Shown here: piece after piece, positions 1 to 64,000 of the stretch
How the letters are laid out: the number at the start of each line of letters is the position of its first letter
Position numbering within the stretch: position 1 is the first letter of the stretch
Origin: Escherichia coli
GTDB taxonomy: Bacteria; Pseudomonadota; Gammaproteobacteria; Enterobacterales; Enterobacteriaceae
Length of the DNA: 64,000 nucleotides
NCBI RefSeq assembly: GCF_044324785.1
Contig: NZ_CP172127.1
Reading direction: 5' to 3' (one strand)
Translations under genes and position numbers: made by a program
Notes under the pieces: generated by a model
Seen by the model: the letters and a program-made list of their open reading frames with translations, nothing else
Databases searched by the model: none
Told to the model about the DNA's origin: nothing

Positions 1-1641
1 GCCACCTGGATCGCGCCGAATATGGGCACCGACGTGGCTCTGATGTTAGGTATCGCGCATACCCTGATGACACAAAGCAAACACGATAAAGTGTTCCTTG
101 AAAAATACACCACCGGGTATCCGCAGTTTGAAGAGTATCTGACAGGTAAGAGCGATAATACGCCGAAGAGCGCGGCCTGGGCGGCGGAAATTACTGGCAT
201 ACCGGAAGCGCAGATAGTCAAACTCGCTGAACTGATGGCGGCAAATCGCACAATGCTGATGGCAGGCTGGGGAATTCAGCGCCAGCAATATGGTGAACAG
301 AAACACTGGATGCTGGTGACGCTGGCGGCGATGTTAGGGCAGATTGGTACACCGGGCGGCGGTTTTGGTTTCTCTTATCATTACTCCAACGGTGGCAACC
401 CGACGCGTGTTGGCGGCGTGCTGCCGGAAATGTCTGCGGCGATTGCCGGACAGGCCAGCGAGGCCGCTGATGATGGCGGAATGACGGCGATTCCTGTTGC
501 CCGTATCGTTGATGCGCTGGAAAATCCTGGCGGCAAATATCAGCATAACGGTAAAGAACAAACGTATCCGAATATCAAAATGATCTGGTGGGCGGGTGGC
601 GGTAACTTTACCCATCACCAGGATACTAATCGTCTGATCAAAGCATGGCAGAAACCGGAGATGATCGTCGTTTCTGAATGCTACTGGACCGCAGCTGCTA
701 AACATGCAGATATCGTATTACCGATCACCACATCGTTTGAGCGCAATGACTTGACGATGACCGGTGATTACAGCAACCAGCATATTGTGCCGATGAAGCA
801 GGCTGTTGCTCCGCAATTTGAAGCGCGAAACGATTTTGATGTGTTTGCCGATCTTGCGGAATTACTCAAACCTGGCGGAAAAGAGATCTATACCGAAGGT
901 AAAGATGAAATGGCGTGGCTGAAATTTTTCTATGATGCCGCTCAGAAAGGTGCCCGTGCGCAACGCGTCACTATGCCAATGTTTAATGCCTTCTGGCAGC
1001 AAAATAAACTGATCGAAATGCGCCGCAGCGAGAAGAACGAACAGTACGTTCGTTATGGTGATTTCCGCGCCGATCCGGTGAAAAATGCGCTGGGTACGCC
1101 AAGCGGCAAAATTGAGATTTACTCCAAAACGCTGGAAAAATTTGGCTATAAGGATTGCCCGGCACACCCAACCTGGCTTGCGCCTGATGAGTGGAAAGGT
1201 TCCGCCGACGAGAAGCAGTTGCAGCTTCTGACCGCACATCCGGCACACCGTTTACACAGTCAGCTTAACTATGCGGAACTGCGTAAAAAATATGCGGTTG
1301 CCGATCGTGAACCGATCACTATTCACACCGAAGATGCTGCTCGCTTTGGTATTGCGAATGGCGATCTGGTGCGTGTCTGGAACAAACGTGGTCAGATTCT
1401 GACAGGCGCGGTGGTGACTGACGGGATCAAAAAAGGCGTGGTATGCGTGCATGAAGGTGCATGGCCAGATCTGGAAAATGGCTTGTGTAAAAACGGCAGT
1501 GCGAACGTGTTAACGGCGGATATCCCCAGCTCTCAGCTGGCAAATGCCTGTGCCGGTAACTCTGCGCTGGTGTATATCGAAAAATATACGGGCAATGCAC
1601 CGAAGTTAACGGCGTTTGATCAGCCAGCTGTTCAGGCATAA
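1..1641 (+). CDS. torZ: Trimethylamine-N-oxide reductase 2 catalytic subunit (molybdopterin oxidoreductase), C-terminal part; 5' end lies outside window
   Basis: ORF 22..1641 continues in frame to position 1; protein recognisable as TorZ/BisZ C-terminus; followed by REP cluster and cmoB as in K-12. Confidence 0.85.
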
Positions 1642-1692
1642 GACGTGAAAAGCGCCCGGAAACGGGCGCTGAGGTTATGCAAACGTAAAACT

Positions 1693-1797
1693 GCCTGATG
1701 CGCTATGCTTATAAGGCCTACATAGTCCCTGCAATATATTGAATTAGCAAGATTTTGTAGGCCGGATAAGGCGTTCACGCCGCATCCGGCAGTAATA
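1693..1797. repeat. REP/BIME cluster (two REP-like palindromic units) in torZ-cmoB convergent spacer
   Basis: gcctgatgcgc...ataaggcctac and gccggataaggcgttcacgccgcatccggca match the E. coli REP consensus. Confidence 0.7.
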
Positions 1798-1805
1798 CCA
1801 GACCT

Positions 1806-3953
<2,148 letters not shown>

Positions 3954-4005
3954 ACAAACTCCCTTTAAAATGGCCGATGGCACCTGTCTATGATAGGTGG
4001 CAAAT

Positions 4006-4824
4006 TCAGAAAAGAGAAGATTGCTGTGGAATAGCCGGAACTGCTCCGATCTCTGGAAGCGTTTTACGTAAGTCTTCCCACAGGGTATGTACCAGTTCCG
4101 GGGCCTGGGCAATATCTGGCGTATGTAAAAAAAGATAAGGCGTAGTGGTCTGATGCCACTGCGCTAATTTTTGTAACCAGACCTGAAATAATTCCCGGTT
4201 TTGCGTCATATCATCACTACCGATAAAACGGATCAGCGGATTTGTCGCCGTCAGTACAGCATGTACCGGAACTTTAGGTTTTTTTCGTTGAGCGTCGCGA
4301 ATAGCTTCACTGTGTGGACGTGCTGCATGAACCGGGCGGCTGTCTAAAATCACCCGATTAACGCCGCGCTGATGTAAACCGCGATTAAGTGTTTGTTCCT
4401 CTTCCCCTTTGGCGAAAAACTGTGGATGGCGGACTTCCACACCATAATTAAACTCGCCGGGAAGAGAGTCGAGAAAATGCCAAAGCGCAGGCAGATCCCG
4501 TGGGCCAAATGTGGCAGGCAGTTGCAGCCAGTATTGCCCAATGCGCGGCGCTAACGGTGACATGCGGGTCAAAAATTCAGTCACTAAATCATCGCAATGC
4601 CGTAATGCTGCCTGATGCGAAATGGTCGCCGGAAACTTAAAACAGAAGCGAAAATTATCTGTGGTCTGCTCACGCCAGCGCAGGACAACCTCGGATTTCG
4701 GCAGGGCGTAAAGCGTGGTGTTGCCCTCCACACAGTTAAAGTGGCGGGCATACTCTTCAAGGCTGGTGATCCCCAACCGCACCCATTTAGGATGCGACCA
4801 TTGCGGCAGACCGATGTAAATCAT
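4006..4824 (-). CDS. yecE: UPF0759 family protein
   Basis: 272-aa ORF recognised as YecE; 4-nt overlap with yecD. Confidence 0.88.
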
Positions 4825-5387
4825 AATGCGTGGAGGATCTCTTCCACACTGCGCACACGGGCGATGCGTGGGTAGATATGGGTGATGCTGTTATTGTGCT
4901 GCTCGGCGCTGGCGGCGCTGCAGGCGTCTTCGGCAATCACCAGATTAAAACCGAGTTCCCAGGCATTGCGGGCGGTGGATTCAACACCGATATTGGTCGA
5001 GATCCCACATAATACTATTGTATCGATACCCCGGCGGCGTAATTGCAACTCCAGATCCGTACCGTAAAACGCACCCCATTGACGTTTGATGATTTCGATA
5101 TCACTGTCAGTTGCACCTAATGCAGCAGGATGTTGCCACCAGTTTTCGGGCAACACTTTAGCGGGGGAAGGGGCATCAACCGGCTGTTTTAATGCTTCGG
5201 CATAATCGGCAGACCAGCCAACGCGCACCAGAAACACGGGCTGACCGCTGGCGCGAAATTTCGCCGCCAGCTGCCCGGCGCGAATAACCACCTCATCGGC
5301 AGTATGTGGACCTCCGGCAAAAGGTAAGATGCCTTCTTGTAAATCAATCACCACCAGCGCGGTGGTTTTAGCATTAAGTTCAAGCAT
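4821..5387 (-). CDS. yecD: Isochorismatase-family hydrolase
   Basis: ORF 4821..5402 begins at TTG; trimmed to ATG at 5387 (188 aa) preceded by AGGAG SD. Confidence 0.85.
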
Positions 5388-5696
5388 GATGACTCCTGAC
5401 AAAACAAAATCGTGCCTCTCACCTTAATGCGATTAGCCGATGGCGGAACGACAAATTTTGTTAATTTTTATGAGTTCGGGCAACACCTTTATAGCAAACT
5501 GGCGTAGAGTCTGATTTCAGGCCCGATATAAAGTGGTAACGAGGCGTTCCAGCGCGGGCCAGGCTCTTACGGTGCGGCAGAATTTCCAGTATAATAGCCG
5601 CCTTTTTTCATTCAGTTGTGACATACAGCTAACGCTGCGACTTGGTCACCTGCGCAGCAGGGGGCATCCGCCGGCAGCTAAGTTAAGGGATATCTC

Positions 5697-7469
5697 ATGC
5701 GTACAGAATATTGTGGACAGCTCCGTTTGTCCCACGTGGGGCAGCAGGTGACTCTGTGTGGTTGGGTCAACCGTCGTCGTGATCTTGGTAGCCTGATCTT
5801 CATCGATATGCGCGACCGCGAAGGTATCGTGCAGGTATTTTTCGATCCGGATCGTGCGGACGCGTTAAAGCTGGCCTCTGAACTGCGTAATGAGTTCTGC
5901 ATTCAGGTCACGGGCACCGTACGTGCGCGTGACGAAAAAAATATTAACCGCGATATGGCGACCGGCGAAATCGAAGTGCTGGCGTCCTCGCTGACTATCA
6001 TCAACCGCGCAGATGTTCTGCCGCTTGACTCTAACCACGTCAACACCGAAGAAGCGCGTCTGAAATACCGCTACCTCGACCTGCGTCGCCCGGAAATGGC
6101 TCAGCGCCTGAAAACCCGCGCTAAAATCACCAGCCTGGTGCGCCGTTTTATGGATGACCACGGCTTCCTCGACATCGAAACTCCGATGCTGACCAAAGCC
6201 ACGCCGGAAGGCGCGCGTGACTACCTGGTGCCTTCTCGTGTGCACAAAGGTAAATTCTACGCACTGCCGCAATCCCCGCAGTTGTTCAAACAGCTGCTGA
6301 TGATGTCCGGCTTTGACCGTTACTATCAGATCGTTAAATGCTTCCGTGACGAAGACCTGCGCGCTGATCGTCAGCCTGAATTTACTCAGATCGATGTGGA
6401 AACTTCTTTCATGACCGCGCCGCAAGTGCGTGAAGTGATGGAAGCGCTGGTGCGTCATCTGTGGCTGGAAGTGAAGGGCGTGGATCTGGGTGATTTCCCG
6501 GTAATGACCTTTGCAGAAGCAGAACGCCGTTATGGTTCTGATAAACCGGATCTGCGTAACCCGATGGAACTGACCGACGTTGCCGATCTGCTGAAATCCG
6601 TTGAATTTGCAGTATTTGCAGGTCCGGCGAACGATCCGAAAGGCCGTGTTGCCGCTCTGCGTGTTCCGGGTGGCGCATCGCTGACCCGTAAACAGATCGA
6701 CGAATACGGTAACTTCGTTAAAATCTACGGCGCGAAAGGTCTGGCTTACATCAAAGTTAACGAACGCACGAAAGGTCTGGAAGGTATCAACAGCCCGGTA
6801 GCGAAGTTCCTTAATGCAGAAATCATCGAAGCCATCCTGGATCGTACTGCCGCGCAAGATGGCGATATGATTTTCTTCGGTGCCGACAACAAGAAAATTG
6901 TTGCCGACGCGATGGGTGCACTGCGCCTGAAAGTGGGTAAAGACCTTGGTCTGACCGACGAAAGCAAATGGGCACCGCTGTGGGTTATCGACTTCCCGAT
7001 GTTTGAAGACGACGGTGAAGGCGGCCTGACGGCAATGCACCATCCGTTCACCTCACCGAAAGACATGACTGCTGCAGAACTGAAAGCTGCACCAGAAAAT
7101 GCGGTGGCGAACGCTTACGATATGGTCATCAATGGTTACGAAGTGGGCGGTGGTTCAGTACGTATCCATAATGGTGATATGCAGCAGACGGTGTTTGGTA
7201 TTCTGGGTATCAACGAAGAGGAACAGCGCGAGAAATTCGGCTTCCTGCTCGACGCCCTGAAATACGGTACTCCGCCGCACGCAGGTCTGGCATTCGGTCT
7301 TGACCGTCTGACCATGCTGCTGACCGGCACCGACAATATCCGTGACGTTATCGCCTTCCCGAAAACCACGGCGGCAGCATGTCTGATGACTGAAGCACCG
7401 AGCTTTGCTAACCCGACTGCACTGGCTGAGCTGAGCATTCAGGTTGTGAAGAAGGCAGAGAATAACTGA
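5697..7469 (+). CDS. aspS: Aspartate--tRNA ligase
   Basis: 590-aa ORF; class II aaRS, recognised as AspS. Confidence 0.97.
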
Positions 7470-7586
7470 TATGACTCAAATACACGAAATCATTCGCGTT
7501 GCATCGAGGCGGCAACTGAGTGAACTCCCATGAGCATAGATAACTATGTGAATGGGATGAGCGAAGGCAGTCAACGAAGAGGCAGC

Positions 7587-8039
7587 GTGAAGGATAAAGT
7601 GTATAAGCGTCCCGTTTCGATCTTAGTGGTCATCTATGCACAAGATACGAAACGGGTGCTGATGTTGCAGCGGCGTGACGATCCCGATTTCTGGCAGTCG
7701 GTAACCGGCAGCGTGGAAGAGGGTGAAACCGCGCCGCAAGCTGCCATGCGCGAAGTAAAGGAAGAGGTCACCATCGATGTTGTCGCTGAACAACTGACCT
7801 TAATTGACTGTCAGCGCACGGTAGAATTTGAAATTTTTTCACATTTACGTCATCGCTATGCGCCGGGCGTGACGCGTAATACGGAATCATGGTTCTGTCT
7901 TGCGCTCCCGCACGAACGCCAGGTCGTCTTCACTGAACATCTGGCCTACAAGTGGCTTGATGCGCCTGCTGCGGCGGCGCTCACTAAGTCCTGGAGCAAC
8001 CGGCAGGCGATTGAACAGTTTGTCATTAACGCTGCCTGA
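7587..8039 (+). CDS. nudB: Dihydroneopterin triphosphate diphosphatase (Nudix)
   Basis: ORF 7530..8039 trimmed to GTG at 7587 (150 aa); Nudix box [21 protein letters not shown]. Confidence 0.85.
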
Positions 8040-8067
8040 ACAGGCAGGGCTATCTGGAGATATTTTT

Positions 8068-8808
8068 ATGGCAGGTCATAGTAAATGGGCCAACACCAGA
8101 CATCGTAAAGCTGCGCAGGATGCTAAGCGCGGTAAAATCTTCACTAAAATCATTCGTGAGCTGGTAACTGCAGCTAAGCTCGGCGGTGGCGATCCGGACG
8201 CTAACCCGCGTCTGCGTGCAGCAATTGATAAAGCATTGTCTAACAACATGACCCGTGACACTCTGAACCGCGCAATTGCACGTGGTGTGGGCGGTGATGA
8301 TGATGCAAACATGGAAACCATCATCTACGAAGGTTACGGTCCTGGCGGCACGGCAATCATGATTGAATGTCTGTCTGACAACCGCAACCGTACCGTTGCT
8401 GAAGTGCGTCATGCATTCAGCAAATGTGGCGGTAACCTCGGTACTGATGGTTCCGTAGCTTATCTGTTCAGCAAAAAAGGCGTGATCTCCTTCGAGAAAG
8501 GCGATGAAGACACCATCATGGAAGCAGCACTGGAAGCAGGTGCTGAAGACGTTGTGACCTATGATGACGGCGCGATTGATGTCTACACTGCATGGGAAGA
8601 AATGGGTAAAGTGCGCGACGCTCTGGAAGCGGCAGGTCTGAAAGCAGACAGCGCGGAAGTTTCCATGATCCCGTCCACCAAAGCTGATATGGATGCAGAA
8701 ACCGCACCGAAACTGATGCGTCTGATCGATATGCTGGAAGATTGCGACGACGTGCAGGAAGTCTACCATAACGGTGAAATCTCTGATGAGGTTGCAGCGA
8801 CTCTCTGA
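8068..8808 (+). CDS. yebC: YebC/PmpR-family transcriptional regulator
   Basis: ORF trimmed to ATG at 8068 (246 aa, [10 protein letters not shown]...). Confidence 0.9.
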
Positions 8809-8842
8809 TGGGGCCTGCTAAACAGCAAAACGGAGACGCGTG

Positions 8843-9364
8843 ATGGCTATTATTCTCGGCATTGACCCGGGTTCGCGCGTGACCGGCTATGGCGTCATCC
8901 GCCAGGTAGGCAGGCAATTGTCCTACCTGGGTAGCGGATGCATACGCACCAAAGTGGATGATTTACCGTCTCGTCTGAAGCTCATCTATGCGGGCGTGAC
9001 GGAAATCATCACCCAGTTCCAGCCTGATTATTTCGCCATTGAACAAGTCTTTATGGCGAAGAACGCTGACTCAGCCCTGAAACTGGGTCAGGCGCGCGGC
9101 GTGGCGATTGTGGCGGCGGTGAATCAGGAATTACCAGTATTTGAATACGCGGCACGTCAGGTAAAGCAAACGGTGGTAGGTATTGGTAGTGCCGAAAAAA
9201 GCCAGGTGCAGCATATGGTCCGCACCTTGCTGAAACTGCCCGCTAACCCGCAGGCGGACGCCGCCGATGCGTTAGCTATCGCGATTACCCACTGCCACGT
9301 CAGTCAGAATGCGATGCAGATGAGCGAATCGCGGCTGAACCTGGCGAGAGGGCGACTGCGTTAA
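8843..9364 (+). CDS. ruvC: Holliday junction resolvase RuvC
   Basis: 173-aa protein [18 protein letters not shown]...; recognised RuvC. Confidence 0.95.
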
Positions 9365-9365
9365 G

Positions 9366-9968
9366 TTATACCGCCTCGGTCAGTTCCGGCTGAGGCGTTT
9401 CCACTCCCTCCGCATGAATCAACACCAAACCCGGATGATGCCACAAACTGGCTGGCGTGACGGTTTTACGCTCCCACGGAATAGAACCTAAGAACCAGAA
9501 TTTCCAGAAAGTGAGTTTTGCATTCGGATTGCTATTTAACAGTTCTCCAAACGTCTCTATTTCACCCACCGGAATACATAGCGCCTCTTTATAAATATCA
9601 AAAACAAATTTTGAACAGAACTGGCGCGAAGATTCGTATTTAAAACCGGTGTGGTAAAGTTTGCGTAACCGGGAGGGAACCTGTTCAACAATTCGTTGTT
9701 TTTGTTGTTGTGTTAGCCCGGCGTCTAATCGTTTTATAGCATAGCGTTGATTAGCAGAACGTTTAATAAAACGAGACAGCGTGGTGATAGTTGAAAGGGG
9801 AACCCGGCTTTCTGCAACCAGGAAGTCTTCACCGTTATGACCGATAATGATCCCGACGTGATTACTCCAGCAATTTGATGCAGCTGATATTTGACCAAAT
9901 AAGGCAGCACCTATACATGTAAAGACGATATCACCAATTTCATATTCAGCAGGGTAATTAATATTCAT
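9366..9968 (-). CDS. yebB: Uncharacterised protein YebB (probable permuted papain-like amidase family)
   Basis: ORF 9366..10067 trimmed to internal ATG (200 aa); AT-rich gene on opposite strand between ruvC and ruvA. Confidence 0.75.
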
Positions 9969-10038
9969 GTTGTCATTCCATTGAAATAGATATGAATATA
10001 CGTAATAGCATAAATAATTTATTTTTTCAGGAGGCGCA

Positions 10039-10104
10039 ATGTATATTTTAATTACGCATTTCTTCACTGAATATGTAATATTTAAATATTTGCTTCCAAT
10101 ATAA
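10039..10104 (+). CDS. Candidate 21-aa small hydrophobic protein ([21 protein letters not shown])
   Basis: ATG preceded by AGGAGG at 7-nt spacing; below ORF-track size cutoff; may correspond to the annotated small protein yobI, but this is from memory and not verified. Confidence 0.4.
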
Positions 10105-10175
10105 CCTGTAGAAAAAATTCTACTGCGTCATTTTTCAGAACATCGGGACGCCTCGCAAGTTTTCTTCATCCTTCG

Positions 10176-10191
10176 CTGGATATCTATCCAG
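10176..10191 (+). promoter_or_regulatory. LexA (SOS) box upstream of ruvAB
   Basis: CTGGATATCTATCCAG palindrome matching the CTG-N10-CAG LexA consensus, about 50 bp upstream of ruvA. Confidence 0.75.
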
Positions 10192-10242
10192 CATTTTTTT
10201 ATCATACAGCATTATCTTTGATTCATTACGCAGGAGCGTCAT

Positions 10243-10854
10243 GTGATAGGCAGACTCAGAGGCATCATCATTGAAAAACAACCCCCGCTGGTGTTAATTG
10301 AAGTGGGCGGCGTAGGCTATGAAGTGCATATGCCGATGACCTGTTTTTATGAACTCCCTGAAGCGGGTCAGGAAGCGATCGTTTTCACCCACTTTGTGGT
10401 GCGTGAAGACGCGCAATTGCTGTACGGTTTTAACAATAAACAAGAGCGCACGTTGTTCAAAGAGTTGATCAAAACCAACGGCGTCGGCCCGAAGTTGGCG
10501 CTGGCGATCCTCTCTGGAATGTCAGCGCAGCAGTTCGTTAATGCCGTTGAGCGTGAAGAAGTGGGGGCGCTGGTGAAACTGCCGGGTATTGGCAAAAAAA
10601 CCGCCGAACGCTTGATTGTTGAAATGAAAGACCGATTTAAAGGTTTGCATGGCGATCTCTTTACGCCAGCCGCCGACCTGGTACTCACATCACCTGCCAG
10701 CCCGGCGACCGACGATGCTGAACAGGAAGCGGTTGCCGCGCTGGTGGCGCTGGGCTATAAACCACAAGAAGCAAGCCGCATGGTGAGCAAAATCGCTCGC
10801 CCTGACGCCAGCAGTGAAACATTAATTCGCGAAGCCCTACGCGCCGCGTTATGA
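10243..10854 (+). CDS. ruvA: Holliday junction branch migration complex subunit RuvA
   Basis: 203-aa ORF with GTG start; recognised RuvA. Confidence 0.95.
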
Positions 10855-10859
10855 GGTAA

Positions 10860-11873
<1,014 letters not shown>

Positions 11874-11877
11874 GTCG

Positions 11878-12012
11878 GATTGGTCGCTCGCGGTGCATCC
11901 GACACTGGCAGTGTTGCCTGATGCGCCGCTATTCGCGTCTTATCAGGCATATACCAGAGATAGCGAACCATAGGTCGGATAAGGCGCTCGCGCCGCATCC
12001 GACAAATGTGTT
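11878..12012. repeat. REP/BIME cluster between ruvB and znuB
   Basis: Three REP-like units (ggtcgctcgcggtgcatccgaca; gcctgatgcgccgc...gcgtcttatcaggc; ggtcggataaggcgctcgcgccgcatccgaca). Confidence 0.7.
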
Positions 12013-12022
12013 CAGCGATAGA

Positions 12023-12808
12023 TTAGCTGGCTTGCTTTTTCATCATACTGATAATAAATAACAGTGCCGCACATAGCACCACCGACGGACCCGCCGGCGT
12101 ATCGTAAAATGCGGAAAAGGTTAAACCGCCAGTTACTGCCACCATTCCCACCAAAACAGCGACACCGGCCATCTGTTCCGGCGTGCGGGCAAAGCGACGC
12201 GCAGTAGCTGCAGGAATAATTAGCAACGAAGTAATAATCAACGCGCCGACAAATTTCATCGCTACACCAATCGTCAATGCCGTCACCAGCATCAACAACA
12301 ATTTCACGCGCTGTAATTTCACTCCATCAACAAACGCCAGATCCGGGCTAATCGTCATCGACAGCAAATTGCGCCATTGCCAGAACAAAATCGCCACCAC
12401 GATGACCACGCCAATTGCAATAGAGATGAGATCTTCTGGCGTCACTGCCAGCAAATCACCGAACAGGTAAGCCATCAAATCAACACGAATATTAGACATC
12501 AGACTAACGACAACCAGGCCCAGCGACAGGGCACTGTGCGCCATAATCCCTAATAACGTGTCGATCGCCAGCTGTGGACGCTTCTCCAGCCATACCAGAC
12601 CGCCCGCCAGCAGCAGCGTAACTGCAATCACCGCATAGAATGGATTCACGTCCAGCAACAAACCAAACGCGACGCCAAGTAATGAGGCATGAGCCAGCGT
12701 ATCACCGAAATAAGACATACGACGCCAGACCACAAACGAACCCAGCGGACCCGCGGCACAGGCGAGCATGATCCCGGCTAACCAACCGGGAAATAATAAT
12801 TCAATCAT
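12023..12808 (-). CDS. znuB: Zinc ABC transporter permease
   Basis: 261-aa membrane protein; 4-nt overlap with znuC. Confidence 0.93.
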
Positions 12809-13560
12809 GAGCGATCATTTCCCCGACGCAAAACAATTCGTCCCTGTAAATCGTGACGATGATTATGATGATGGCGATAGATACCCAGTTGTTCAGCACC
12901 ACGAGGACCAAACATAGAAATAAACTCCGGATGCAGGGAAACAACTTCCGGTGTACCGGAACAACAAATGTGGTGATTCAGGCAAAGCACTTCATCGGTT
13001 TTTGCCATTACCAGATGCAGATCGTGAGAGACCATTAAAACGCCACAATCCAGTTCGCGACGCAACTGGTCAATAAGGTCATATAACGCCACCTGACCAT
13101 TCACATCCACGCCCTGAGTGGGTTCATCCAGCACTAATAATTGCGGTCGATTTAACAATGCTCGCGCTAACAATACACGCTGTGTTTCGCCACCCGAGAG
13201 CTTTTGCATCGGTGCGTTAATCAGATGCCCGGCCTGGACACGTTTCAGTGCAGGCAAAATATCTTCTTTATGTGTGCCAGGGCGTAAGCGTAAAAAACGG
13301 TTTACGGTCAGTGGCAACGTGGTGTCGAGATACAGCTTCTGCGGTACATAGCCGATGCGCAGTTTTCCGTTGCGCTTGATAACCCCTTCATCGGGTGTTA
13401 CCAGCCCGAGCACTACCCGTACCAGTGTCGACTTACCTGCGCCATTTGGCCCAAGTAAAGTCAAAATTTTTCCAGGTTTAAGTTCCAGCGACACATCAGA
13501 GAGGACGCGGCGTTGGCCAAAAGAAACCGAGACATTTTCCAGGGAAACCAGACTTGTCAT
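12805..13560 (-). CDS. znuC: Zinc ABC transporter ATP-binding protein
   Basis: 251-aa ABC ATPase (Walker [10 protein letters not shown], signature LSGGETQR). Confidence 0.93.
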
Positions 13561-13586
13561 GTTAATTTTAGTCTTGCAGTAGTCAT

Positions 13587-13609
13587 GAAATGTTATAATA
13601 TCACACTTC
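13587..13609. promoter_or_regulatory. Zur box in divergent znuCB/znuA promoter region
   Basis: GAAATGTTATAATATCACACTTC resembles Zur consensus GAAATGTTATANTATAACATTTC; sits between the divergent start codons. Confidence 0.65.
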
Positions 13610-13638
13610 TCATATTCATTACGATGATTGGTCGCATT

Positions 13639-14571
13639 ATGTTACATAAAAAAACGCTTCTTTTCGCAGCATTATCCGCCGCTCTCTGGGGCGGTGCAAC
13701 ACAGGCCGCAGATGCTGCCGTTGTCGCTTCGCTTAAACCCGTTGGGTTCATCGCTTCTGCCATTGCTGATGGGGTAACAGAAACGGAGGTTTTACTACCT
13801 GACGGCGCTTCAGAACATGATTATTCACTGCGTCCATCAGATGTAAAACGCTTACAGAACGCGGACTTAGTCGTTTGGGTTGGCCCGGAGATGGAAGCGT
13901 TCATGCAAAAACCGGTAAGTAAATTACCTGAAGCGAAACAGGTAACGATTGCGCAGCTAGAGAATGTGAAACCGCTGCTGATGAAAAGTATTCACGGCGA
14001 TGATGATGATCACGACCACGCGGAAAAAAGTGACGAAGATCACCATCACGGCGATTTCAACATGCATCTTTGGCTTTCCCCAGAGATAGCGCGGGCTACA
14101 GCGGTTGCAATCCATGGAAAATTAGTGGAACTTATGCCGCAAAGTCGAGCCAAACTTGACGCCAACCTGAAGGATTTTGAGGCACAATTAGCCTCAACCG
14201 AAAAGCAGGTTGGTAACGAGCTCGCGCCGCTCAAGGGGAAAGGTTATTTCGTTTTTCACGATGCTTACGGCTATTTCGAAAAACAGTTCGGACTGACACC
14301 GCTTGGTCATTTTACCGTTAACCCTGAGATTCAACCTGGCGCGCAGCGTTTACATGAAATAAGAACACAGTTGGTTGAGCAAAAAGCAACCTGCGTTTTT
14401 GCTGAGCCACAGTTCAGGCCAGCGGTCGTTGAGAGCGTCGCACGAGGGACATCCGTTCGTATGGGAACGTTGGATCCCCTGGGGACGAATATCAAACTGG
14501 GTAAAACAAGCTATTCAGAATTCCTGAATCAATTAGCCAACCAGTATGCGAGCTGCCTGAAAGGAGATTAA
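13639..14571 (+). CDS. znuA: Periplasmic zinc-binding protein ZnuA
   Basis: ORF 13513..14571 trimmed to ATG at 13639 (310 aa, signal peptide [23 protein letters not shown]); His/Asp-rich loop [21 protein letters not shown]. Confidence 0.9.
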
Positions 14572-14586
14572 TGAGGAAGTGATTAC

Positions 14587-15909
14587 GTGCAACAGATAGC
14601 CCGCTCTGTCGCCCTGGCGTTTAATAATTTACCGCGACCACACCGCGTTATGTTGGGGTCGCTCACCGTTCTTACTCTGGCCGTCGCTGTCTGGCGGCCC
14701 TATGTTTATCACCGCGATGCCACGCCAATTGTCAAAACCATTGAGCTGGAACAGAACGAAATTCGTTCGCTCTTACCTGAAGCCAGTGAGCCGATTGATC
14801 AAGCTGCACAAGAAGATGAAGCCATTCCCCAGGATGAACTGGATGACAAAATCGCCGGTGAAGCGGGCGTGCATGAATATGTTGTTTCCACTGGCGATAC
14901 GCTAAGCAGCATTCTCAATCAGTATGGTATTGATATGGGTGATATCACCCAACTGGCTGCTGCCGACAAAGAATTGCGTAACCTGAAAATCGGTCAACAA
15001 CTCTCCTGGACATTAACCGCGGACGGCGAACTGCAGCGCCTCACTTGGGAAGTGTCTCGTCGTGAAACCCGAACCTATGACCGTACTGCCGCTAACGGTT
15101 TTAAAATGACCAGCGAAATGCAGCAAGGAGAGTGGGTTAACAATCTGCTGAAAGGTACCGTCGGGGGAAGCTTTGTTGCCAGCGCCAGAAACGCCGGTTT
15201 AACCAGCGCTGAAGTGAGCGCAGTGATTAAAGCCATGCAGTGGCAAATGGATTTCCGCAAACTGAAAAAAGGCGATGAATTTGCGGTGTTAATGTCACGA
15301 GAAATGCTTGATGGTAAACGTGAGCAAAGCCAGCTGCTGGGCGTACGTTTGCGTTCAGAAGGTAAAGATTATTACGCAATCCGCGCTGAAGATGGCAAAT
15401 TCTACGATCGTAACGGTACTGGTCTGGCGAAAGGATTCTTGCGATTCCCGACGGCGAAACAGTTCCGTATCTCGTCTAACTTTAACCCGCGTCGTACTAA
15501 TCCGGTGACTGGTCGTGTTGCGCCACACAGAGGTGTTGATTTCGCCATGCCACAGGGTACGCCGGTGCTTTCAGTGGGTGACGGTGAAGTGGTGGTTGCC
15601 AAACGCAGTGGCGCAGCAGGTTATTATGTGGCTATTCGTCATGGTCGCAGCTACACCACGCGTTATATGCACTTGCGCAAGATCCTGGTGAAACCGGGAC
15701 AGAAGGTGAAACGTGGCGACCGTATCGCGCTTTCCGGTAATACCGGACGTTCAACCGGGCCGCATCTGCACTATGAAGTATGGATAAACCAGCAGGCCGT
15801 AAACCCGCTGACGGCAAAACTGCCGCGTACCGAAGGGCTGACCGGCTCCGATCGTCGCGAATTCCTGGCGCAGGCCAAAGAGATTGTGCCGCAGCTACGG
15901 TTTGATTAA
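14587..15909 (+). CDS. mepM: Murein DD-endopeptidase MepM (M23 peptidase, LysM domain)
   Basis: 440-aa ORF, GTG start; M23 motifs HRGVDF and HLHYEV. Confidence 0.9.
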
Positions 15910-15925
15910 TTAACATCCATTCGCA

Positions 15926-15956
15926 GCCGGTACGCAGTCAGTACCGGCTTTTTTTA
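15926..15956 (+). terminator. Rho-independent terminator after mepM
   Basis: gccggtac-gcagtca-gtaccggc hairpin followed by T7 run. Confidence 0.75.
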
Positions 15957-16028
15957 TTTGGTGCGGGGCAAGTTGCGCCGCTACACTATCACCAGATTGA
16001 TTTTTGCCTTATCCGAAACTGGAAAAGC

Positions 16029-17000
16029 ATGGAAACGAAAAAAAATAATAGCGAATACATTCCTGAGTTTGATAAATCCTTTCGCCACACGCGCTACTGG
16101 GGAGCATGGCTGGGCGTAGCAGCGATGGCGGGTATCGCTTTAACGCCGCCAAAGTTTCGCGACCCCATTCTGGCACGGCTGGGACGTTTTGCCGGACGAC
16201 TGGGAAAAAGCTCACGCCGTCGTGCGTTAATCAATTTGTCGCTCTGCTTTCCAGAACGTAGTGAAGCTGAACGCGAAGCGATTGTTGATGAGATGTTTGC
16301 CACCGCGCCGCAAGCGATGGCAATGATGGCTGAGTTGGCAATACGCGGGCCGGAGAAAATTCAGCCGCGCGTTGACTGGCAAGGGCTGGAGATCATCGAA
16401 GAGATGCGACGTAATAACGAGAAAGTGATCTTTCTGGTGCCGCACGGTTGGGCCGTCGATATTCCCGCCATGCTGATGGCCTCGCAAGGGCAGAAAATGG
16501 CAGCGATGTTCCATAATCAGGGCAACCCGGTTTTTGATTATGTCTGGAACACGGTGCGTCGTCGTTTTGGCGGTCGTCTGCATGCGAGAAATGATGGTAT
16601 TAAACCATTCATCCAGTCGGTACGTCAGGGCTACTGGGGATATTATTTACCCGATCAGGATCATGGCCCAGAGCACAGCGAATTTGTTGATTTCTTTGCC
16701 ACCTATAAAGCGACGTTGCCCGCGATTGGTCGTTTGATGAAAGTGTGTCGTGCGCGCGTTGTACCGCTGTTTCCGATTTATGATGGCAAGACGCATCGCC
16801 TGACGATTCAGGTGCGCCCACCGATGGATGATCTGTTAGAGGCGGATGATCATACGATTGCGCGGCGGATGAATGAAGAAGTCGAGATTTTTGTTGGTCC
16901 GCGACCAGAACAATACACCTGGATATTAAAATTGCTGAAAACTCGCAAACCGGGCGAAATCCAACCGTATAAGCGCAAAGATCTTTATCCCATCAAATAA
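16029..17000 (+). CDS. lpxM: Lipid A myristoyltransferase
   Basis: 323-aa ORF recognised as LpxM/MsbB. Confidence 0.93.
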
Positions 17001-17026
17001 AAAAAGCCTCTCGCGAGGAGAGGCTT
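17001..17026 (-). terminator. Hairpin terminator (T-run on minus strand) in lpxM/pykA convergent spacer
   Basis: agcctctc-gcgag-gagaggct stem with A5 on plus side (U-run for minus-strand transcript). Confidence 0.5.
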
Positions 17027-17084
17027 CCGCCGTGTGATAAGTTCAAGTTTGCTTCAGAAGATTCGAAATCTGTTGAACTATCAT

Positions 17085-17128
17085 TGAACTGTAGGCCGGA
17101 TGAGGCGTTTTCGCCGCATCCGGCAACG
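17085..17128. repeat. REP element
   Basis: gtaggccggatgaggcgttttcgccgcatccggca matches REP consensus. Confidence 0.7.
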
Positions 17129-17131
17129 TAC

Positions 17132-18574
17132 TTACTCTACCGTTAAAATACGCGTGGTATTAGTAGAACCCACGGTACTCATCACGTCGCCCTGGGTGAC
17201 AATCACCAGGTCACCAGACATCAAGTAACCTTTATCGCGCAGCAGATTAACCGCTTCGCTGGCAGCTGCTACGCCGTCATTAGCGCTATCGAAGTGCACC
17301 GGCGTAACGCCGCGATAGAGAGCAGTCAGGTTCAGCGTACGTTCATGACGTGACATGGCGAAAATCGGCAGACCGGAGCTGATACGGGAGGTCATCAGCG
17401 CGGTACGACCCGATTCGGTCATGGTGATGATCGCCGTAACGCCTTTCAGGTGGTTAGCCGCGTACATTGCTGACATGGCAATAGCTTCTTCCACATTGTC
17501 GAACTGCACGTCCAGACGGTGTTTAGAAACGTTGATGCTCGGGATTTTTTCCGCACCCAGGCAAACGCGCGCCATGGCTGCAACAGTTTCTGAAGGATAC
17601 TGACCAGCAGCAGTTTCTGCGGACAGCATCACAGCGTCAGTACCATCCAGAACGGCGTTTGCTACGTCCATGACTTCTGCACGCGTCGGCATCGGGTTAG
17701 TAATCATTGACTCCATCATCTGGGTCGCCGTGATTACTGCGCGGTTAAGCTGACGCGCACGACGGATCAATGCTTTCTGAATGCCGACCAGTTCCGGATC
17801 GCCAATTTCCACACCGAGGTCGCCGCGAGCAACCATTACCACGTCAGAGGCGAGGATGATGTCATCCATTGCATCCTGGCTGCAAACGGCTTCCGCACGT
17901 TCAACCTTGGCAACAATTTTCGCATCACATCCTGCATCGCGTGCCAGCCGACGGGCATAGTTCAGATCTTCGCCGCAGCGTGGGAAGGAGACAGCCAGGT
18001 AATCTACGCCAATTAACGCCGCAGTCTTAATGTCTGCTTTGTCTTTTTCGGTCAGCGCTTCAGCCGACAAACCGCCGCCAAGTTTGTTGATACCTTTATT
18101 GTTGGAGAGGGGACCACCGACGGTCACTTCGGTGAACACTTTCATACCCTGAACTTCCAGTACTTTTAACTGAACGCGACCATCGTCCAGCAGCAGGATG
18201 TCACCAGGCACAACGTCAGCAGGCAGGCCTTTGTAGTCGATACCGACTTTTTCTTTGTCGCCTTCACCTTTACCCAGGTTGGCGTCGAGCAGGAATTTAT
18301 CCCCGATATTGAGGAAAACTTTGCCTTCTTTAAAGGTGGATACACGGATTTTGGGCCCCTGGAGGTCACCCAGAATAGCCACATGACGCCCCAGTTTTGC
18401 GGCAATCTCACGAACTTTATCCGCGCGCATTTTGTGATCTTCAGGCGAGCCGTGAGAAAAGTTCATACGTACAACGTTTGCACCCGCTGCGATAACTTTT
18501 TCAAGGTTATTATCGCGATCTGTTGCTGGGCCTAACGTGGTAACGATTTTTGTTCTGCGAAGCCTTCTGGACAT
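17132..18574 (-). CDS. pykA: Pyruvate kinase II
   Basis: ORF 17132..18715 trimmed to ATG at 18574 (480 aa, [19 protein letters not shown]...). Confidence 0.93.
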
Positions 18575-18701
18575 GTAATACTCCGTTGACTGAAACAACC
18601 AGGTGTTGCTTGAACATGAAATCCGAATGAAATAACGCCGCGATGGCGATAAATTAATCTCATTCGGATGTCGTATAAGATTAGAACAGTGACAGTCGCT
18701 T

Positions 18702-19571
18702 TTAGCGATCGTCACTTAAATTAAGTAACTGCTTATCAAAACGCGATTCCTTCAGCGCTTCCTTGACCCGCTTCAAGTTATCTCTGAATTTTGCACCGCG
18801 TCGCAAAGTAAATCCTGTCGCCAGCACATCTATCACGGTCAGCTGTGCAAGTCGAGAAACCATGGGCATATAAATGTCAGTATCTTCCGGTACGTCGAGG
18901 GTAATTGCCAGCGTTGCTTCCCGGGCGAGCGGGGTACCCGCAGAGGTGAGGGCAATCACCATGGCGTCGTTTTCGCGAGCCAGCTGCGCCAGCTCGACCA
19001 GATTTTTTGTTCTTCCAGTGTGAGAAATCAGCACCACCACGTCTCCGTCGCTACAATTCATACAACTCATGCGTTGCAGCACGATATCATCGGAGTACAC
19101 CACCGGAACATTAAAACGAAAGAACTTATTCATCGCATCGTGGGCAACGGCGGCTGAAGAGCCTAATCCGAAAAAGGCGATTTTTTTTGCCTGAGTGAGC
19201 AAGTCGACGGCGCGGTTGATGGCAGATTTATCCAGTGAATGACGGACATGATCGAGCGTTGCCATTGCGGACTCAAATATTTTCCCCGTGTATGATTCAA
19301 CGCTGTCATCTTCATTGACGTTGCGATTAACATAGGGAGTGCCATTCGCCAGACTTTGTGCCAGATGAAGTTTAAAATCAGGAAAACCGCGCGTGTCCAT
19401 GCTGCGACAGAAACGATTCACCGTCGGTTCGCTAACATTGGCTTCCAGCGCCAGAGCAGCAATACTCGAATGGATCGCGTTATCGGGCGAAGCCAGAATG
19501 ACCTCGGCAACTTTGCGCTCTGATTTGCTCAAATGTTCCAGCTGAGACTGGATTTTTTCCAGCATATTCAT
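18702..19571 (-). CDS. hexR: RpiR-family transcriptional regulator HexR
   Basis: 289-aa ORF, HTH + SIS domain; divergent from zwf. Confidence 0.92.
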
Positions 19572-19908
19572 GATGTAAAGAGACTCACGGGTAATGACGA
19601 TTTCCGCACTGAAAGAAATCGAAATGCAGTTTTGTCAGATATTACGCCTGTGTGCTGTGTTAATGACAAAAGCAGATAAAAAAGTTGTTATTTTTTTTCA
19701 TAACATGATCAGTGTCAGATTTTTACCCAATGGAAAACGATGATTTTTTTATCAGTTTTGCCGCACTTTGCGCGCTTTTACCGTAATCGCACGGGTGGAT
19801 AAGCGTTTACAGTTTTCGCAAGCTCGTAAAAGCAGTACAGTGCACCGTAAGAAAATTACAAGTATACCCTGGCTTAAGTACCGGGATAGTTAACTTAAGG
19901 AGAATGAC

Positions 19909-21384
19909 ATGGCGGTAACGCAAACAGCCCAGGCCTGTGACCTGGTCATTTTCGGCGCGAAAGGCGACCTTGCGCGTCGTAAATTGCTGCCTTCCCTGTA
20001 TCAACTGGAAAAAGCCGGTCAGCTCAACCCGGACACCCGGATTATCGGCGTAGGGCGTGCTGACTGGGATAAAGCGGCTTATACCAAAGTTGTCCGCGAG
20101 GCGCTCGAAACTTTCATGAAAGAAACCATTGATGAAGGTTTATGGGACACCCTGAGTGCACGTCTGGATTTTTGTAATCTCGATGTCAATGACACTGCTG
20201 CATTCAGCCGTCTCGGCGCGATGCTGGATCAAAAAAATCGTATCACCATTAACTACTTTGCCATGCCGCCCAGCACTTTTGGCGCAATTTGCAAAGGGCT
20301 TGGTGAGGCAAAACTGAATGCTAAACCGGCACGCGTAGTCATGGAGAAACCGCTGGGGACGTCGCTGGCGACCTCGCAGGAAATCAATGATCAGGTTGGC
20401 GAATACTTCGAGGAGTGCCAGGTTTACCGTATCGACCACTATCTTGGTAAAGAAACGGTGCTGAACCTGTTGGCGCTGCGTTTTGCTAACTCCCTGTTTG
20501 TGAATAACTGGGACAATCGCACCATTGATCATGTTGAGATTACCGTGGCAGAAGAAGTGGGGATCGAAGGGCGCTGGGGCTATTTTGATAAAGCCGGTCA
20601 GATGCGCGACATGATCCAGAACCACCTGCTGCAAATTCTTTGCATGATTGCGATGTCTCCGCCGTCTGACCTGAGTGCAGACAGCATCCGCGATGAAAAA
20701 GTGAAAGTACTGAAGTCTCTGCGCCGCATTGACCGCTCCAACGTGCGCGAAAAAACCGTACGCGGGCAATATACAGCGGGCTTCGCCCAGGGCAAAAAAG
20801 TGCCGGGATATCTGGAAGAAGAGGGCGCGAACAAGAGCAGCAATACAGAAACCTTCGTGGCGATCCGCGTCGACATTGATAACTGGCGCTGGGCCGGTGT
20901 GCCATTCTACCTGCGTACTGGTAAACGTCTGCCGACCAAATGTTCTGAAGTCGTGGTCTATTTCAAAACACCTGAACTGAATCTGTTTAAAGAGTCTTGG
21001 CAGGATCTGCCGCAGAATAAACTGACTATCCGTCTGCAACCTGATGAAGGCGTGGATATCCAGGTACTAAATAAAGTTCCTGGCCTTGACCATAAACATA
21101 ACCTGCAAATCACCAAGCTGGATCTGAGCTATTCAGAAACCTTTAATCAAACGCATCTGGCAGATGCCTATGAACGTCTGCTGCTGGAAACCATGCGTGG
21201 TATTCAGGCACTGTTCGTACGTCGCGATGAAGTGGAAGAAGCCTGGAAATGGGTAGACTCCATTACTGAAGCGTGGGCGATGGACAATGATGCGCCGAAA
21301 CCGTATCAGGCCGGAACCTGGGGACCCGTTGCCTCAGTGGCGATGATTACCCGTGATGGTCGTTCCTGGAATGAGTTTGAGTAA
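19909..21384 (+). CDS. zwf: Glucose-6-phosphate 1-dehydrogenase
   Basis: 491-aa ORF; NADP-binding [10 protein letters not shown]; recognised Zwf. Confidence 0.97.
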
Positions 21385-21463
21385 TATCTGCGCTCATCCT
21401 TTATGGTTATTTTACCGGTAACATGATCTTGCACAGATTGTAGAACAATTTTTACACTTTCAG

Positions 21464-21497
21464 GCCTCGTGCGGATTCACCCACGAGGCTTTTTTTA
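21464..21497 (+). terminator. Rho-independent terminator after zwf
   Basis: gcctcgtg...cacgaggc hairpin followed by T7. Confidence 0.75.
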
Positions 21498-21618
21498 TTA
21501 CACTGACTGAAACGTTTTTGCCCTATGAGCTCCGGTTACAGGCGTTTCAGTCATAAATCCTCTGAATGAAACGCGTTGTGAATCATCCTGCTCTGACAAC
21601 TCAATTTCAGGAGCCTTT

Positions 21619-23430
21619 ATGAACCCACAATTGTTACGCGTAACAAATCGAATCATTGAACGTTCGCGCGAGACTCGCTCTGCTTATCTCGCCCGGATAG
21701 AACAAGCGAAAACTTCGACCGTTCATCGTTCGCAGTTGGCATGCGGTAACCTGGCACACGGTTTCGCTGCCTGCCAGCCAGAAGACAAAGCCTCTTTGAA
21801 AAGCATGTTGCGTAACAATATCGCCATCATCACCTCCTATAACGACATGCTCTCCGCTCACCAGCCTTATGAACACTATCCAGAAATCATTCGTAAAGCC
21901 CTGCATGAAGCAAATGCGGTTGGTCAGGTTGCGGGCGGTGTTCCGGCGATGTGTGATGGTGTCACCCAGGGGCAGGATGGAATGGAATTGTCGCTGTTAA
22001 GCCGCGAAGTGATTGCGATGTCTGCGGCGGTGGGGCTGTCCCATAACATGTTTGATGGTGCGCTGTTCCTCGGTGTGTGCGACAAGATTGTCCCGGGTCT
22101 GACGATGGCAGCCCTGTCGTTTGGGCATTTGCCTGCGGTGTTTGTGCCGTCTGGACCGATGGCAAGCGGTTTGCCAAATAAAGAAAAAGTGCGTATTCGC
22201 CAGCTTTATGCCGAAGGTAAAGTGGACCGCATGGCATTACTGGAGTCAGAGGCCGCGTCTTATCATGCGCCGGGAACATGTACTTTCTACGGTACTGCCA
22301 ACACCAACCAGATGGTGGTGGAGTTTATGGGGATGCAGTTGCCAGGCTCTTCTTTTGTTCATCCGGACTCTCCGCTGCGCGATGCTTTGACCGCTGCAGC
22401 TGCGCGCCAGGTTACGCGCATGACCGGTAATGGTAATGAATGGATGCCGATCGGTAAGATGATCGATGAGAAAGTGGTGGTGAACGGTATCGTTGCACTG
22501 CTGGCGACCGGTGGTTCCACTAACCACACAATGCACCTGGTGGCGATGGCACGCGCGGCCGGTATTCAGATTAACTGGGATGACTTCTCTGACCTTTCTG
22601 ATGTTGTACCGCTGATGGCACGTCTCTACCCGAACGGTCCGGCCGATATTAACCACTTCCAGGCGGCAGGTGGCGTACCGGTTCTGGTGCGTGAACTGCT
22701 CAAAGCAGGCCTGCTGCATGAAGATGTCAATACGGTGGCAGGCTTTGGTCTGTCTCGTTATACCCTTGAACCATGGCTGAATAATGGTGAACTGGACTGG
22801 CGGGAAGGGGCGGAAAAATCACTCGACAGCAATGTGATCGCTTCCTTCGAACAACCTTTCTCTCATCATGGTGGGACAAAAGTGTTAAGCGGTAACCTGG
22901 GCCGTGCGGTTATGAAAACCTCTGCCGTGCCGGTTGAGAACCAGGTGATTGAAGCGCCTGCGGTTGTTTTTGAAAGCCAGCATGACGTTATGCCGGCCTT
23001 TGAAGCGGGTTTGCTGGACCGCGATTGTGTCGTTGTTGTCCGTCATCAGGGGCCAAAAGCGAACGGAATGCCAGAATTACATAAACTCATGCCGCCACTT
23101 GGTGTATTATTGGACCGGTGTTTCAAAATTGCGTTAGTTACTGATGGACGACTCTCCGGCGCTTCAGGTAAAGTGCCGTCAGCTATCCACGTAACACCAG
23201 AAGCCTACGATGGCGGGCTGCTGGCAAAAGTGCGCGACGGGGACATCATTCGTGTGAATGGACAGACAGGCGAACTGACGCTGCTGGTAGACGAAGCGGA
23301 ACTGGCTGCTCGCGAACCACACATTCCTGACCTGAGCGCGTCACGCGTGGGAACAGGACGTGAATTATTCAGCGCCTTGCGTGAAAAACTGTCCGGTGCC
23401 GAACAGGGCGCAACCTGTATCACTTTTTAA
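21619..23430 (+). CDS. edd: Phosphogluconate dehydratase (Entner-Doudoroff)
   Basis: 603-aa ORF; ILVD/EDD family. Confidence 0.97.
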
Positions 23431-23466
23431 GACGACAAATTTGTAATCAGGCGAGAGAAAACTCTG

Positions 23467-24108
23467 ATGAAAAACTGGAAAACAAGTGCAGAATCAATCC
23501 TGACCACCGGCCCGGTTGTACCGGTTATCGTGGTAAAAAAACTGGAACACGCGGTGCCGATGGCAAAAGCGTTGGTTGCTGGTGGGGTGCGCGTTCTGGA
23601 AGTGACTCTGCGTACCGAGTGTGCAGTTGACGCTATCCGTGCTATCGCCAAAGAAGTGCCTGAAGCGATTGTGGGTGCCGGTACGGTGCTGAATCCACAG
23701 CAGCTGGCAGAAGTCACCGAAGCGGGTGCACAGTTCGCAATTAGCCCGGGGCTGACCGAGCCGCTGCTGAAGGCTGCTACCGAAGGGACTATTCCTCTGA
23801 TTCCGGGGATCAGCACTGTTTCCGAACTGATGCTGGGTATGGACTACGGTTTGAAAGAGTTCAAATTCTTCCCGGCTGAAGCTAACGGCGGTGTGAAAGC
23901 CCTGCAGGCGATCGCGGGTCCGTTCTCCCAGGTCCGTTTCTGCCCGACGGGTGGTATTTCTCCGGCTAACTACCGTGACTACCTGGCGCTGAAAAGCGTG
24001 CTGTGCATCGGTGGTTCCTGGCTGGTTCCGGCAGATGCGCTGGAAGCGGGCGATTACGACCGCATTACTAAGCTGGCGCGTGAAGCTGTAGAAGGCGCTA
24101 AGCTGTAA
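23467..24108 (+). CDS. eda: KDPG / KHG aldolase
   Basis: 213-aa ORF recognised as Eda. Confidence 0.97.
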
Positions 24109-24113
24109 AAGTC

Positions 24114-24143
24114 AAAATGCCCGATCGAGGATCGGGCATTTTT
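24114..24143. terminator. Bidirectional rho-independent terminator between eda and purT
   Basis: A4-tgcccgatc-gagg-gatcgggca-T4: hairpin flanked by A and T runs. Confidence 0.8.
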
Positions 24144-24162
24144 GTAGCGTTTTTCGCCGGGG

Positions 24163-25341
24163 TTAAGCTTGTACTTTTATCTGTGCTGCGGCGTGCTTTG
24201 CGCGCTCAATCGCTTCATCAACACTCTCTGCAGTAGCCAGTGCCACCCCCAGACGACGGCTGCCATCAATTTCCGGCTTACCAAATAAACGAATCTGTAG
24301 GCCTGCGCCTACGGCATTCTGCACATTATCAAACGTGACATTCTGACTGGTCAGTTGTGGCAGGATAACGGCAGAAGCTGCAGGACCATACTGACGGATC
24401 CCGCCAACCGGAAGTCCGAGGAAGGCACGTACATGCAGGGCAAACTCCGAGAGATCCTGAGAAATTAACGTCACCATCCCGGTATCATGTGGGCGAGGGG
24501 AGACCTCACTGAAAATCACCTCATCACCACAGACAAACAGCTCGACACCAAACAGACCATAACCGCCCAGTGCCAGCACCACTTTACGGGCAATCTCTTG
24601 CGCACGCTCCAGAGCAAGCGGGCTCATTTGCTGTGGTTGCCAGGATTCACGGTAGTCGCCATCTTCCTGGCGATGACCTACCGGTGCACAGAAATGGACG
24701 CCATCCACCGCGCTGACGGTTAGCAGGGTAATTTCGAAGTCAAACTTAACGACGCCTTCAACAATTACGCGGCCCGCTCCGGCGCGACCGCCTTGCTGAG
24801 CGTACTCCCATGCCTGAGCAAGTTGCTCTGCAGAGCGAATAAACGTCTGCCCCTTGCCGGAGGAACTCATCACCGGTTTAACAATACAGGGGTAGCCAAT
24901 GGCGGCAACCGCCTCGCGGAAAAGGTTTTCGCTATCGGCAAAACGATAAGTGGAAGTGGGCAGCTGCAGCTCTTCTGCCGCCAGGCGACGAATACCCTCG
25001 CGATTCATCGTTAATTTCGTTGCGCGAGCGCAGGGGACAACATTCAGCCCTTCCTCTTCAAGTTGGATCAGCATATCGGTGGCAATAGCTTCGATCTCCG
25101 GCATGATATAATGTGGTTTTTCCAGTTCAACCACACGGCGTAATGCATCACCATCAAGCATATTAATGACATGGGAGCGATGCGCGACATGCATGGCTGG
25201 TGCGTCGGCATAGCGATCAACGGCAATCACTTCTACGCCGAGACGCTGACACTCGATTGCCACTTCTTTACCCAGTTCACCGGAGCCTAATAACATCACG
25301 CGAGTTGCTGCCGGACGCAGCGCAGTGCCTAATAACGTCAT
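24163..25341 (-). CDS. purT: Formate-dependent phosphoribosylglycinamide formyltransferase
   Basis: 392-aa ATP-grasp protein recognised as PurT. Confidence 0.95.
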
Positions 25342-25378
25342 AACGAATATCCCCTGATTAATTCCGCGCGCAGTATAA

Positions 25379-25394
25379 ACGAAAACGTTTGCGC
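25379..25394. promoter_or_regulatory. PurR operator (PUR box) upstream of purT
   Basis: acgaaaacgtttgcgc; reverse complement GCGCAAACGTTTTCGT matches PUR box consensus ACGCAAACGTTTTCNT. Confidence 0.7.
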
Positions 25395-25437
25395 GTGTCT
25401 TTATTGCTGATGTTGATTTCCCAACCGAAAAGAAATA

Positions 25438-25457
25438 TACTGTATAAAATCACAGTT
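25438..25457 (+). promoter_or_regulatory. LexA (SOS) box upstream of yebG
   Basis: TACTGTATAAAATCACAGTT, near-perfect CTGT-N8-ACAG LexA box about 20 bp upstream of yebG. Confidence 0.85.
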
Positions 25458-25474
25458 ATTATGAGAGGCTGCAA

Positions 25475-25765
25475 ATGGCGGTTGAAGTTAAATACGTAGT
25501 CATTCGTGAGGGCGAAGAGAAAATGTCGTTTACCAGCAAAAAGGAAGCCGATGCTTATGACAAAATGCTTGATACGGCGGATCTGCTTGACACCTGGCTG
25601 ACAAATTCTCCAGTGCAAATGGAAGACGAGCAACGTGAAGCCCTTTCGCTATGGCTGGCAGAACAAAAAGATGTGCTGAGCACCATTCTGAAAACCGGCA
25701 AATTACCGTCCCCACAGGTCGTCGGTGCTGAATCCGAAGAGGAAGATGCCTCACACGCGGCCTGA
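25475..25765 (+). CDS. yebG: DNA damage-inducible protein YebG
   Basis: 96-aa ORF preceded by LexA box. Confidence 0.9.
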   Translation: MAVEVKYVVIREGEEKMSFTSKKEADAYDKMLDTADLLDTWLTNSPVQMEDEQREALSLWLAEQKDVLSTILKTGKLPSPQVVGAESEEEDASHAA

Positions 25766-25783
25766 AGCAACTTGCGCTCCTGA

Positions 25784-26188
<405 letters not shown>

Positions 26189-26514
26189 TGGCCTCTGATA
26201 ATTCGATTGACCGTCGGCGGATGCGGCGCGAGTGCCTGGTCCGCCCTACAAGGCACCTCAATCGGAGGCCTGAGAAGACGCAACAGCGTCGCATCGGGCA
26301 ATCAGCATCAAACAATGCCACTCAAAACGTCAAATTACTTTCACCTAAAATACCCTTATCACCTGATATACAGTGAACACCTTACCTGGCGCGAATTTCT
26401 TTGAATAACGGCCTGCCGACCCGCTTATTTGCGCATCTTTTGTCTCGATATACATTTTCTGACATCCTCATCCGCTATGCTACAGGCACTAAAAATGGTT
26501 ATTGAGGAGCAAAT

Positions 26515-27174
26515 ATGGCTAACTGGTTAAATCAACTGCAATCCCTGCTTGGGCAAAGCAGTTCTTCTACCTCCTCGTCTGCGGATCAGGGATTGGGCAA
26601 ACTTTTAGTGCCTGGCGCATTAGGCGGACTGGCTGGGCTGCTGGTCGCAAATAAATCAGCACGTAAACTTCTTACGAAATATGGCACCAACGCGTTGCTG
26701 GTTGGCGGCGGAGCGGTAGCGGGTACGGTGCTGTGGAATAAATACAAAGATAAAATTCGCGCGGCGCATCAGGACGAACCGCAGTTTGGCGTGCAGAGTA
26801 CGCCGCTGGATGAGCGTACGAAACGTTTGATCCTTGCGCTGGTCTTTGCCGCTAAAAGTGATGGTCATATTGATGCCAAAGAACGTGCGGCAATCGACCA
26901 GCAATTGCGTGAAGCCGGCGTGGAAGAGCAGGGGCGTGTACTCATTGAGCAGGCAATCGAACAACCGCTGGATCCACAACGCCTGGCTACCGGGGTCCGC
27001 AATGAAGAAGAGGCGTTGGAAATCTATTTCCTGAGCTGCGCGGCTATTGATATTGACCATTTTATGGAACGCAGTTACCTGAATGCACTGGGTGACGCGC
27101 TGAAAATCCCGCAGGATGTTCGTGAAGGCATTGAACGCGATCTCGAACAGCAAAAACGCACTTTGGCGGAATAA
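26515..27174 (+). CDS. yebE: Inner membrane protein YebE (DUF533)
   Basis: 219-aa ORF recognised as YebE. Confidence 0.9.
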
Positions 27175-27306
27175 TTCCGCTCTCTGGATAGCCTGAAGTT
27201 GACGATTTCGGGCTATCCAGAACCGCACAGCCATTTGAGCAGGCTGATTTTCTCTGTCTGCATAACATTCGATATCCGCGCCATTACCTGTCATCATGTG
27301 ACTGCT

Positions 27307-27326
27307 CCCCGCCCTGTCGGGCGAGG
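27307..27326. repeat. Right-end subterminal hairpin of the IS (CCCCGCCC-tgtc-GGGCGAGG)
   Basis: Imperfect palindrome 12 nt past the tnpB stop codon; near-identical copy at the other end. Confidence 0.65.
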
Positions 27327-27337
27327 CTTCCCACTTC

Positions 27338-28507
27338 TTAAGCCGCAACCGTCTGTGTGACGGATTTACGCTGGCCTCCATGGGCAGAAACGACGAGTCC
27401 CGCCGCTTGTAATTCCAGTATGCCCTTGCGTTTGATGTTGAGCGCCGCGTTGATATCGCGGTCATGTTCAACTCCACACTCTGGACACTGCCAGATGCGC
27501 TTATGTAATGGCATCTCCGACATTTTGTGACCGCAGCAGTGGCAGGTCTTCGAACTGGCGAACCATTGATCCAGTTTCACCAGATGCACACCTTTCTCTG
27601 TTGCTTTGTATTCCAGTTTTGTGATGAATCCAGACCATCCAGCATCGCCTATCGCACGAGCCAGATGGTGATTTTTCATCATATTTGCCGTTTTCAATGT
27701 CTCGACAATTACCGCTTGGTTTTCGTCAACAATTGCGCGAGATAACTTGTGCTGGAAATCGGCACGGGCACTAGCTACCCGTTCGTGAACGGCTGCAAGT
27801 TGTATTCTGGCTTTGCGCCTGTTTGCGCTCCCTTTTTTCTTACGGGACAGTGCTTTCTGCTTCCGGCGCAGGTTGCGACTTGCATTGATTAGGTGGCGGG
27901 GACTGGCAATTTTATTGCCGTCCGATTTGATGACAAAATGCGCCAGCCCCATATCCAGCCCTGTCACATTTGATATCAGTGCGGGCTTTGCCGGCGCTTC
28001 CATCCCGTCGTCACAGAGTAACGACGCGTAGTATTTCCCGGTTGCGCTGCGGCTCAACGTGATACTTTTCAGCATTCCCGTAATTTCACGATGTAAACGC
28101 GCTTCAATCGGCAAGATTTTCGGTATTTTTATCGCACCATCAAGGACTTTTATGCCAACACAATGATAGCTCGATTGTCTGCCGTGTTTACTTTTAAAGG
28201 TTGGTTTACCTGCTTTCAGTTTCGGATTGAAAAAGTTAGAAAAAGCCACGTCGAGGTTAATTACCGCCTGCTGCAACGCAATAGAATCATATTCTTTAAG
28301 CCATCCATACCGGCGGGATTTCTTCGCCACTGCAAGCAGTGGTTTGAGGTCTTTACGCGGGTTTAAATTTACGCGGTGCCGCTGGTAAGAATGTTTCTTG
28401 ATATGCAGAGCTTTGTTGTACGCAAAACGCACTGCACCGAACTGGGCGTTGATAAATTCAGCCTGTTCTGGTGTCGGGTAGATGCGTACTTTTGTTGCTC
28501 TTAACAT
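27338..28507 (-). CDS. tnpB: TnpB (IS605 OrfB family; RuvC-like RNA-guided endonuclease)
   Basis: 389-aa ORF; RuvC-I GLDMG, RuvC-II E in VIVETL, zinc finger CHCCGH...CPECG, RuvC-III HDRDINAALNI. Confidence 0.9.
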   Translation of the reverse strand: MLRATKVRIYPTPEQAEFINAQFGAVRFAYNKALHIKKHSYQRHRVNLNPRKDLKPLLAVAKKSRRYGWLKEYDSIALQQAVINLDVAFSNFFNPKLKAGKPTFKSKHGRQSSYHCVGIKVLDGAIKIPKILPIEARLHREITGMLKSITLSRSATGKYYASLLCDDGMEAPAKPALISNVTGLDMGLAHFVIKSDGNKIASPRHLINASRNLRRKQKALSRKKKGSANRRKARIQLAAVHERVASARADFQHKLSRAIVDENQAVIVETLKTANMMKNHHLARAIGDAGWSGFITKLEYKATEKGVHLVKLDQWFASSKTCHCCGHKMSEMPLHKRIWQCPECGVEHDRDINAALNIKRKGILELQAAGLVVSAHGGQRKSVTQTVAA

Positions 28508-28563
28508 AATCAGCGCTCATTGATATAATGCTTTTATTTTAACACTTTAGGTGGATATATCAA

Positions 28564-28989
28564 TTGAGTAATCATGATGATTTACTGGCGGGATTTCTCC
28601 GCAAACGACACAGTGTCAGTAAGCTGGTTGTGCACCTTATTTTTACGACAAAGTATCGACGCAAACTATTCGACAGTCAGATGATCGCTCAGTTGCGTGA
28701 GGCTTTTGGCTCCGCTGCGGCAAAGCTTGAATGCGAAATTATTGAGATGGACGGGGAGCCAGACCATGTACACCTGCTGGTTGCCTACCCGCCAAAACTG
28801 GCGGTCAGTGTGATGGTCAATAATTTAAAATCGGTATCATCACGTTTGCTACGCCAGCAGAACGCGCATTTACGTATGCAGAGTAAAACGGGGCTTTTGT
28901 GGTCGAGATCGTACTTTGTCTGTAGCACCGGAGAGGCAACGATTGAAACGCTCAGAGCCTACGTTCAGAGTCAGTCAACACCTGATTGA
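28564..28989 (+). CDS. tnpA: IS200-type Y1 (HuH) transposase TnpA
   Basis: 141-aa ORF; TTKYRR block, HuH motif HVHLLV, C-terminal catalytic Tyr (RAYVQSQ); only in-frame start is TTG at 28564. Confidence 0.85.
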   Translation: MSNHDDLLAGFLRKRHSVSKLVVHLIFTTKYRRKLFDSQMIAQLREAFGSAAAKLECEIIEMDGEPDHVHLLVAYPPKLAVSVMVNNLKSVSSRLLRQQNAHLRMQSKTGLLWSRSYFVCSTGEATIETLRAYVQSQSTPD

Positions 28990-29022
28990 TCTTTAAAGCC
29001 CTGCGGGCTTTTCGCCTTATAT

Positions 29023-29044
29023 CCCCGCCCGCATTGGGCGAGGG
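29023..29044. repeat. Left-end subterminal hairpin of the IS (CCCCGCCC-gcatt-GGGCGAGGG)
   Basis: Near-identical to hairpin at 27307-27326; lies just beyond the tnpA terminator-like hairpin (28994-29011). Confidence 0.65.
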
Positions 29045-29118
29045 TTTACGGCGTTTTTCGCTAAGCAATGACTACCCTGTTTCGCTTGCATCTCCGGTGA
29101 GTTTTGCCACCCTTATAA

Positions 29119-31865
<2,747 letters not shown>

Positions 31866-31888
31866 GGCATGCTCCAGGCCGAAAAAGC

Positions 31889-32545
31889 CTAGCGTAATGG
31901 AATGATATCGCCTTGCCAACCCTGTGATGAACGCTGACCGACTAACAATAATGAACCACGATCGGCGCGAACGATGAGACGACCATGTTCATCCCATAGT
32001 GCACTGTTACCACGGGCATTTGCCATCAGCACGGCAATTGAGTACTGATGTGAAAAAAATTGTAAGCGGCGGGTAGATGCCAGTAGGTCGGGTTCCCCCA
32101 GACATTGCCCTGTCGTAAACAGTGAACAGGTCGGGTCCATATCCATACCTTGCGGTTGTTCATCGACCACCGTGATGGTTCTGGAACGACGGCCCAGACA
32201 TGCACCATGACTCTGATGGTAGATCCCTGGCGTTTTTCGCCACGGTGCGAACACCGCAATTCCACGAATAAAGCGATCGTTATATTCAACGGGAAGGCCG
32301 GCAATGATGGTCATTCGCCAGGTCGTTGCAGCATAACAAAGCGGGTCTAACAGCGAGAGATCGGGTGGGGCAGGAAGGGCACGTCGCGAATAATCACACC
32401 CCAGTAAAGAAAGCGATGGAAAAACTAACAGCTGACATTGTTGCCTGGCGGCGGCCCTCACAAACTCCAGATGATGAGCTACCTGTTCGGTGAGTGAGGT
32501 TTTACGAGGCTCATATTGCGCTGCTGCAACTTTCCAGAACGACAT
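31889..32545 (-). CDS. yobB: Carbon-nitrogen hydrolase family protein
   Basis: 218-aa ORF recognised as YobB. Confidence 0.85.
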   Translation of the reverse strand: MSFWKVAAAQYEPRKTSLTEQVAHHLEFVRAAARQQCQLLVFPSLSLLGCDYSRRALPAPPDLSLLDPLCYAATTWRMTIIAGLPVEYNDRFIRGIAVFAPWRKTPGIYHQSHGACLGRRSRTITVVDEQPQGMDMDPTCSLFTTGQCLGEPDLLASTRRLQFFSHQYSIAVLMANARGNSALWDEHGRLIVRADRGSLLLVGQRSSQGWQGDIIPLR

Positions 32546-32646
32546 AATGACTTCCTTTTCAAAATGACTGCAAATTATGGGGGCGGTTTAGAAAATACTC
32601 ATAATTTAGCAGGCGTTATGTAAGAAAGTGTAACTCTGTATAAGTT

Positions 32647-32877
32647 TTATTTAAGTTTGGGCTCGTAAGGTAAACGTGACAGATTGACCGAAGCCAAACG
32701 GTGGGCGATAAGCCGCTCGCGAAACCAGCTGCGCAAATGTTCAGGCTGTTCACGTTCAACTGCTTCAGCGATCACCGGCATATTGTAGCGTTCTTTAAAT
32801 GCCACCCCGGCCGCAGCCAAATCGACATTCACTTTATCCATTTCTGTTTGATCCAGTTTAGCCAGATTCTTCAGCAT
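32647..32877 (-). CDS. holE: DNA polymerase III theta subunit
   Basis: ORF 32647..32964 trimmed to internal ATG (76 aa, [31 protein letters not shown]...). Confidence 0.88.
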
Positions 32878-33015
32878 TCTTAATCTCCTCATCATTCGCG
32901 GGCAAAAGTTACTAAGAGTGAGCCTGGATGGCAAGCCGGAATTGATGATCCTCGACTCAGACATTAGACAGGGTTATGCTCTGTAAAAAAGTTATTACAA
33001 AAAGGAATAGATAAT

Positions 33016-33390
33016 ATGACTTCAACTGCACGCACCCTTCGCTACGCGCTGGCAATCCTGACCACTTCGTTGGTGACACCTTCCGTCTGGGCACATGCGC
33101 ATTTAACGCATCAGTATCCTGCGGCAAACGCGCAAGTGACAGCTGCCCCGCAGGCAATTACTTTAAACTTCTCGGAAGGCGTTGAAACAGGATTCAGTGG
33201 TGCAAAAATCACGGGGCCAAAAAACGAAAATATTAAAACATTACCGGCGAAGCGGAATGAGCAGGACCAAAAGCAACTGATTGTTCCACTGGCCGATTCG
33301 CTGAAACCCGGAACCTACACCGTTGACTGGCATGTTGTTTCGGTGGACGGGCATAAAACGAAAGGACACTACACCTTTAGCGTGAAATAA
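33016..33390 (+). CDS. yobA: CopC-family periplasmic copper-binding protein
   Basis: 124-aa ORF with signal peptide; mature N-terminus HAHL typical of CopC. Confidence 0.88.
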   Translation: MTSTARTLRYALAILTTSLVTPSVWAHAHLTHQYPAANAQVTAAPQAITLNFSEGVETGFSGAKITGPKNENIKTLPAKRNEQDQKQLIVPLADSLKPGTYTVDWHVVSVDGHKTKGHYTFSVK

Positions 33391-33393
33391 ATC

Positions 33394-34266
33394 ATGCTGG
33401 CGTTTACCTGGATCGCGCTGCGATTTATCCATTTCACCTCGCTGATGCTGGTTTTTGGCTTCGCAATGTACGGTGCCTGGCTGGCCCCCTTAACGATTCG
33501 TCGCTTGCTGACGAAGCGTTTTCTGCGTTTACAACAGCACGCTGCCGTCTGGAGTTTGCTCAGTGCCACTGCAATGCTCGCCGTTCAGGGCGGGTTGATG
33601 GGAACGGGATGGACAGATGTATTTTCGCCAAACATTTGGCAGGCTGTTTTGCAAACGCAGTTTGGTGGCGTCTGGTTATGGCAAATTGTTCTCGCCCTCG
33701 TAACGTTGATCGTCGCCCTTATGCAACCGCGGAATATGCCACGTTTGCTGTTTATGCTCACTACCGCGCAATTTATTCTGCTGGCGGGAGTCGGGCATGC
33801 GACGCTGAATGAAGGGGTAACGGCGAAAATCCATCAGACTAATCACGCGATTCACCTGATTTGTGCGGCGGCGTGGTTTGGGGGATTACTGCCGGTGCTC
33901 TGGTGTATGCAACTCATCAAAGGCCGTTGGCGACACCAGGCTATTCAGGCGCTGATGCGTTTTTCCTGGTGCGGGCATTTTGCGGTGATCGGCGTACTGG
34001 CAAGCGGCGTTCTTAATGCATTGTTGATTACCGGATTTCCCCCCACGCTTACGACTTACTGGGGCCAACTCTTATTGCTCAAAGCTATCCTGGTGATGAT
34101 TATGGTGGTCATCGCGCTGGCTAATCGTTATGTTCTTGTACCGCGCATGAGGCAGGATGAAGATCGTGCGGCTCCCTGGTTTGTGTGGATGACTAAACTC
34201 GAATGGGCGATAGGTGCGGTAGTGCTGGTGATCATCAGCCTGCTTGCGACTCTCGAACCTTTTTGA
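33394..34266 (+). CDS. yebZ: CopD-family inner membrane protein
   Basis: 290-aa polytopic membrane protein, 3-nt spacing after yobA. Confidence 0.88.
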   Translation: MLAFTWIALRFIHFTSLMLVFGFAMYGAWLAPLTIRRLLTKRFLRLQQHAAVWSLLSATAMLAVQGGLMGTGWTDVFSPNIWQAVLQTQFGGVWLWQIVLALVTLIVALMQPRNMPRLLFMLTTAQFILLAGVGHATLNEGVTAKIHQTNHAIHLICAAAWFGGLLPVLWCMQLIKGRWRHQAIQALMRFSWCGHFAVIGVLASGVLNALLITGFPPTLTTYWGQLLLLKAILVMIMVVIALANRYVLVPRMRQDEDRAAPWFVWMTKLEWAIGAVVLVIISLLATLEPF

Positions 34267-34278
34267 TGGATTACGAAA

Positions 34279-34620
34279 ATGATGAAAAAAAGTATTCTGG
34301 CGTTTCTGTTACTCACCAGTTCTGCAGCGGCGCTGGCTGCACCGCAGGTGATTACCGTCAGCCGTTTTGAAGTGGGTAAAGACAAATGGGCGTTTAATCG
34401 CGAAGAGGTGATGCTGACTTGCCGACCGGGTAATGCTTTGTATGTCATTAACCCAAGTACCCTCGTGCAGTATCCGTTAAACGATATTGCACAAAAGGAA
34501 GTCGCCAGCGGGAAGACTAAAGCCCAGCCCATTTCGGTGATTCAGATTGATGATCCTAACAATCCCGGCGAAAAAATGAGTCTGGCACCGTTTATAGAGC
34601 GAGCTGAAAAACTCTGTTAA
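34279..34620 (+). CDS. yebY: DUF2511 periplasmic protein YebY
   Basis: 113-aa ORF with signal peptide; third gene of yobA-yebZ-yebY cluster. Confidence 0.85.
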
Positions 34621-34650
34621 TTACCTAAAATAGCCTTTTGATTTCCAATA

Positions 34651-34690
34651 AAAAACCGCCTCAGCTCTTTCACCAGAACGGGCGGTTTTT
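34651..34690. terminator. Bidirectional rho-independent terminator (yebY and probably RyeA)
   Basis: A5-ccgcc...ggcgg-T5: hairpin flanked by A-run and T-run. Confidence 0.75.
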
Positions 34691-34777
34691 AACATTTAAG
34701 CTGATGACCACCGCGCTTTTTATTGACCATTTTGCACGCAAACTGGAAAACCTGGCGTCGTCATCTATTCTTAAAGG

Positions 34778-34880
34778 GCAAGGCAACTAAGCCTGCATTA
34801 ATGCCAACTTTTAGCGCACGGCTCTCTCCCAAGAGCCATTTCCCTGGACCGAATACAGGAATCGTGTTCGGTCTCTTTTT
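34778..34880 (+). ncRNA. sdsR: SdsR (RyeB) sigma-S-dependent small RNA
   Basis: Sequence gcaaggcaactaagcctgcattaatgcc...gaccgaatacagg-aatcg-tgttcggtc-TCTTTTT recognised as SdsR; sigma-S-like -10 CTATTCTTAA just upstream; terminator hairpin plus U-run at 3' end. Confidence 0.85.
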
Positions 34881-35014
34881 ATCTGTTAAAAGCCAGAAGC
34901 ATTCCCTTCGCTGACTTTATAGTCAACCATAACACACACTCTACTGTCTGAGTCCAGCGTTTTTTAACATTCTTGTTAAGATTATGTGATCTTTAGCGCG
35001 GGAGGAAAATATTG

Positions 35015-35671
35015 ATGAAACAGCCTGCGCCCGTTTATCAGAGAATTGCGGGTCATCAATGGCGACATATCTGGCTTTCAGGCGATATACACGGTTGTCT
35101 TGAGCAGTTGCGCCGCAAATTATGGCATTGTCGTTTTGATCCGTGGCGAGATTTACTTATCTCAGTGGGAGATGTTATCGATCGTGGGCCGCAAAGTTTA
35201 CGTTGTCTGCAGTTACTGGAACAACATTGGGTTTGTGCGGTAAGAGGCAATCATGAACAGATGGCGATGGATGCGCTGACATCTCAGCAGATGTCTTTGT
35301 GGTTGATGAATGGCGGCGACTGGTTTATTGCGCTGGCAGATAATCAACAGAAACAAGCGAAAACGGCGCTGGAAAAATGTCAGCATTTGCCCTTTATTCT
35401 TGAAGTACACAGTCGCACCGGCAAACATGTTATTGCTCATGCCGATTATCCAGATGATGTTTATGAATGGCAAAAGGACGTTGATTTGCATCAGGTCTTG
35501 TGGAGCCGCTCGCGATTAGGTGAACGCCCAAAAGGGCAGGGAATTAAAGGTGCTGATCATTTCTGGTTTGGTCATACACCGTTGCGACATCGCGTGGATA
35601 TTGGCAACCTGCATTATATTGATACCGGTGCTGTCTTTGGGGGCGAACTGACTCTTGTGCAATTGCAATAA
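35015..35671 (+). CDS. pphA: Serine/threonine protein phosphatase 1 (PPP family)
   Basis: 218-aa ORF; metallophosphatase motifs GDIHG, GDVIDRG, GNHE; GGAGG SD 9 nt upstream. Confidence 0.92.
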   Translation: MKQPAPVYQRIAGHQWRHIWLSGDIHGCLEQLRRKLWHCRFDPWRDLLISVGDVIDRGPQSLRCLQLLEQHWVCAVRGNHEQMAMDALTSQQMSLWLMNGGDWFIALADNQQKQAKTALEKCQHLPFILEVHSRTGKHVIAHADYPDDVYEWQKDVDLHQVLWSRSRLGERPKGQGIKGADHFWFGHTPLRHRVDIGNLHYIDTGAVFGGELTLVQLQ

Positions 35672-35863
35672 TTAAAAATCACCGTACTCCTGTGCTGGTC
35701 GCCAGAAACCATCAATAAAATCCTCGATTGGAAAACAACCGCCATGGCGGATCCGTTGATCGCTCATAGAATAAAGACACTGCTGTTCCGTGTTGTAGAC
35801 ATCCACAACAATATCTTCACAACCGCCATCCAGGTAGCAAACAAAAAGTACCAGCGCGAACAT
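35672..35863 (-). CDS. yebW: Uncharacterised small protein YebW
   Basis: ORF 35672..35947 trimmed to internal ATG (63 aa); abuts pphA stop. Confidence 0.7.
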   Translation of the reverse strand: MFALVLFVCYLDGGCEDIVVDVYNTEQQCLYSMSDQRIRHGGCFPIEDFIDGFWRPAQEYGDF

Positions 35864-35967
35864 TTCATCCCCGAAGTGTGGTGCCGTACCGTTAAGTTTA
35901 GGAGAGATTTTACAACGGGGGAATAACCAGGACAAATAACCCGCCATGCCGACGGGTTCTTTTTGGA

Positions 35968-36204
35968 TCAGGCAAGACGCATAATCCAGGCATCAGATTG
36001 TTGATCGTAACGGGTACGGTAAAGGACAGAGTGTTCGCCATTTAGCAGGGCAGGAATACTGGTTTCAGCATCCCAGGCATCCAGTTGCATACATAAATCG
36101 GGGTCTGATTTACAAGGAATGGTTAACGTTCGATCACCCGGCGATTCACCGTGTAATTCGCCGTCGTCGATTTCAAAAGCGCCTATGCGCACACTGGTTT
36201 TCAT
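35968..36204 (-). CDS. yebV: Uncharacterised protein YebV
   Basis: ORF trimmed to MKTSVRIGAF... (78 aa). Confidence 0.75.
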   Translation of the reverse strand: MKTSVRIGAFEIDDGELHGESPGDRTLTIPCKSDPDLCMQLDAWDAETSIPALLNGEHSVLYRTRYDQQSDAWIMRLA

Positions 36205-36321
36205 CTTCGTGCTCTCCATTTAGCTGCCGATTGTGGTACGACCAGTCCGATCGCACCATTTTTCAGCCTAGTTGAGGCAGCCGAATGTGCCAGTCAAAAA
36301 GTGCGCTTTTTTTGTGCGCTG

Positions 36322-37761
36322 TCAGGCGTTACCGGTAAAAAGTTTCCCATCTCGCACCAGTTCACGCGGGTAGCTGTTTTTCAGTCGCGAACCAATTCGT
36401 TTGGCTAAACCAATCGGCTGATGCTGGAAAGTAACTAATACATCATCCGCTACTGGCGCGGCTTGCGGGTAAACATCGCGCCCGCGATACCACTCTTCCG
36501 CTTCCTGCGGTGTCAGTTCAAAAGCGTTCACATTGTCGGGGGAGGCAAGGGCAATAACCGCTTCATGCTGCCAGCGATAACCTTTATTATGCGTTTCGGC
36601 AAGTTTAATCCCCAACCGAGAAAATCGGACTTTACCGATCAGGGCTTCAATGCCTACCGGGAACAACCACAGTTCTTTGTCGCGTTGCCAGAGTCGCAGG
36701 TTTCCATCCCAGTTTAAGCCAACACTTGCAGCCGCCTGACGAATTTGTCCGGCTTCGCGATCTTTTACCGGGCTAAACGGAAAATTGCCCACTTTGTATT
36801 TTGGGGCGGGTAACGCAGGAATCGCCTTGGTTTTACGCAGACGAGCAACGAAGAAGCCTTCGCAGTCGTAAATTTGTGGGAAAACATGCAAAAAACCTTC
36901 TTCGGTCAACGCCTTGTTTGCACCAGGGAAGAGATCGCCAAGCGGTAAAAACTCTACTGCGTCGGGGTAAGTCTCTTTCAGCCACAGGCAAACAGCTTCG
37001 TTTTCTTCCTTGTTTAAGGTACAGGTTGAGTAGACCAGCGTACCGCCAGTACGTAAAGCGTGAAAGGCACTGTCGATCAGTTCTCGCTGGGTCGCCGCAA
37101 TTTCCTGATTGCTTTCCGGTGACCAGTTTTTCAGTGCGTCGGGATCTTTGCGCACTACGCCTTCGCCAGAGCAGGGGGCGTCCAGCAGAATGGCATCGAA
37201 CATTTCTGGTAACGCCGCACCAAAGACGCGACCATCAAAATGAGTCAGAGAGACGTTACGGATACCGCAGCGACTGATATTGGCATGTAACACTTTTACC
37301 CGGCTGGCAGAAAACTCATTGGCAAGGATCGCCCCTTCGTTATTCATCCTCGCGGCAATTTGCGTCGTTTTTGAGCCTGGCGCGGCAGCGACATCCATCA
37401 CCCGCTGTGGTGCATTACCGTCAGCAAACAAGGCGGCGACGGGCAACATTGAACTGGCTTCCTGAATATAAAACAGGCCACTTAAATGCTCGGCGGTACT
37501 ACCCAATGGCAAGGCATCTTCATCGTCGCGTTCAATCCAGAAACCTTCTTCACACCACGGAATTGGCGTAAGCGTCCAGCCATAAGGGGCGGTTAATTGC
37601 AGGAAATCAGCAACGGAGATTTTCAGCGTATTAACGCGAATACTGCGGCGCAACGGGCGCTGACAGGCGGCAAGAAAATCATCAAATGAGAGCGTCGAAG
37701 GCATCGCTTCGCGCATTTGTGTCAGAAAGGCGTCCGGGAAATAAACGGTGTGTTGGGCCAC
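36322..37761 (-). CDS. rsmF: 16S rRNA m5C1407 methyltransferase
   Basis: About 479-aa NOL1/NOP2/Sun-family methyltransferase; probable GTG start. Confidence 0.92.
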
Positions 37762-37840
37762 GAGCATGTACCACTGGCAAAAAAACAGGCGCGCAGTTTA
37801 GCATAAACGCTCCGGCGCAGGCACGCCGGAGCAGTGAGCA

Positions 37841-40474
37841 TTATTTGGGAAGCGCTGTTCCCCATTCACGCCACTCTTTCGGTTCACTTTCCTGCAACAG
37901 GAAGTGCTTGCCTTCCTGAGCTTTCGGTGCCAGCGGCGTACCCGGAGGCGTAGCGAAGGCGATGCCGCCACGGATAAACTGGTTAAAGGTGCCGGTTTTT
38001 ACTACGCCGCCCGTCAGACCAAAGTCCAGACTGTAACCCGATGCCAACCAGAAGACGGAATTGTTACGCACCAGGTGTTGATAGCGTTTACTGATGCGCA
38101 TCGCAATCATCACGCGATCTGACAATGTCCCCAGCGTCATTCCGGTAACCGTACCGACTTCCAGACCACGGAACAGCACAGGTGTACCGATACCTAACGA
38201 ACCGGCTTCCGGCGCTTCAACAATAATGCTTAAGCCATCCAGGTAACGCGAATCAGTTATGGTGGCCTCTTGTAATTCAAAGTCGCGGCGAGGATTGCCC
38301 CGGCCTGGTTCGACGTTGATATACGGCTGGAGGATAGTATCAAGATGCTCAACGCCAGCTGCCGAAATTTGCGGTGTGACCACTGAGAAGCGCGTACCAC
38401 CGCGAGCAAAGGTCTGGACATATTCCGGATAGAGCACCGCCTTTGCCTGTACTTCATTGCGCGCGGTAATCAGATCCAGCGTCTGGATTTGCCCGATATC
38501 AATACCGAGATAGCGAATTGGCATCCCGACCGCCAGTTTTCCGGCATCGAAAGCGTGAAGCGTAATCTGCCCGCCAACCGCACGGGCTGCTGTTTCGGAA
38601 GCATACAGAATACGCTTATCGCCTTTACGCTGACTGGCGCTGGCACCGCTGAGGTTATCGAAGCTAATGGCTCCCTTTAATGCTCTGGAGAGCGGGGATG
38701 CCTGTACGGTCAGGCCACTACCATTCAGCTGAACTTTCGCCCCGCCTTCTGCCCAGAACACGCTATTGCTGGTCAGAAGGTTGCGATACTCCGGCTTAAT
38801 ATGCAGATCGATATCAAACGCGTTAGCTCGCGGACGCACAGTAATAACTTCACCAACTTCAAATTTACGGTACAGCACTACCGATCCTGCCTGCACATCC
38901 GGCAGTGTCTCTGCACTCAAACTTACGGTTGTGGTGGGTAAATCGCTAAGGCTGTTCTCCAGCGCTTTTTCCAGATTGGCATACAGTGGATAGCTGGCTT
39001 TCATCTCGCCTTTATCGCCCGGCAGAATACGTATCCCGCCGTTAATCCATTCTGAGGCGCTGGCACCGAGAAACTCAACGCCATCCAGCCCCACCTTCAC
39101 GTCGACACGGCTGTTGACGACAAATTTGCTATCGCCTTTTACCAGTTCGCGATGCTGAGGCTCGATGGCGACGGTAAAGGTGACGCCTTTGCTGGTGAGT
39201 TTACGATCAATAACCTGGCCTACCTGCACGCCGTGAAGAATGAGCGGCTGACCAGCATCAATGCCGTAACTTTCTGGTGCTGTCAGGGTCAGTGTCAGAA
39301 CATCCGGCTCTTGTAGCAGGGCTTTTTCACCTGGCACAACAACGAACTCTTTGCGTGGCTCGCCATCGCCGGGCACCAACTCAAAGGTTTTTCCGGTCAG
39401 CAGGGCGCTGAGATTGGCATCGCTAAGGGATAATTTCGGATTACGTAATTCGATGCGGGTATTTTCACGAAGCAGGGTGACGACGCTGGGATCAACGGTC
39501 ATTTCTCCGGTGACTTTACCACCAGGATTTAAATCCAGTTTAGTCAGCTGTCCGACTTCCAGCCCCTGATACATTAACGGCGTCGAGTCGGCGGTTAATC
39601 CGGCCCCACTCGGCAGTTCCAGTTTTATTATTACGCCACGCTGGCTGTGGGCGAGATCTTCATACAGACCAAAGGTATCTTCCGCCTCGGCAGGTTTCGA
39701 CTCTTCAGGTGAATCGAAGGCAATCGCACCGTTAACCAGTGCCGCCAGACTTTCCAGTTTCACCTTCGCGCCACTGATACTGACGTTGGCATCAACGCCG
39801 GAAACGTTCCAGAAACGGCTACCTTTTTTCACCAGGTCGGTAAAACGCCGCTCGATCAGGACATCAATCACCACACCTTGCTTGTTGGGATTGATGGCAT
39901 AGTCGTAGACTTTTCCGACCGGGATCTTGCGGAAATAGACCAATGAACCGCTGTTCAGCGAACCGAGATCGGGGGCTTGCAGGTGGATCATCAAATCGCC
40001 ATTGTCCAGCCGATATTTCGGTTGGGTATCGAGTGCGACAAAGTGATCCTGCTCTTTACCTTTACCTGGCATCATGCCGATATAGTTACCACCGACGAGG
40101 GCGTCCAGCCCGGAGACACCTGCCAGCGAGGCCTTTGGCGTCACCAGCCAGAACTGTGTCTCTTCGCGCAGCGCATCTTTCATATCGGACTTGATGCTGA
40201 CCTTGACTTCAATCTTACGAAGATCGTCGCTCAGGCTGATATCCTGCACAGTTCCGACTTCAACGCCCTGATAACGAACAGGCGTACGGCCTGGAACAAT
40301 ACCATCCGCCGACATAAAGTCGATGGTGACGGTATTGCCCCGGTCCTGATAACTGTCCCAAATCAGCCAACCAGCAATCATTAGCGCGATGAACGGCAGC
40401 AGCCAGAAAGGTGAGATACGGCGTTTGTTTTTAATCTGCGCTTCAGTCGTCGAAGCGGGCGTTTCCTGACTCAT
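37841..40474 (-). CDS. letB: Lipophilic envelope-spanning tunnel protein LetB (multi-MCE domain)
   Basis: ORF 37841..40516 trimmed to MSQETPAS... (877 aa); repeated MCE domains. Confidence 0.93.
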
Positions 40475-41726
40475 GTGCATCCCAAAGTAAGCGGCTGTCC
40501 AGCCATTCCACAGCAAGAATAGTCAAAATTACCGCTGCGCCGAAATAAAACGCAGCCGGTCCCATAGTAAAAGCGAGGATCTGATCGCGATTAATCAGCG
40601 ACATGGTTAAAGATATGACAAACAGGTCGAGCATCGACCAGCGACCAATCCAGGTCACCATCCGCAGTAACAGAATGCGTGTGCGTAAACCTTGCTGGCA
40701 TTTAAAATGAATACTCAACAGTAAAGTGAACATGACGATCACTTTAGTAAACGGTACCAGAATACTGGCGATAAACACGATTCCCGCAACGGCAATGTTG
40801 CTACTTGCCAGCGACATAATTCCGGAAAGAATTGTATCTTCCTGCCGTCCTCCGTTCAGATAAATGATAGAAATAGGCAACAGGTTGGCAGGTAACAACA
40901 AAACGATTGACGCTAACAGCGCCGCCCAGCATTTTTGCAGACTATGACGGCGACGCAGGCGTAGCGGGATATGGCAACGCGGGCAGCGACCACGCTGATC
41001 AGGATAGCCGGTAAAATGGCACCCAAGACAGACACGGAGTTTCTCGTCCCTACGCGTAGCGGGGCGCTGCGGATAAAATCGCTCCCACAGTTCTTCGACA
41101 TTGAGATGTGACAACGTCACCGTCGTTAAAATCACCAACGCCACAAAAGAGAACAAGCCGACACCCGCCTGGATATGGGCATAATCCTGCACCTTTATAG
41201 AAGCAACGCCAATGCCGACCAGGTAGATATCGAGCATTACCCACTCTTTCAGTCGTTCAAGCATCAGCAGTACCGGACGTAAATTCATTCCCAGTCGGTT
41301 ACCAAACCATAAATAAGCTATGGAGGTCACCAGAATGAGGGGGGCACCGATAACGCAGAAAAAGACCATCGACCCCGTTATCGCATCGCCCTGTTTGGTC
41401 ATTTGCCAGATGCCTTGCATAACGTTGGCGTCAATACGAATGCCTAACAGCCAGATATGCAACAGCGGTTCGCCCCAGGCAAACGGCATAAGCAACAGCA
41501 TGGTGAAGGCCATTGCCGCCAGGCGCGTTAGCGACCAGTCGCGCCCGTCACGAATTTTTGCCTGACAGCGCGGACAATAGGCACTTTGATGAGAATTTAT
41601 CTCGGGCAGGCTAAACAGCATGTCACATTGCGGGCAACGTTGGTAATCACCACGCGGCAGTTCCTCACCGATAGCCCTCACTGTTATCTTTTTTGTCGGC
41701 GTAATTTGTGGTGTGTTAAGAGCCAT
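40443..41726 (-). CDS. letA: Inner membrane protein LetA (PqiA-like)
   Basis: 427-aa polytopic membrane protein with paired Cys zinc-ribbon motifs; overlaps letB start by 32 nt. Confidence 0.92.
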
Positions 41727-41855
41727 GACGTGCCAAATGTAATAAGAATTAACATTAATCTTAACCCATGATGGGAATGATCTTGAGCATTAACGCATTT
41801 AATGCTTATTTTAATAGGCTGGCAGTTCCTGGTAAGACAACCAAGTGATTATATA

Positions 41856-42353
41856 ATGAACAAAACAGAATTTTACGCGGATTTAAATCGCGACTTTAAC
41901 GCGCTGATGGCAGGAGAAACCAGTTTTCTGGCAACGCTTGCGAACACCAGTGCGTTGTTATATGAGCGTCTCACTGACGTAAACTGGGCAGGTTTTTATT
42001 TGCTTGAGGACGATACACTGGTGCTCGGACCATTTCAGGGCAAAATTGCCTGTGTCCGGATACCCGTCGGGCGCGGCGTGTGCGGTACTGCGGTTGCCCG
42101 CAATCAAGTGCAGCGTATCGAGGATGTTCATGCGTTTGACGGGCATATTGCCTGTGATGCGACGAGTAATTCTGAAATTGTTCTGCCGCTGGTGGTGAAA
42201 AATCAGATTATTGGTGTTCTCGACATCGATAGTACCGTCTTCGGTCGCTTTACAGACGAGGACGAGCAAGGCTTACGTCAGCTTGTGGCACAGCTTGAAA
42301 AGGTGCTTGCAACGACGGATTACAAAAAATTCTTTGCGAGCGTCGCAGGATAA
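41856..42353 (+). CDS. msrC: Free methionine-(R)-sulfoxide reductase (GAF domain)
   Basis: ORF trimmed to MNKTEFYADL... (165 aa). Confidence 0.9.
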   Translation: MNKTEFYADLNRDFNALMAGETSFLATLANTSALLYERLTDVNWAGFYLLEDDTLVLGPFQGKIACVRIPVGRGVCGTAVARNQVQRIEDVHAFDGHIACDATSNSEIVLPLVVKNQIIGVLDIDSTVFGRFTDEDEQGLRQLVAQLEKVLATTDYKKFFASVAG

Positions 42354-42449
42354 TCAACGGATAACGTAGCATTTACTGATAGCGTCATTATAATGACGCC
42401 TGTTCATGCCTGCGCTTGTTGGCTACGTCCGTTGTAATCAGGAAATTTC

Positions 42450-43148
42450 ATGGAAAATCAACCTAAGTTGAATAGCAGTAAAGAAGTAATCGCGTTTCTG
42501 GCCGAACGTTTTCCCCACTGTTTCAGTGCGGAAGGTGAAGCGCGTCCGCTGAAAATCGGTATTTTTCAGGATTTGGTCGATCGTGTTGCCGGGGAAATGA
42601 ACCTGAGCAAAACGCAATTGCGATCCGCTTTACGTCTCTACACTTCGAGCTGGCGTTACCTTTACGGTGTTAAACCCGGCGCAACGCGTGTCGATCTTGA
42701 CGGCAACCCATGCGGTGAGCTGGACGAGCAACATGTAGAGCATGCTCGCAAGCAGCTTGAAGAAGCGAAAGCGCGTGTTCAGGCACAGCGTGCTGAACAG
42801 CAAGCGAAAAAACGCGAAGCTGCCGCAGCTGCTGGTGAGAAAGAAGACGCACCGCGCCGTGAACGCAAGCCACGTCCGACCACGCCACGCCGCAAAGAAG
42901 GCGCTGAACGTAAACCTCGTGCGCAAAAGCCGGTAGAGAAAGCGCCAAAAACAGTAAAAGCACCTCGCGAAGAACAGCACACCCCGGTTTCTGACATTTC
43001 AGCTCTGACTGTCGGACAAGCCCTGAAGGTGAAAGCGGGTCAAAACGCGATGGATGCCACCGTATTAGAAATCACCAAAGACGGCGTCCGCGTCCAGCTG
43101 AATTCGGGTATGTCTTTGATTGTGCGCGCAGAACACCTGGTGTTCTGA
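42450..43148 (+). CDS. proQ: RNA chaperone ProQ
   Basis: 232-aa ORF; FinO-like N domain, Lys/Arg/Ala/Glu-rich linker. Confidence 0.95.
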
Positions 43149-43167
43149 AACGGAGGCCGGGCCAGGC

Positions 43168-45216
43168 ATGAACATGTTTTTTAGGCTTACCGCGTTAGCT
43201 GGCCTGCTTGCAATAGCAGGCCAGACCTTCGCTGTAGAAGATATCACGCGTGCTGATCAAATTCCGGTATTAAAGGAAGAGACGCAGCATGCGACGGTGA
43301 GTGAGCGCGTAACGTCGCGCTTCACCCGTTCTCATTATCGCCAGTTCGACCTCGATCAGGCATTTTCGGCCAAAATCTTTGACCGCTACCTGAATCTGCT
43401 CGATTACAGCCACAACGTGCTGCTGGCAAGCGATGTTGAACAGTTCGCGAAAAAGAAAACCGAGTTAGGCGATGAACTGCGTTCAGGAAAACTCGACGTT
43501 TTCTACGATCTCTACAATCTGGCGCAAAAGCGCCGTTTTGAGCGTTACCAGTACGCTTTGTCGGTACTGGAAAAGCCGATGGATTTTACCGGCAACGACA
43601 CTTATAACCTTGACCGCAGCGAAGCGCCATGGCCGAAAAACGAGGCTGAGTTGAACGCGCTGTGGGACAGTAAAGTCAAATTCGACGAGTTAAGCCTGAA
43701 GCTGACAGGAAAAACGGATAAAGAAATTCGTGAAACCCTGACTCGCCGCTACAAATTTGCCATTCGTCGTCTGGCGCAAACCAACAGCGAAGATGTTTTC
43801 TCGCTGGCAATGACGGCGTTTGCACGTGAAATCGACCCGCATACCAACTATCTTTCCCCGCGTAATACCGAACAGTTCAACACTGAAATGAGTTTGTCGC
43901 TGGAAGGTATTGGCGCAGTGCTGCAAATGGATGATGACTACACCGTTATCAATTCGATGGTGGCAGGTGGCCCGGCAGCGAAGAGTAAAGCTATCAGCGT
44001 TGGTGACAAAATTGTCGGTGTTGGTCAAACAGGCAAGCCGATGGTTGACGTGATTGGCTGGCGTCTTGATGATGTGGTTGCCTTAATTAAAGGGCCGAAG
44101 GGCAGTAAAGTTCGTCTGGAAATTTTACCTGCTGGTAAAGGGACCAAGACCCGTACTGTAACGTTGACCCGTGAACGTATTCGCCTCGAAGACCGTGCGG
44201 TTAAAATGTCGGTGAAGACCGTCGGTAAAGAGAAAGTCGGCGTTCTGGATATTCCAGGTTTCTATGTGGGTTTGACAGACGATGTCAAAGTGCAGTTGCA
44301 GAAACTGGAAAAACAGAATGTCAGCAGTGTCATCATCGACCTGCGTAGCAATGGCGGTGGGGCGTTGACTGAAGCGGTATCGCTCTCCGGTCTGTTCATT
44401 CCATCCGGTCCGATTGTTCAGGTCCGTGATAACAACGGTAAAGTTCGTGAAGACAGCGATACCGATGGGCAGGTTTTCTATAAAGGCCCGCTGGTGGTGC
44501 TGGTTGACCGCTTCAGTGCTTCGGCTTCAGAAATCTTTGCCGCGGCAATGCAGGATTACGGTCGTGCGCTGGTTGTGGGTGAACCGACGTTTGGTAAAGG
44601 CACCGTTCAGCAATACCGTTCATTGAACCGTATTTACGATCAGATGTTACGTCCTGAATGGCCAGCACTGGGTTCTGTGCAGTACACGATCCAGAAATTC
44701 TATCGCGTTAACGGCGGCAGTACGCAACGTAAAGGCGTAACGCCAGACATCATCATGCCGACGGGTAATGAAGAAACGGAAACGGGTGAGAAATTCGAAG
44801 ATAACGCGCTGCCGTGGGATAGCATCGATGCCGCGACCTATGTGAAATCGGGAGATTTGACGGCCTTTGGACCGGAGCTGCTGAAGGAACATAATGCGCG
44901 TATCGCGAAAGATCCAGAGTTCCAGAACATCATGAAGGATATCGCGCGCTTCAACGCTATGAAGGACAAGCGCAATATCGTTTCTCTGAATTACGCTGTG
45001 CGTGAGAAAGAGAATAATGAAGATGATGCGACGCGTCTGGCGCGTTTGAACGAACGCTTTAAGCGCGAAGGTAAACCGGAGTTGAAGAAACTGGATGATC
45101 TACCGAAAGATTACCAGGAGCCGGATCCTTATCTGGATGAGACGGTGAATATCGCACTCGATCTGGCAAAGCTTGAAAAAGCCAGACCCGCGGAACAACC
45201 CGCTCCCGTCAAGTAA
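43168..45216 (+). CDS. prc: Tail-specific (C-terminal processing) protease Prc
   Basis: ORF 43120..45216 trimmed to MNMFFRLTALAGLLAIAGQTFA signal peptide (682 aa). Confidence 0.95.
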   Translation: MNMFFRLTALAGLLAIAGQTFAVEDITRADQIPVLKEETQHATVSERVTSRFTRSHYRQFDLDQAFSAKIFDRYLNLLDYSHNVLLASDVEQFAKKKTELGDELRSGKLDVFYDLYNLAQKRRFERYQYALSVLEKPMDFTGNDTYNLDRSEAPWPKNEAELNALWDSKVKFDELSLKLTGKTDKEIRETLTRRYKFAIRRLAQTNSEDVFSLAMTAFAREIDPHTNYLSPRNTEQFNTEMSLSLEGIGAVLQMDDDYTVINSMVAGGPAAKSKAISVGDKIVGVGQTGKPMVDVIGWRLDDVVALIKGPKGSKVRLEILPAGKGTKTRTVTLTRERIRLEDRAVKMSVKTVGKEKVGVLDIPGFYVGLTDDVKVQLQKLEKQNVSSVIIDLRSNGGGALTEAVSLSGLFIPSGPIVQVRDNNGKVREDSDTDGQVFYKGPLVVLVDRFSASASEIFAAAMQDYGRALVVGEPTFGKGTVQQYRSLNRIYDQMLRPEWPALGSVQYTIQKFYRVNGGSTQRKGVTPDIIMPTGNEETETGEKFEDNALPWDSIDAATYVKSGDLTAFGPELLKEHNARIAKDPEFQNIMKDIARFNAMKDKRNIVSLNYAVREKENNEDDATRLARLNERFKREGKPELKKLDDLPKDYQEPDPYLDETVNIALDLAKLEKARPAEQPAPVK

Positions 45217-45221
45217 TATCA

Positions 45222-45252
45222 ATCAGGCACAAGAAATTGTGCCTGATTTTTT
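45222..45252 (+). terminator. Rho-independent terminator after prc
   Basis: atcaggcac-aagaaatt-gtgcctgat hairpin followed by T6. Confidence 0.8.
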
Positions 45253-45330
45253 AACAGCGGCAAGATGCTGTAAATCAGATGCTACAAAATGTAAAGTTGT
45301 GTCTTTCTGGTGACTTACGCACTATCCAGA

Positions 45331-45357
45331 CTTGAAAATAGTCGCGTAACCCATACG
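45331..45357 (+). promoter_or_regulatory. Candidate sigma-32 heat-shock promoter of htpX
   Basis: CTTGAAA (-35) and CCCATAC (-10) resemble the sigma-32 consensus CTTGAAA / CCCCATNT about 50 bp upstream of htpX. Confidence 0.45.
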
Positions 45358-45407
45358 ATGTGGGTATCGCATATTGCGTTTTGTTAAACTGAGGTAAAAA
45401 GAAAATT

Positions 45408-46289
45408 ATGATGCGAATCGCGCTCTTCCTGCTAACGAACCTGGCCGTAATGGTCGTTTTCGGGCTGGTACTGAGCCTGACAGGGATACAGTCGAGCAGC
45501 GTTCAGGGGCTGATGATCATGGCCTTGCTGTTCGGTTTTGGTGGTTCCTTCGTTTCGCTTCTGATGTCCAAATGGATGGCATTACGATCTGTTGGCGGGG
45601 AAGTGATCGAGCAACCGCGTAACGAAAGGGAACGTTGGCTGGTCAATACTGTAGCAACCCAGGCTCGTCAGGCGGGGATCGCTATGCCGCAAGTGGCTAT
45701 CTACCATGCGCCGGACATCAACGCTTTTGCAACCGGTGCGCGCCGTGATGCCTCTCTGGTTGCTGTCAGCACCGGTTTGCTGCAGAACATGAGCCCGGAT
45801 GAAGCCGAGGCGGTAATTGCTCATGAAATCAGCCACATCGCCAATGGTGATATGGTCACCATGACGCTGATTCAGGGCGTGGTGAACACCTTCGTTATCT
45901 TTATTTCCCGTATTCTGGCGCAGCTTGCCGCGGGTTTTATGGGCGGAAATCGTGATGAAGGTGAAGAGAGCAACGGCAACCCGCTGATCTACTTTGCGGT
46001 TGCAACGGTTCTGGAACTGGTGTTTGGTATTCTGGCGAGCATTATCACCATGTGGTTCTCGCGTCATCGTGAATTCCACGCTGATGCGGGTTCAGCAAAA
46101 CTGGTTGGTCGCGAGAAAATGATTGCTGCATTGCAGCGCCTGAAAACCAGCTATGAACCGCAAGAAGCAACCAGCATGATGGCTTTCTGCATTAACGGTA
46201 AGTCGAAATCGCTCAGTGAGTTGTTCATGACTCACCCGCCGCTGGATAAACGTATTGAAGCTCTGCGTACGGGTGAATACCTGAAGTAA
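45408..46289 (+). CDS. htpX: Membrane zinc metalloprotease HtpX
   Basis: 293-aa ORF; HEISH zinc-binding motif. Confidence 0.96.
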
Positions 46290-46304
46290 TATGAAGTAAA
46301 TACT

Positions 46305-46336
46305 AAAAAGCGCGTCCTGATCGACGCGCTTTTTTT
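46305..46336. terminator. Bidirectional terminator between htpX and yebQ
   Basis: A5-gcgcgtc-ctgatc-gacgcgc-T7; the T-run overlaps the yebQ stop codon. Confidence 0.75.
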
Positions 46337-47708
46337 ATGCCCTGGCTCGTGGCTGAGTGATACGTAAACCACTGACACAGGCAGCAATCACTGCCAGAAT
46401 AGCCGCAGCCATCAGCGAGACGTGCGTACCATTATCACCAAACTGATTTAGCATTAGCGCCACCAGCGCCGCGCCGCTACTCTGACCCAGTAGACGAGCC
46501 GTCCCTAACATGCCACTGGCTCCACCGCTACGTTCACGAGGAGCAGAGGTAATAATGGTGTGGTTATTGGGTGACTGGAATAAGCCAAATCCAGCACCAC
46601 ATAAGATCATCGGCCAGATAATATTGATATCCGCAGGTGACGCGGGTAGTAGAACCAGGGAAAAAAGCCCCGCAGCCATGATTAACAATCCTAAAGCACC
46701 CAGCAATCCTGCATGTACGCGTTCAATCAAATAGCCTGCCAGCGGAGCCATCACCATTGTTGCTAACGGCCACGGTGTCAGAAGTAAACCTGTTTCGACT
46801 TCACTACGCCCGAGCACGGTTTGCAGGTAAAAGGGCAGGGAAACCATTGCCAGCATTTGTGCGCAGAAAGAGCAAACAGATGTGCAAATAGAAAGTGTAA
46901 ACAGCGGGATACGCAGTAAATCCACCGGTAGCAGCGGTACGGGAAGAGAAAGCTGGCGGCGAATAAAGAAAATACCAACGACAACCATTACCACCAGTTC
47001 CGCACCAATCAATGTCAGCGATTGCCCCTGAGCGAAACCACTCAACGCAGTGATAAGCAGGCCGAAGGTTAACGCGTTCATCACGGCGCTGGGCAGGTCG
47101 AAACGGGGTTTACTGGCGCGAGAACCATTGGGTGGCAGAAAACGCATTGCCAGAAGCAGGGCGATAATTCCCAACGGTACGTTGATTAAAAATAACCATT
47201 TCCAGGATGCGATGGAGAGGATTGCTGCAGCAATTGTCGGCCCGGCAGCAGAAGAGACGGCAACAATAAACGAGTTTATGCCCATCCCTCTACCCAGAAA
47301 ACGTTGTGGATAGATCAGGCGGATAAGTGCGGTATTAACGCTCATCAAAGCTGCACCGCCGAAACCTTGTATGACACGCGCAAGGGTGAGCATTTGCAGC
47401 GAATCAGAAAGGGCGCAGAACAGTGAAGACAACAGAAAAACGACCAGACCGCATTTATAAACACGTCGATAGCCAAACATATCCCCCAGAAACGAAAACG
47501 AGAGCAGGGAGATGACAATGGCGATTTGATAGGCGTTCACTACCCAGATGGAACTGGCCGGTGTGGCATGAAGGTCTGTGGCGATTGTTGGCAAGGCGAC
47601 GTTGGCGATTGCACCGTCAAGCACAGCCATCGAAATACCAATCACAATGGTTAATATCGCACCGTATCGCTGGGGCAACGGCAGGCCGTCGGCCTGAACT
47701 TTTGGCAT
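46335..47708 (-). CDS. yebQ: MFS transporter (drug:H+ antiporter family)
   Basis: ORF 46335..47819 trimmed to MPKVQADGLPLPQ... (457 aa); polytopic. Confidence 0.85.
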   Translation of the reverse strand: MPKVQADGLPLPQRYGAILTIVIGISMAVLDGAIANVALPTIATDLHATPASSIWVVNAYQIAIVISLLSFSFLGDMFGYRRVYKCGLVVFLLSSLFCALSDSLQMLTLARVIQGFGGAALMSVNTALIRLIYPQRFLGRGMGINSFIVAVSSAAGPTIAAAILSIASWKWLFLINVPLGIIALLLAMRFLPPNGSRASKPRFDLPSAVMNALTFGLLITALSGFAQGQSLTLIGAELVVMVVVGIFFIRRQLSLPVPLLPVDLLRIPLFTLSICTSVCSFCAQMLAMVSLPFYLQTVLGRSEVETGLLLTPWPLATMVMAPLAGYLIERVHAGLLGALGLLIMAAGLFSLVLLPASPADINIIWPMILCGAGFGLFQSPNNHTIITSAPRERSGGASGMLGTARLLGQSSGAALVALMLNQFGDNGTHVSLMAAAILAVIAACVSGLRITQPRARA

Positions 47709-47884
47709 AGGAATTTTATATCTTTGGTGAATAATCAACAGGGGTAAGATTCTAGCACTGATATTCACGGTGGATGTCGCAGAATTGTAACTAACCGGCA
47801 AAAGATGGATTGCGACCACCCAGGTGCGAAATTATAATAAAAAACAGTTCTGATTTTTATAAAACACTCGCAATGAGGTGATAA

Positions 47885-48676
47885 ATGGCTAACGCAGATC
47901 TGGATAAACAGCCTGATTCTGTATCTTCCGTGCTAAAAGTTTTTGGCATTTTGCAGGCGCTGGGTGAAGAGCGCGAAATAGGGATAACCGAGCTGTCGCA
48001 ACGCGTCATGATGTCAAAAAGCACCGTTTATCGCTTTTTACAGACCATGAAAACCCTGGGTTATGTGGCGCAGGAAGGGGAGTCGGAGAAATATTCCCTG
48101 ACCCTGAAATTGTTTGAACTGGGCGCTCGCGCGTTACAAAACGTCGATTTAATTCGTAGCGCAGATATCCAGATGCGTGAGATCTCCCGCCTGACGAAAG
48201 AAACTATCCACCTCGGCGCACTGGACGAAGACAGTATTGTTTACATTCACAAAATTGACTCTATGTACAATTTGCGCATGTATTCACGGATTGGGCGTCG
48301 TAATCCGCTGTACAGCACCGCGATTGGTAAGGTACTGCTGGCATGGCGCGATCGCGATGAAGTGAAGCAAATTCTTGAGGGCGTGGAGTATAAACGCAGT
48401 ACCGAGCGGACCATCACCAGTACAGAAGCGTTATTACCCGTTCTGGACCAGGTGCGCGAGCAGGGGTATGGCGAAGATAACGAAGAGCAGGAAGAAGGGC
48501 TGCGATGCATTGCGGTACCGGTATTTGATCGCTTTGGCGTGGTCATTGCCGGTTTGAGCATCTCCTTCCCGACGTTGCGTTTCTCTGAAGAGCGTTTAAA
48601 GGAATATGTCGCAATGTTGCATACCGCAGCGCGCAAAATTTCTGCCCAAATGGGTTATCACGACTATCCATTCTGA
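47885..48676 (+). CDS. kdgR: IclR-family transcriptional regulator KdgR
   Basis: 263-aa ORF recognised as KdgR. Confidence 0.93.
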   Translation: MANADLDKQPDSVSSVLKVFGILQALGEEREIGITELSQRVMMSKSTVYRFLQTMKTLGYVAQEGESEKYSLTLKLFELGARALQNVDLIRSADIQMREISRLTKETIHLGALDEDSIVYIHKIDSMYNLRMYSRIGRRNPLYSTAIGKVLLAWRDRDEVKQILEGVEYKRSTERTITSTEALLPVLDQVREQGYGEDNEEQEEGLRCIAVPVFDRFGVVIAGLSISFPTLRFSEERLKEYVAMLHTAARKISAQMGYHDYPF

Positions 48677-48683
48677 TGAGAGT

Positions 48684-48723
48684 AAGAACCTGTCTGAATA
48701 TCAAACAGACAGGTTCTTTATTT
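48684..48723 (+). terminator. Rho-independent terminator after kdgR
   Basis: aagaacctgtctg-aatatcaa-acagacaggttctt hairpin followed by T-rich run. Confidence 0.75.
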
Positions 48724-48819
48724 AGCATGAGAAAAATAAAGTTGAAGGTGGCGTTATATTAAACGCACTTCCGATAAGAATATTTTACTCATGAGTGAGA
48801 ATCTGGTTATTTATTACCC

Positions 48820-49059
48820 TTAACCATTATCGACCACAATATTGCTTTTACGTAACAACGGGCAATCTGTTATCCCCAGAAAACCACTTTTAGTGTGCAG
48901 GTATTGTACCGTGCTGGTGCCTCTGGCGGTCAGATAGGTACATTGCAAACCTAATCCCGCGGCATTCTCTTTGCTTCCAATCAAAACGCCATATCCGCTG
49001 AGTAATAATCCTATCCATACCAGTGCTATCAGCATAACTGTGCGAATGATGAATCGCAT
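48820..49059 (-). CDS. yobH: Uncharacterised small membrane protein YobH
   Basis: 79-aa ORF with N-terminal hydrophobic segment. Confidence 0.8.
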   Translation of the reverse strand: MRFIIRTVMLIALVWIGLLLSGYGVLIGSKENAAGLGLQCTYLTARGTSTVQYLHTKSGFLGITDCPLLRKSNIVVDNG

Positions 49060-49217
49060 TACAACCTCTTCTCTTTTTATGTTCGCTTAATCGTAGCGGC
49101 AATATGCGCTGAAGCAAGCGACTCATTCTGAAAAAGCACGAATATCGACATAGTTAGGCGCTGTTTAACTAACGCATGCTAGTTTAATGACATAAGGTAG
49201 GTGAAACGGAGATTGGA

Positions 49218-49361
49218 GTGAAAAAGTTTCGATGGGTCGTTCTGGTTGTCGTGGTGTTGGCTTGCTTGCTGCTTTGGGCGCAGGTATTCAACATGATGTG
49301 CGATCAGGATGTACAATTTTTCAGCGGAATTTGTGCCATTAACCAGTTTATCCCGTGGTGA
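49218..49361 (+). CDS. mgrB: PhoQ-inhibitory small membrane protein MgrB (47 aa)
   Basis: GTG start; encodes [47 protein letters not shown]; below ORF-track cutoff, found by direct reading. Confidence 0.85.
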
Positions 49362-49435
49362 TATCATTTTTTCAGCACTAGATTTTCTTCCTCTCCAGCA
49401 GTGGTAGAATAGCGCCTCTACTCAGAGGTGGTGAA

Positions 49436-49723
49436 ATGAACGAAGTTGTAAATTCAGGCGTGATGAACATTGCGTCTTTGGTTGTATCGGTGGTGGTTCT
49501 TCTTATCGGGCTCATCTTGTGGTTTTTTATCAATCGTGCCAGTTCACGGACTAACGAACAGATTGAACTGCTTGAGGCGTTGCTGGATCAGCAAAAACGT
49601 CAAAATGCACTGTTACGTCGTTTGTGCGAAGCAAACGAACCAGAGAAAGCAGATAAAAAGACCGTTGAGAGTCAAAAATCGGTTGAAGACGAAGATATTA
49701 TTCGTCTGGTCGCCGAACGATAA
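49436..49723 (+). CDS. yebO: Uncharacterised membrane protein YebO
   Basis: 95-aa ORF with N-terminal TM helix. Confidence 0.85.
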   Translation: MNEVVNSGVMNIASLVVSVVVLLIGLILWFFINRASSRTNEQIELLEALLDQQKRQNALLRRLCEANEPEKADKKTVESQKSVEDEDIIRLVAER

Positions 49724-50392
49724 TCCTTCCTCAATCTTGAGTAACCCCGTCGTTGAAGGGTTACTCAATTCATCCTGATTATACGCACTGCCATGGTGCA
49801 ACTGCTTCAAATTAAAACTCTGGTCTGACTTCAAATAATTATCATATTATTTATTTGCGTAACGGGATATCAGAAAAAGATATTTAGCCCATTAATTTAT
49901 TAGGATGTTTACATCGGATTTGTGATTAAGTGTGGTATTATTTATTAGCGAAACGTTTCTCTCTTGATTTTTTTGCGCATTCATCAATTTTTCTTATTTT
50001 AAATTTACAATACCTTTGGCGATTGACTTCTCTTTGGGGTGATTGATAGCCGTTAACTGACTGTTTTATGAGAAAAAGTGATATAACTTTTTATTCATTG
50101 CATAGCAGAAAATGTGATATTGCACGCACTATGTAATAACTTCTCCCATTGGCCTGGAACAACTGAACTTATTGAACTATGTTAGAAAATACGTCAGTTT
50201 AAGTATCTGCCTGAACTGGCAAGGTTAAGCACAATGATATATCGGCGCGTATTCCGTTGCATAAGTGTGCAAAAAAAGTGGAAGACGTATCGAGATTTGT
50301 GCGTCTGATCGAGACATGTTTAAAAATGGCTTGCCATAATTAACGTTGTATGTGATAACAGATTTCGGGTTAAACGAGGTACAGTTCTGTTT

Positions 50393-50536
50393 ATGTGTGG
50401 CATTTTCAGTAAAGAAGTCCTGAGTAAACACGTTGACGTTGAATACCGCTTCTCTGCCGAGCCTTATATTGGTGCCTCATGCAGTAATGTGTCAGTTTTA
50501 TCTATGTTATGCCTGCGGGCGAAGAAAACAATCTAA
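50393..50536 (+). CDS. yobF: Small protein YobF (47 aa)
   Basis: ATG..TAA encoding [47 protein letters not shown], 12 nt upstream of cspC; below ORF-track cutoff. Confidence 0.8.
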
Positions 50537-50548
50537 GGAATTTTTCAA

Positions 50549-50758
50549 ATGGCAAAGATTAAAGGTCAGGTTAAGTGGTTCAACGAGTCTAAAGGTTTTG
50601 GCTTCATTACTCCGGCTGATGGCAGCAAAGACGTGTTCGTACACTTCTCTGCTATCCAGGGTAATGGTTTCAAAACTCTGGCTGAAGGTCAGAACGTTGA
50701 GTTCGAAATTCAGGACGGTCAGAAAGGTCCGGCAGCTGTTAACGTAACAGCTATCTGA
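50549..50758 (+). CDS. cspC: Cold-shock-domain protein CspC
   Basis: 69-aa ORF; RNP motifs KGFGFI and VFVHF. Confidence 0.96.
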
Positions 50759-50803
50759 TCGAATCCACTGATCTGAAGTGTGAATACGCTTCAATCTCGC
50801 TAT

Positions 50804-50830
50804 AAAGCCTCGTCGAATGCGAGGCTTTTT
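50804..50830 (+). terminator. Rho-independent terminator after cspC
   Basis: aaagcctcg-tcgaat-gcgaggcttt hairpin followed by T-run. Confidence 0.8.
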
Positions 50831-50923
50831 ACTTTGCTTTCTCTTCGCTCCAGTCGTTCGGATATTTGCCCGCCGCGTGATTCGCGTTACACTTGCGGCC
50901 TTTAGTATCCTGCCGGAGTTGTC

Positions 50924-51733
50924 ATGTCGTTTTCCTGTCCACTTTGCCATCAGCCTCTTTCGCGTGAAAAAAACAGCTATATCTGTCCCCAGCGACATCA
51001 GTTTGATATGGCGAAAGAAGGGTATGTCAATCTGCTGCCCGTTCAGCATAAACGGTCTCGTGATCCGGGCGACAGCGCGGAAATGATGCAAGCACGCCGC
51101 GCATTCTTAGATGCCGGACATTATCAGCCGCTGCGTGATGCAATTGTCGCTCAACTGCGGGAACGGCTTGATGAAAAGGCCACAGCGGTGCTGGATATTG
51201 GCTGTGGTGAAGGGTATTACACACACGCATTTGCCGATGCGCTGCCCGAAATCACCACGTTTGGCCTGGATGTCTCGAAGGTAGCGATAAAAGCGGCGGC
51301 GAAACGCTATCCGCAGGTCACTTTTTGTGTTGCTTCCAGCCACCGTTTGCCGTTTTCCGATACCAGTATGGACGCCATAATACGTATTTACGCGCCGTGT
51401 AAAGCAGAAGAATTAGCGCGAGTAGTGAAGCCTGGCGGTTGGGTCATTACTGCCACGCCGGGACCGCGACATTTGATGGAGCTGAAGGGGCTGATTTACA
51501 ATGAAGTACATCTTCATGCACCACATGCAGAACAACTGGAAGGTTTTACATTACAGCAGAGTGGTGAGTTGTGTTATCCGATGCGTCTTCGCGGTGACGA
51601 AGCCGTCGCATTATTGCAGATGACGCCGTTTGCCTGGCGTGCGAAGTCAGAAGTCTGGCAAACACTGGCAGCAAAAGAAGTGTTCGACTGCCAGACGGAC
51701 TTTAATATTCACCTCTGGCAGCGTTCTTATTAA
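50924..51733 (+). CDS. rlmA: 23S rRNA m1G745 methyltransferase
   Basis: 269-aa ORF; N-terminal Cys4 zinc motif (CPLCH...CPQRH), SAM motif LDIGCGEG. Confidence 0.92.
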
Positions 51734-52296
51734 CCGTGGAAGTGCGTCCAGAGGATCTGGACGCCGATGCCGATCAGTACCAGCCCACCGAGAATTTCCG
51801 CTTTTTTCCCAATAATTGAGCCGATAAAGCGACCAACCATCATCCCTAATGTCGACATAATCAAGGTTGCACAACCAATGGCCAATGCGGTCGCGATAAT
51901 GTTGACCTGCAGAAAGGCGAGACCAACACCCACAGCCATGGCATCCAGGCTGGTGGCAATCGCGGTGGTTACCAGTAGCCAGAAACCGTGTCGACGGCGC
52001 GGTTCTTGATCTTCATCATCTGCGCCACGAAAACCCTCAATAATCATTCGCCCGCCGAGGAATATCAGCAGCACAAACGCAATCCAGTGGTTCCATTCAA
52101 GGACAAACCGGCTGGCTAACATGCCCATTCCCCAGCCGATCAGCGGCGTCAGGGTTTCGACGGCACCAAAAATAAGGCCGGTTCGCAACGCTTCAGAAAA
52201 TTTCGGTTTATGGAGGGTGGCACCTTTACCGATTGATGCAGCAAATGCATCCATCGACATACCAAACGCAAGAAGAACAGTAGCAGTGATATTCAT
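51730..52296 (-). CDS. mntP: Manganese efflux pump MntP
   Basis: ORF 51730..52350 trimmed to [18 protein letters not shown]... (188 aa); convergent 4-nt overlap with rlmA. Confidence 0.9.
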
Positions 52297-52329
52297 GACA
52301 ACGTCCTGACCGGGGTATCCATAAAACAC

Positions 52330-52521
52330 ATCATCGCCCCCAGCAAACATGCATACATGAACGACAAACCGCGATGGTTTTCGCGTTCATGCAGGCATAG
52401 CGATTGATGTGCATATGGTCTCGCCTGACTGAAAGTGTTCAGTCCGTACGTGCCACGTTTTGCAACGAGTATGTTGACACGTACATTTCCGGAATCTGGA
52501 AATCGGCTACTCCCCAAATGA
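52330..52521 (-). promoter_or_regulatory. yybP-ykoY family Mn2+ riboswitch in mntP 5' leader
   Basis: Long leader between mntP start and promoter; minus-strand sequence contains the conserved GGGGAGUAG element; established that E. coli mntP has this riboswitch. Confidence 0.6.
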
Positions 52522-52724
52522 GGGCGCAACCTTAACATATTTTGAGAATATAAAACAACTGTTGGAATATATTATTTCATTGCTTTATTGATAACGATTT
52601 TCATTTAGATTTATATATCAATGAAACGTTAAAATAAATAACAAATAAGGGAAGGGGTAATATAGCCTAAGCTATGTCTGATTATTAAAAATACACTAAA
52701 CATAGCTTTGGCTAAATTGATAAC

Positions 52725-53183
52725 TTATTGAGTTGAAACGAGAAGCTTATAAATTTTTTCCAGATCGTCGATATTTCGAACGCGGATTAACAGCCGACGC
52801 TGTTCTAATTGCATCACCAACACGCCATCTTCCGACAAGTTCATCGCTTTGATTCGGCTATATTCAATCCAGACATTGGCGAAGAAAAAACCTTTTTGTT
52901 TAAAGATGATCTTCGGAACGCGGATCCAGAATATATAAAAACCCATCAGAGCCAGTGCACTTAATAACCATGTTGTTATTAGCGCGCCATGATTCGTGAC
53001 GTTGTTATAGATAAGAATGACAATCAATCCGACGAAGATAACGCTATCGATGCGACCACGCCGGAGCAAAGGAATTGCCAGCAGAGTGGGGCCGTTACGG
53101 CGGGGCATGATGAACTGATCGTAGATCGCGAAGGCCAGGAGTGCGGCGATGAAAAGAATCAGTACCAGGTCCGTGATTGTCAT
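52725..53183 (-). CDS. yobD: UPF0266 inner membrane protein YobD
   Basis: 152-aa ORF; GGAGG SD upstream. Confidence 0.85.
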
Positions 53184-53195
53184 TAATCCTCCAGA

Positions 53196-53221
53196 TAAAA
53201 AAACGGGGCCAAAAGGCCCCG
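53196..53221 (-). terminator. Rho-independent terminator of manXYZ operon
   Basis: ggggcc-aaaa-ggcccc hairpin with A7 on plus strand (U-run for minus transcript). Confidence 0.8.
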
Positions 53222-53237
53222 GTAGTGTACAACAGTC

Positions 53238-54089
53238 TTACAGTCCCAGCAGGCCGCAAGCGTAACCAGCGATACCGATGACGAAGAAGCCAACGATGAT
53301 CCACAGCGGGTTAACTTTTTTGCGTAGTAGCCACATACAGGCAAAGGTCAGCAGCAGTGGTACCAGGCCTGGCATTAACTGGTCCAGAATAGTCTGAACA
53401 GTGGTAACGTGTTCTTTGCCCGTCTGGTCAGTAATGCGAGAGACAACCAGCGGGATGTTGACATGCGTCCACTTGTTAACTAATGCCCCCATGACAAACA
53501 GGCCGAGGATAGACGCCCCTTCCGTCAGTTTTTGCAGGAAACCACCACCCATATCTTTAACGATATCGATACCTTTGGAGTAACCATACGCTACGCCGTA
53601 GTAACGGGTTGCCAGACGCACCAGGTTAAACAAGATGAAGAACAGCAGCGGACCTAACAGGCTGCCGCTCATTGCGATACCGGCACCAAGCGCTGCAAAT
53701 ACCGGACGTACGGTTCCCCAGAAGATCGGGTCGCCTACACCAGCCAGCGGCCCCATCAAACCGACTTTGATACCGTTGATAGCACCGTCATCGATCTCTG
53801 CGCCATTAGCACGCTGTTCTTCCAGCGCCAGGGTTACGCCGAGAATCGGCGCAGCCACGAACGGCTGGGTGTTAAAGAACTCCAGGTGACGGCGAATAGC
53901 TTGTTTACGAGCTTCGTTGTTCTCAGGGTAGAGGCGACGAATTGCCGGTACCATAGAGAAGCAGAAACCCAGTGCCTGCATACGTTCGAAGTTCCATGAA
54001 CCCTGGAAGAGGTTAGAACGCAGGAAGACGCCACGAATATCACTTTGAGTGAGTTTTTTCTCGGTGGTAGTTTGAGTTGTATCAACCAT
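53238..54089 (-). CDS. manZ: PTS mannose-specific EIID component
   Basis: ORF 53238..54098 (286 aa); start may be the ATG at 54089. Confidence 0.93.
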   Translation of the reverse strand: MVDTTQTTTEKKLTQSDIRGVFLRSNLFQGSWNFERMQALGFCFSMVPAIRRLYPENNEARKQAIRRHLEFFNTQPFVAAPILGVTLALEEQRANGAEIDDGAINGIKVGLMGPLAGVGDPIFWGTVRPVFAALGAGIAMSGSLLGPLLFFILFNLVRLATRYYGVAYGYSKGIDIVKDMGGGFLQKLTEGASILGLFVMGALVNKWTHVNIPLVVSRITDQTGKEHVTTVQTILDQLMPGLVPLLLTFACMWLLRKKVNPLWIIVGFFVIGIAGYACGLLGL

Positions 54090-54101
54090 TTCGCTCACCT
54101 G

Positions 54102-54902
54102 TTAGTCCAGTTCGTTATCGAGATCGTTGTTACCAGCAGCCTGAGCAGGCGCACCGGCTACGCGGTTGTATTTCGGGCTAAGTTGGATGTAGAGCACTGC
54201 CATAACAGTACCAATCACACCCAGAGCAACCAGGTTAAAGTTGGTGAATGCTGCGGTTACGAAGCCGAGGTAGAAGAACGGCATCAGGTAGCCAGCACGC
54301 ATCATGTTGATAACCATCGCATAACCAACCACCACGATCATGCCACCGGCGATATTCAGACCATTGGTCACCACTTCCGGAATCGCATTCAGCATGTTCT
54401 GTACTTCGCTGGTACCAACAGACAACGCAACGATGACGGCCGGAATAGCCACACGCATTGCTTGCAGGAACAGAGAAGAAACGTGGATCCAGGAAATCGC
54501 TGTCAGGTTGCCGTTATCAGCAGCCTTATCCGCAGCGTGCTGGAAAGCAACGGTAATAGTACGAACGATGATGGTCAGTACCTGGCCCGCAGCGGCCAGA
54601 GGGATTGCCAGTGCGATACCTGCACCAATGCTCTGATGACCTGCGATAACCAGAATAGTAGAAATGATGGAAGCCAGAGCGGCGTCAGGCGCAACTGCAG
54701 CACCGATGTTCATCCAGCCCAGCGCGATCATTTCCAGCGTACCACCGATAATAATACCGGTTTTCATATCGCCAAGAACGATACCCACCAGGGTACACGC
54801 GATTAGCGGACGGTGAAACTGAAATTCATCGAGGATTGATCCCATACCTGCGATACAGGCTACGATAAATACCAGCACAATTTGAAGAGTGGTAATCTCC
54901 AT
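54102..54902 (-). CDS. manY: PTS mannose-specific EIIC component
   Basis: 266-aa polytopic ORF. Confidence 0.95.
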   Translation of the reverse strand: MEITTLQIVLVFIVACIAGMGSILDEFQFHRPLIACTLVGIVLGDMKTGIIIGGTLEMIALGWMNIGAAVAPDAALASIISTILVIAGHQSIGAGIALAIPLAAAGQVLTIIVRTITVAFQHAADKAADNGNLTAISWIHVSSLFLQAMRVAIPAVIVALSVGTSEVQNMLNAIPEVVTNGLNIAGGMIVVVGYAMVINMMRAGYLMPFFYLGFVTAAFTNFNLVALGVIGTVMAVLYIQLSPKYNRVAGAPAQAAGNNDLDNELD

Positions 54903-54964
54903 TGTACTTCTCCTGTTTACGTAAGACTAAAGTGTGAAAACTGAGTGATAATCAACACAATACG

Positions 54965-55936
54965 TTACTTATCGATTTTGCTGATCAGATCCATCATTTT
55001 CAGTTTCGGATCGGTGGAAACCTTACGGACTTCCAGCTCAATACCGCGCGCATTCAGTTTCTTGAACGCCTCGATATCTTTTTCATCAACCGAAACCGCG
55101 TTATTCACCTGGGTTTTACCCTGACGGAATGCCATACCACCGACGTTAACAGAGGTGATTTTCACGCCGCCTTCAACGAGACGCTCTACATCTGTTGGGT
55201 TGGTAAATAACAGCATTACACGTTCGCCAGCATATTTCGGGTTGTTGTAGACGCGAATCATTTTGGCAACATCAACTACGTGTGCTGTTACGCCCGGAGG
55301 TGCAACCTGGGTGAGCAGTGTCTTACGAACGGTATCCGCAGCCACTTCATCACTAACAACAATAATACGGGAGACATTGGTTTCTTTGGTCCAGCGGGTG
55401 GCGACCTGACCGTGAATCAGACGGTCGTCGATACGCGCAAGGCCAATAACCATGTAGTCGTTTGGCCCCATTGGTTTTGCCGGAGTTGGAGCCGCTTTTG
55501 GTGCTGCGGCAGCGGGTGCTGGCGCAGCTTTTTCAACCGGTTTGGCTTTCAGTGCTTTCACGCCTTCACGGCCTGTTTCTACTGCCAGCGCAACCAGTTC
55601 ATCAAAGCTTGGGTCATCATCACGGGCCATTAACGTTTCCACGAGCATTGGAATGTTAACGCCTGCAATGACTTCATAATGCTCTTTGTCGACGACAATG
55701 CGGCTGGCAGCATTGAACGGGCTGCCTCCCCATGTATCAACGAGAAACAGCACGCCTTTAGTGGTGTCGAGTTTTGCCAACTGAGCGTTGTACTTTTCAA
55801 TCAGCGTTTCGGCATTTTCACCTGGAACGAAATCGATCCAGCCGACGTTTTCCTGCTCGCCTAACAGCATTTCTGCCGTTTTAAGCAACTGCTCTGCAGC
55901 CCAACCATGTGTGCCTATAACAATAGCAATGGTCAC
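54965..55936 (-). CDS. manX: PTS mannose-specific EIIAB component
   Basis: 323-aa ORF, GTG start preceded by AGGAGG; Ala/Pro-rich linker between IIA and IIB. Confidence 0.95.
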   Translation of the reverse strand: MTIAIVIGTHGWAAEQLLKTAEMLLGEQENVGWIDFVPGENAETLIEKYNAQLAKLDTTKGVLFLVDTWGGSPFNAASRIVVDKEHYEVIAGVNIPMLVETLMARDDDPSFDELVALAVETGREGVKALKAKPVEKAAPAPAAAAPKAAPTPAKPMGPNDYMVIGLARIDDRLIHGQVATRWTKETNVSRIIVVSDEVAADTVRKTLLTQVAPPGVTAHVVDVAKMIRVYNNPKYAGERVMLLFTNPTDVERLVEGGVKITSVNVGGMAFRQGKTQVNNAVSVDEKDIEAFKKLNARGIELEVRKVSTDPKLKMMDLISKIDK

Positions 55937-56054
55937 TTGCTACCTCCTTTATTATCGTTAACACCTCAACGTGCCAGATGTATTTTTGAATCGTCGTCCA
56001 CAATCGAATCGATTCAGATAAGGGCTACAACCAAAAACCCCTGCGTTTCGCGAT

Positions 56055-56075
56055 TTATTTTAGATATCGAAAAAA
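56055..56075 (-). promoter_or_regulatory. Candidate Mlc/NagC-type operator in manX promoter region
   Basis: TTATTT-tagatatcg-AAAAAA about 120 bp upstream of manX; resembles Mlc/NagC sites; not verified. Confidence 0.3.
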
Positions 56076-56398
56076 TTATTTTATGTGATGAAGATCCGTA
56101 ATTTAACTTTCGATTAGCAGAAATTTCGAAAGGTAAAATATCCTTGTCACATTCGTTTGCAAAGGAAGGTAAATCTTTGCCAAATCAGAGGCGTCTCTGA
56201 TATGTTTAACTCCCGTTTAACAACCATGGAGTATAGGGCAGTAGCCCGCAGTATGGATCGTCACCGACGTCATTTCAGCATCAGGCCTTTTAACGCCTGC
56301 CTTTCTGGCACTCTATGCCGCACCTTTCGTTTGCATTTTGTCGTTACGCCTGCATTATTTCTGGCGTCGAATAGCTATTCCTTAAGCAGGAGCTTGTC

Positions 56399-57955
56399 AT
56401 GGAATTCTTAATGGACCCCTCAATTTGGGCGGGGCTACTCACGCTTGTTGTTCTCGAAATTGTGCTGGGTATCGATAACCTGGTCTTCATCGCCATTCTT
56501 GCTGACAAACTGCCGCCAAAACAACGCGATAAAGCGCGTTTGCTGGGATTATCACTGGCGCTGATTATGCGTCTGGGGCTGCTGTCGCTGATTTCATGGA
56601 TGGTCACGCTGACCAAACCGCTATTTACCGTCATGGATTTCTCCTTCTCCGGACGTGACCTGATTATGTTGTTCGGGGGAATATTCTTGCTGTTCAAAGC
56701 AACAACCGAACTGCATGAACGGCTGGAAAACCGCGATCATGATTCCGGTCACGGTAAAGGCTACGCCAGTTTCTGGGTGGTCGTCACACAGATCGTCATC
56801 CTTGACGCCGTCTTCTCGTTGGATGCGGTAATTACGGCAGTAGGGATGGTTAACCATCTGCCAGTGATGATGGCGGCGGTAGTGATTGCGATGGCGGTTA
56901 TGCTGCTGGCATCGAAACCGCTGACGCGATTTGTTAACCAGCATCCAACGGTGGTGGTGCTCTGTCTGAGCTTCCTGTTAATGATTGGTCTGAGTCTGGT
57001 GGCAGAAGGTTTCGGTTTCCACATTCCGAAAGGTTACCTGTATGCCGCGATTGGCTTCTCGATCATCATCGAAGTGTTTAACCAGATTGCGCGTCGCAAC
57101 TTTATTCGTCACCAGTCGACTTTGCCGCTGCGAGCGCGTACTGCCGATGCCATCCTGCGTTTGATGGGCGGGAAACGTCAGGCCAATGTTCAGCACGATG
57201 CCGATAACCCGATGCCGATGCCGATCCCGGAAGGTGCATTTGCCGAAGAAGAACGTTACATGATTAACGGCGTACTCACGCTGGCGTCGCGTTCTCTGCG
57301 CGGGATCATGACGCCGCGCGGTGAAATAAGCTGGGTTGACGCTAATCTCGGGGTCGATGAAATCCGCGAGCAGCTGCTCTCCTCACCGCACAGCCTGTTC
57401 CCGGTATGTCGCGGTGAACTGGATGAAATCATCGGAATCGTACGTGCTAAAGAACTGCTGGTGGCGCTGGAAGAGGGCGTTGATGTGGCGGCGATTGCTT
57501 CGGCGTCTCCGGCGATTATCGTCCCTGAAACCCTCGATCCGATCAACCTGCTGGGCGTGCTGCGTCGTGCTCGCGGGAGCTTTGTTATCGTGACCAACGA
57601 GTTTGGTGTGGTACAAGGCTTGGTCACGCCGCTGGATGTGCTGGAAGCCATTGCGGGTGAATTCCCGGACGCTGACGAAACGCCGGAAATCATTACTGAT
57701 GGTGACGGCTGGCTGGTAAAAGGCGGTACAGATTTGCATGCCTTGCAGCAGGCGCTTGATGTTGAGCACCTTGCCGATGACGATGATATCGCGACGGTCG
57801 CGGGCCTCGTGATCTCGGCAAATGGTCACATTCCCCGTGTGGGCGATGTGATTGATGTAGGTCCACTGCATATCACCATCATTGAAGCCAATGATTATCG
57901 TGTTGATCTGGTTCGCATTGTTAAAGAGCAACCGGCGCACGATGAAGATGAGTAA
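56399..57955 (+). CDS. yoaE: TerC-family membrane protein with CBS and CorC domains
   Basis: 518-aa ORF recognised as YoaE. Confidence 0.92.
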
Positions 57956-57958
57956 GCG

Positions 57959-59557
57959 TTAACGTAACGGCATAACGGGCGTGATATGTCCATTATGCCG
58001 GGCGGGCGGCGGTTGGCTGCCCGCCAGCCATTTGGGAAAATCACGTAGCGGCATCGGCTGTGCGTACAAATACCCTTGCAAAATATGCACGCCATGACGG
58101 CGCAAATACTTCGCCTGTTCTTGCGTTTCCACGCCCTCCGCCACCAGTTCAATATTCAGTCTTTGCCCCAGCGCGATGATGATATCGGTCACCGTCGAGT
58201 TAACCGCGTCAGAACCTATAGCTGCGGTAAATGACTTATCAATTTTCAGCACGTCAGGACGTAATGTTTCAAGCCAGGAAAACGAGCTGTTGCCGGTGCC
58301 GAAGTCATCAATCGCCAGTTTGACGTTTTTACGATGCAGCTCGCGGGCAATCCGATAATCCACATCCAGTAAGGCATCGCGTTCGGTGATTTCGAGGATC
58401 AGTTGCTGAATCGGGTGAGCGCTAAACCAGTACTGATTGAGATCTTTTATCAGCACACCACGGCGAAAATGGCTGGGTGCGACGTTAATGCCAACATGAA
58501 ACTGACTACTCATAGGGAAAACATGGCGCTGACGAATGGTTTCTGCCATCACATAGCGGGTCAGTGGCACAATTAAATGATGTTCTTCCGCGATAGGAAT
58601 AAACACATCCGGTGAAATCCAGCCCTGACGCGGATTGTTCCAGCGCAGCAAAATCTCTACACCAATACATTGCTGGCTGCGCGCATTAAGCAAAGGCTGA
58701 CAGAACAATTCGAACTCATGTTGCGCCAGGCCCAGATTGATTTCACGGGAAAAACTCATCCGGTAAGCGGTCGCCAGCCAGGCGATATAGCCCACAAGTA
58801 AACTTAGAAGCACCGCCAGCGGTAATTGTGTTGGAAGATAGTGCCATGCCAGCGCCGTAGCCCCCGGACCATTAACGTTAATGGTAAAAGGAAAGCGTTG
58901 CGAAGAAACCTGATAGTTTTCATTGTCTTCAGGTTGCGGAAGGGTATCTACCAGCCCATTACCATAGAGCAAATGCCGATTGTCCACCGTCAGGCTGGCG
59001 CTACTGATTTGCGGCAGTTGTGGCTCAAGCAGCATTGCCGCCAGTAAGTCGATGTTAATCATCTCCATGACCCCAGCATTGCTACTGCCCGCTGCTGGCG
59101 TCCATTGAATCAAAACCGGACTGCCTTTAATCAGGGCACGGTCGATCGTCAGGCGTAAAAGTGGTTGCGGTGCAGGAAGTTCAGCCAGAATGTCCACGAC
59201 GGGCACATTGCGATAACCAAAAATGCTGGAGCAATAAAGTGTGCCGTCTTGCACCAGGCCAATGGATCGCACAGTTTGGAGTTTTGCCGCCTGTTTACGT
59301 AATGGCAAATGGGCGACAGAGCAGGGCAGACCAATTAGCGGAAGTAAGACTTCGCTACCTGCCTGTAGGGGAAGCAGTACTTTATCTAATTCCTCTACAG
59401 CGTGATTGGCGAATTGTACTACCCGTTGTTGATTTAAGTTACGCTGTGAAATAAATCGCACGCTCAGGGTCGAAGCGAGCGTAACGAGTGCGCAAATCGT
59501 ACAAACAATCATTCGATTACGGCGATAGGTTTTAATGATCCGTTGTGCTTTTTGCAT
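57959..59557 (-). CDS. pdeD: c-di-GMP phosphodiesterase (CSS-motif sensor + EAL domain)
   Basis: ORF 57959..59587 trimmed to ATG at 59557 (532 aa); EAL signature EVLLRW. Confidence 0.88.
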   Translation of the reverse strand: MQKAQRIIKTYRRNRMIVCTICALVTLASTLSVRFISQRNLNQQRVVQFANHAVEELDKVLLPLQAGSEVLLPLIGLPCSVAHLPLRKQAAKLQTVRSIGLVQDGTLYCSSIFGYRNVPVVDILAELPAPQPLLRLTIDRALIKGSPVLIQWTPAAGSSNAGVMEMINIDLLAAMLLEPQLPQISSASLTVDNRHLLYGNGLVDTLPQPEDNENYQVSSQRFPFTINVNGPGATALAWHYLPTQLPLAVLLSLLVGYIAWLATAYRMSFSREINLGLAQHEFELFCQPLLNARSQQCIGVEILLRWNNPRQGWISPDVFIPIAEEHHLIVPLTRYVMAETIRQRHVFPMSSQFHVGINVAPSHFRRGVLIKDLNQYWFSAHPIQQLILEITERDALLDVDYRIARELHRKNVKLAIDDFGTGNSSFSWLETLRPDVLKIDKSFTAAIGSDAVNSTVTDIIIALGQRLNIELVAEGVETQEQAKYLRRHGVHILQGYLYAQPMPLRDFPKWLAGSQPPPARHNGHITPVMPLR

Positions 59558-59687
59558 GCGGGCCACCCTGTAAGCGTATGGCGACAAACGCCTGACGCAA
59601 CAGTGGAAGTGTAGTGGGGAAAATTACAGCAGACGAGAAAGCGGGGATAAATTCGCCCATCCGTTGCAGATGGGCGAGAAAGAAGTA

Positions 59688-61052
59688 TTAGTCACACTGG
59701 ACTTTGATTGCCAGACCACCGCGTGAGGTTTCGCGGTATTTGGCGTTCATGTCCTTACCGGTTTCGTACATCGTTTCGATAACCTTATCTAGCGAGACGC
59801 GCGGTGCGCTGGTGCGGCGCAGAGCCATCCGTGCGGCGTTAATCGCCTTCACAGAGGCAATAGCATTACGCTCAATGCACGGCACCTGAACCTGCCCTGC
59901 AACAGGGTCACAGGTCAGACCGAGGTTGTGCTCCATGCCAATTTCCGCCGCCACACAAACCTGTTCCGGGCTACCGCCCAACAGCTCGGCAAGGCCCGCA
60001 GCAGCCATTGAACAGGCAACACCCACTTCGCCCTGGCAACCAACTTCCGCACCGGAAATAGAGGCGTTCATTTTATACAATGCACCAATCGCGCCCGCTG
60101 CCATAAAGTAACGGGTATAGATGTCCGGGCTGACCGATTCAATAAAGTGGTCATAGTAAGCCAGCACTGCCGGAACGATACCGCAGGCACCGTTGGTTGG
60201 CGCAGTTACCACACGACCACCGGCGGCGTTTTCTTCGTTAACTGCCAGCGCAAACATGTTTACCCAGTCAATGACATTCATCGGATCGTTAGACAGTTTA
60301 TCGCTGGAAACCAGCATCCGGCGCAGGGCAGACGCACGACGCGGCACGCGCAGCGGGCCTGGCAGTACGCCTTCGGTGTTCATCCCGCGATCGATACATG
60401 CCTGCATGGTTTGCCAGACATGCGCGAAATACTCGTCGATCTCTTTCTTGCTGTGCAGCGCCAGTTCATTCTGCATAGCGAGACCAGACAGCGAATAGCC
60501 GGTTTCGTTACAGTACGCGAGCAGTTCGGTGGCAGATTTGAACGGATACGGCACGCTCACTTCGTTGGCGGCATCCTGACCAAAGTGTTCTTCATCGACG
60601 ATAAAACCGCCGCCGATGGAATAATAAGTTTTGCTGTAGACGACTTCATCGCCATTATAGGCGTGGATTTGCATACCGTTTTCATGCAGCGGCAGGTTAC
60701 CGTTATGAAAACGCATCCCGTTGTCGCGCGGGAAATCCACTTCATGCCGTCCCTGTGCCAGCAGCAGACGTTCGCGCTCTTCTACGTCGCGAATAAAACC
60801 GGGAATACTGTCGATATCCACGGTGGCAGGTTCGTTACCTGCAAGACCCATAATAATGGCGATATCGGTGTGGTGGCCTTTACCCGTCAGCGACAGTGAA
60901 CCATAAACGTCCACGGCAACGCGAGTAACGCTATCCAGTAAGCCTTTTTCGACCAGATCATCGACGAACTGTTTACCCGCCTTCATAGGCCCTACGGTAT
61001 GGGAAGATGAGGGACCAATCCCCACCTTAAACATGTCGAATAGACTAATCAC
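59688..61052 (-). CDS. sdaA: L-serine dehydratase 1
   Basis: 454-aa ORF, GTG start; recognised SdaA. Confidence 0.96.
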
Positions 61053-61235
61053 GATAATACTCCTGACAAGGTGACTGGACTTCCAGTAACGAACTAATAA
61101 CAGCGCATAGTGTAAGAGGGAACGCGGCGACTGGCTTAACTATTCACATGAATTAAACTAATCAAAAACCGCGATTTAACTAATATTGCGATGATTGTCT
61201 CAAGTAGTGTTTTGTAGATGTAAAGATAAGTATAG

Positions 61236-61814
61236 TCAGGGTTTCACACCAATTTGCAGCGCCAGTTCACGAATTATGCCTGCGGTCATTCCCCATACAA
61301 AATACTGTTCGTACCAGGACAGCCATACCCGATGTGAATCGCCACGGCGGTAGATATCTAAAGGGTGATAACGACCCAGATGTAATGCCTGGGCGAGCGG
61401 CATTTCAAACACCGCCGAGACTTCATCTTCACTGGCGCGATACGGCAGATCGGGCGGGATAATGCCGACCACCGGGGTTACCTGGTAGCCAGTTACGCTA
61501 TCGACGGGCGGCAGCACGCCGATAACTTCAACGGCGGAAGGCGGTATAGCGACCTCTTCTTCAGCTTCGCGCAGCGCGGCGGCGATAACTGATGTGTCCG
61601 TGTCATCGACTGCACCTCCAGGGAATGCCACTTGTCCGGCGTGTTTACGCAGATGAATCGAACGCTGAGTCAGCAATAACCCCGGTTGCGGTCGACGGAC
61701 GATGGGGATTAACACGGCAGCCTGACGATGATTTAGGGTTTCCCGGTTAATTTGCGGGCGCAAAAGTTGAAAGCGCGATAAAAAATCATCAAGCGTCAGG
61801 CTACGGTATTCCAC
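61236..61814 (-). CDS. nudL: CoA pyrophosphatase (Nudix)
   Basis: 192-aa ORF; Nudix box; 3-nt spacing after pabB. Confidence 0.9.
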
Positions 61815-61817
61815 GTC

Positions 61818-63179
61818 TTACTTCTCCAGTTGGCGTAATATCTTATTAACTTTATCAAAAGTTTCCTGATATTCCGCTTCTTCCTGGCTATCGGCGACAA
61901 TTCCACCGCCCGCAGAGCAGTAAATTTGTCCGTTAATGGCAGTCAGCGTGCGGATAGTAATGCTGGTGTCCATGTTGCCGCAAAAGCTCAAATAGCCAAT
62001 GCTGCCGCACCAGGCATTGCGTCGGTGCGGTTCCAGTTCGTCGATAATTTCCATAGCCCGTACTTTCGGAGCCCCAGTTATTGAGCCACCAGGAAAAGCT
62101 GCGCGCAGCAGATCGCTGGCGTGTAACTGTTCTGGTAGCCGCGCCGTTATGGTGCTGACCAGATGATGCACGGCAGGGAAGGGTTCGACCACGAACAGCT
62201 CTGGTACTTTTACCGAACCAGCTACGGCAACGCGACCGATATCATTACGCATTAAATCAACAATCATCAGATTTTCAGCGCGATCTTTCGCTGAGTTCGC
62301 CAGTTTTTCTGCTTGTTTGCTATCTTCCTGAGGATCGGGCAGGCGTGGTAGCGTGCCTTTAATCGGGCGGGTCTGGATTTCACTATTATCACAAAGGATA
62401 AACCGCTCTGGCGAAAGGCTTAAAATCGCACCCTGTTCAAGACGTAAAAAAGCGCTAAACGGCGCGCGGTTGGCCTGATTAAGCTGAAGGAATGCCTGCC
62501 ATTCATCGCCAGAATAGGTCGTATGAAAACGCTGGGCGAGATTCACCTGATAGCAATCACCACTGTGCAGATATTCCTGTACCTGGCGAAATTTTTCGCC
62601 GTACTGCTCGCGGGTCATATTGGATTGCCAGTCGGAAGTGAGCGTGAAATCTTCCTGCGGCGAGAATTGCTGGCTTTCCAGCCAGGCCCGACGAGCATTG
62701 ACATCATTATGACTCAGCAAAGAAACTGTTTGACGCTGGTGGTCAACAACCAGCGCCCAGTCGTAGATACCCACTACCATATCAGGCAGAACGATATCTT
62801 GCTGCGCAATTTCTGGCAGTGACTCAAAACGGCGGCCCAGATCGTAGCCAAACAACCCCAGCGCGCCGCCCTGAAATGGCAAATCTTCGTTATGCGCTGG
62901 GCGAATGTCTGCGCGATCCAGCACCTGCTGGAGCACCTGTAGCGGGTCATCAGTGGTCGTTGTGCGTTTTTCGCTTTCACTAACAACGGTTTCTTTACCG
63001 AAAGTGGTTAAAGTGCAAATCGGCTCGGCGACCACAATATCAAAGCGGCTATACGGATGATCGGCATAGCCGGAGTGTAAAAGCATCGCCCACGGCAGGT
63101 GGCTTAAGCGGGAGAAATAAAATTCAGCGGCGTCCTGACGCCAGGGTAAAGTAATCACAGCGGGAGATAACGTCTTCAT
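61818..63179 (-). CDS. pabB: Aminodeoxychorismate synthase component I
   Basis: 453-aa chorismate-binding enzyme recognised as PabB. Confidence 0.95.
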   Translation of the reverse strand: MKTLSPAVITLPWRQDAAEFYFSRLSHLPWAMLLHSGYADHPYSRFDIVVAEPICTLTTFGKETVVSESEKRTTTTDDPLQVLQQVLDRADIRPAHNEDLPFQGGALGLFGYDLGRRFESLPEIAQQDIVLPDMVVGIYDWALVVDHQRQTVSLLSHNDVNARRAWLESQQFSPQEDFTLTSDWQSNMTREQYGEKFRQVQEYLHSGDCYQVNLAQRFHTTYSGDEWQAFLQLNQANRAPFSAFLRLEQGAILSLSPERFILCDNSEIQTRPIKGTLPRLPDPQEDSKQAEKLANSAKDRAENLMIVDLMRNDIGRVAVAGSVKVPELFVVEPFPAVHHLVSTITARLPEQLHASDLLRAAFPGGSITGAPKVRAMEIIDELEPHRRNAWCGSIGYLSFCGNMDTSITIRTLTAINGQIYCSAGGGIVADSQEEAEYQETFDKVNKILRQLEK

Positions 63180-63252
63180 CAGTCCTGACTCTACTGGCTA
63201 TGTGCCGGGTAGCATGAAATAATTAGCGCCAACAATTTAGCAGGAGTTAACA

Positions 63253-63432
63253 ATGTTTGCAGGTTTACCTTCACTCACCCATGAACAGCAGCAAAAAGCC
63301 GTCGAGCGGATCCAGGAACTGATGGCACAAGGGATGAGCAGCGGCCAGGCAATCGCGCTGGTGGCAGAAGAGCTGCGTGCCAACCATTCCGGCGAGCGAA
63401 TCGTGGCGCGTTTTGAGGATGAAGACGAGTAA
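63253..63432 (+). CDS. yoaH: UPF0181 small protein YoaH (59 aa)
   Basis: ATG..TAA encoding [59 protein letters not shown]; SD AGGAG upstream; below ORF-track cutoff. Confidence 0.8.
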
Positions 63433-63485
63433 CACACTTATCCGTATCGTTTTCGTTATAGAAGCCGATGGTTATTTGATTGTGA

Positions 63486-63524
63486 GAAAAAGGACGCTTT
63501 TCATATGTGATTAAAAGCGTCCTG
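63486..63524 (-). terminator. Hairpin terminator downstream of yoaC
   Basis: aggacgctttt / aaaagcgtcct 11-bp stem with A5 on plus side. Confidence 0.55.
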
Positions 63525-63551
63525 ACCCATTTATGCTGATGTAAATTTAAC

Positions 63552-63851
63552 TTAGACCAGTGCTTTTAGTTCTTCCTGCATATATGTTGAAAAGTATTCA
63601 GGATTTTTAATCACAGAGCGTTCACCTGTCTCCATTTTTTTTGCCCATCCAACCATTTTTTCCGTGAACCCAGGGTTCCAGCCTTCCTGGTCAGCTCGCG
63701 CCGTAATATCAGCGGCACTCGCGGGTACTCCCAGTTCTTTTAAATATTTAAAGATTCCCTTCGCCGTGCTTTCATTCATCGAACTTGGTGTTGGCGCTGA
63801 TACATCCATGGCACCAATGAAATCCAGGGCTTTATCTATTACAGCAGGCAT
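63552..63851 (-). CDS. yoaC: DUF1889 family protein YoaC
   Basis: ORF 63552..63911; start uncertain, set to internal ATG giving 99 aa. Confidence 0.7.
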   Translation of the reverse strand: MPAVIDKALDFIGAMDVSAPTPSSMNESTAKGIFKYLKELGVPASAADITARADQEGWNPGFTEKMVGWAKKMETGERSVIKNPEYFSTYMQEELKALV

Positions 63852-64000
63852 ATTCTTATCCTTAAAATTAACCATGTTATCGATAAGGCTATATATGACC
63901 TTAATTTGCATCTAATATCAAAGGGATTATAACGATATGGCACGAGTTAACCTGTTGACATTCAGGTGTTTTAAAGGTAGCAGCTCATGGTGTGTTATCC

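What the first reader, a model, noticed from the sequence alone, without database searches (positions are those of the whole stretch)
9366..10242. yebB: AT-rich, oppositely oriented gene interrupting the ruvC-ruvAB recombination cluster
ruvC and ruvAB are functionally linked yet separated by a minus-strand gene with visibly lower GC content and an AT-rich upstream region. YebB has a Cys/His arrangement ([11 protein letters not shown]) suggestive of a permuted papain-like amidase. The composition suggests an old horizontal insertion into the ruv locus.
Basis: inference. Interest (0 to 1): 0.35.

Follow-up and report, generated by a model that had tools for sequence, protein, structure and literature searches.

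The report
yebB islet between ruvC and ruvA
This is the known E. coli gene yebB, which encodes an uncharacterised, probably cytoplasmic, papain-like enzyme; it sits in a small AT-rich piece of acquired DNA that split the ruvC–ruvA junction early in the Enterobacteriaceae, so the finding is real but ordinary.

Summary
The yebB coding sequence (9366–9968, minus strand, 200 aa) lies between ruvC and ruvAB. Its GC is 0.434 against a gene mean of 0.512 (z = −3.1). Its GC3 of 0.388 is the lowest of 55 genes, and its upstream spacer (GC 0.32) is the most AT-rich intergenic region in the window.

YebB belongs to the YaeF/YiiX permuted NlpC/P60 family:
- Pfam PF05708, E = 2e-45.
- NCBIfam YebB equivalog, 409 bits.
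- AlphaFold model with pLDDT 95.7 and TM 0.82–0.90 to YiiX (2if6).

The catalytic residues are His37, Glu53, Tyr105 and Cys118.

In Xenorhabdus, Erwinia, Rahnella and Edwardsiella, ruvC and ruvA are 79–139 nt apart and there is no yebB. In Enterobacteriaceae the same gap holds yebB and/or other unrelated genes, and Dickeya has a NicO transporter there. Proteus and Providencia carry yebB at other loci.

The gene tree disagrees with the species tree, yet dN/dS is 0.04–0.13, so the gene is under purifying selection. No mobility genes, tRNA or flanking repeats remain.

Verdict: an old horizontal insertion at a recurrently used junction. The gene and its family are already annotated, and the substrate is still unknown.

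The parts
8843..9364 (+). ruvC, the conserved left flank of the islet. Its stop codon is 1 nt from the yebB stop codon (convergent genes).
   Evidence: RuvC is 100% identical across Escherichia and 95–98% across Enterobacteriaceae.
9366..9968 (-). yebB coding sequence (200 aa, ATG start): a leaderless YaeF/YiiX-family permuted NlpC/P60 enzyme.
   Evidence: Pfam PF05708, E = 2e-45. NCBIfam NF008547 equivalog, 409 bits against a cut-off of 227. RefSeq annotation. AlphaFold pLDDT 95.7. Foldseek to 2if6, TM 0.82–0.90. GC 0.434 and GC3 0.388.
9858..9860 (-). Codon for His37, the catalytic His (equivalent to YiiX His49).
   Evidence: Invariant in A1. Conserved in 103 of 104 sequences in A3. Aligned to the YiiX catalytic His (Xu 2011, PMC3142127).
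9810..9812 (-). Codon for Glu53, the third triad residue (equivalent to YiiX Glu64).
   Evidence: conserved in 100 of 104.
9654..9656 (-). Codon for Tyr105, the NlpC/P60 signature tyrosine (equivalent to YiiX Tyr115).
   Evidence: conserved in 103 of 104.
9615..9617 (-). Codon for Cys118, the catalytic nucleophile (equivalent to YiiX Cys128). It lies C-terminal to the His, which is the circular permutation.
   Evidence: conserved in 103 of 104.
9870..9872 (-). It is specific to YebB orthologues and is not catalytic.
   Evidence: At least 90% conserved in YebB orthologues but only 16 of 104 across the family, where Ser is commonest. It aligns to Ser in YiiX.
9969..10242 (.). AT-rich spacer (GC 0.32) holding divergent promoters, yobI and the ruvAB control region.
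   Evidence: Only the ruvA-proximal ~90 nt is alignable among Escherichia species.
10002..10030 (-). yebB promoter-like site, CTGAAA-17-TATTAC.
   Evidence: Exact match to the hexamers that Shimada et al. 2014 list for yebB. It is a consensus or SELEX-type assignment, not a mapped transcription start.
9970..9996 (+). yobI promoter-like site, TTGTCA-15-TATGAA. It begins immediately upstream of the yebB start codon.
   Evidence: K-12 is listed as TTGTCA-15-TACAAA.
10039..10104 (+). yobI, a 21-aa small protein ([21 protein letters not shown]).
   Evidence: Translation. NCBIfam NF038179, 56 bits against a cut-off of 33. RefSeq annotation.
10176..10191 (+). LexA (SOS) box CTGGATATCTATCCAG of ruvAB, the native right edge of the junction.
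   Evidence: CTG-N10-CAG palindrome. It overlaps the −35 of the ruvA promoter-like site. Invariant in three Escherichia species. Its identity as the ruvAB SOS box rests on my own knowledge of the 1988 ruv operon papers.
10177..10205 (+). ruvAB promoter-like site, TGGATA-17-TATCAT.
10243..11873 (+). ruvA (10243–10854, GTG start) and ruvB (10863–11873), the conserved right flank.

Best explanation
yebB is a stand-alone accessory gene in a roughly 0.8-kb AT-rich islet (about 9365–10170). The islet was inserted into the ancestrally tight ruvC–ruvA junction near the base of the Enterobacteriaceae, and yebB has since been kept under purifying selection. The highly conserved ruvC and ruvA flanks have since allowed gain, loss and allele replacement of cargo at this site.

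The product is a leaderless, therefore presumably cytoplasmic, member of the YaeF/YiiX family of circularly permuted NlpC/P60 papain-like enzymes.

Inferred mechanism: His37, oriented by Glu53, activates Cys118. Cys118 attacks an acyl carbonyl held by Tyr105, giving an acyl-thioester intermediate that is resolved by water (amidase or esterase) or by an acceptor (acyltransferase). By analogy with YiiX, which crystallised with a fatty acid in a hydrophobic S1 tunnel, the likely substrate is a fatty-acyl amide or (thio)ester and not peptidoglycan.

yebB has no demonstrated functional link to RuvABC.

Shown: position, composition, family, fold, conserved catalytic residues, phyletic pattern and selective constraint. 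Inferred: cytoplasmic location, lipid-type substrate and the catalytic scheme.
For: **Composition.**
- GC and GC3 are outliers in the window.
- yebB is lower in GC3 than ruvC, ruvA and ruvB in every Enterobacteriaceae locus examined, by about 0.075–0.32 against the mean of the three.
- In Proteus and Providencia its GC (0.35–0.41) matches the surrounding locus (0.33–0.37).

**Ancestral state of the junction.**
- The ruvC–ruvA gap is 132 nt in Xenorhabdus, 79 nt in Erwinia, 90 nt in Rahnella and 139 nt in Edwardsiella, inside an otherwise identical aspS–nudB–yebC–ruvC–ruvA–ruvB block.

**Derived states of the junction.**
- yebB lies in the gap in Escherichia, Salmonella, Citrobacter, Kluyvera, Pseudocitrobacter, Superficieibacter, Enterobacter and Klebsiella spallanzanii.
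- K. oxytoca has a 220-aa gene with no Pfam match there and no yebB. Dickeya has a NicO transporter there.
- Two further gene families without Pfam matches come and go in the gap, and Pseudocitrobacter vendiensis has two more genes there.

**Non-syntenic copies.**
- Proteus, Providencia and a second C. amalonaticus copy lie elsewhere, and their neighbours are not conserved.

**Gene tree.**
- The YebB clade is monophyletic against outgroups in 192 of 200 bootstraps.
- Enterobacteriaceae are monophyletic in only 10 of 200, and the ruv-linked copies in 0 of 200.
- The allele of Escherichia sp. E1V33 groups with Pseudocitrobacter vendiensis in 173 of 200, although its RuvC and YebC are 100% E. coli-like.

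**Selective constraint.**
- dN/dS is 0.04–0.13, with dN 5–8 times that of the neighbours.
- yebB is present in 5425 of 5426 complete E. coli genomes.

**Family and fold.**

**Catalytic residues.** His37, Glu53, Tyr105 and Cys118 are invariant in the orthologues and at least 96% conserved across 104 family members. They were mapped onto YiiX His49, Glu64, Tyr115 and Cys128 (Xu et al. 2011, PMC3142127).

**Leaderless protein.**
- Only 11 residues precede the first strand.
- 73 of 93 more distant relatives have at least 25 extra N-terminal residues, and 55 of 93 have a hydrophobic segment there.
Against: - No insertion scars remain: no flanking direct repeats, tRNA, integrase or transposase (the ORF list). 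The insertion is inferred only from comparison with other genomes.
- Codon-usage distance is unremarkable, rank 14 of 55.
- There is no homologue in the phage collection, and the only 'plasmid' hits are chromids or mislabelled chromosomes. No vehicle is known.
- The gene tree is star-like, with about 70% identity between all major lineages. Direction and number of transfers cannot be resolved, and saturation at the variable sites could mimic some of the discordance.
- Low GC persisting since the base of the Enterobacteriaceae is not what simple amelioration (gradual drift of acquired DNA towards host composition) predicts.
- No biochemical activity is known for any YebB, YiiX or YaeF protein. 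The fatty-acid ligand of YiiX was an interpretation of electron density.
Confidence: 0.75

Rival explanations
1. yebB is ancestral to Enterobacterales at this site and was inherited vertically. Other families lost it by precise deletion, and its low GC simply reflects weak expression and relaxed codon selection.
For: - yebB is a core gene in E. coli.
- It is syntenic across at least eight Enterobacteriaceae genera.
- It is under purifying selection.
- Codon-usage distance is not extreme.
- No mobility scars are present.
Against: - Four families (Morganellaceae/Xenorhabdus, Erwiniaceae, Yersiniaceae, Hafniaceae) show a tight 79–139 nt junction, which would need several independent clean deletions.
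- The Morganellaceae that do carry yebB have it at unrelated loci.
- The gene tree contradicts family boundaries: 10 of 200 bootstraps for Enterobacteriaceae monophyly.
- YebB of Proteus is as close to E. coli (72–74%) as that of Enterobacter (69–71%), whereas RuvC falls from 95–98% within the family to 84–88% between families.
Confidence: 0.1
2. yebB is functionally coupled to the Ruv/SOS system, for example co-regulated with ruvAB through the shared control region or modifying a recombination protein. Its position would then be adaptive and not accidental.
For: - yebB is transcribed divergently from a spacer that also holds the ruvAB LexA box.
- The position is stable across Enterobacteriaceae.
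- One transposon insertion in yebB gave a long lag phase in a screen (PMC5996734). It was not complemented and could be a polar effect.
Against: - The LexA box lies about 146 nt beyond the yebB −35 hexamer, with yobI in between.
- In Salmonella, Citrobacter and E. albertii a further 0.7–1.5 kb of unrelated genes separates yebB from the LexA box.
- yebB is unlinked to ruv in Proteus and Providencia and absent from the site in K. oxytoca.
- The only recombination-related Pfam hit, RecA_dep_nuc, has E = 0.16, which is chance level.
Confidence: 0.05
3. YebB is a peptidoglycan hydrolase like the canonical NlpC/P60 enzymes (MepS, or YkfC-type).
For: - It belongs to the NlpC/P60 superfamily.
- In Proteus it lies among genes for a VanW-domain protein and PBP1C, and in Providencia next to an alanine racemase gene.
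Against: - It has no signal peptide or lipobox, so it would not reach the murein sacculus.
- The neighbourhoods are not conserved between genera.
- Foldseek finds MepS only at E = 4.4.
- The permuted families have a narrow hydrophobic S1 pocket judged unsuitable for peptides (Xu 2011).
Confidence: 0.07
4. yebB is a conflict-system component, a toxin or effector related to the permuted NlpC/P60 T6SS effectors (Tox-Act1, TseH), or part of a defence islet.
For: - It lies in a variable, AT-rich islet with rapidly turning-over neighbours of unknown function.
- Related permuted clades include lipid-targeting T6SS toxins (PMC12994826).
- The second C. amalonaticus copy sits next to an RTX-repeat protein.
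Against: - There are no PADLOC hits for YebB or for the other gap genes.
- No adjacent immunity-like partner is conserved, and no secretion-system genes are nearby.
- It is single-copy, near-universal in E. coli and under purifying selection.
- The cited study places YiiX-like proteins in a clade separate from the toxin clades.
Confidence: 0.03

Closest known systems
YebB of E. coli K-12 (b1862; NCBIfam NF008547 'YebB family permuted papain-like enzyme')
   Same: It is the same gene. It scores 409 bits against the equivalog cut-off of 227, has the same 200-aa length and the same position between ruvC and yobI/ruvA, and is 96–99% identical in DNA to nearly all complete E. coli genomes.
   Different: Only allelic differences: about 2% amino-acid divergence from the commonest E. 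coli cluster. This window comes from a lineage matched at 99% or better by only 1–2 of 5,426 genomes.
YiiX of E. coli (PDB 2if6), YaeF/YiiX-like permuted NlpC/P60 enzymes (Pfam PF05708 Peptidase_C92)
   Same: - Same fold: TM 0.82–0.90 and rmsd 2.1 Å.
- Same permuted order His → Glu → Tyr → Cys.
- All four catalytic residues are conserved.
   Different: - Only 26–28% sequence identity.
- The YebB domain begins about 10 residues from its N-terminus, whereas Xu et al. number the catalytic His of YiiX as residue 49 against His37 in YebB, so YiiX carries extra N-terminal residues.
- YebB has its own nearly invariant residues, such as C33, H106 and the FWKFWF segment.
- Whether the fatty-acid tunnel is kept could not be examined with these tools.
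BcPPNE (Bacillus cereus BCE_A0238, PDB 3kw0) and LRAT/PLAAT (HRASLS) acyltransferases-phospholipases
   Same: They share the permuted papain-like core and a Cys/His-based acyl-enzyme chemistry. They are the second-best structural matches, with 3kw0 at E about 1e-6 and TM 0.60.
   Different: They are distant: 16% identity for 3kw0, and PLAAT3 only at E = 0.36. LRAT and PLAAT enzymes are eukaryotic and membrane-anchored with known phospholipid substrates. No such substrate is known for YebB.
Small genomic islets at conserved-gene junctions (recombination-anchored variable regions)
   Same: - Atypical composition.
- Patchy phyletic distribution.
- Alternative cargo at the same junction in different lineages.
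- Allele replacement between highly conserved flanks.
   Different: There is no integrase, tRNA target or direct repeats. The cargo is a single 0.6-kb gene that has become core in E. coli.

Membership tests
YaeF/YiiX-like permuted NlpC/P60 (Pfam PF05708 Peptidase_C92) | Family HMM match above the curated threshold over the full domain | tested here: met
   155.2 bits against a gathering score of 27, residues 43–217 of the 233-aa ORF on profile positions 3–165 of 166.
YaeF/YiiX-like permuted NlpC/P60 (Pfam PF05708 Peptidase_C92) | Circular permutation: the catalytic His and the polar third residue precede the catalytic Cys in the sequence | tested here: met
   The order is His37, Glu53, Tyr105, Cys118. 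These residues align to YiiX His49, Glu64, Tyr115 and Cys128. They are invariant in 36 orthologues and conserved in 100–103 of 104 family members.
YaeF/YiiX-like permuted NlpC/P60 (Pfam PF05708 Peptidase_C92) | Three-dimensional fold of a solved family member | tested here: met
   AlphaFold model pLDDT 95.7. Foldseek top hits are 2if6 (E = 8e-17, TM 0.82/0.90, rmsd 2.1 Å) and then 3kw0.
YaeF/YiiX-like permuted NlpC/P60 (Pfam PF05708 Peptidase_C92) | Hydrophobic S1 tunnel that binds a fatty acyl chain | not testable with these tools
   Model coordinates cannot be inspected here. The feature is described for YiiX only.
YaeF/YiiX-like permuted NlpC/P60 (Pfam PF05708 Peptidase_C92) | Cys-dependent hydrolase or acyltransferase activity | not testable with these tools
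   This needs biochemistry. The papers read report no activity for any bacterial member.
YebB orthologue group (NCBIfam NF008547, equivalog) | Score above the equivalog cut-off, full length | tested here: met
   409.4 bits against 227, profile positions 2–204 of 205. The YiiX equivalog model scores only 80 bits against 216.
Canonical NlpC/P60 peptidoglycan endopeptidases (P60-like, AcmB/LytN-like) | Catalytic Cys N-terminal to His, and export signal or cell-wall targeting domains | tested here: not met
   The order is permuted. Only 11 residues precede the domain and there is no hydrophobic leader. MepS is found only at Foldseek E = 4.4.
Horizontally acquired genomic islet | Base composition atypical for the host | tested here: met
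   GC z = −3.1, the lowest GC3 of 55 genes, and the most AT-rich spacer of 26. The same holds in all Enterobacteriaceae loci examined.
Horizontally acquired genomic islet | Absent from the same site in related lineages, with patchy distribution and a discordant gene tree | tested here: met
   ruvC and ruvA are adjacent in four other families. Copies in Morganellaceae are non-syntenic. Enterobacteriaceae monophyly is recovered in 10 of 200 bootstraps.
Horizontally acquired genomic islet | Mobility hallmarks: integrase or transposase, tRNA target, flanking direct repeats, or presence on phages or plasmids | tested here: not met
   No meaningful flanking repeats. No tRNA within 5 kb on either side. 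No phage hit, and only chromid or chromosome records among the 'plasmids'.
LexA (SOS) regulon | LexA box overlapping the gene's own promoter | tested here: inconclusive
   The one good box (10176–10191) overlaps the ruvA promoter-like site and lies about 146 nt beyond the yebB −35 hexamer. No expression data were examined.
Anti-phage defence systems (PADLOC) | Match to a model of a defence-system protein | tested here: not met
   No hits at E ≤ 0.01 for YebB or for four other gap proteins.

The most novel reading that the evidence does not exclude
The ruvC|ruvA junction is a recombination-anchored hotspot in Enterobacterales. Small AT-rich cargo genes are repeatedly gained, swapped between genera and lost there. 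YebB, a leaderless offshoot of a mostly exported enzyme family, would have been retained because it performs a so-far-unrecognised cytoplasmic acyl-amide or thioester deacylation or acyl transfer, for example on N-acyl amino acids, acylated proteins or lipoprotein precursors.
Probability: 0.15. Interest if true: 0.45.

Novelty: already known. Interest (0 to 1): 0.18.

Why it matters
It matters little for genome biology in general. yebB is an annotated E. coli y-gene, and its family, fold and permuted active site were described in 2003–2011.

The modest value of this work lies in three points:
1. It shows cleanly that the split between ruvC and ruvAB in E. coli, often treated as a regulatory design (ruvAB under SOS control, ruvC not), is a by-product of insertions into an ancestrally tight junction.
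2. It gives the correct catalytic residues (His37, Glu53, Tyr105, Cys118) for mutagenesis of an uncharacterised core enzyme.
3. It flags that YebB, unlike most of its relatives, lacks an export signal. This narrows the search for a substrate to the cytoplasm.

Tried and rejected
- **First structure prediction.** An alignment of 36 close orthologues gave pLDDT 61, which is unusable. It was replaced by a 104-sequence alignment drawn from the exhaustive representative search.
- **Guilt by association.** The neighbours of the non-ruv copies share nothing between genera: Proteus has LysR, VanW, Dyp peroxidase and PBP1C; Providencia has a GntR-aminotransferase and alanine racemase; C. amalonaticus has an RTX protein and aldo-keto reductases. 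No operon inference is possible.
- **Donor search.** The nearest relatives outside the YebB clade are at most 51% identical. They come from unnamed metagenome contigs or from Burkholderia and Cupriavidus chromids at about 43%. No donor can be named.
- **Phage and plasmid carriage.** No phage hits, and the plasmid-collection hits were only chromids or mislabelled chromosomes.
- **Is yobI or the E. coli spacer a remnant of the 224-aa gap gene of Salmonella and E. albertii?** tblastn and DNA alignment found no similarity beyond the LexA-box-proximal ~90 nt.
- **RNA elements.** Rfam found nothing credible in 9000–10600.
- **Defence-system models.** None matched.
- **Literature.** A search for 'yebB' gave almost only table entries. 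The 1991 ruvC sequencing papers are not held in the library.
- **Bootstrap tree.** A Biopython BLOSUM bootstrap tree timed out. It was redone with Kimura-corrected p-distances.
Full report
**1. What is there**

The window is Escherichia chromosome carrying aspS–nudB–yebC–ruvC (+), yebB (−), yobI–ruvA–ruvB (+) and znuBC (−). A 2.1-kb query across the locus matches 5425 of 5426 complete E. coli genomes. Only one genome (strain N3, 99.4%) reaches 99% identity, so the window comes from a somewhat divergent lineage.

RefSeq annotates yebB as a 200-aa protein starting at the ATG that corresponds to window 9968. The 233-aa GTG ORF reaching 10067 is only the mechanical ORF. A promoter match listed for yebB in a genomic SELEX study lies inside that extension, at 10002–10030.

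The finding's interval of 9366–10242 is therefore the yebB coding sequence (9366–9968) plus a 274-nt spacer. The spacer contains:
- the 21-aa small-protein gene yobI, at 10039–10104;
- a CTG-N10-CAG palindrome, CTGGATATCTATCCAG, at 10176–10191. It overlaps a ruvA promoter-like site. From my own knowledge it is the ruvAB SOS box.

ruvC and yebB converge, with 1 nt between their stop codons and no terminator-like site between them.

**2. Is the composition really unusual?**

Yes. Among 55 long ORFs of the window:

| Measure | yebB | Other genes | Position |
|---|---|---|---|
| GC | 0.434 | 0.512 ± 0.025 | z = −3.06, second lowest |
| GC3 | 0.388 | — | lowest, z = −2.9 |
| GC1 | low | — | z = −2.1 |
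| GC2 | average | — | z ≈ 0 |

- The spacer (GC 0.321) is the most AT-rich of 26 intergenic regions.
- A codon-usage distance is only rank 14 of 55. The anomaly is a shift in base composition, not an exotic codon dialect.
- The GC deficit is not peculiar to E. coli. In every Enterobacteriaceae locus recovered, yebB has lower GC and GC3 than ruvC, ruvA and ruvB.
- In Proteus and Providencia the gene's GC (0.35–0.41) matches its surroundings (0.33–0.37).

**3. Synteny**

A scan of one genome per GTDB species recovered 23 loci.

*yebB in the ruvC–ruvA gap.* tblastn with the window's proteins places yebB between ruvC and ruvA in Escherichia (several species), Superficieibacter, Citrobacter, Pseudocitrobacter, Kluyvera, Enterobacter and Klebsiella spallanzanii, and also in Salmonella.

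*yebB elsewhere.* In five Proteus species, two Providencia species and a second copy in C. amalonaticus, yebB lies at other loci. The neighbours there are not conserved.

*Contexts of RuvC in other families.* The same aspS–nudB–yebC–ruvC–ruvA–ruvB block occurs with ruvC–ruvA gaps of only 79–139 nt and no yebB:

| Genus (family) | Gap |
|---|---|
| Xenorhabdus (Morganellaceae) | 132 nt |
| Erwinia | 79 nt |
| Rahnella | 90 nt |
| Edwardsiella | 139 nt |

*Other cargo in the same gap.*
- Dickeya carries a NicO-family transporter.
- K. oxytoca carries a 220-aa gene with no Pfam match and no yebB.
- Two families of roughly 220–230-aa proteins without Pfam or NCBIfam matches come and go. 'A' is in Salmonella, Citrobacter, E. 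albertii and Escherichia sp. E1V33. 'B' is in K. oxytoca, Citrobacter, Kluyvera, Superficieibacter and a metagenome-assembled genome.
- Pseudocitrobacter vendiensis has yet other genes on both sides of yebB.

Among Escherichia species only the ~90 nt next to ruvA, including the LexA box, is alignable. The rest of the spacer has been replaced.

The tight junction is therefore ancestral, and the junction has been used repeatedly as an insertion and exchange site.

**4. Gene history**

YebB orthologues form a tight group, monophyletic against outgroups in 192 of 200 bootstraps. The next relatives among 1.84 billion representatives are at most 51% identical, and only 666 representatives match at all.

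Inside the group the tree is star-like, with about 70% identity between all major lineages regardless of family:
- Enterobacteriaceae are monophyletic in only 10 of 200 bootstraps.
- The ruv-linked copies are monophyletic in 0 of 200.
- A 'B-type' non-syntenic clade (Salmonella, C. amalonaticus) has 181 of 200.
- The Escherichia sp. E1V33 allele groups with Pseudocitrobacter vendiensis (173 of 200), although its RuvC and YebC are 100% identical to E. coli.

RuvC behaves conventionally by contrast: 95–98% identity within the family and 84–88% between families.

Two Pseudocitrobacter species carry alleles with GC3 of 0.34–0.37 and a third carries one with 0.57, which again points to allele replacement.

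yebB is nevertheless a working gene. dN/dS is 0.04–0.13, although dN is 5–8 times that of its neighbours. It is near-universal in E. coli, with DNA identity comparable to that of ruvC.

No vehicle or scar is visible:
- no phage homologue, and only chromid or mislabelled chromosome hits among 'plasmids';
- no flanking repeats or tRNA;
- no mobility genes among the ORFs.

**5. What the protein is**

- Pfam PF05708 (Peptidase_C92, 'permuted papain-like amidase, YaeF/YiiX'), E = 2e-45.
- NCBIfam YebB equivalog, 409 bits against a cut-off of 227.
- PDB sequence search finds YiiX (2if6) at E = 1e-17.
- An AlphaFold model built on 104 diverse relatives has pLDDT 95.7. Its best structural matches are YiiX (TM 0.82–0.90, rmsd 2.1 Å), then the B. 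cereus permuted enzyme 3kw0, with PLAAT3 only weakly.

Xu et al. 2011 (PMC3142127) define the YiiX catalytic set as Cys128, His49, Glu64 and Tyr115. In the alignment these correspond to YebB Cys118, His37, Glu53 and Tyr105. All four are invariant in 36 orthologues and present in 100–103 of 104 family members.

The motif therefore contains the catalytic His but not the catalytic Cys.

YebB has only 11 residues before the first β-strand. Of 93 more distant relatives, 73 have an N-terminal extension of at least 25 residues and 55 have a hydrophobic segment there. YebB is thus a leaderless, presumably cytoplasmic, offshoot of a mostly exported family. This is an inference.

**6. Likely mechanism**

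By homology, His37 (oriented by Glu53) activates Cys118. Cys118 forms an acyl-thioester with the substrate carbonyl, which is polarised by Tyr105. Water or an acceptor then resolves the intermediate.

The substrate class is inferred only from YiiX, whose re-refined structure shows a fatty-acid-shaped ligand in a hydrophobic S1 tunnel. That led Xu et al. to propose an amidase acting on fatty-acyl–peptide or amino-acid bonds, or an acyl transfer. Later papers still call the bacterial family's function poorly understood.

Confidence by claim:
- Family, fold and active site: high, above 0.95.
- 'Old horizontal insertion at a reused junction': about 0.8.
- A lipid-type acyl substrate: about 0.4.

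**7. Rivals**

- *Vertical ancestry with multiple precise losses.* Disfavoured by the four tight outgroup junctions, the non-syntenic Morganellaceae copies and the discordant tree.
- *A functional link to Ruv/SOS.* Disfavoured because linkage is absent outside Enterobacteriaceae. In addition, the LexA box is about 146 nt beyond the yebB −35 hexamer, and in several genera kilobases of other genes intervene.
- *A peptidoglycan hydrolase role.* Disfavoured by the missing export signal and the permuted family's pocket.
- *A toxin or defence role.* There is no support: no PADLOC hit, no partner gene, and core status with purifying selection.

**8. Unexplained**

The GC deficit has persisted since the base of the Enterobacteriaceae. 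Either alleles are re-imported or exchanged (supported in part), or AT-rich, probably weakly expressed genes have a lower compositional equilibrium. This was not resolved.

**9. Verdict**

The gene, its family and its unknown-function status are already in the databases. Its location between ruvC and ruvA has been visible since the locus was sequenced in 1991 (own knowledge; the papers are not held). Interest is low.

Noticed in passing
window 27338-28989: An IS200/IS605-type element. It has a TnpB-like ORF (389 aa, minus strand; Pfam OrfB_IS605 plus the Cas12f1-like TNB domain) and an adjacent Y1 transposase fragment (102 aa; IS200-like).
   Followed up: partly
L006 4319-5797; L031 4100-4774; L028 4813-5475; L003 5015-5692; L022 3971-4669: Two unrelated families of roughly 220–230-aa, apparently membrane-associated proteins occupy the ruvC–ruvA gap in various Enterobacteriaceae. 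They have no Pfam, NCBIfam or PADLOC match and are missing from E. coli.
   Followed up: partly
L029 3817-4848 (Dickeya dadantii CP002038): A NicO-family nickel/cobalt transporter gene sits between ruvC and ruvA. It is an independent, unrelated insertion at the same junction.
   Followed up: no
L022 5601-6200 (Escherichia sp. E1V33): The yebB allele is only 87% identical to the window's, although RuvC and YebC are 100% identical. It groups with Pseudocitrobacter vendiensis in 173 of 200 bootstraps. dS jumps from 0.10 (yebC) to 0.95 (yebB), which suggests inter-genus allele replacement.
   Followed up: partly
L017 2726-6579 (Citrobacter amalonaticus S646): A second, non-syntenic yebB-type gene lies directly downstream of, and on the same strand as, a 1029-aa RTX-repeat protein gene. 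RTX toxins are usually activated by fatty acylation, so the pairing may be worth a look.
   Followed up: no
L011 4952-6579 (Proteus columbae): In Proteus, yebB follows a VanW-domain gene on the same strand and lies near genes for a Dyp peroxidase and PBP1C. The arrangement is not conserved in Providencia.
   Followed up: partly
window 9362-9368: The ruvC and yebB stop codons are separated by a single nucleotide, and no terminator-like structure lies between them. Convergent transcripts probably overlap. The tight junction (a 1-nt gap, or a 4-nt overlap in Citrobacter) recurs in Salmonella, Citrobacter and other Escherichia.
   Followed up: no
window 8800-10900 compared with E. coli genomes: Only one of 5,426 complete E. 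coli genomes (strain N3) is at least 99% identical over this 2.1 kb. Nearly all the others are 95–99% identical, so the window comes from an uncommon E. coli lineage. In strain N3, ruvA is annotated as frameshifted.
   Followed up: no
window 63552-63911: The only ORF with lower GC than yebB (0.417, GC3 0.400) is a 119-aa DUF1889 protein on the minus strand.
   Followed up: no
L019 6001-6601 (Klebsiella spallanzanii): yebB is recovered as two overlapping tblastn segments that could not be joined into one alignment, which suggests a frameshift (a pseudogene or an assembly error). K. oxytoca lacks yebB altogether, so the gene may be decaying in Klebsiella.
   Followed up: no

Follow-up and report, generated by a model that had tools for sequence, protein, structure and literature searches.

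The 21-codon frame between yebB and ruvA of Escherichia coli is the known mini-gene yobI, which looks young and has a polymorphic start codon

Introduction

Is the 21-codon open reading frame (ORF) that lies between the divergent genes yebB and ruvA of Escherichia coli a gene, and does the evidence point to a conserved function of its product? The frame runs on the + strand from the ATG at 10039 to the TAA at 10102–10104 of a 64,000-nucleotide stretch of E. coli DNA (contig NZ_CP172127.1), which is called the window here and whose numbering is used throughout. The original prediction, which was made from the sequence letters, had placed a hydrophobic small protein with a strong Shine-Dalgarno (SD) sequence at this position and had suggested that it might be yobI of strain K-12.

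yobI is an already known, previously described monocistronic mini-gene. Its identification and location are credited to Hemm et al. 2008 by Goodall et al. 2018, in whose TraDIS data insertions in yobI were very sparse or absent and the gene was listed as “potentially essential” pending validation (PMC5821084). A sigma-70 holoenzyme binding site was reported in the divergent yobI/yebB spacer of K-12 (Shimada et al. 2014, PMC3946193), and the same study gives predicted promoters for yobI (TTGTCA-15-TACAAA), yebB (CTGAAA-17-TATTAC) and ruvAB (TGGATA-17-TATCAT). yobI is also included among the “previously known sORFs” in Table S8 of Schumacher et al. 2023, with no acid response (PMC10746267). For yobI, that table leaves the adjusted p-values of Ribo-seq, RNA-seq and translation efficiency empty, which we read as an indication of low counts. 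A partner protein, a phenotype or a membrane localisation of YobI was not found in the accessible literature. The detection of tagged YobI and the “stress response” label attached to the protein are taken here from annotation.

Since yobI has been part of the K-12 annotation since 2008–2009 and has a dedicated NCBIfam model, the frame is no discovery. The one aspect with some, if mild, novelty is the apparent youth of yobI, which may be of de novo origin and has a polymorphic start codon.

Results

Identity and translation start of the frame

The 21-codon frame was assigned to yobI (b4677), an identification that the matches described below make practically certain. The coding sequence and its translation signal are as follows.

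10039–10104, + strand: yobI coding sequence (RefSeq and K-12 annotation at the syntenic site; NCBIfam NF038179)
10029–10034, + strand: Shine-Dalgarno sequence AGGAGG, with a 4-nt spacer (CGCA) before the yobI ATG

The window peptide scored 56.2 bits against the NCBIfam equivalog model NF038179, for which the cutoff is 33 (E = 2.4e-15), and the alignment extended from end to end, with peptide residues 1–21 corresponding to profile positions 1–21 of 21. In K-12 MG1655, yobI (b4677, YP_002791244.1) occupies the syntenic slot between ruvA and yebB. The window and K-12 spacers are colinear in alignment, and the two YobI proteins are identical at 19 of 21 residues, the window having L4 and F15 where K-12 has F4 and L15. 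A 401-nt query around yobI had a match in 5425 of the 5426 complete E. coli genomes, and in 5392 the match extended over 80% or more of the query; among the matches listed, all 29 genomes that matched the full query carry the RefSeq label “yobI: stress response small protein YobI”. Both the window and the K-12 alleles are named YobI in a collection of 15 billion proteins, and the exact alleles bear this name at NCBI and UniProt; the exact window protein was located on 396 contigs of the large collection. The gene is present in one copy per genome and, at 21 aa from its own SD-led ORF, its product belongs to the small proteins of no more than 50 aa. The suggestion that a small protein, possibly yobI, is annotated here in K-12 was therefore right, as judged by synteny, residue identity, the family model and the RefSeq labels. 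The coordinates likewise bear out the predicted location: the frame is flanked by divergent yebB on one side and ruvA on the other, and the ruvAB LexA box lies downstream of it.

The hexamer AGGAGG was found four times on the two strands of the 64-kb window, where base composition would predict 31.6 occurrences. At three of these sites a start codon follows. This rarity indicates that the yobI SD site is not a chance feature. The distance between SD and start usually has its optimum at ~5–8 nt. The original prediction had described AGGAGG at optimal spacing; the motif is present as described, and the 4-nt spacing is functional but slightly under the optimum, so that the wording was a mild overstatement. 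As a separate observation, one of the four AGGAGG sites, in the segment 21723–21843 on the − strand, precedes an ATG and GTG that open a 34–36-aa ORF lying antisense inside edd (21619–23430, + strand), and this antisense ORF is probably a product of chance.

Genomic context

The neighbours of yobI in the window are listed below.

9366–9968, − strand: yebB, encoding a 200-aa YebB family permuted papain-like enzyme; it is divergent from yobI and makes up the rest of the low-GC islet
10243–10854, + strand: ruvA, the downstream neighbour, with its own promoter

The GC fraction over 9450–10350 is 0.32–0.43, compared with ~0.52–0.57 in the flanks. At 80 ruvA-anchored loci, each from a different species of Enterobacteriaceae, ruvC and ruvA are usually ~83 nt apart, and yebB is present in Escherichia, Pseudocitrobacter, some Kluyvera, Superficieibacter, one Enterobacter, one Klebsiella and one Citrobacter. 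The patchy occurrence of yebB, the low GC and the short usual gap together indicate that yebB plus the yobI spacer constitute a low-GC islet in an insertion-prone gap. The yebB–yobI islet is horizontally acquired. A longer form of yebB, consisting of a 233-aa ORF that starts at GTG 10067 and overlaps yobI, was considered and rejected; all annotations take the 200-aa form from ATG 9968.

The ruvC–ruvA gap is an insertion hotspot (window 9365–10242; loci L003–L082), with 0.5–2.4 kb of varied cargo at other loci. Kosakonia carries an insert of ~1.92 kb without yebB in this gap, and E. albertii has a different, 228-aa hydrophobic ORF (L021, 1719–2405) within a 1090-nt spacer. In E. coli R32_14_1F (L095, NZ_CP074749.1) most of the yebB–yobI region is missing, and two hypothetical-protein genes are located upstream of ruvA instead; the ruvA of this genome is 91% identical to that of the window. 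It is one of 34 complete genomes labelled “E. coli” in which less than 80% of the region was matched. In the closest genome, E. coli N3 (L001, 99.8%), ruvA is annotated as a frameshifted pseudogene; the window ruvA frame is intact.

Taxonomic range of the frame

In the genomes and metagenomes searched, only E. coli/Shigella has the SD, ATG and frame intact together. At 30 loci, YobI-like 21-codon windows were sought in the 700 nt that precede ruvA, and the spacers of yebB-carrying loci were examined by ORF listing or sensitive blastn. Outside E. coli/Shigella, a YobI-like frame was matched only in two non-coli Escherichia representatives, both with a damaged start or SD. Escherichia sp. MOD1-EC7003, whose ruvA, ruvB and ruvC genes show ~94% nucleotide identity, has an uninterrupted frame up to the same stop, with ATA in place of ATG and AGGAGA in place of AGGAGG; ATA with AGGAGA in an otherwise open frame is the state in the closest sister species. 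In SCPM-O-B-8794, which is labelled E. coli and represents a separate GTDB species (~90–91% identity), there is a 7-nt deletion at the SD/start and the frame ends early. Between species, the yobI segment diverges faster than its neighbours, with identities of 90.9% versus ~94% at locus L003 and 77.6% versus ~90% at locus L011.

Sensitive blastn detected no DNA homology to the yobI spacer in nine other yebB-carrying loci, no YobI-like ORF was seen in the short spacers listed from other yebB-carrying genera, and a translated search of 50,697 phages returned no YobI match. Five matches recorded as “plasmid” proved to be large E. coli sequences between 0.42 and 4.9 Mb in size, three of them chromosome-sized. 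Metagenomes were searched with a degenerate back-translated pattern of the YobI peptide core, which yielded 99 stretches, 80 of them obtained as loci and 79 complete. A YobI-type ORF was present in all 79 complete loci, and E. coli-type DNA continued past the stop in 77 of them; the exact LexA box followed within 250 nt in 75 and was found with a single mismatch in two more. The species labels on exact YobI alleles agree with confinement to E. coli/Shigella. Two metagenomic contigs depart from the common arrangement: in one (L134) an apparent insertion-sequence end directly follows the yobI stop, and in the other (L127) the yobI C-terminus is disrupted and unrelated AT-rich DNA follows.

The original prediction had itself stated that a reading frame not conserved in related genera would refute it, and the frame is indeed absent outside E. 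coli/Shigella. This absence weakens any claim of conserved function and leaves the annotation unaffected.

Variation within E. coli

Diversity was evaluated in 15 genome sequences spread over the identity range, to which 79 metagenomic sequences were added (94 in total). In the 15 genome sequences, the yobI ORF has 9 segregating sites in 66 nt (π = 0.046); π is 0.025 and 0.059 in the flanking spacers, 0.037 at the 5′ end of yebB, and 0.000 over a 125-nt segment that takes in the LexA box together with the promoter, 5′ UTR and first codons of ruvA. Seven nonsynonymous and four synonymous distinct changes were counted in these genomes, giving pN/pS = 0.40 (binomial test versus neutral, p = 0.13). 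When the metagenomic sequences were added and only codons unconstrained by the search pattern were used, four nonsynonymous and two synonymous changes gave pN/pS = 0.47 (p = 0.32). yobI appears to be under weak constraint at most, as a pN/pS of ~0.4–0.5 is indistinguishable from neutral here.

The frame is open and reaches the same stop in all 15 genome sequences and is open in 93 of the 94 sequences overall; because only ~5% of single-base changes create a stop, this openness carries little statistical weight. The common amino-acid polymorphisms are T10A (38/94), F15L (26/94), Y2C (22/94) and I21K (11/94), and residues H7 and E11 are invariant in the 15 genome sequences, where no search-pattern constraint applies. 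Six further YobI alleles each occur on at least 1000 contigs.

The SD of yobI is polymorphic in E. coli, with the forms AGGAGG, AGGAGT, AGGGGG and AGGGGT. Haplotypes were counted by megablast of 30-mers on the 5426 complete genomes; since megablast requires a 28-nt exact word, such 30-mers serve as near-exact haplotype probes. The counts are given below.

AGGAGG with ATG-TAT: 2617 genomes
AGGAGT with ATG: 1970 genomes
AGGGGG with ATG-TGT: 131 genomes, including the type strain ATCC 11775
AGGAGG with ATG-TGT: 115 genomes
Start-loss haplotype, ATG to ATA: 159 of 5426 genomes (2.9%)
The window's own haplotype from SD to codon 5: 2 of 5426 genomes

An ATA start was also observed in 7 of the 79 metagenomic contigs, one of which has a disrupted C-terminus as well. 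In E. coli S1-CHI-01-A (L084), the ATA allele creates an ATG two bases downstream in another frame, which encodes the 9-aa peptide MYFYYAFLR behind the same SD; RefSeq still annotates yobI in this genome, with an ATA start.

The chief alternative to a gene with a selected product is that yobI is a functionless, translated proto-gene, in which AT-rich DNA of the islet happened to acquire a strong SD and an ATG on the stem of E. coli. We regard this as unlikely, and regard with equal doubt its corollaries that the peptide is made at a low level in no selected role and that the annotation persists from a one-time detection of the tagged product. A proto-gene would account for the missing or damaged frame in the sister Escherichia species and other genera, for ORF diversity equal to that of the flanking non-coding DNA with a pN/pS not distinguishable from 1, for the high frequency of the radical changes Y2C, T10A and I21K, for start loss in 2.9–9% of strains, for the rapid divergence of the yobI segment at L003 and L011, and for the low Ribo-seq counts. 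It accounts less readily for the retention of the ATG in ~97% of genomes, for the SD-like purine run (AGGAG or AGGGG) in every haplotype seen, for pN/pS point estimates below 1, for the invariance of H7 and E11, and for the NCBI name, which would imply that stress-dependent accumulation has been reported. As far as the substitution counts go, near-neutral evolution fits “no selected function” equally well, and weak purifying selection and neutrality are inseparable in these data.

Predicted promoters and transcript end

Predicted transcription signals around yobI are listed below.

9970–9996, + strand: predicted sigma-70 promoter of yobI, −35 TTGTCA at 9970–9975, 15-nt spacer, −10 TATGAA at 9991–9996 (hexamers of PMC3946193 mapped to the window)
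10002–10030, − strand: predicted yebB promoter, −35 CTGAAA from 10030 to 10025, −10 TATTAC from 10007 to 10002 (hexamers of PMC3946193 mapped to the window)
10108–10123, + strand: small hairpin GUAGAA-AAAA-UUCUAC, a predicted fold directly 3′ of the yobI stop
10176–10191, + strand: ruvAB LexA box CTGGATATCTATCCAG, whose palindrome forms a 7-bp hairpin (10175–10192) followed by T7 (10194–10200)
10177–10205, + strand: ruvA promoter TGGATA-17-TATCAT (our own scan; PMC3946193)

The yobI and yebB promoters were assigned as hexamers in silico and do not come from mapping of transcription starts, and the predicted −10 of yobI reads TATGAA in the window versus TACAAA in K-12. A consensus promoter scan of the window region did not recover the published yobI and yebB promoters and called only the ruvAB promoter. 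On these assignments, the two divergent promoters would stand back to back and be interleaved within ~60 bp; the predicted −35 of yebB reaches into the start of the yobI SD, and the predicted yebB promoter overlaps the yobI 5′ UTR.

Fold prediction 3′ of yobI yielded simple hairpins only. The hairpin at 10108–10123 varies among strains (variable sites 10114 and 10120), and the LexA box region, which begins 71 nt after the end of yobI, is invariant in the 15 E. coli sequences. Of 78 assessable Enterobacteriaceae loci, 74 retain the LexA-box palindrome and T-run in front of ruvA, whatever adjoins upstream, with a conserved stem and a variable loop. On the predicted fold, the yobI transcript probably ends at the LexA-box hairpin with T7, which would act as a terminator. 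The same hairpin may terminate any upstream gene, which is yobI here and ruvC in most genera.

This layout also raises the alternative of a role in cis, in which transcription or translation of yobI matters and the peptide does not, either by competition with the yebB promoter or by feeding transcription into the ruvAB promoter. The overlap of the yebB −35 with the yobI SD and the tight divergent arrangement would allow the former, and the short distance to the LexA box, with a hairpin and T-run that could modulate read-through, the latter. However, most of the 74 loci that keep the LexA box, promoter and T-run are without yobI or yebB; ruvAB control therefore needs no yobI, and a cis role is very unlikely. 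Other yebB-carrying genera, moreover, have no yobI-like ORF, and the promoters on which competition would depend are hexamer assignments. An upstream ORF or attenuator acting on ruvAB was rejected for the same conservation of the control region and because the ruvAB promoter is located downstream of the ORF.

Properties of the peptide

YobI has a GRAVY of 1.26, an Eisenberg mean hydrophobicity of 0.58, a negligible helical hydrophobic moment (0.08) and a net charge of ~0. The original prediction of one probable transmembrane segment holds with respect to hydrophobicity and is borderline with respect to the segment: over 19 residues the Kyte-Doolittle mean reaches 1.36 at best, short of the classical threshold of 1.6, and the 21 residues include internal H7, E11 and K16. 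A helix of this length is predicted to be just long enough to span the bilayer. T6, H7, T10 and E11 share one helical face.

Discussion

Taken together, the data make it reasonably probable that yobI is an SD-driven, young, lineage-restricted and dispensable gene for a short membrane-associated peptide. Weak constraint at most and natural start-loss alleles argue that yobI is an accessory gene that the cell can dispense with, as opposed to part of the core functions, and a hydrophobic membrane peptide, young and dispensable, is its most likely product. The essentiality hinted at by TraDIS is hard to reconcile with the start-loss clade, with the 34 genomes in which less than 80% of the region is present and with the absence from sister species. 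A simpler explanation of the TraDIS gap would be that a 66-bp AT-rich target happens to be a cold spot for insertion. Caution is therefore warranted with regard to both the “stress response” label and the essentiality hint, as they fit badly with start-loss alleles, sister-species absence and near-neutral evolution.

With respect to origin, we tentatively suggest that the SD and ATG of yobI arose on the E. coli/Shigella stem from AT-rich spacer DNA already present in the yebB islet and are still drifting on and off, a proposal to which we give somewhat less than even weight. If such a stem origin is true and the start is still polymorphic, yobI would be among the youngest validated E. coli genes and would offer a natural case, open to experiment, in which a bacterial micro-protein is being born de novo or is beginning to be lost. 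yobI could also serve as a compact model for the birth and loss of very short genes in enterobacterial islets.

A mechanism can be proposed for a membrane-associated YobI, by analogy with other small proteins and at about even odds. Transcription of yobI would start at a weak sigma-70 promoter of its own within the yebB–yobI divergent spacer, and the transcript would probably end at the LexA-box hairpin and T-run, before the ruvAB promoter. The AGGAGG sequence would then drive translation of the 21-residue hydrophobic peptide, which would be released inside the ribosomal exit tunnel and reach the inner membrane post-translationally, as YohP does. YobI is expected to be too short to emerge from the ribosome before release, so any targeting would have to be post-translational. 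In the membrane, YobI may adopt a single short helix whose polar stripe (T6, H7, T10, E11) could contact another membrane protein.

The nearest counterpart of the window gene is K-12 yobI, which it resembles in its locus between yebB and ruvA, its length, its SD and its stop codon. Among other known peptides, the type I toxins Ibs (about 19 aa) and ShoB (26 aa) resemble YobI in size and hydrophobicity; the Ibs/Sib family is multi-copy, whereas yobI is single-copy and has no antisense RNA family match. The idea that YobI is itself a membrane-damaging peptide of this type (cf. Ibs, ShoB, TisB), silenced by an antisense RNA, would suit a very short hydrophobic product encoded in an AT-rich islet beside an SOS-regulated operon, but its probability is close to nil: Rfam, including the known antitoxin sRNAs, matched nothing on either strand of 9800–10400 at E ≤ 1, a search that covers described RNA families only, the LexA box is located downstream of the ORF and belongs to ruvAB, and yobI has few or no TraDIS insertions (PMC5821084), whereas disruption of a toxin gene should be tolerated. 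A type I toxin was rejected on the missing antisense partner of a described family and the poor fit with the TraDIS pattern.

YobI of Bacillus subtilis and the Tmn family of P-loop NTPases have only the name in common with E. coli YobI, the B. subtilis protein belonging to an unrelated large transmembrane NTPase family in phage defence (PMC13001434). Compared with these systems, a dispensable membrane peptide of the kind favoured here has its closest parallels in two small E. coli proteins of the inner membrane with a single helix, YohP (27 aa), for which post-translational, SRP-dependent membrane insertion has been shown (PMC7549839), and YkgR (33 aa). Both are, like YobI, hydrophobic proteins of less than 50 aa with their own SD and promoter, the promoter of yobI being a predicted one; YobI is shorter than either and less uniformly hydrophobic, with H7, E11 and K16 in its interior.

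Follow-up and report, generated by a model that had tools for sequence, protein, structure and literature searches.

Results

Organization of the znu-mepM locus

The locus analyzed here lies within a 64-kb stretch of Escherichia coli DNA (the whole of which is hereafter termed the window) and comprises two divergent gene pairs, znuC-znuB and znuA-mepM, the coordinates and associated features of which are compiled in Table 1. The znuC and znuB reading frames overlap by 4 nt at the znuB start and, according to Pfam, the presence of cognate ABC-3 permease and ABC ATPase genes beside znuA makes the ZnuABC importer set complete. RefSeq annotates identical genes in identical order, and 5422 of the 5426 complete E. 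coli genomes contain at least 80% of the locus; the nearest match of the window is strain N3 (99.7% identity), of a minority E. coli lineage. A scan against Rfam returned just sub-threshold matches to the REP-like naRNA4, which flank the znu-mepM locus. This is an ordinary, well-studied and already known zinc-uptake locus of E. coli and its relatives, as the preliminary description of the sequence had recognized in calling it a known arrangement, and it is documented as such in RefSeq and in the literature (Gilston 2014; Murphy 2019; Kharadi & Sundin 2020; Maunders 2024).

Table 1. Genes and sequence features of the znu-mepM locus (window coordinates)
Feature	Position	Strand	Description
znuB	12023-12808	-	Zinc ABC importer permease, 261 aa; ORF call, Pfam ABC-3 (PF00950) 1.5e-90, RefSeq
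znuC	12805-13560	-	Zinc ABC importer ATPase, 251 aa; ORF call, Pfam ABC_tran (PF00005) 2.1e-29, RefSeq
Divergent regulatory spacer znuC/znuA	13561-13638		78 bp, from sequence
Zur operator	13586-13609		23-bp Zur box (13587-13609) and two-dimer motif (13586-13605)
Overlapping extended -10 elements	13591-13603		Inside Zur box; relaxed hexamer scan
znuA	13639-14571	+	Periplasmic zinc-binding protein, 310 aa; Pfam ZnuA 1.8e-65
His/Asp-rich loop of ZnuA	13993-14055	+	Residues 119-139
Candidate sigma-E-type promoter	14101-14161	+	-35 GGAACTT (14127-14133), -10 CCAAA (14150-14154), start G (14161)
Structured RNA segment	14161-14227	+	Just 3' of candidate start; RNA 3' ends at 14220 and 14227
Frozen synonymous sites, second stretch	14332-14427	+	z -1.61
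znuA-mepM junction	14572-14586	+	15 nt, TGAGGAAGTGATTAC, Shine-Dalgarno GAGGAAG
mepM (yebA)	14587-15909	+	LysM/M23 zinc DD-endopeptidase, 440 aa, GTG start
Intrinsic terminator closing the znuA-mepM unit	15925-15959	+	9-bp GC-rich stem, then T7ATTT

The Zur operator and the divergent promoters

The Zur-like palindrome that had been noticed in the divergent spacer corresponds to one Zur box, GAAATGTTATAATATCACACTTC, which matches 21 of the 23 positions of the gamma-proteobacterial pseudo-palindromic consensus (GAAATGTTATA-N-TATAACATTTC), with two mismatches. The structure-based two-dimer motif of Gilston 2014 (TGWNAYRWTATAWYRTNWCA) is matched exactly at a site overlapping this box. A Zur motif scan, proposed as a check in the preliminary description, identified this box as the sole match in the 64-kb window at three or fewer mismatches and gave no matches in 100 shuffles. 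The box is identical to that of the K-12 operator, and the single spacer difference with respect to K-12, a G for T at 13626, lies outside it. Across related loci (n=77) the spacer measures 76-79 bp and contains an invariant core, ATGTTATAATATCAC. The K-12 operator is the very one on which the Zur-DNA crystal structure was solved and which has been footprinted, and both zinc-dependent Zur binding and repression have been demonstrated on it; znuC is repressed about 7-fold by Zur in vivo, and repression at the znu operator is among the weakest of the regulon (Gilston 2014, PMC4219657).

Owing to the weakness of the -35 elements, the spacer yielded no sigma-70 promoter in a standard promoter scan. 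Within the Zur box, a relaxed hexamer scan revealed two extended -10 elements, TGtTATAAT on the plus strand (13591-13599) and TGaTATTAT on the minus strand (13603-13595), which would presumably serve znuA and znuC, respectively. Sigma-70 sites overlapping the Zur box have been described (Kharadi & Sundin 2020).

ZnuA and MepM

The ZnuA protein shares 306 of 310 residues with the K-12-derived structure PDB 2OGW, and all its zinc ligands (E59, H60, H143 and H207) were found and are kept in 75-76 of 76 relatives. The acidic His-rich loop pointed out in the preliminary description was located as well: its 21 residues include 6 His and 10 Asp/Glu, a composition that is kept across genera (7-9 His, 9-13 Asp/Glu) while the sequence itself is hypervariable, with 71 variants among 76 sequences. 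MepM presents the expected architecture, with an N-terminal membrane anchor and OapA_N, LysM_OapA/LysM, Csd3_N2 and Peptidase_M23 (PF01551, 1.1e-35) domains. Its five catalytic residues (H314, D318, H362, H393 and H395) were all found, and its closest solved relative is ShyA (7.4e-81).

The znuA-mepM junction and its conservation

The reported spacing of 15 nt between znuA and mepM is exact, and no terminator-like site was found on the plus strand between the two genes; RNA folding of the junction is no better than that of shuffled sequence (z +0.72). The hairpin that follows mepM, by comparison, folds with -17.4 kcal/mol (z -3.4) and is the same as in K-12. The comparison covered 81 znuA-mepM loci from at least 20 genera, with 80 Enterobacteriaceae genomes that all keep the znuA-mepM order; distant loci came from a representative search and contig look-ups, and a homologous-protein search gave only relatives of at least 87% identity. 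Of these loci, 75 have a 15-nt gap and the other 6 a 12-nt gap, with the sequence (C/T)GAGGAAGTGAATAC, and the junction and first 18 mepM codons are nearly invariant. A hairpin followed by a T-run lies 3' of mepM in 80 of 80 related loci, the detector calling a terminator at the junction in only 2 of the 80, and the gene order persists down to 48% ZnuA identity.

Published work on expression agrees with this layout. Murphy 2019 describes the conserved znu-endopeptidase arrangement, stating that znuA and mepM "may be cotranscribed", and cites two E. coli microarray studies in which mepM is induced on zinc starvation and a Y. pestis zur mutant in which yebA is up. The Erwinia znuA-eagA operon is Zur-regulated (Kharadi & Sundin 2020), mepM is induced under zinc limitation in Klebsiella (Maunders 2024), and a published mepM-linked salt phenotype is altered by SNPs in the Zur site and in the mepM ribosome-binding site. 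For a bicistronic E. coli transcript, Kharadi & Sundin (2020) cite Graham 2009. Co-transcription of znuA and mepM, which the preliminary description had suggested, thus appears probable given the conserved gap and terminator placement and the published zinc-responsive expression of mepM. Of the two features that the same description had set against it, namely a terminator or an independent promoter separating both genes, the terminator is absent; a candidate promoter, on the other hand, was found inside znuA.

A candidate sigma-E-type promoter within znuA

Synonymous sites of znuA are almost frozen over a first stretch at 14077-14178 (z -1.84, beyond all 2000 permutations), which contains the best sigma-E-like site of the locus. 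Its pattern, GGAACTT-N16-CCAAA-N6-G, is unique in the window in its exact form, for which simple arithmetic predicts about 0.015 occurrences per 64 kb, and is preceded by an invariant block at 14101-14126. In the sigma-E model of Rhodius 2006, a GGAACTT -35 and a TCAAA -10 are separated by a spacer of 16 nt; the discriminator has 5-6 nt, the distance between the -35 and +1 is 26-27 nt, and transcription begins at a purine. The candidate reproduces the optimum of this geometry (spacer 16, discriminator 6, 27 nt from -35 to +1, start G), matching 7 of 7 positions at the -35 and 4 of 5 at the -10, where the central C and the AAA are kept. Of 76 sequences, 73 retain GGAACTT and 60 the full motif, the -10 being altered in 16. 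The motif is also found in a relative whose ZnuA is 70% identical, in which GGAACTT and GCCAAACTTGACG are unchanged and spacer bases between -35 and -10 have changed.

At the predicted start, exactly 6 nt past the -10, Kim 2012 mapped a weak transcription start with 2 reads and without sigma-E induction. It is listed there at K-12 position 1940085(-), and window position 14161 corresponds to 1942061(-) in NC_000913.3. In the zinc-supplemented medium of that study no start was seen at the znuA promoter, and two weak starts inside znuA were assigned to yebA. Three transcriptome studies report induction of yebA/mepM with the sigma-E response: yebA is up 1.9-fold on rpoE overexpression, it is also reported by Kabir 2005, and secretion stress raises it together with the sigma-E regulon. 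According to Shimada 2017, yebA figures in RegulonDB among the targets of RpoE, and an RpoE SELEX peak falls inside mepM (ca. 15484), about 1.3 kb downstream of the candidate. The text of Rhodius 2006 does not report a promoter at this site.

Other constrained or structured stretches of znuA

The RNA just 3' of the candidate start folds with -27.3 kcal/mol (z -4.27), and an alignment of 67 sequences has 84% of its cells paired. Two pairs of the structure at 14161-14214 are nonetheless absent in most genera and covariation is only modest, and we do not claim a conserved RNA. The 3' ends bordering this segment were mapped by Term-seq (Adams 2021), and their location inside znuA implies that rightward transcripts need not all reach mepM.

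The second frozen stretch contains a hairpin (GCAAAAA/TTTTTGC stem) and the conserved rare codons ATA, AGA and AGG, and is conserved in one of the compared loci (L083) and not in another (L085). Its hairpin folds no better than shuffled sequence (z -0.71), and the same applies to the opposite strand. A search of the 3' half of znuA for sigma-70-like promoters, with a threshold of 8 matches out of 12, found none. Overlapping small ORFs were considered as a cause of the frozen codons, and none had an ATG start or a matching extent.

Discussion

The main finding reported here is the correct reading of a textbook locus, which serves as a positive control for the initial inspection of the sequence and changes nothing in what is known of it. 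It is highly probable that this is a zinc locus in which Zur controls znuCB and znuA-mepM, with read-through into mepM. With zinc in sufficient supply, two zinc-loaded Zur dimers would occupy the pseudo-palindrome at 13586-13609 and cover the overlapping -10 elements of the back-to-back promoters, repressing both the leftward znuC-znuB and the rightward znuA transcripts. Upon zinc scarcity Zur would leave the DNA, allowing synthesis of the ZnuBC importer and of periplasmic ZnuA, the His/Asp-rich loop of which assists zinc capture. The rightward transcript is expected to run through the 15-nt junction, since there is no terminator between znuA and mepM and the first one lies just past mepM, for which translation would start at a GTG preceded by a Shine-Dalgarno sequence of its own. 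Read-through would then provide more of a zinc-requiring M23 endopeptidase at precisely the time when its cofactor is scarce. We infer both the physical bicistronic transcript in E. coli and this adaptive rationale. That the adjacency of znuA and mepM is mere inherited gene order, with mepM expression indifferent to zinc, seems very improbable. A distant locus (L084, 49% MepM identity) does have mepM without znuA upstream, and with lpxM still downstream, but the conservation of gap length and sequence in 81 of 81 loci, of terminator placement and of gene order down to 48% ZnuA identity all argue against such indifference, which is already contradicted by the published zinc-responsive expression.

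MepM is a major housekeeping endopeptidase and must hence also be expressed while Zur represses. Judging from the sequence and from the published start, a Zur-independent input to mepM probably derives from the sigma-E-type promoter in znuA that has its predicted start at 14161. The evidence suggests that this promoter, itself probable, and Zur-controlled read-through both exist and do not constitute mutually exclusive alternatives. On balance, we lean towards a broader arrangement in which mepM has two inputs, Zur-controlled znuA read-through and a conserved sigma-E-type promoter in znuA codons 163-172, and in which the second frozen element and the frozen first 18 mepM codons would both fall within the long 5' leader of the transcript from that promoter, as possible further control points.

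The balance between these inputs might nonetheless be different, with mepM expressed mainly from its own sigma-E-type promoter (14127-14161), perhaps aided by the second frozen stretch, and the Zur-controlled promoter contributing little, so that mepM would respond chiefly to envelope stress and not to zinc. The optimal spacing of the motif, the start mapped at 14161 in zinc-replete medium, the synonymous sites frozen across the promoter, the induction of yebA by rpoE overexpression and in secretion stress and its listing in RegulonDB are all congruent with this idea. We nevertheless consider it unlikely, given that zinc- or Zur-dependent changes in mepM/yebA/eagA mRNA have been published for four genera, that sigma-E induction stays below 2-fold and that the start is supported by 2 reads. 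In addition, the -10 is CCAAA instead of TCAAA and varies among relatives, the SELEX peak does not lie at the candidate, and the promoter does not appear in the text of Rhodius 2006. A different reading, which we regard as possible though not probable, is that both frozen stretches act at the RNA or translation level, through mRNA structure, RNase or sRNA sites, or rare-codon pauses for ZnuA export or folding, the sigma-E motif being a coincidence of V-E-L-M codons. The second stretch fits this, as it lacks promoter-like sequence, conserves rare codons and confines the variable positions of its hairpin to the loop; the first stretch is bordered by a segment that folds strongly and by mapped RNA 3' ends, and the block at 14101-14126 extends farther upstream than sigma-E promoters usually do and is not uniformly A/T-rich. 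In the relative with 70% ZnuA identity, however, the two blocks are kept and the spacer is changed, and hence a two-block promoter fits better than a continuous RNA element. The exact position of the published start and the low expected frequency of the motif also speak against coincidence.

If the two-input arrangement is true, the sigma-E-type promoter would keep mepM expressed and stress-inducible when zinc is plentiful, and would answer the question posed by Murphy 2019 on a Zur-independent promoter inside znuA. Its confirmation would explain how an essential-class housekeeping endopeptidase can be placed behind a repressible zinc promoter and would connect zinc starvation with envelope stress through a single gene; it would also carry the warning that mepM may be disturbed when znuA is deleted or synonymously recoded.

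Comparison with known systems

The znuCB/znuA-mepM locus of E. coli K-12 (b1859-b1856; operator in Patzer & Hantke 2000 and Gilston 2014) presents the same genes, order, strands, 78-bp spacer, Zur box, 15-nt junction and terminator, and both its junction and its mepM-lpxM spacer are base-for-base identical to those of the window; the differences include the one spacer base mentioned above and four residues of ZnuA with respect to PDB 2OGW. The znuA-eagA/znuCB locus of Erwinia amylovora (Kharadi & Sundin 2020) shares the 78-bp spacer and a Zur box over sigma-70 sites, with a gene for an M23/LysM endopeptidase, eagA, directly after znuA and there co-transcribed and Zur-regulated; an extra c-di-GMP-dependent input has been shown in Erwinia. 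ShyB of Vibrio cholerae (Murphy 2019) is similarly a MepM-family endopeptidase under Zur control that responds to zinc starvation. Its gene differs in standing alone on a genomic island with its own Zur box, whereas mepM in the window would borrow the znuA promoter. As regards the candidate site in znuA, a parallel can be drawn with the sigma-E promoter of MicL, which is reportedly located inside cutC: in both cases, sigma-E-type -35 and -10 elements lie in the coding sequence of the upstream gene and are preserved by constraint on synonymous sites. MicL is an sRNA, whereas the likely product of the candidate start inside znuA would be an mRNA leader running into mepM, with a predicted dependence on sigma-E.

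Organization and conservation of the locus

The divergent znuCB and znuA-mepM units constitute an already known arrangement, described as a conserved znu-endopeptidase association by Murphy et al. 2019, and the preliminary description was right to present them as such. All four gene products score far above the curated cut-offs of their Pfam families. The layout is common to the window and K-12, and of 5426 complete E. coli genomes, 5422 contain at least 80% of 12023-15909 by megablast, the genes being annotated as znuB, znuC, znuA and mepM, with strain N3 as the top match (99.7% identity). Among 5425 E. coli genomes, just 499 share at least 99% identity with the locus, the others 95-99%; among species representatives, the window MepM is closest to that of 'Escherichia sp. 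MOD1-EC7003' (99%), followed by the E. coli representative (96%). Judging from sequence similarity, the window probably originates from a divergent Escherichia lineage.

Features of the znuCB/znuA-mepM locus
Feature	Coordinates	Strand	Remarks
znuB	12023-12808	-	ORF; Pfam ABC-3
znuC	12805-13560	-	4-nt overlap with znuB; Pfam ABC_tran
Divergent spacer	13561-13638		78 bp; one base differs from K-12 (13626), outside the Zur box
Zur box	13587-13609		23-bp consensus, 2 mismatches
znuA	13639-14571	+	Pfam ZnuA
mepM	14587-15909	+	GTG start; Pfam OapA_N/LysM/Csd3_N2/Peptidase_M23
Candidate sigma-E promoter	14101-14161	+	GGAACTT (14127-14133), 16 nt, CCAAA (14150-14154), 6 nt, G (14161)
Low-codon-entropy segment, znuA	13639-13689	+	Permutation test
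Low-codon-entropy segment, znuA	14077-14178	+	z -1.84, beyond all 2000 permutations
Low-codon-entropy segment, znuA	14332-14427	+	z -1.61
Low-codon-entropy segment, mepM	14587-14640	+	Codons 1-18; z -1.58
Canonical terminator 3' of mepM	15925-15959		-17.4 kcal/mol, z -3.4

For comparison, a single scan of species-representative genomes provided 80 loci from at least 20 Enterobacteriaceae genera, their MepM being 87-99% identical (81 loci with the window). In all 81, znuA lies directly upstream of mepM on the same strand and mepM starts with GTG; 75 loci have a 15-nt gap and six a 12-nt gap, the junction sequence being conserved, and the znuC-znuA spacer spans 76-79 bp around an invariant core, ATGTTATAATATCAC. 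The arrangement persists in the distant relatives L083 and L085, down to 48% ZnuA identity, and a third, L084 (49% MepM identity), carries mepM without znuA upstream. The adjacency of mepM and lpxM is retained in L084 (2601-5002, 89-nt gap) and L085 (2601-4941, 10-nt gap). Because it survives in L084, where upstream znuA is absent, this link between a cell-wall enzyme and a lipid A acyltransferase may be older than that with znuA.

ZnuA is identical to PDB 2OGW at 306 of 310 residues and keeps the ligands E59, H60, H143 and H207. Its acidic His-rich loop, correctly recognized beforehand, maps to residues 119-139 (13993-14055); the composition is kept (7-9 His, 9-13 Asp/Glu) and the sequence almost never (71 variants among 76 sequences from the window and the related loci L003-L082), and most other genera have a loop four residues longer than that of Escherichia.

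Zur operator and znuA-mepM junction

The Zur-like palindrome anticipated in the 78-bp spacer corresponds to the sole match to the Zur consensus in the 64-kb window, with no matches in 100 shuffles, and 13586-13605 matches exactly the two-dimer motif obtained by Gilston et al. from a Zur-DNA crystal structure. The operator has been footprinted and crystallized with Zur, and its roughly 7-fold repression of znuC is among the weakest of the regulon (Gilston et al.). On the + strand a perfect TATAAT preceded by TGn marks the middle of the box, and TGnTATTAT lies on the - strand; both presumed -10 elements are thus within the box and Zur sits on both, an overlap also stated for the E. coli and Erwinia spacers (Kharadi 2020). 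The Gilston motif has a further, weak match at 52560-52579 (+; TGTTGGAATATATTATTTCA); with 2 mismatches and about 0.17 matches expected by chance, it is probably noise.

Kim 2012 lists a znuC-directed start, supported by 3 reads, at 13632 (-), 72 nt before znuC; this would place the Zur box downstream of the start and is at odds with the extended -10 inside the box. Another start directed towards znuC (13812, 3 reads; Kim 2012) lies just downstream of an antisense promoter-like site in znuA (13847-13812, -; TTTACA-16-AATAAT, 10/12 matches), the sole strong match of the standard scan and a site that other genera do not conserve at synonymous positions.

The 15-nt gap between znuA and mepM, TGAGGAAGTGATTAC, is the same as in K-12. 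As had been proposed, it contains no terminator-like site; folding of the junction RNA does not exceed that of shuffled sequence, and mepM is followed by a hairpin and T-run in all 80 related loci, the same detector being positive around the junction in only two. Co-transcription is therefore supported, and we infer a bicistronic znuA-mepM transcript in E. coli. The last ~40 nt of znuA and the junction (14545-14586), together with mepM codons 1-18, are almost invariant at all codon positions, and on this conservation 14545-14640 looks like a translation-initiation or regulatory region for mepM.

Synonymous constraint and a candidate sigma-E promoter within znuA

Codon entropies at conserved amino acids, normalized per amino acid and tested against permutations in znuC, znuA, mepM and lpxM, fell below the 5% family-wise threshold in four segments (see table), none of them in znuC, lpxM or mepM past codon 18. 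Third codon positions are invariant there across tens of bases, including the rare codons CTT, TTA, ATA, AGA and AGG. The segment at 14332-14427 holds conserved ATA, AGA and AGG codons together with a hairpin on a GCAAAAA/TTTTTGC stem; neither promoter-like sequence nor a convincing overlapping ORF was found in it that would account for the constraint, and its RNA fold is unexceptional.

The segment at 14077-14178 spans a sigma-E-like site whose synonymous positions are frozen across at least 20 genera. According to Rhodius 2006, sigma-E promoters combine GGAACTT and TCAAA with a strongly preferred 16-nt spacer, a 5-6 nt discriminator, 26-27 nt from -35 to +1 and a purine start; the candidate fits in all respects save one -10 base, and it is the top sigma-E-like site of the locus and the sole exact match to GGAACTT-N16-CCAAA-N6-G in the window. 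Of 76 distinct znuA sequences, 73 retain GGAACTT and 60 the complete motif. In L083 (70% ZnuA identity) spacer bases are altered, leaving GGAACTT and GCCAAACTTGACG unaltered, and in L085 (48%) the site is absent. A transcription start mapped by Kim 2012 at K-12 1940085(-) is equivalent to 14161, in a zinc-supplemented medium where no start from the znuA promoter was recorded. Overexpression of rpoE raises yebA (mepM) 1.9-fold and lpxM 1.4-fold, yebA being also reported by Kabir 2005; autotransporter stress likewise raises yebA together with the sigma-E regulon, and Shimada 2017 marks it as a RegulonDB RpoE target.

Against this evidence, the start at 14161 is weak (2 reads), the induction of yebA is small, the -10 element is imperfect and variable, and the promoter is absent from the Rhodius 2006 report. 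Moreover, the RpoE SELEX peak lies ~1.3 kb downstream, within mepM, in the vicinity of an antisense GGAACTG (15466). On balance, we lean slightly towards a functional sigma-E-type promoter within znuA, starting at 14161, through which mepM expression may be Zur-independent and stress-inducible.

RNA from 14161 to 14230 is strongly folded (-27.3 kcal/mol, z -4.27), with only moderate conservation of its pairing, and Term-seq 3' ends map at 14220 and 14227, just beyond the stem (Adams 2021); RNA 14161-14227 is a possible stable leader, or else an intermediate of decay.

Other sites in the window

Within mepM, Kim 2012 assigns to lpxM a start at 15385 (+; 10 reads), preceded by a weak TTGCGT-16-TATTAC (15335-15385, +), and the SELEX peaks that Shimada 2017 gives for RpoE and RpoF fall at ~15484, close to the same antisense GGAACTG. 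Transcripts from ~15385 would still run into the terminator 3' of mepM. A further sigma-E-like match, to the consensus only (19507-19541, +; GCAACTT-N15-TCAAA, 11/12), lies by our estimate near the hexR-zwf region. Rfam matches above the gathering score, at 34740-34884, 50373-50833 and 1714-1755, correspond to the SraC/RyeA and SdsR/RyeB sRNA pair, a cspA-type thermoregulator leader, probably that of cspC, and the ES036 sRNA. Sub-threshold naRNA4 matches at 11873-12016 (ruvB-znuB interval) and 17094-17131 (after lpxM) are presumably REP-type extragenic palindromes.

Relation to published zinc control of mepM

Zinc control of mepM is documented in several systems. Induction of mepM by zinc starvation was seen in two E. 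coli microarray studies, one of them including qPCR, which Murphy et al. 2019 cite alongside work on yebA in a Y. pestis zur mutant; znuA-eagA is under Zur control in Erwinia (Kharadi 2020), mepM is induced in Klebsiella (Maunders 2024), and in a 2026 preprint SNPs in the Zur site and in the mepM ribosome-binding site alter a mepM-linked salt phenotype. Within this framework, the candidate promoter is a modest contribution that can be tested, bearing on a question stated by Murphy et al. 2019, for whom the existence of a Zur-independent promoter inside znuA was unclear.

Follow-up and report, generated by a model that had tools for sequence, protein, structure and literature searches.

The spacer between yebF and yebE in Escherichia coli raises the question of what 326 bp of DNA that follow a gene with no obvious terminator could contain, and we examined it in a window of 64,000 nucleotides (NZ_CP172127.1), which is the whole stretch of DNA that was analysed. 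In the open reading frame list and the RefSeq annotation (strain N3, where the locus is identical, and K-12) yebF occupies 25832-26188 on the + strand, codes for 118 aa in RefSeq and ends with TAA at 26186-26188, and by the list and RefSeq yebE occupies 26515-27174 on the same strand and codes for a DUF533/TerB-family inner membrane protein of 219 aa. The spacer runs from the yebF TAA to the yebE ATG at 26515, that is from 26189 to 26514, as had been predicted. It was found in 5419 of 5426 complete E. coli genomes with an identity of 90-100%. The proximal part (26426-26514), with the yebE promoter and leader, is conserved across Enterobacteriaceae, whereas the distal 230 bp or so, with two REPs and a C-rich tract, is found in Escherichia only, the spacer in other genera being 85-128 bp long. 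The notion that the spacer is unconserved and, the yebE promoter aside, silent largely holds for the distal 230 bp outside Escherichia but not within Escherichia, where both the REP hairpins and the C-rich tract have been kept. In all likelihood two ordinary parts make up the spacer, a distal yebF 3' untranslated region (26189-26425) and a proximal yebE promoter (26426-26514). What had been noticed in the sequence is real and the feature is ordinary and already known, because it consists of a catalogued REP135 pair, a probable Rho C-rich stretch and a known stress-induced yebE promoter. As a finding it matters little, and the useful outcome is the dissection of a spacer that looks odd in the raw sequence.

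The original prediction had described a degenerate REP-like fragment in this spacer, and the string given for it, cggcggatgcggcgcgagtgcc, is present at 26215-26236. It is not a fragment, however, but part of a complete 34-nt Y-type palindromic unit, REP1, GGCGGATGCGGCGCGAGTGCCTGGTCCGCCCTAC, on the + strand at 26216-26249 with CTAC at its 3' foot (26246-26249). REP1 aligns without gaps with canonical REPs at 1757-1790, 11970-12003 and 17091-17124 of the same 64-kb window, and its identity with these three Y REPs, counted from the alignment, is about 79-82%. A second, inverted unit had been overlooked, namely REP2, a Z-type palindromic unit on the - strand at 26264-26299, GCCCGATGCGACGCTGTTGCGTCTTCTCAGGCCTCC. 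It has 3 mismatches to a 36-nt IUPAC REP consensus pattern, where 0 chance matches are expected, and in E. coli genomes its 36-mer is found 15 to at least 66 times, with a median of at least 40. The two units lie on opposite strands, foot to foot, and the element starts 27 nt past the yebF stop codon. Between the feet is a linker of 14 nt read from the sequence, aaggcacctcaatc (26250-26263), which is variable among Escherichia and deleted in strain SCPM-O-B-8794. In this allele one foot is canonical and the other is not, as REP1 has CTAC and REP2 has CTCC, but in K-12 and most Escherichia the foot of REP2 is CTAC as well.

In the minimum-energy fold both REPs form imperfect hairpins (34 nt for REP1 and 36 nt for REP2). 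When 10 Escherichia sequences were compared, the REP1 stem was 100% paired with one compensatory change from G-C to A-U, the REP2 stems were 95-98% paired with one compensatory pair from C-G to A-U, and G-U wobbles in the stems were tolerated on the yebF-sense strand only. The two REPs were also the only Rfam matches in the region: at a permissive E-value only the REP-derived naRNA4 was hit (E = 0.019 for REP2 and a weak E = 0.089 over REP1 at 26170-26246), with best scores of 28.3 and 25.3 bits, which are below the threshold of 59.5. The pair is REP135 of K-12, which is placed between the tandem genes yebF and yebE in the K-12 REP catalogue (Table S16, bioRxiv 10.64898/2026.03.23.713779). This two-unit REP element (BIME) is at 1929924-1930007 in K-12 and its equivalent here is 26215-26298, the K-12 coordinates being carried over through a gap-free alignment of K-12 and the window. 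The RefSeq annotation examined has no repeat features at all and the absence of a REP label there is therefore uninformative. Two further resemblances were dropped as post hoc, a possible third, decayed REP at the left flank (GGCTTCTGATAA, resembling GGCCTGATAAGA) and the 8-mer CGGCCTAC at the K-12 equivalent of 26408-26415.

A long-range inverted repeat, ggcctc with gaggcc, had also been pointed out, and it is real, with the right arm at 26265-26270 and not at 26266. It extends to arms of 10 nt (26190-26199 with 26261-26270) that are 90% complementary and, as RNA, 87% paired across Escherichia, and it could be thought of as a functional clamp round REP1. This is very improbable, as the pairing in 10 Escherichia sequences shows no excess over shuffled controls (124 of 500 shuffles equal it), the right arm is simply the conserved foot of REP2, and the perfect 6-mer match rests on two substitutions in this allele, K-12 having GGCTTC and TAGGCC. 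The central C-G pair is found only in this allele. The repeat is also absent from the minimum-energy fold, in which the left arm is taken up by pairing with the end of yebF. The hairpin predicted there spans the yebF stop codon (26174-26200, + strand, AUCAG.GGC with GCC.CUGAU) and is 97.8% paired in 10 Escherichia sequences, which says little because its 5' arm is coding and most of its pairs never vary.

How yebF transcription ends is the next part of the question. It had been predicted that no U-run terminator follows yebF, and this was borne out when the + strand of 26189-26514 was scanned with a consensus, as no stem followed by a T-run was detected; the bases after the two REP hairpins are AAGG and AATC, which are not T-runs. 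The REP pair is followed by a C-rich, G-poor and poorly structured tract at 26300-26390 on the + strand, in the untranslated RNA of yebF, which from its composition and from published in-vitro Rho binding is a probable Rho loading (rut) region. C makes up 29% and G 10% of 26300-26399, and in the best 78-nt stretch, 26309-26386, the C/G ratio is 4.8, which is higher than in every 78-nt stretch sampled on both strands of the 64 kb. This skew is kept in 10 of 10 Escherichia sequences (2.8-6.25) even where the sequence has indels. The segment 26296-26425 is not a repeat, as it is single-copy in E. coli. In vitro, Rho has been reported to bind K-12 1929797-1929982, corresponding to 26240-26425 of the window, with and without NusG, and in Table S16 of the same work the field that reads YES in other rows, which we took as in-vivo evidence, is blank for REP135 (bioRxiv 10.64898/2026.03.23.713779). 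Among the rows listed in the Term-seq and bicyclomycin tables of Adams et al. there was no yebF or yebE entry, the RepRanger supplements had no yebF entry, and a literature search for yebF with Term-seq or bicyclomycin found no paper. REPs have been linked to Rho-dependent 3' ends and to protection from exonucleases (bioRxiv 10.64898/2026.03.23.713779; PMC6061677), and it has been reported that REP fragments of 2-4 hairpins do not suffice for Rho to terminate transcription and that what REPs do varies with their context (bioRxiv 10.64898/2026.03.23.713779). In other genera, e.g. at two Cedecea loci (L068 and L034), an intrinsic terminator is found at the same position, and this suggests that termination at this place matters.

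A probable explanation is that the C-rich stretch after the REP pair lets Rho stop yebF transcription, and the Rho signal is probably located in this adjacent tract rather than in the REPs. What we infer to happen in vivo is that ribosomes leave at the yebF stop codon, whereupon Rho would load on the C-rich RNA and end transcription before or around the yebE promoter, and 3'-to-5' exonucleases would then trim the RNA back to the REP hairpins, which would define and protect the yebF 3' end. Such a Rho/REP module would replace the missing intrinsic terminator and would insulate yebE from yebG/yebF transcription.

The REP pair could also be a selfish or neutral remnant spread by RAYT (TnpA-REP) that has no role for yebF or yebE, in which case the C-rich tract would be incidental and yebF transcripts would read through or decay. 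REPs are described in the literature as mobile-element-like substrates of TnpA-REP, the element is confined to its lineage and is found in no other genus, and in E. coli the copies have diverged from the canonical Y sequence, the Y unit here having three lineage-specific substitutions compared to the canonical form that is retained in E. whittamii. At its foot REP2 has GGAG in place of GTAG in this strain, an IS1 insertion within the C-rich tract is tolerated in one strain, and the reported variability of REP effects (bioRxiv 10.64898/2026.03.23.713779) would also fit. Yet the stems are kept 95-100% paired with compensatory changes and strand-specific wobbles, the C/G skew is extreme in the 64 kb and kept in every Escherichia species, the interval binds Rho in vitro, and in other genera this position is occupied by an intrinsic terminator, and with these on the other side we consider a mere remnant unlikely. 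It is quite improbable that the pair acts mainly as DNA, by being bound or cleaved by gyrase, IHF or DNA polymerase I or by helping to organise the nucleoid. BIMEs are described as sites for several DNA-binding proteins (PMC2817692), but a linker of 14 nt leaves no room for the long one that binds IHF in BIME-1, the model REP made no long-range REP-REP contacts and had no effect on the nucleoid (bioRxiv 10.64898/2026.03.23.713779), and wobbles confined to the sense strand fit a constraint on RNA better.

Whether the spacer encodes something of its own was a further question, as it had been supposed that it may hold an unannotated RNA element. This was not supported, as nothing in the spacer other than the already catalogued REP pair resembles a structured RNA, Rfam stayed below threshold and there is no conserved ORF. 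Mechanical ORFs of 33-65 codons are found on both strands, one of them starting at the yebF stop codon (TAATG), and the middle segment of the spacer is conserved within E. coli, but on either strand a frameshift or a stop codon interrupts each of these ORFs in one or more E. coli strains or sister species, and two Escherichia species have large indels in the segment. The consensus scan of the spacer detected neither a promoter-like nor a terminator-like site, and the table of Kim et al. gives no start in the spacer besides that of yebE, which is also its one start in the interval from ptrB to yebF. An independent small RNA or small protein is thus already largely refuted and we hold it to be extremely improbable.

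That the spacer may hold the yebE promoter was confirmed. The mapped K-12 start (1927758, - strand) corresponds to A26488 on the + strand, which gives a 5' leader of 27 nt, and the promoter block is conserved across genera. Table S1 of Kim et al. 2012 gives this start with a 5' UTR of 27 nt and the upstream sequence ...CCGCTATGCTACAGGCA, which is identical in the window; the start rests on 5 reads only. Its -10 hexamer, TATGCT, is at 26476-26481 on the + strand, 6 nt upstream of the mapped start, and T1, A2 and T6 are invariant in 81 Enterobacteriaceae sequences; the ribosome-binding site of yebE is GAGGAG. A sigma-70 consensus scan gave no match in the spacer at the threshold used, and the -35 element of the actual promoter is weak. 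Because the mapped start is A26488, an alternative promoter with its start at A26464 of TGACA, TACATT as -10 and TTTGCG as -35 was rejected. Sigma-E and sigma-32 readings of the conserved block TTCCTGACA were also rejected, as judged by eye the spacings do not fit. A yebE promoter listed by genomic SELEX, TTGTCC-15-CACAAT, lies inside the K-12 REP pair, is altered here and appears to be a pattern match and not a mapped start.

The most conserved block of the spacer in the 81 Enterobacteriaceae sequences is 26428-26442, which has a direct repeat resembling a CpxR box on the - strand (TTTGC-GCATC-TTTTG on the + strand and CAAAA-GATGC-GCAAA as reverse complement) that is centred at -53. Compared to GTAAA-N5-GTAAA in reverse orientation it matches at 7 of 10 positions here and at 8 of 10 in many other genera. 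A search of the spacer for CpxR boxes with at most 2 mismatches gave no match, and it missed 26428-26442 because only 7 of 10 positions match here. yebE is listed in the CpxR regulon of RegulonDB and used as a Cpx reporter, and published work with yebE promoter reporters in E. coli, C. rodentium and E. cloacae describes a response to Cpx and to copper. From the repeat we infer that CpxR may bind at -53. A second conserved direct repeat is found in cross-genus alignments at 26450-26464 on the + strand (-38 to -24), which reads ATACA-TTTTC-TGACA here and AGACA-TTTCC-TGACA in most genera.

In relatives where no terminator follows yebF, the ribosome-binding site of yebE is predicted to be masked by a strong helix. 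This helix is formed by CCCCTCGC and the first bases of the -10, which lie just upstream of the start, pairing with the ribosome-binding site over 10-18 bp. Here the pairing is weak and appears as an inverted repeat on the + strand at 26465-26508, UCCUCA (26465-26470) with UGAGGA (26503-26508, the ribosome-binding site). The fold-back duplex of the E. coli window has -13.0 kcal/mol (z = -2.0) and the whole-leader fold of the window is not better than shuffles (z = -0.1); in Citrobacter and Salmonella the helix is strong, at about -27 kcal/mol (z about -4.2). RNAalifold gave no shared structure for the yebE leader of 81 sequences, as the 3' arm is thrown out of alignment by the variable loop, and it was replaced by per-sequence duplex energies and a test of cognate against non-cognate arms. 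At 42 loci yebF directly adjoins the promoter and leaves too short a spacer for a terminator, and there the helix is strong; no terminator was found in the Citrobacter locus that was scanned. The helix is weak or absent where there is an intrinsic terminator, a divergent purT upstream or the Escherichia module of REP135 and C-rich tract. Since the 5' arm is upstream of the yebE start, the helix would form only in transcripts that read through from yebF and not in Cpx-initiated mRNA. It is possible, and we put it forward tentatively, that in many Enterobacteriaceae this predicted fold-back helix insulates yebE translation from upstream transcription, and that the Escherichia insertion may have taken over this task, after which the helix decayed in E. 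coli. The junction of a DNA-damage/secretion gene pair with an envelope-stress gene would then be handled in three ways, by an intrinsic terminator in some genera, by REPs and a C-rich tract in Escherichia and by a helix without a terminator in others. If this pattern is true, it would be a natural example of interchangeable insulation of neighbouring transcription units and a caution for users of yebE reporters that carry the whole spacer.

Translation of the IS10 transposase is reportedly subject to fold-back inhibition in transcripts that come from outside, which is said to have been described by Davis, Simons and Kleckner in 1985. There, as in the yebE loci, the ribosome-binding site can pair with sequence that lies ahead of the gene's own start, and only the longer transcripts fold. 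The difference is that yebE is a chromosomal stress gene and not a transposase gene, and that the predicted helix, which is strong in Citrobacter, Salmonella and Kosakonia, is weak in the E. coli window. With CpxR-activated promoters, in which a GTAAA-N5-GTAAA box lies upstream of a weak -35, the yebE promoter shares established membership of the Cpx group and a conserved direct repeat of pentamers with 10-bp periodicity centred at -53; the candidate box is, however, reversed here and matches at only 7 of 10 positions.

Compared to REP135 of K-12, the element here is at the same locus and of the same length and sequence family, with a Y and a Z unit in inverse orientation, in an extragenic position between tandem genes and with imperfect stems; the two differ in their feet, that of the Z unit being GGAG here and GTAG in K-12 and that of the Y unit CTAC here and CCAG in K-12. 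With the REP/BIME family at large it has in common the CTAC/GTAG foot and high copy number. Its linker is short like that of BIME-2 as opposed to BIME-1, yet the element is single-copy. The terminators in the model of Peters et al. and in Dar and Sorek 2018 (PMC6061677) likewise have a stable stem-loop without a U-run followed by enrichment of C over G, and their steady-state 3' end arises by exonuclease trimming to the stem, which for yebF we propose by analogy. A parallel in proposed role is REP325 of the yjdM-yjdN operon, a partial Rho-dependent terminator and stabiliser of upstream mRNA (bioRxiv 10.64898/2026.03.23.713779), which likewise lies between tandem genes without a U-run; by analogy REP135 would also lower read-through into the downstream gene and protect the upstream mRNA, with 2 units here compared to 12 in REP325.

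The spacer at 26189-26514, between the yebF stop codon and the yebE ATG, is a real but ordinary feature. It comprises a REP pair already in the catalogues, what is probably a Rho-dependent end of yebF, and the known Cpx-dependent promoter of yebE, and is in this sense already known. The local gene order is purT (-), yebG (+), yebF (+), yebE (+), an ISEc46-like IS200/IS605 element and ptrB. The spacer is 326 bp, as in K-12, with which it aligns without gaps; it is 100% identical to that of strain N3 (NZ_CP031609.1), and identity of at least 99% was found in only 6 of 5426 complete E. coli genomes. The IS200/IS605-family element between yebE and ptrB occupies 27338-28507 (-) and DNA beyond towards ptrB and encodes a 389-aa TnpB/InsQ-like ORF, to which the annotation of N3, identical here, adds an ISEc46-family tnpA; K-12 is without this element and its yebE-ptrB spacer is 208 bp. 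In K-12 the yebF start site lies 258 nt upstream of yebF, within the yebG coding sequence (Kim et al. 2012), at about window position 25574, and hence yebF has a long leader overlapping yebG.

The REP-like string of the original prediction is present as quoted, but it is not a fragment: it belongs to a complete 34-nt palindromic unit, REP1 (26216-26249, +; GGCGGATGCGGCGCGAGTGCCTGGTCCGCCCTAC), that aligns without gaps to three canonical REPs at 1757-1790, 11970-12003 and 17091-17124, all on the - strand. These are three further canonical Y-type units, which served as references within the window. On the strand opposite to REP1 lies REP2 (26264-26299; GCCCGATGCGACGCTGTTGCGTCTTCTCAGGCCTCC), which differs from the 36-nt REP consensus pattern at 3 positions, whereas shuffles of the window gave zero matches, and whose 36-mer has a median count of at least 40 matches in each E. 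coli genome. The two units stand foot to foot across a 14-nt linker, and inverse REP units facing each other across a linker are the arrangement termed BIME. They are the only Rfam matches in the region, both weak and both to naRNA4, a family derived from REP325. Table S16 of bioRxiv 10.64898/2026.03.23.713779 places REP135 (K-12 1929924-1930007) among the REPs that separate tandem genes, in this case yebF and yebE; transferred through the gap-free alignment it falls at 26215-26298, in agreement with REP1 plus REP2, and the pair is thus the already catalogued REP135 of K-12. Both inspected stretches of the K-12 RefSeq annotation are without any repeat features, and so the missing REP135 there is uninformative.

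In a comparison of ten Escherichia sequences, six from E. coli strains and four from other species of the genus, pairing held in 100% of the cells of the REP1 stem and in 95% and 98% of those of the two REP2 stems. Each unit shows one compensatory change (REP1, G-C to A-U; REP2, C-G to A-U), and several G-U wobbles would be mismatches if read on the other strand. In these ten closely related sequences the pattern points, modestly, to a constraint at the RNA level on the yebF-sense strand. A more canonical Y unit, GAGCGCCTTATCC, is kept in E. whittamii and two other species, which indicates that the E. coli copy has drifted. The long-range inverted repeat ggcctc/gaggcc exists, with its right arm at 26265-26270. 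This arm is the foot of REP2, and across Escherichia the repeat does not outdo shuffled controls. Its perfect 6-mer needs two substitutions that this allele carries, the K-12 arms being GGCTTC/TAGGCC, and in the minimum-energy fold its left arm pairs with the last yebF codons. A predicted hairpin at 26174-26200 spans the yebF stop codon, and its conservation in Escherichia is due mainly to coding bases that do not vary. An arm of the inverted repeat overlaps the 3' arm of this hairpin (26191-26200), and the two pairings are mutually exclusive.

As had been predicted, no intrinsic terminator follows yebF, a stem-plus-T-run scan of the + strand having found none. Directly after the REP pair the + strand is C-rich and G-poor (29% C and 10% G in 26300-26399), and the best 78-nt stretch, 26309-26386, has a C/G ratio of 4.8, above every sampled 78-nt stretch on both strands of the 64 kb. 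This skew is kept in 10 of 10 Escherichia versions (2.8-6.25) even with large indels in the sequence. Table S16 (bioRxiv 10.64898/2026.03.23.713779) also gives a region bound by Rho in vitro, with and without NusG, at K-12 1929797-1929982, which corresponds to window 26240-26425 and covers REP2 and the entire C-rich tract and none of the yebE promoter. In its REP135 row the field that reads YES in other rows, taken as the in-vivo mark, is blank, and no yebF/yebE entry was found among those listed in the Term-seq and bicyclomycin tables of Adams et al. In a known architecture, a stretch enriched in C over G comes after a stem-loop that lacks a U-run; termination by Rho takes place further downstream, and the RNA is then shortened by exonucleases as far as the hairpin, which protects it (PMC6061677). 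REP325 is both a partial Rho-dependent terminator and a stabiliser of upstream mRNA (bioRxiv 10.64898/2026.03.23.713779). Taken with this architecture, the REP pair, the C-rich tract and the in-vitro Rho region make a Rho-dependent end for yebF probable, and 26189-26425 would be the 3' untranslated region of yebF, with an end protected by the REP pair.

The suggestion that the spacer holds the yebE promoter was borne out, as the start mapped in K-12 corresponds to A26488 and 81 sequences share a conserved proximal block. The start, which gives a 27-nt leader, was mapped by Kim et al. (2012), who list none besides it between ptrB and yebF, and their 51-nt sequence ending ...CCGCTATGCTACAGGCA places it at A26488 with TATGCT as the -10 hexamer. 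In the 81 aligned sequences the motifs are a CpxR-box-like ATTT[G/T]CGCATCTTT[T/A]G (26426-26442), the direct repeat [C/T]AGACAyTTyCTGACA (26449-26464), a C-rich run after 26464, the -10 hexamer TAnnCT (26476-26481; T, A and final T invariant) and a purine-rich ribosome-binding site at about 26504-26509, GAGGAG in the window. On the other strand the first motif reads CAAAA-GATGC-GCAAA, or CTAAA-GATGC-GCAAA in many genera, and matches GTAAA-N5-GTAAA at 7-8 of 10 positions, centred at -53; a search for GTAAA-N5-GTAAA allowing 2 mismatches missed it. From this likeness we infer a putative CpxR site. In E. coli, C. rodentium and E. cloacae, yebE is well established as a gene of the Cpx regulon and as a reporter for it. 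The GACAT-N5-GACAT repeat (26450-26464, ATACA-TTTTC-TGACA in the window; -38 to -24) is nearly invariant in the 81 Enterobacteriaceae sequences; no regulator was matched to it, and it was rejected as a sigma-70 -35 element on its spacing. In exponential phase the yebE mRNA of E. cloacae depends on Cpx; in stationary phase its level is higher and independent of Cpx, suggesting a further input, for example RpoS. In the window the sequence around the -10 hexamer, GCTATGCT, resembles the extended sigma-S -10 motif.

When one genome per species with YebE was scanned (80 loci), the spacer downstream of yebF was 85-128 bp in all genera but Escherichia (279-327 bp), Siccibacter (415 bp) and, within Cedecea, Cedecea colo (264 bp). 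The ~95 bp of the window next to yebE are the part to which the short spacers align, and the REP pair and C-rich tract had no counterpart outside Escherichia in the scanned loci. In E. coli the middle segment is present as a single copy, and no ORF in it survived sequence comparison. In the clinical E. coli strain Eco_70239 an IS1A is inserted in this C-rich segment at about window 26340, tolerated in this one strain, with the yebE-proximal 174 bp intact. Cedecea (L068) and another enterobacterial locus (L034) have an intrinsic terminator in the corresponding position, and none was found in Citrobacter. In Salmonella enterica subsp. diarizonae (L019:2409-2423) a weak terminator-like hairpin, 6 pairs followed by TCTTTTG, overlaps the CpxR-box-like block; it may be there by chance or may weakly attenuate read-through from yebF. 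The Enterobacter cloacae complex, Lelliottia, Kluyvera, Yokenella, Trabulsiella and Pluralibacter have neither yebG nor yebF, and in them yebE and purT are divergent; Buttiauxella is without yebF and mostly retains yebG, followed by a hairpin judged terminator-like by appearance (together L041, L042, L048, L049, L054, L055, L066, L071, L076, L078-L080, L082 and L083). Klebsiella has no yebF ortholog in the table of Kim et al.

The C-rich run, with the first bases of the -10 hexamer, is complementary to the yebE ribosome-binding site and forms the 5' arm of a predicted fold-back helix. The start site is downstream of this arm, so that the helix would be restricted to transcripts reading in from yebF; in RNA from the position equivalent to the mapped start the ribosome-binding site is free in the predicted fold. 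In Citrobacter and Salmonella the whole leader region is predicted to fold as one hairpin (about -27 kcal/mol, z about -4.2), including G-U pairs workable on the sense strand only. Cognate arms pair at -13.2 against -10.6 kcal/mol for non-cognate arms, with 0 of 10,000 permutations as good, a figure inflated by sequence relatedness. The helix is strong where a short spacer joins yebF to the promoter (median duplex energy -21.9 kcal/mol in 42 loci with a spacer of at most 105 bp, which leaves no room for a terminator) and weak with a terminator or insertion between yebF and yebE (-8.2 kcal/mol, 14 loci) or with no yebF upstream, that is, divergent purT or yebG and then a terminator-like hairpin (-8.7 kcal/mol, 25 loci). 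It reaches -20 to -27 kcal/mol in Citrobacter, Salmonella, Kosakonia, Phytobacter and Pseudescherichia (L006-L045, for example L008:2450-2516, L019:2450-2516 and L044:2447-2513). Escherichia is intermediate among these contexts, and in the window the helix (26465-26508) is weak: its duplex energy is -13.0 (z = -2.0), and the fold of the whole leader has z = -0.1.

Fold-back inhibition shields the IS10 transposase from outside transcription, and the pattern of the yebE helix is similar. It is possible, though rather doubtful with few independent transitions, that in Escherichia the REP plus C-rich module has taken over the putative insulating role of the helix. In having a hairpin without a U-run and then a C-over-G stretch, the Escherichia spacer is like the published stem-loop/Rho architecture of 3' ends.

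Follow-up and report, generated by a model that had tools for sequence, protein, structure and literature searches.

An ISEc46 insertion with intact tnpA and tnpB genes between yebE and ptrB in a deep clade of Escherichia coli

Besides ISEc46 itself, the described insertion sequences closest to the element analysed here are IS608 of Helicobacter pylori, which serves as the mechanistic model of IS200/IS605 TnpA, and ISDra2 of Deinococcus radiodurans. The tnpA and tnpB genes of IS608 are co-oriented, and the TAM of ISDra2 is TTGAT. IS608 has a Y1 HUH transposase and subterminal palindromes, its left cleavage site lies outside and its right one inside the element, there is no target duplication, and a guide tetranucleotide stands 5' of each hairpin foot. 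Its guide/cleavage pairs are AAAG/TTAC and GAAT/TCAA (PMC5934647). In ISDra2, TnpB has a RuvC D-E-D triad and a CxxC...CxxC zinc finger, and a structured omega-RNA region starts within the 3' part of tnpB and runs up to the boundary of the right end (RE). In the published IS200/IS605 mechanism (PMC10055086, PMC3201880), excision by TnpA is followed by a TnpB cut at the resealed site, and recombination then restores the element.

In a window of 64,000 nt from Escherichia coli (contig NZ_CP172127.1), which is the whole stretch of DNA analysed, an element of this kind lies in the spacer between yebE and ptrB. In the alignment with K-12, positions 498|499 of the empty site are contiguous and correspond to window positions 27297|29061, with no target duplication, so the insert is 27298-29060, or 1,763 bp. 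The sequence-only reading had placed the element at 27295-29065, which located it properly with ends that were off by 3 and 5 nt, and it had stated correctly that K-12 has no IS at this point. An independent plasmid copy ends at the same bases as the window copy, and in 19 diverged relatives the similarity ends at the RE boundary (...AGTCAC). Its left end (LE) is at 29060 and its RE at 27298, so that the minus strand gives the LE-to-RE reading. The yebE stop (27174) and the ptrB ATG (29146) are 1,971 bp apart, as had been read, and the insertion point is 85 bp upstream of this ATG. When the whole window was compared with 72 kb of K-12 by megablast, two colinear blocks (1-27297 and 29061-64000) were obtained, with one gap of 1,763 bp on the query side and a gapless K-12 side; in comparison with K-12, this confirms the earlier claim that the window contains no other accessory DNA. 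The window was also searched for additional ends of the element and for miniature copies, and none were found.

There is strong indirect evidence that the element is the already catalogued ISEc46. This is the RefSeq label on identical DNA, and the copies labelled 'IS200/IS605-like element ISEc46 family transposase' and 'InsQ/TnpB' share 99.4-99.9% identity over the same 1,763 bp, with 2-12 SNPs between ISEc46 copies. In addition, ISEc46 was tabulated for an ST38 isolate in a 2019 paper as an intergenic element of 1,763 bp with the flanks TCAT/CTAA (PMC6963479), and the window insertion has the same length and flanks. The features of the element are collected in Table 1.

Table 1. Features of ISEc46 and its immediate flanks in the window
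Feature	Coordinates	Strand	Basis or role
Complete ISEc46, 1,763 bp	27298..29060	-	K-12 empty site, plasmid copy, 19 relatives, RefSeq label
TTAG (CTAA on +), flanking DNA outside the element	29061..29064	-	TnpA left cleavage site, predicted TnpB TAM
Left imperfect palindrome CCTCGCCC-AATGC-GGGCGGGG	29043-29023 (end feature 29023..29047)	-	Fold and sequence
Left guide tetranucleotide AAAC	29047-29044	-	5' of palindrome foot
Right imperfect palindrome CCTCGCCC-GACA-GGGCGGGG	27326-27307 (RE 27298..27330)	-	Fold and sequence
Right guide tetranucleotide GAAG	27330-27327	-	Sequence
Right cleavage site TCAC, end of 9-nt tail	27301-27298	-	Sequence
tnpA, Y1 HUH transposase, 141 aa, TTG start	28564..28989	+	Pfam, NCBIfam, IS608 alignment
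Hairpin AAAGCCC-TGC-GGGCTTT	28995..29011	+	DNA fold; right after tnpA stop, between tnpA and ptrB
Promoter-like TTAACA-17-TATAAT	28501-28529	+	Towards tnpA; consensus 11/12, with TG
Promoter-like TTGATA-16-TAAAAT	28563-28536	-	Towards tnpB; consensus 10/12, with TG
tnpB, RNA-guided endonuclease family, 389 aa	27338..28507	-	Pfam, NCBIfam, ISDra2 alignment
Putative omega-RNA scaffold, ~122 nt	27298..27419	-	Covarying consensus fold; ends at element boundary
Predicted omega-RNA guide flank ATGATGACAGGTAATGGCGC	27278..27297	-	Directly 3' of TTAG in the empty site

The two ORFs are divergent and have the lengths given by the sequence-only reading. This orientation is unlike that of the co-oriented IS608 genes, and the gene order also differs from that of ISDra2. 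TnpA matched Pfam PF01797 (Y1_Tnp) at 6e-39 with positions 1-121 of the 121 in the model covered, and it scored 141.8 bits against NCBIfam NF033573 (curated cut-off 55). Its HUH motif is H68/H70 and its catalytic residue is Y133, which aligns opposite Y127 of IS608 TnpA. The TTG codon used by tnpA is a weak start, and a Shine-Dalgarno sequence, AGGTGG, stands 9 nt upstream of it. The ISEc46 transposase has been described as N-terminally truncated (PMC9956272), but the truncation is unsupported if translation begins at the TTG behind AGGTGG, because PF01797 is then covered from end to end. The hairpin downstream of tnpA resembles a weak terminator, and it was not called in the terminator scan because its T-tail is too weak. 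The back-to-back sites in the spacer between tnpB and tnpA (28501..28563) are promoter-like by consensus match and are given here as candidate promoters.

TnpB contains three Pfam domains (HTH_OrfB_IS605, OrfB_IS605 and Cas12f1-like TNB), scored 342 bits against NCBIfam NF040570 (curated cut-off 100), and aligned over residues 4-380 with ISDra2 TnpB (8BF8/8EXA/8H1J) with an E value of 4e-74. By counting the chain numbering along this alignment, the RuvC residues were placed at D185, E269 and D351 and the zinc finger at C322, C325, C341 and C344, and the D-E-D triad is intact. The profile matches of both proteins bear out the earlier assignment to the IS200/IS605 family, and the ORFs with their catalytic residues bear out the impression of an intact element. 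In the literature searched, no demonstration of RNA-guided cleavage by ISEc46 TnpB was found.

ISEc46 lacks terminal inverted repeats; both ends have subterminal hairpins on the same strand, with identical arms that include a T.G mismatch. As in IS608, the left cleavage site is outside and the right one inside the element, and the guides are 5' of the hairpin feet. The left palindrome is 17 nt from the cleavage point and the right one has the 9-nt tail; these spacings (17 and 9 nt) compare with 19 and 10 nt published for IS608, where counting conventions may differ. Among 21 independent sites, which come from E. coli and six further genera, 20 have TTAG directly 5' of LE and one has CTAG, and the K-12 empty site contains TTAG as well. 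The predicted pairing of AAAC with TTAG and of GAAG with TCAC mirrors the complementarity seen in IS608. Compared with IS608, the target is TTAG instead of TTAC and the guide AAAC instead of AAAG, while at the right end the site is TCAC instead of TCAA and the guide GAAG instead of GAAT, each guide being compensatory at position 4. In a derivative element with the guide GAAC, the flank is TCAG. Judged by these sequence features, which are a Y1 transposase, subterminal palindromes, a TTAG target without duplication and guide tetranucleotides, the element belongs to the IS200/IS605 family.

The putative omega-RNA region includes the final ~80 nt of tnpB together with RE, as with ISDra2. In its consensus fold of 39 pairs, 97.3% of cells were paired, compared with 37-52% when the partners were slid, compensatory change was seen in 12 pairs versus 0-5 in the slid controls, and none of 500 shuffles reached the observed value. 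Two related sequences, L042 and L043, contribute most of the covariation, and the signal may therefore amount to essentially a single divergence event. Using Rfam at E<=1 over 26000-30000, no omega-RNA or other family was found in the element; the same scan gave sub-threshold REP-like and spurious matches, all outside it. From the published TnpB mechanism, the flank next to RE is the predicted guide. On the minus strand, the K-12 empty site reads AGTCATTGCTTAG|ATGATGACAGG, and K-12 and the other empty-site genomes examined have TTAG|ATGATGACAGG..., which is the guide flank plus the predicted TAM. This predicted TAM is TTAG, compared with TTGAT in ISDra2.

We consider it very likely that this is an intact and autonomous ISEc46 which was inserted once, long ago, 3' of TTAG and has been vertically inherited since then in a deep clade including ST38. 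If the element works like IS608 and ISDra2, a dimer of TnpA (HUH and Tyr133) would bind the subterminal hairpin at each end of the minus ('top') strand, and the cleavage sites TTAG and TCAC would be found by pairing with the guides AAAC and GAAG. TnpA would then excise the element as a single-stranded circle, the donor would be resealed without a scar, and the circle could reinsert 3' of another TTAG. TnpB would bind an RNA consisting of the tnpB 3' end and RE, extended into the flank, and this complex would recognise the resealed empty site, in which ATGATGACAGG... comes directly after TTAG, and cut there, after which recombination with the sister chromosome would restore the element. The predicted target of TnpB with the 3' RNA is TTAG followed by ATGATGACAGGTAATG. 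Since the predicted guide matches the empty site beside TTAG, the arrangement fits the published model of excision by TnpA and cut-and-restore by TnpB. We infer the activity of TnpA and TnpB and the expression of the RNA from this model.

The sequence-only reading had taken the insertion for strain-specific, and this part was not borne out. In 5,426 complete E. coli genomes, the same junction was occupied in 400 and empty in 5,025, and the occupied junction was found on at least three flank haplotypes, ST38 included. The insertion is thus clade-level, ST38 being one member of this deep E. coli clade. The comparison with empty sites in K-12 and other E. coli, which that reading had suggested, gave these empty genomes as well as the exact ends of the element. 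However, the occupied haplotypes are 1.25-1.4% apart, whereas the element copies at the site differ by 0.5% (compared with 1-1.9% in the 4-kb flanks), and flank mismatches start 33-133 bp from the element. These figures suggest another explanation, in which the site became occupied on several occasions, through repeated insertion at this TTAG or through homing between lineages, where an empty site cut by TnpB would be repaired with an incoming occupied copy as template and the conversion tracts would be very short. It would also agree with the flank distances per 2 kb, which are no smaller between occupied lineages (31-41) than between occupied and empty ones (20-43), and with the window copy, which is 5 SNPs from a copy at another locus and 9 SNPs from its counterparts at yebE-ptrB in ST38 or M114. 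In the 2-kb comparison the occupied lineages form no clade, and M114 is nearer to a genome with an empty site than to the remaining occupied lineages, so a single origin of the insertion is what we infer and not an observation. Most of this signal is removed by calibration, however. Among 32 core blocks of 1,763 bp in the 64-kb control, 3 (ST38) and 5 (M114) equalled or exceeded the element in conservation, which puts the element at about the 10th-15th percentile and within the normal range; the idea that it is anomalously young compared with its flanks was rejected, and its low divergence was dropped as evidence. Moreover, the occupied lineages differ less from each other than from K-12 (1.9%), in keeping with a shared deep clade, and a 2-kb flank gives a poor tree since the E. 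coli core genome is mosaic. Presence/absence polymorphism within haplogroups is almost nil: all genomes with flanks more than 99.0% identical to any of the three sampled occupied haplotypes were occupied, no empty-site relative of the occupied lineages (a sign of recent gain or excision) was closer than 98.4-99.0%, and the only empty-site genome near the haplogroup boundary was 99.0% identical to the M114 flanks. No SNP haplotype diagnostic of the occupied alleles was found around the insertion, 27239G being present also in the empty SMS-3-5. Filling of the site more than once is therefore improbable, and it is just as improbable that the three diverged backgrounds with a less diverged element are a trace of TnpB/omega-RNA homing or of strongly site-preferential reinsertion.

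The copy could also be a fixed relic, which is structurally intact but effectively immobile with genes that are silent or too weakly expressed, so that its sole present-day consequence would be the altered region upstream of ptrB. About 88% of the genomes with a full element carry ISEc46 at yebE-ptrB, and the copy number per genome has a median of 1 and a maximum of 5, most genomes having a single copy. The weak start of tnpA points in the same direction, as do the variable sites in tnpB, where 6 nonsynonymous and 5 synonymous changes make the evidence for purifying selection weak. Intact TnpB genes are also not always active, since IS608 TnpB was inactive in the assay of Meers et al. (PMC10055086). 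Against this, the ORFs (intact in 7 of 7 copies compared), the catalytic residues, both ends and the near-consensus promoter-like sites have been kept across lineages 1.4% apart, and nearly identical copies elsewhere in chromosomes, in plasmids and in phage-like contigs indicate that the family moved recently. We regard an immobile relic as rather unlikely and retain the intact, autonomous ISEc46 inherited from one old insertion.

In conclusion, ISEc46 between yebE and ptrB is real but ordinary, with nothing unexpected for an IS200/IS605 element, and beyond correct annotation this already known element matters little. In the empty K-12 spacer, a strict scan found no sigma-70 promoter for ptrB, and the best site in a relaxed scan (TCGATA-17-CATCAT, 8/12, ending at the insertion point) is too weak to interpret. 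The insertion puts 1.76 kb of DNA with a near-consensus, outward-reading candidate tnpA promoter in front of ptrB, and it could affect the expression of this non-essential protease, as the sequence-only reading had proposed for ptrB transcription. In addition, ISEc46 at this site marks a deep E. coli clade including the clinically important ST38. The TnpB of ISEc46 is native to E. coli, with a defined natural target and TTAG as its predicted TAM, and would be convenient for tests of the retention model in the host where it occurs.

When the window was aligned with K-12, two adjacent K-12 bases (498 and 499) corresponded to window positions 27297 and 29061, and therefore the insert between yebE and ptrB is exactly 27298-29060 (1,763 bp), with no duplication of the target. 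The sequence-only reading had placed an element at 27295-29065; an element is indeed present there, the K-12 site is empty, as that reading had expected, and the alignment replaces the earlier ends with exact ones. The two ORFs that it described were both found as tnpB and tnpA, and its distance from the yebE stop (27174) to the ptrB ATG (29146) was reproduced as 1,971 bp. An independent plasmid copy starts at the same base as the window copy, and beyond the other end the two have CTAA alone in common. The base at the right end (RE; ...AGTCAC) is also the end of similarity in 19 relatives from viral contigs, which have many different flanks and TnpB amino-acid identities of 70-100%. Using megablast, the whole window and 72 kb of K-12 gave two colinear blocks with a single 1,763-bp gap on the window side and no gap on the K-12 side, and therefore the statement that this is the only accessory DNA is true relative to K-12.

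The element is an intact, known insertion sequence. TnpA matched Pfam Y1_Tnp over the entire model (6e-39) and the NCBIfam IS200/IS605 transposase equivalog with 141.8 bits (cut-off 55), and TnpB, which contains HTH_OrfB_IS605, OrfB_IS605 and Cas12f1-like TNB domains, matched the guided_TnpB model with 342 bits (cut-off 100). With both proteins above the family cut-offs, the earlier assignment to IS200/IS605 is upheld. Identical or near-identical DNA in RefSeq is labelled 'IS200/IS605-like element ISEc46 family transposase' and 'RNA-guided endonuclease InsQ/TnpB'. An intergenic ISEc46 of 1,763 bp with flanks TCAT and CTAA was tabulated for the ST38 isolate 28Eco12 (PMC6963479); its length and flanks equal those of the window element, and therefore ISEc46 as an element, and very probably the same insertion, is already on record. 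In all features tested, its anatomy agrees with the IS608/ISDra2 paradigm.

Coordinates of ISEc46 and neighbouring features in the window
Feature	Position	Strand	Remarks
Inverted repeat	27183-27221	plus	17 bp, perfect, just 3' of yebE stop
Predicted guide	27297 to 27278		ATGATGACAGGTAATGGCGC
tnpB	27338-28507	minus	389 aa
tnpA	28564-28989	plus	141 aa, TTG start
Putative omega-RNA fold	27419-27301		final ~122 nt of alignment
Weak terminator-like hairpin	28995-29011		
naRNA4 matches	26170-26318	minus	yebF-yebE, sub-threshold

Read from the left end (LE) to RE, the element lies on the minus strand. TTAG stands directly 5' of LE in the window and in the plasmid copy. A search with an exact 25-nt LE pattern gave 21 independent sites in Proteus, Xenorhabdus, Photorhabdus, Phaseolibacter, Pluralibacter and Klebsiella; 20 of these have TTAG there as well, and one has CTAG. 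A subterminal hairpin lies 17 nt inside LE on the left and 9 nt from RE on the right, and its arms (CCTCGCCC...GGGCGGGG, with a T.G mismatch) are the same at both ends. Immediately 5' of its foot, the left hairpin has the tetranucleotide AAAC and the right one GAAG; the matching cleavage sites are TTAG in the flank and TCAC, the final four bases of the element, respectively. For IS608, with its described guide/cleavage geometry (PMC3201880), the corresponding sets are AAAG/TTAC and GAAT/TCAA (PMC5934647). Compared with IS608, guide position 4 is changed at both ends and site position 4 is changed compensatorily, which provides independent support for the boundaries and the TTAG target under a base-to-base pairing scheme that we derived from the two published IS608 pairs.

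Both proteins were aligned with characterised relatives. In TnpA, H68 and H70 lie at the HUH motif and Y133 is opposite the catalytic Y127 of IS608 TnpA. Residues 4-380 of TnpB align with ISDra2 TnpB (8BF8/8EXA/8H1J; E 4e-74), which gives D185, E269 and D351 as the RuvC triad and C322, C325, C341 and C344 as the zinc finger. A published survey called the ISEc46 Y1 protein N-terminally truncated (PMC9956272). Against this, the TTG at 28564 has AGGTGG, a good Shine-Dalgarno sequence, 9 nt upstream, an in-frame stop lies at 28540, and the earliest ATG in frame is codon 40, where a start would lose the first beta-strand. Because the TTG start gives a complete Pfam domain and 141 aa, within the 133-159 aa span of solved homologues, we take TnpA to be full-length, its start codon being weak, and the published truncation is probably an artefact of ORF calling by ATG only. 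The 56-bp spacer between tnpB and tnpA holds back-to-back promoter-like sites (11/12 and 10/12, each with TG), which are consensus matches only. A comparison of seven full copies showed tnpA and tnpB intact in each; the number of sites that vary (synonymous/nonsynonymous: 5/6 in tnpB, 3/1 in tnpA) is too small for selection to be judged.

A putative omega-RNA was examined by aligning 230 nt up to the RE boundary in the window copy with the same region of 14 distinct relatives. The consensus fold has 39 pairs in seven helices, with 97.3% of cells paired, compared with 37-52% when partners were slid by 1-3 columns, and with both-side changes in 12 pairs, compared with 0-5 in the slid controls; the observed value was reached in 0/500 shuffles. 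Because the compensatory changes stem mostly from two related sequences (L042 and L043), the covariation may in essence reflect a single divergence event that affected several helices. The fold extends across the final ~80 nt of tnpB and the RE hairpin, where the omega-RNAs of characterised TnpB systems also lie (PMC8612924, PMC10278001), and no Rfam family matched it.

The insertion had been thought strain-specific, but it is a clade marker: the left junction was found in 400 of 5,426 complete E. coli genomes, on several flank haplotypes, while the reconstructed empty site was intact in 5,025. The full element is present in 455 genomes (median one copy, maximum five). Records at least 99% identical to the flanks numbered about 80 for the window, 206 for ST38 and 39 for M114 (two other occupied lineages), and the closest empty-site genomes reached 98.4%, 98.5% and 99.0% identity, respectively. 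Within the element, the window has 9 SNPs (0.5%) against ST38 and against M114, whereas the 4-kb flanks diverge by 1-1.9%, the first mismatches lying 33-133 bp away from the element. The flank distances form a star-like pattern, and an empty-site genome is nearer to M114 than the other occupied lineages are. This lower divergence of the element, together with the star-like flanks, suggested that insertion at the yebE-ptrB site might have recurred or that homing might have occurred there. However, a 64-kb control gave this no support. Differences per 1,763-bp block ranged from 4 to 89 (median 22-23), and blocks with nine or fewer were 3 of 32 against ST38 and 5 of 32 against M114, so the element is relatively conserved without being an outlier. 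Over 64 kb, the three occupied lineages are nearer one another (window-ST38 1.42%, window-M114 1.37%, ST38-M114 1.25%) than the window is to K-12 (1.90%). The simplest reading is one old insertion, inherited within a deep clade; multiple acquisition is the less likely alternative.

The insertion point is 85 bp upstream of the ptrB ATG. A strict scan of the K-12 spacer found no sigma-70-like promoter, and a relaxed scan gave just one 8/12 candidate, with its -10 ending precisely where the element was inserted. When the site is occupied, the predicted tnpA promoter points at ptrB through the weak terminator-like hairpin and the LE hairpin, and an effect on ptrB in either direction is plausible. 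The inverted repeat beside yebE (TCTGGATAGCCTGAAGT...ATTTCGGGCTATCCAGA) probably serves as the terminator of yebE or as a palindrome for protein binding; it also accounts for a spurious Rfam miRNA match and for a reverse-strand self-hit in BLAST. The two naRNA4 matches (28 and 25 bits; gathering 59.5) are typical of REP/BIME repeats there.

From the published model, we infer a mechanism for ISEc46 in which TnpA would excise the top strand, reseal the donor without a scar and reinsert 3' of TTAG, and an RNA running past RE into the flank would supply the guide. On the minus strand, the empty site of K-12, like that of every other such genome examined, reads TTAG followed by ATGATGACAGG..., that is, a transposon-adjacent motif (TAM) plus a guide-matching target, so that TnpB would be expected to cut the excision product. 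Recombination with the sister chromosome would then restore the element, as TnpB cleavage and recombination do for Geobacillus elements (Meers et al., PMC10055086).

Related copies were also observed elsewhere. A second chromosomal ISEc46 (L053:1501-3263, E. coli GPEC874; likewise strains E8, 23CRST025 and CM188245) interrupts a gene for an IclR-family regulator, located between yfaU and yfaY, and leaves it as pseudogene fragments; because it is the closest non-allelic relative of the window copy (5 SNPs) and has 28202T in common with it, recent transposition within the window's lineage is suggested. In Phaseolibacter flectens, a gene-less 47-nt mini-element, CGAAAAACGCCGTAAACCCTCGCCCAATGCGGGCGGGGAGCAGTCAC directly after ttag, combines the 5' part of the ISEc46 LE, a single hairpin and the RE tail at two different sites (approximately L007:7457-7503 and L008:3370-3416, minus strands), and represents a minimal palindrome-associated transposable element or, alternatively, a product of recombination between the identical LE and RE hairpins. 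A ~197-nt miniature without tnpA and tnpB in Photorhabdus heterorhabditis (L023, minus strand, LE match 1842-1866) begins, after TTAG, with the ISEc46 LE and ends ...GGCGGGGAGCAGTCAC. Two Xenorhabdus hominickii contigs (L009 and L010) have an ISEc46-like LE start with at least 240 identical nt downstream, 12 nt of the 5' flank shown also identical, and no tnpA or tnpB following; the region has either been duplicated or represents a separate non-autonomous element with a common LE terminus. Solo RE remnants of 38 nt, 100% identical to window 27298-27335, occur in several plasmids (L049:401-438; H146-H150). In the E. coli plasmid pHFQ1 (L049), the flank equals the guide of a tnpB-only derivative on viral contigs L026, L027 and L028 (~1380-2710), so remnant and derivative occupy one insertion site, truncated in the plasmid by other IS elements. 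That derivative, with its boundary set by homology and not by an empty site, has a TnpB 99% identical to that of the window, lacks tnpA, and carries a left end fused directly upstream of tnpB. In place of AAAC its guide is GAAC, and TCAG replaces TTAG in the flank, in agreement with the expected guide/cleavage pairing. Should its TnpB still need TTAG as TAM, the donor joint left by this derivative would be no target.

Follow-up and report, generated by a model that had tools for sequence, protein, structure and literature searches.

Does the tnpB gene next to yebE on this Escherichia coli chromosome encode a complete RNA-guided nuclease, and where would its guide RNA lie and what would it point to? 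The gene is one of two divergent open reading frames found between yebE (stop 27174) and ptrB (start 29146) in the window, the 64-kb stretch of DNA analysed here, where the gene order is purT-yebG-yebF-yebE-[insertion]-ptrB.

Limits and make-up of the inserted element

The intergenic empty site of K-12, which reads ...CATTACCTGTCATCAT|CTAAGCAATGAC..., provides the reference from which the ends of the insertion can be set. The window follows K-12 up to 27297 and resumes the match from 29061, with no bases shared at either junction, so the element is limited exactly to 27298-29060 (Table 1); target-site duplication is absent. The name ISEc46 rests on the RefSeq annotation of a 99.9% identical copy, whose two products are labeled 'RNA-guided endonuclease InsQ/TnpB family protein' and 'IS200/IS605-like element ISEc46 family transposase'. 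ISEc46 has no terminal inverted repeats, carries alike hairpins on one strand near both of its ends and is inserted 3' of a fixed tetranucleotide. Both hairpins have the stem CCUCGCCC/GGGCGGGG; their distance to the end of the element is 17 nt on the 29060 side and 9 nt on the 27298 side, an arrangement that identifies the tnpB sense strand, which is the minus strand of the window, as the top strand of the element and places its left end at ptrB and its right end at yebE. The right-end boundary is the same in nine independent E. coli contexts and in 77 gammaproteobacterial relatives: homology across all contexts breaks off at ...GAGCAGUCAC|, right after ...GAGCAGTCAC, and the sequence beyond ...GTCAC is unrelated in each.

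Translation of tnpA shows an HVH motif and a C-terminal Tyr, and the 56-bp spacer between tnpA and tnpB holds promoter-like sites for both genes. IS608 and IS605 of Helicobacter pylori, the reference for IS200/IS605 transposition, share with ISEc46 a Y1 HUH TnpA and alike one-strand hairpins at both ends with the longer spacer on the left (17 versus 9 nt in ISEc46); like ISEc46, they insert 3' of a tetranucleotide and duplicate no target sequence. The tnpA and tnpB genes of IS605 are divergent, as in ISEc46. IS608 is distinguished by its motif (TTAC versus TTAG) and its tip (TCAA versus TCAC). We conclude that the element between yebE and ptrB is an intact, autonomous and otherwise ordinary copy of ISEc46, of the IS200/IS605 family.

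Table 1. Features of ISEc46 by window position. Scaffold numbers in parentheses count back from the right end, with -1 at 27298. R1 is the covariance model made from the trimmed ISEc46-family alignment.
Feature	Position	Strand	Sequence or basis
ISEc46, whole element	27298..29060	-	1763 bp; K-12 empty-site comparison
Transposon-adjacent motif TTAG	29061..29064	-	CTAA on plus strand; directly 5' of left end
Left end	29023..29060	-	subterminal hairpin CCUCGCCC-AAUGC-GGGCGGGG at 29043..29023, 17 nt from junction; R1 partial match 29046..29023
tnpA, 141 aa, Y1 HUH transposase	28564..28989	+	divergent from tnpB; NCBIfam NF033573, 141.8 bits (cut-off 55)
Promoter-like sites	28501..28563	both	TTAACA-17-TATAAT (+, tnpA); TTGATA-16-TAAAAT (-, tnpB); consensus matches only
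tnpB, 389 aa, RNA-guided endonuclease family	28507..27338	-	Pfam, NCBIfam, alignment to ISDra2 TnpB
D185 (GLDMG from residue 183)	codon 27953-27955	-	aligns with ISDra2 D191
E269 (VIVETL from residue 266)	codon 27701-27703	-	aligns with ISDra2 E278
Cys322/325/341/344 (CHCCGH from 322, CPECG from 341)	27476-27544	-	align with ISDra2 C331/C334/C351/C354
D351 (HDRDINAALNI from residue 348)	codon 27455-27457	-	aligns with ISDra2 D361
Predicted omega RNA scaffold, ~116 nt (114-116)	27413/27411..27298	-	R1 match 27411..27298; covariation; synonymous suppression
Stem 1	27388..27408	-	AAGCGGC (-111..-105) with GUCGUUU (-97..-91), loop GGGACUC
Candidate pseudoknot strand GACU (-102..-99)	27396..27399	-	pairs with AGUC (-6..-3, window 27303..27300)
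Stem 2	27330..27384	-	CCCAU (-87..-83) with GUGGG (-37..-33); encloses 3a and 3b
Stems 3a/3b	27341..27376	-	3a GGCC (-79..-76)/GGCU (-47..-44); 3b CCGUC (-66..-62)/GACGG (-56..-52)
Stem 4 = right-end subterminal hairpin	27307..27326	-	CCUCGCCC-GACA-GGGCGGGG; -29..-22 with -17..-10
Predicted 16-nt guide	27297..27282	-	AUGAUGACAGGUAAUG; yebE-side flank; length taken from ISDra2

TnpB and a predicted RNA scaffold across the end of its gene

The TnpB protein contains the Pfam domains HTH_OrfB_IS605, OrfB_IS605 and Cas12f1-like_TNB (PF07282, E 4.6e-25), passes the NCBIfam model NF040570 (guided_TnpB) with 342 bits against a cut-off of 100, and narrowly misses the narrower NF038281 (IS200_TnpB) with 383 bits against a cut-off of 425. 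Its nearest natural relative of solved structure is ISDra2 TnpB (8bf8/8exa; phmmer E 3.6e-74; BLASTP 38% identity, E 1e-84), in which cryo-EM identified D191, E278 and D361 as the catalytic centre and C331, C334, C351 and C354 as the zinc ligands (PMC10097598). The original prediction had held that the RuvC D/E/D triad and the zinc finger are retained, and this reading stands, as all four motifs are found in the tnpB reading frame and D185, E269 and D351, like the four cysteines of the CCCC zinc finger in the TNB domain, are unchanged on alignment to ISDra2 TnpB; the span of 27295-27480 under which the motifs had been listed takes in RuvC-III and the last Cys, and the remaining motifs lie upstream of it. 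Judged by this alignment, ISEc46 TnpB is a RuvC nuclease of the ISDra2 clade with the full set of catalytic residues. An intact triad does not assure activity, because IS608 TnpB was inactive in assay despite intact motifs (PMC10055086).

To describe the RNA we relied on an alignment (A3) that covers the final ~143 nt of the element in 53 distinct sequences, taken from 80 protein-found loci together with the E. coli copies. With pair counts made for the structure read off this same alignment, 97.5% of cells are paired compared with 85.0 +/- 0.5% in shuffles, none of 500 of which reaches the observed value, and double-compensatory cells number 190 over 16 pairs compared with 51 +/- 5 expected. 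The covariation score in A3 is 0.386, as against 0.154 after shuffling and 0.03-0.11 when the partners are slid by 1-3 columns. Alternative base pairs are seen in stem 1 (A3 columns 37-49, GC 36, CG 17; 39-47, CG 34, AU 7, UA 2), stem 2 (61-114, CG 45, UA 7; 62-113, CG 33, AU 12, UA 7), stem 3a (72-101, CG 32, AU 10, UA 5, UG 4) and stem 4 (121-153, CG 46, AU 7; 124-150 and 127-147, CG 29, GC 17), while four of the five pairs of stem 3b each show 8-24 double changes. Stem 4 is at the same time the right-end hairpin, and its covariation could stem from the DNA hairpin needed by TnpA. About 200 cells of A3 are G-U pairs, which would be C-A if read on the opposite strand; the fold therefore belongs to the tnpB sense strand. 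Most of the scaffold helices, stem 1 included, are also recovered by single-sequence MFE folding (z = -2.5).

Some candidate helices were dropped. The outer helix given by RNAalifold (A3 columns 17-19/159-161) takes up tail bases that ISDra2 uses for its pseudoknot, a two-pair RNAalifold helix (74-75/102-103) does not keep register with the GGCC/GGCY helix (68-72/101-104), which covaries, and a GCG/UGC helix picked out by eye (74-76/98-100) is broken in the Idiomarina and Halomonas groups. The candidate pseudoknot GACU/AGUC can pair in 95.6% of A3 cells, with both sides nearly invariant and zero covariation within the family. Between families, in the R1 alignment, C-100:G-5 of ISEc46 corresponds to A-103:U-5 of a Deinococcus locus and A-101:U-4 to G-104.U-4, so that the exchange of C:G for A:U, a single compensatory change, is the sole double change seen at this position. 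We rate this pseudoknot as a likely candidate in the ISEc46 RNA.

The scaffold covers the last 25 codons of tnpB and its stop codon (27340..27338, or -43..-41), and the coding sequence offers a separate view of the constraint on these bases. Among 44 distinct intact tnpB open reading frames, compared only at pairs with an identical amino acid, the codon differs at a frequency of 0.42 over residues 1-340, 0.34 over residues 341-365 and 0.21 over residues 366-389, whereas TnpB amino-acid identity stays at ~0.77 across all three ranges. This halving of synonymous differences over the overlap at equal amino-acid identity implies a second constraint on the nucleotides.

Applied to the window, R1 scores 126 bits at 27411..27298 and ends on the right-end boundary set by K-12 and 86 other contexts; its other match in the 64 kb is to the left-end hairpin only (E 2.3). 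R1 also matches a locus of Deinococcus aquaticus over its full length (1706-1822, 33.5 bits, E 2.6e-6), where the TnpB is 82% identical to ISDra2 TnpB. Position 1822 is the right end of that locus by the published ISDra2 numbering (tail GGUUCAA, with -10 the U of the stop codon), -106..-102 reads GGGAU, and stem 2 occupies -84..-81 and -35..-32, as published for ISDra2. With filters off, R1 matched the 3' end of tnpB in a second Deinococcus (26.8 bits) and in two Nostoc (22.2 and 20.5 bits) and gave a weak match in Bacillus (10.5 bits, E 0.13); the Deinococcus and Nostoc matches are full length, and all of these loci end in UUCAA. The Rfam families RF03065 and RF02998, models of RNA motifs from the 3' end of IS605 orfB genes, were not found over 26000-30000 at E<=10, a search that returned only chance-level unrelated matches (HgcC at 15 bits, naRNA4 and mir-4662), and at the gathering score the whole window gave no match to either family. 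These models fit just a small subset of TnpB RNAs (PMC10055086). We propose that the last ~116 nt of ISEc46 encode a conserved multi-stem omega RNA scaffold on the tnpB strand, for which -116 is taken as the 5' limit from the ISDra2 example.

Guide, adjacent motif and the empty site

Since homology ends at 27298 in every context, the guide is expected to be the flank that runs from 27297 to 27282. The tnpB-strand bases beyond the right end are ATGATGACAGGTAATG, and the corresponding guide differs at each insertion among the nine E. coli contexts and 77 relatives. At the other end of the element, three independent copies of ISEc46 read CTTAG, CTTAG and GTTAG on the tnpB strand directly 5' of the left end, and TTAG is present at the junction in 55 of 62 distinct left-end contexts of the family. 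Three relatives on E. coli plasmids have the motif TCAG, with GAGAAC, not GTAAAC, beside the left-end hairpin.

Read on the tnpB strand, the K-12 empty site is TTAG|ATGATGACAGGTAATG, in which motif and guide target are joined, whereas in the window, which carries the filled site, TCAC takes the place of TTAG before the target, amounting to two motif mismatches. By junction-specific search of 5426 complete E. coli genomes, the empty joint is contiguous in 5025 and the filled allele, scored at the right-end/yebE junction, is present in 400. A count of 448 genomes at >=80% query coverage was rejected as a measure of site occupancy, since the element alone accounts for 84% of the query.

The original prediction had placed a guide RNA on the minus strand at roughly 27480-27280, structured across the tnpB 3' end and the right-end hairpin and drawing its guide from the yebE-proximal flank. 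Strand and place agree with our findings, and the structure is borne out by covariation and by co-linear homology of the ISDra2 type; the length is revised, as the scaffold takes up ~116 nt (27413 to 27298) and not ~180 nt. The flank named as the source of the guide begins directly beyond the end of the element at 27298. As for the two routes by which the RNA and its borders were to be found, a covariance-model search succeeded with the custom R1 model and yielded nothing with Rfam, and alignment of other copies fixed both the right-end boundary and the left-end motif TTAG.

Relation to known systems, proposed working and alternatives

ISDra2 of Deinococcus radiodurans (PDB 8bf8/8exa/8h1j; PMC10097598, PMC8612924) has a TnpB of the same clade, with the same triad and zinc finger. 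Its RNA, as seen by cryo-EM, consists of a 116-nt scaffold and a 16-nt guide, with stem 1 at -116..-111/-91..-86, stem 2 at -84..-81/-35..-32, stem 3a at -77..-71/-48..-42, stem 3b at -70..-49, the stem 4 tetraloop at -20..-17 and a pseudoknot of -5..-3 with -105..-103 (PMC10097598). Stems 2, 3a, 3b and 4 and the candidate pseudoknot strand of ISEc46 lie at distances from the right end that are within a few nt of these (the stem 4 tetraloop at -21..-18, for example), and in both systems the RNA overlaps a dispensable C-terminal tail of TnpB. Stem 1, which in ISEc46 folds compactly as a hairpin around a 7-nt loop, does not match the published ISDra2 coordinates. When those coordinates were mapped onto ISEc46 and the Deinococcus aquaticus locus the bases there were not complementary; each of the two forms a local hairpin instead, the loop of which contains the pseudoknot strand. 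ISEc46 differs from ISDra2 as well in its motif (TTAG versus TTGAT), its right-end tip (AGUCAC versus GUUCAA), the orientation of tnpA relative to tnpB (divergent versus co-directional), the position of the tnpB stop codon (-43..-41 versus ~-10..-8) and the length of the protein (389 versus 408 aa). The same predicted logic is found in the ISGst TnpB systems of Geobacillus stearothermophilus (PMC10055086), in which TnpA and TnpB share the left-end motif, the donor joint recreates motif and target, and the guide comes from the right-end flank; the logic of the ISGst systems was tested experimentally, and their sequences and motif differ from those of ISEc46.

By analogy with these relatives, transcription of the tnpB strand would continue into the yebE-side flank and so add a guide of ~16 nt to the scaffold. 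The omega RNA would most likely be cut out of the tnpB mRNA, given the lack of a strong promoter immediately upstream of the scaffold, where a promoter scan returned no convincing candidate; self-processing of the mRNA has been reported for TnpB RNA (PMC10278001). Excision of the top strand by TnpA would leave a donor joint that recreates TTAG together with the guide target, the TnpB-omega RNA complex would cut this rejoined site, and ISEc46 would be regained by recombination with a sister copy that carries it. Homing of this kind is established for relatives (PMC10055086). The filled site would itself be protected because the right-end tip TCAC stands where TTAG is needed. We consider it probable, with good though not full confidence, that the locus is best explained as a whole in this way, with an intact ISEc46, a complete TnpB, an ISDra2-like omega RNA and a guide directed against the empty yebE-ptrB site.

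Could the conserved structure serve DNA only, as a single-stranded right end recognized by TnpA and laid over ordinary coding constraint, with no functional RNA? Stem 4 is indeed the right-end hairpin, a near-identical hairpin is present at the left end, and TnpA cleaves at the final bases, TCAC, so that no RNA is needed to explain why these do not vary. Stems 1, 2, 3a and 3b, however, sit 33-111 nt inside the element and within tnpB, well beyond the hairpin and about 10-20 nt that IS200/IS605 ends need; they covary strongly, G-U pairs are frequent and their layout matches that of the RNA seen by cryo-EM in ISDra2, which together make a purely DNA-level role very improbable. Still less credible, to the point of being negligible, is that this TnpB has been domesticated as a TldR-type RNA-guided repressor and is not a nuclease. 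Such derivatives exist in enterobacteria (PMC10705468), but here neither the RuvC triad nor the zinc finger lacks a residue, the gene resides within a mobile element that has tnpA and both ends, and the guide is not fixed but changes with every insertion.

A system that is correctly built but silent or inactive in E. coli, in which TnpB and its RNA are relics of a vertically inherited insertion, deserves more weight, although we regard it as unlikely. Simple vertical inheritance would fit the sharing of the same insertion by 400 genomes; the promoter scan gave no dedicated promoter upstream of the scaffold, several E. coli copies of the element (L005, L009 and L010) are decayed, and the inactivity of IS608 TnpB in assay (PMC10055086) shows that intact motifs and inactivity can coincide. 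Against this, the tnpB reading frame is intact both in the window and in numerous independent contexts, the tnpB/scaffold overlap is under more purifying constraint than coding requires, and the many family copies at different sites in Photorhabdus and Idiomarina, all of them flanked by TTAG, imply that the family has moved recently. The more probable reading remains that of ISEc46 as a complete guided system aimed at its own empty site.

The general picture is unchanged, given that systems of TnpB and omega RNA are amply documented and that the gene already bears the RefSeq label of RNA-guided endonuclease. The RNA, its limits and the TTAG motif of the ISEc46 clade are absent from Rfam and from the literature searched, in which we found no characterization of ISEc46 TnpB and in which mentions looked incidental, mostly in resistance-genomics surveys. 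For ISEc46 and its gammaproteobacterial relatives, the analysis adds precise element ends, the TTAG motif and a scaffold, undetected by Rfam, that covariation supports. It is possible, though we hold the idea only tentatively, that the yebE-ptrB copy acts as a natural allele drive, its guide matching the empty allele and TCAC protecting the filled one. If so, cells that come to hold both alleles, through TnpA excision, conjugation or transduction, would convert empty to filled, and the filled/empty polymorphism would reflect drive as well as descent; the tnpA-less TCAG relatives on F-like and P1-like plasmids may act likewise between plasmid copies. In practical terms, ISEc46 offers a native E. 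coli system with a natural target, and because filled (400) and empty (5025) alleles of one site coexist in sequenced strains, its homing, its retention and its off-target cost are testable in the organism where genetics is easiest.

Hairpins and RNA matches around the insertion

The interval that separates the left-end hairpin of the IS200/IS605 element ISEc46 from the tnpA stop contains a second hairpin, AAAGCCC-(loop)-GGGCTTT, which may serve as a tnpA terminator; it is kept, with an altered loop, in the tnpA-less plasmid relatives described below. Directly past the yebE stop we observed a near-perfect 17-bp palindrome (TCTGGATAGCCTGAAGT...ATTTCGGGCTATCCAGA) that has no T-run on either strand. 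K-12 has this palindrome too, which places it outside ISEc46. Two naRNA4 matches between yebF and yebE score 28 and 25 bits, below the gathering score of 59.5, and are probably REP-type repeats. The known RNAs found elsewhere in the 64-kb window are Rfam matches at the gathering score.

Coordinates of repeats and RNAs in the window and of ISEc46-family copies in their own loci (L-numbers)
Feature	Position	Strand	Source
ES036/CssrF	window 1714-1755	-	Rfam
naRNA4 matches (two)	window 26170-26318	-	
Palindrome	window 27183-27221		
Second hairpin	window 28994-29012		
SraC/RyeA overlapping SdsR/RyeB	window 34740-34884	-/+	Rfam
cspA-type thermoregulator leader	window 50373-50833	+	Rfam
tnpA-less relatives, E. 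coli plasmids	L006 1127-2462; L007 1133-2462; L008 1127-2462		
Decayed ISEc46-family copies	L005 1647-2463; L009 2201-2459; L010 1892-2451		

Plasmid, decayed and apparently mis-assigned copies

At 80-90% identity, 238 records were counted. The plasmid relatives L006, L007 and L008, at ~86% DNA identity to ISEc46, have no tnpA and retain tnpB, the RNA scaffold and both ends. Their left-end flank is TCAG, not TTAG, and GAGAAC replaces GTAAAC next to the left-end hairpin. One of them lies in the psiA-ardA interval of a plasmid leading region, and another adjoins terminase and phd/doc genes. The right end and scaffold are also mostly intact in the decayed E. coli copies; the damage to their tnpB takes the form of an IS1 cut, interruption by an IS630-family element, or a frameshift.

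One copy with 99% identity to the window ISEc46 was found in a 'Collinsella sp.' MAG, on a contig of 1960 bp, where it is bordered on both sides by the E. coli flanks of the window copy, with ...GTCATTGCTTAG beside its left end and ATGATG beside its right end. This contig appears to be a piece of E. coli sequence wrongly binned with that MAG, and a copy from a 'Candidatus Paceibacterota' MAG (protein identity 88%) may be a similar case.

Stem 4 variation and mobility of the family

Among the 53 distinct sequences aligned over the last ~143 nt of ISEc46-family elements, members from Idiomarina, Aliidiomarina and the Halomonas/Vreelandella group (L076-L079, L083, L086, L087, L089, L090 and others) have an additional hairpin of 13-16 nt, of which GUGGCGCUUUAGCGCUU is one example, within the loop of stem 4, the right-end hairpin (alignment columns 128-142). 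This extra hairpin has compensatory changes of its own (GGCGC/GCGC vs GGUCGC/GCGAC).

Photorhabdus (L020-L042) and Idiomarina loihiensis (L057, L060, L061, L084-L086) hold many family copies per genome at separate sites, with at least nine loci in Photorhabdus thracensis and at least six in I. loihiensis among the matches listed. Because the right-end flank of these copies differs each time and TTAG stands at every left end, we conclude that the ISEc46 family has been recently mobile in Photorhabdus and I. loihiensis.
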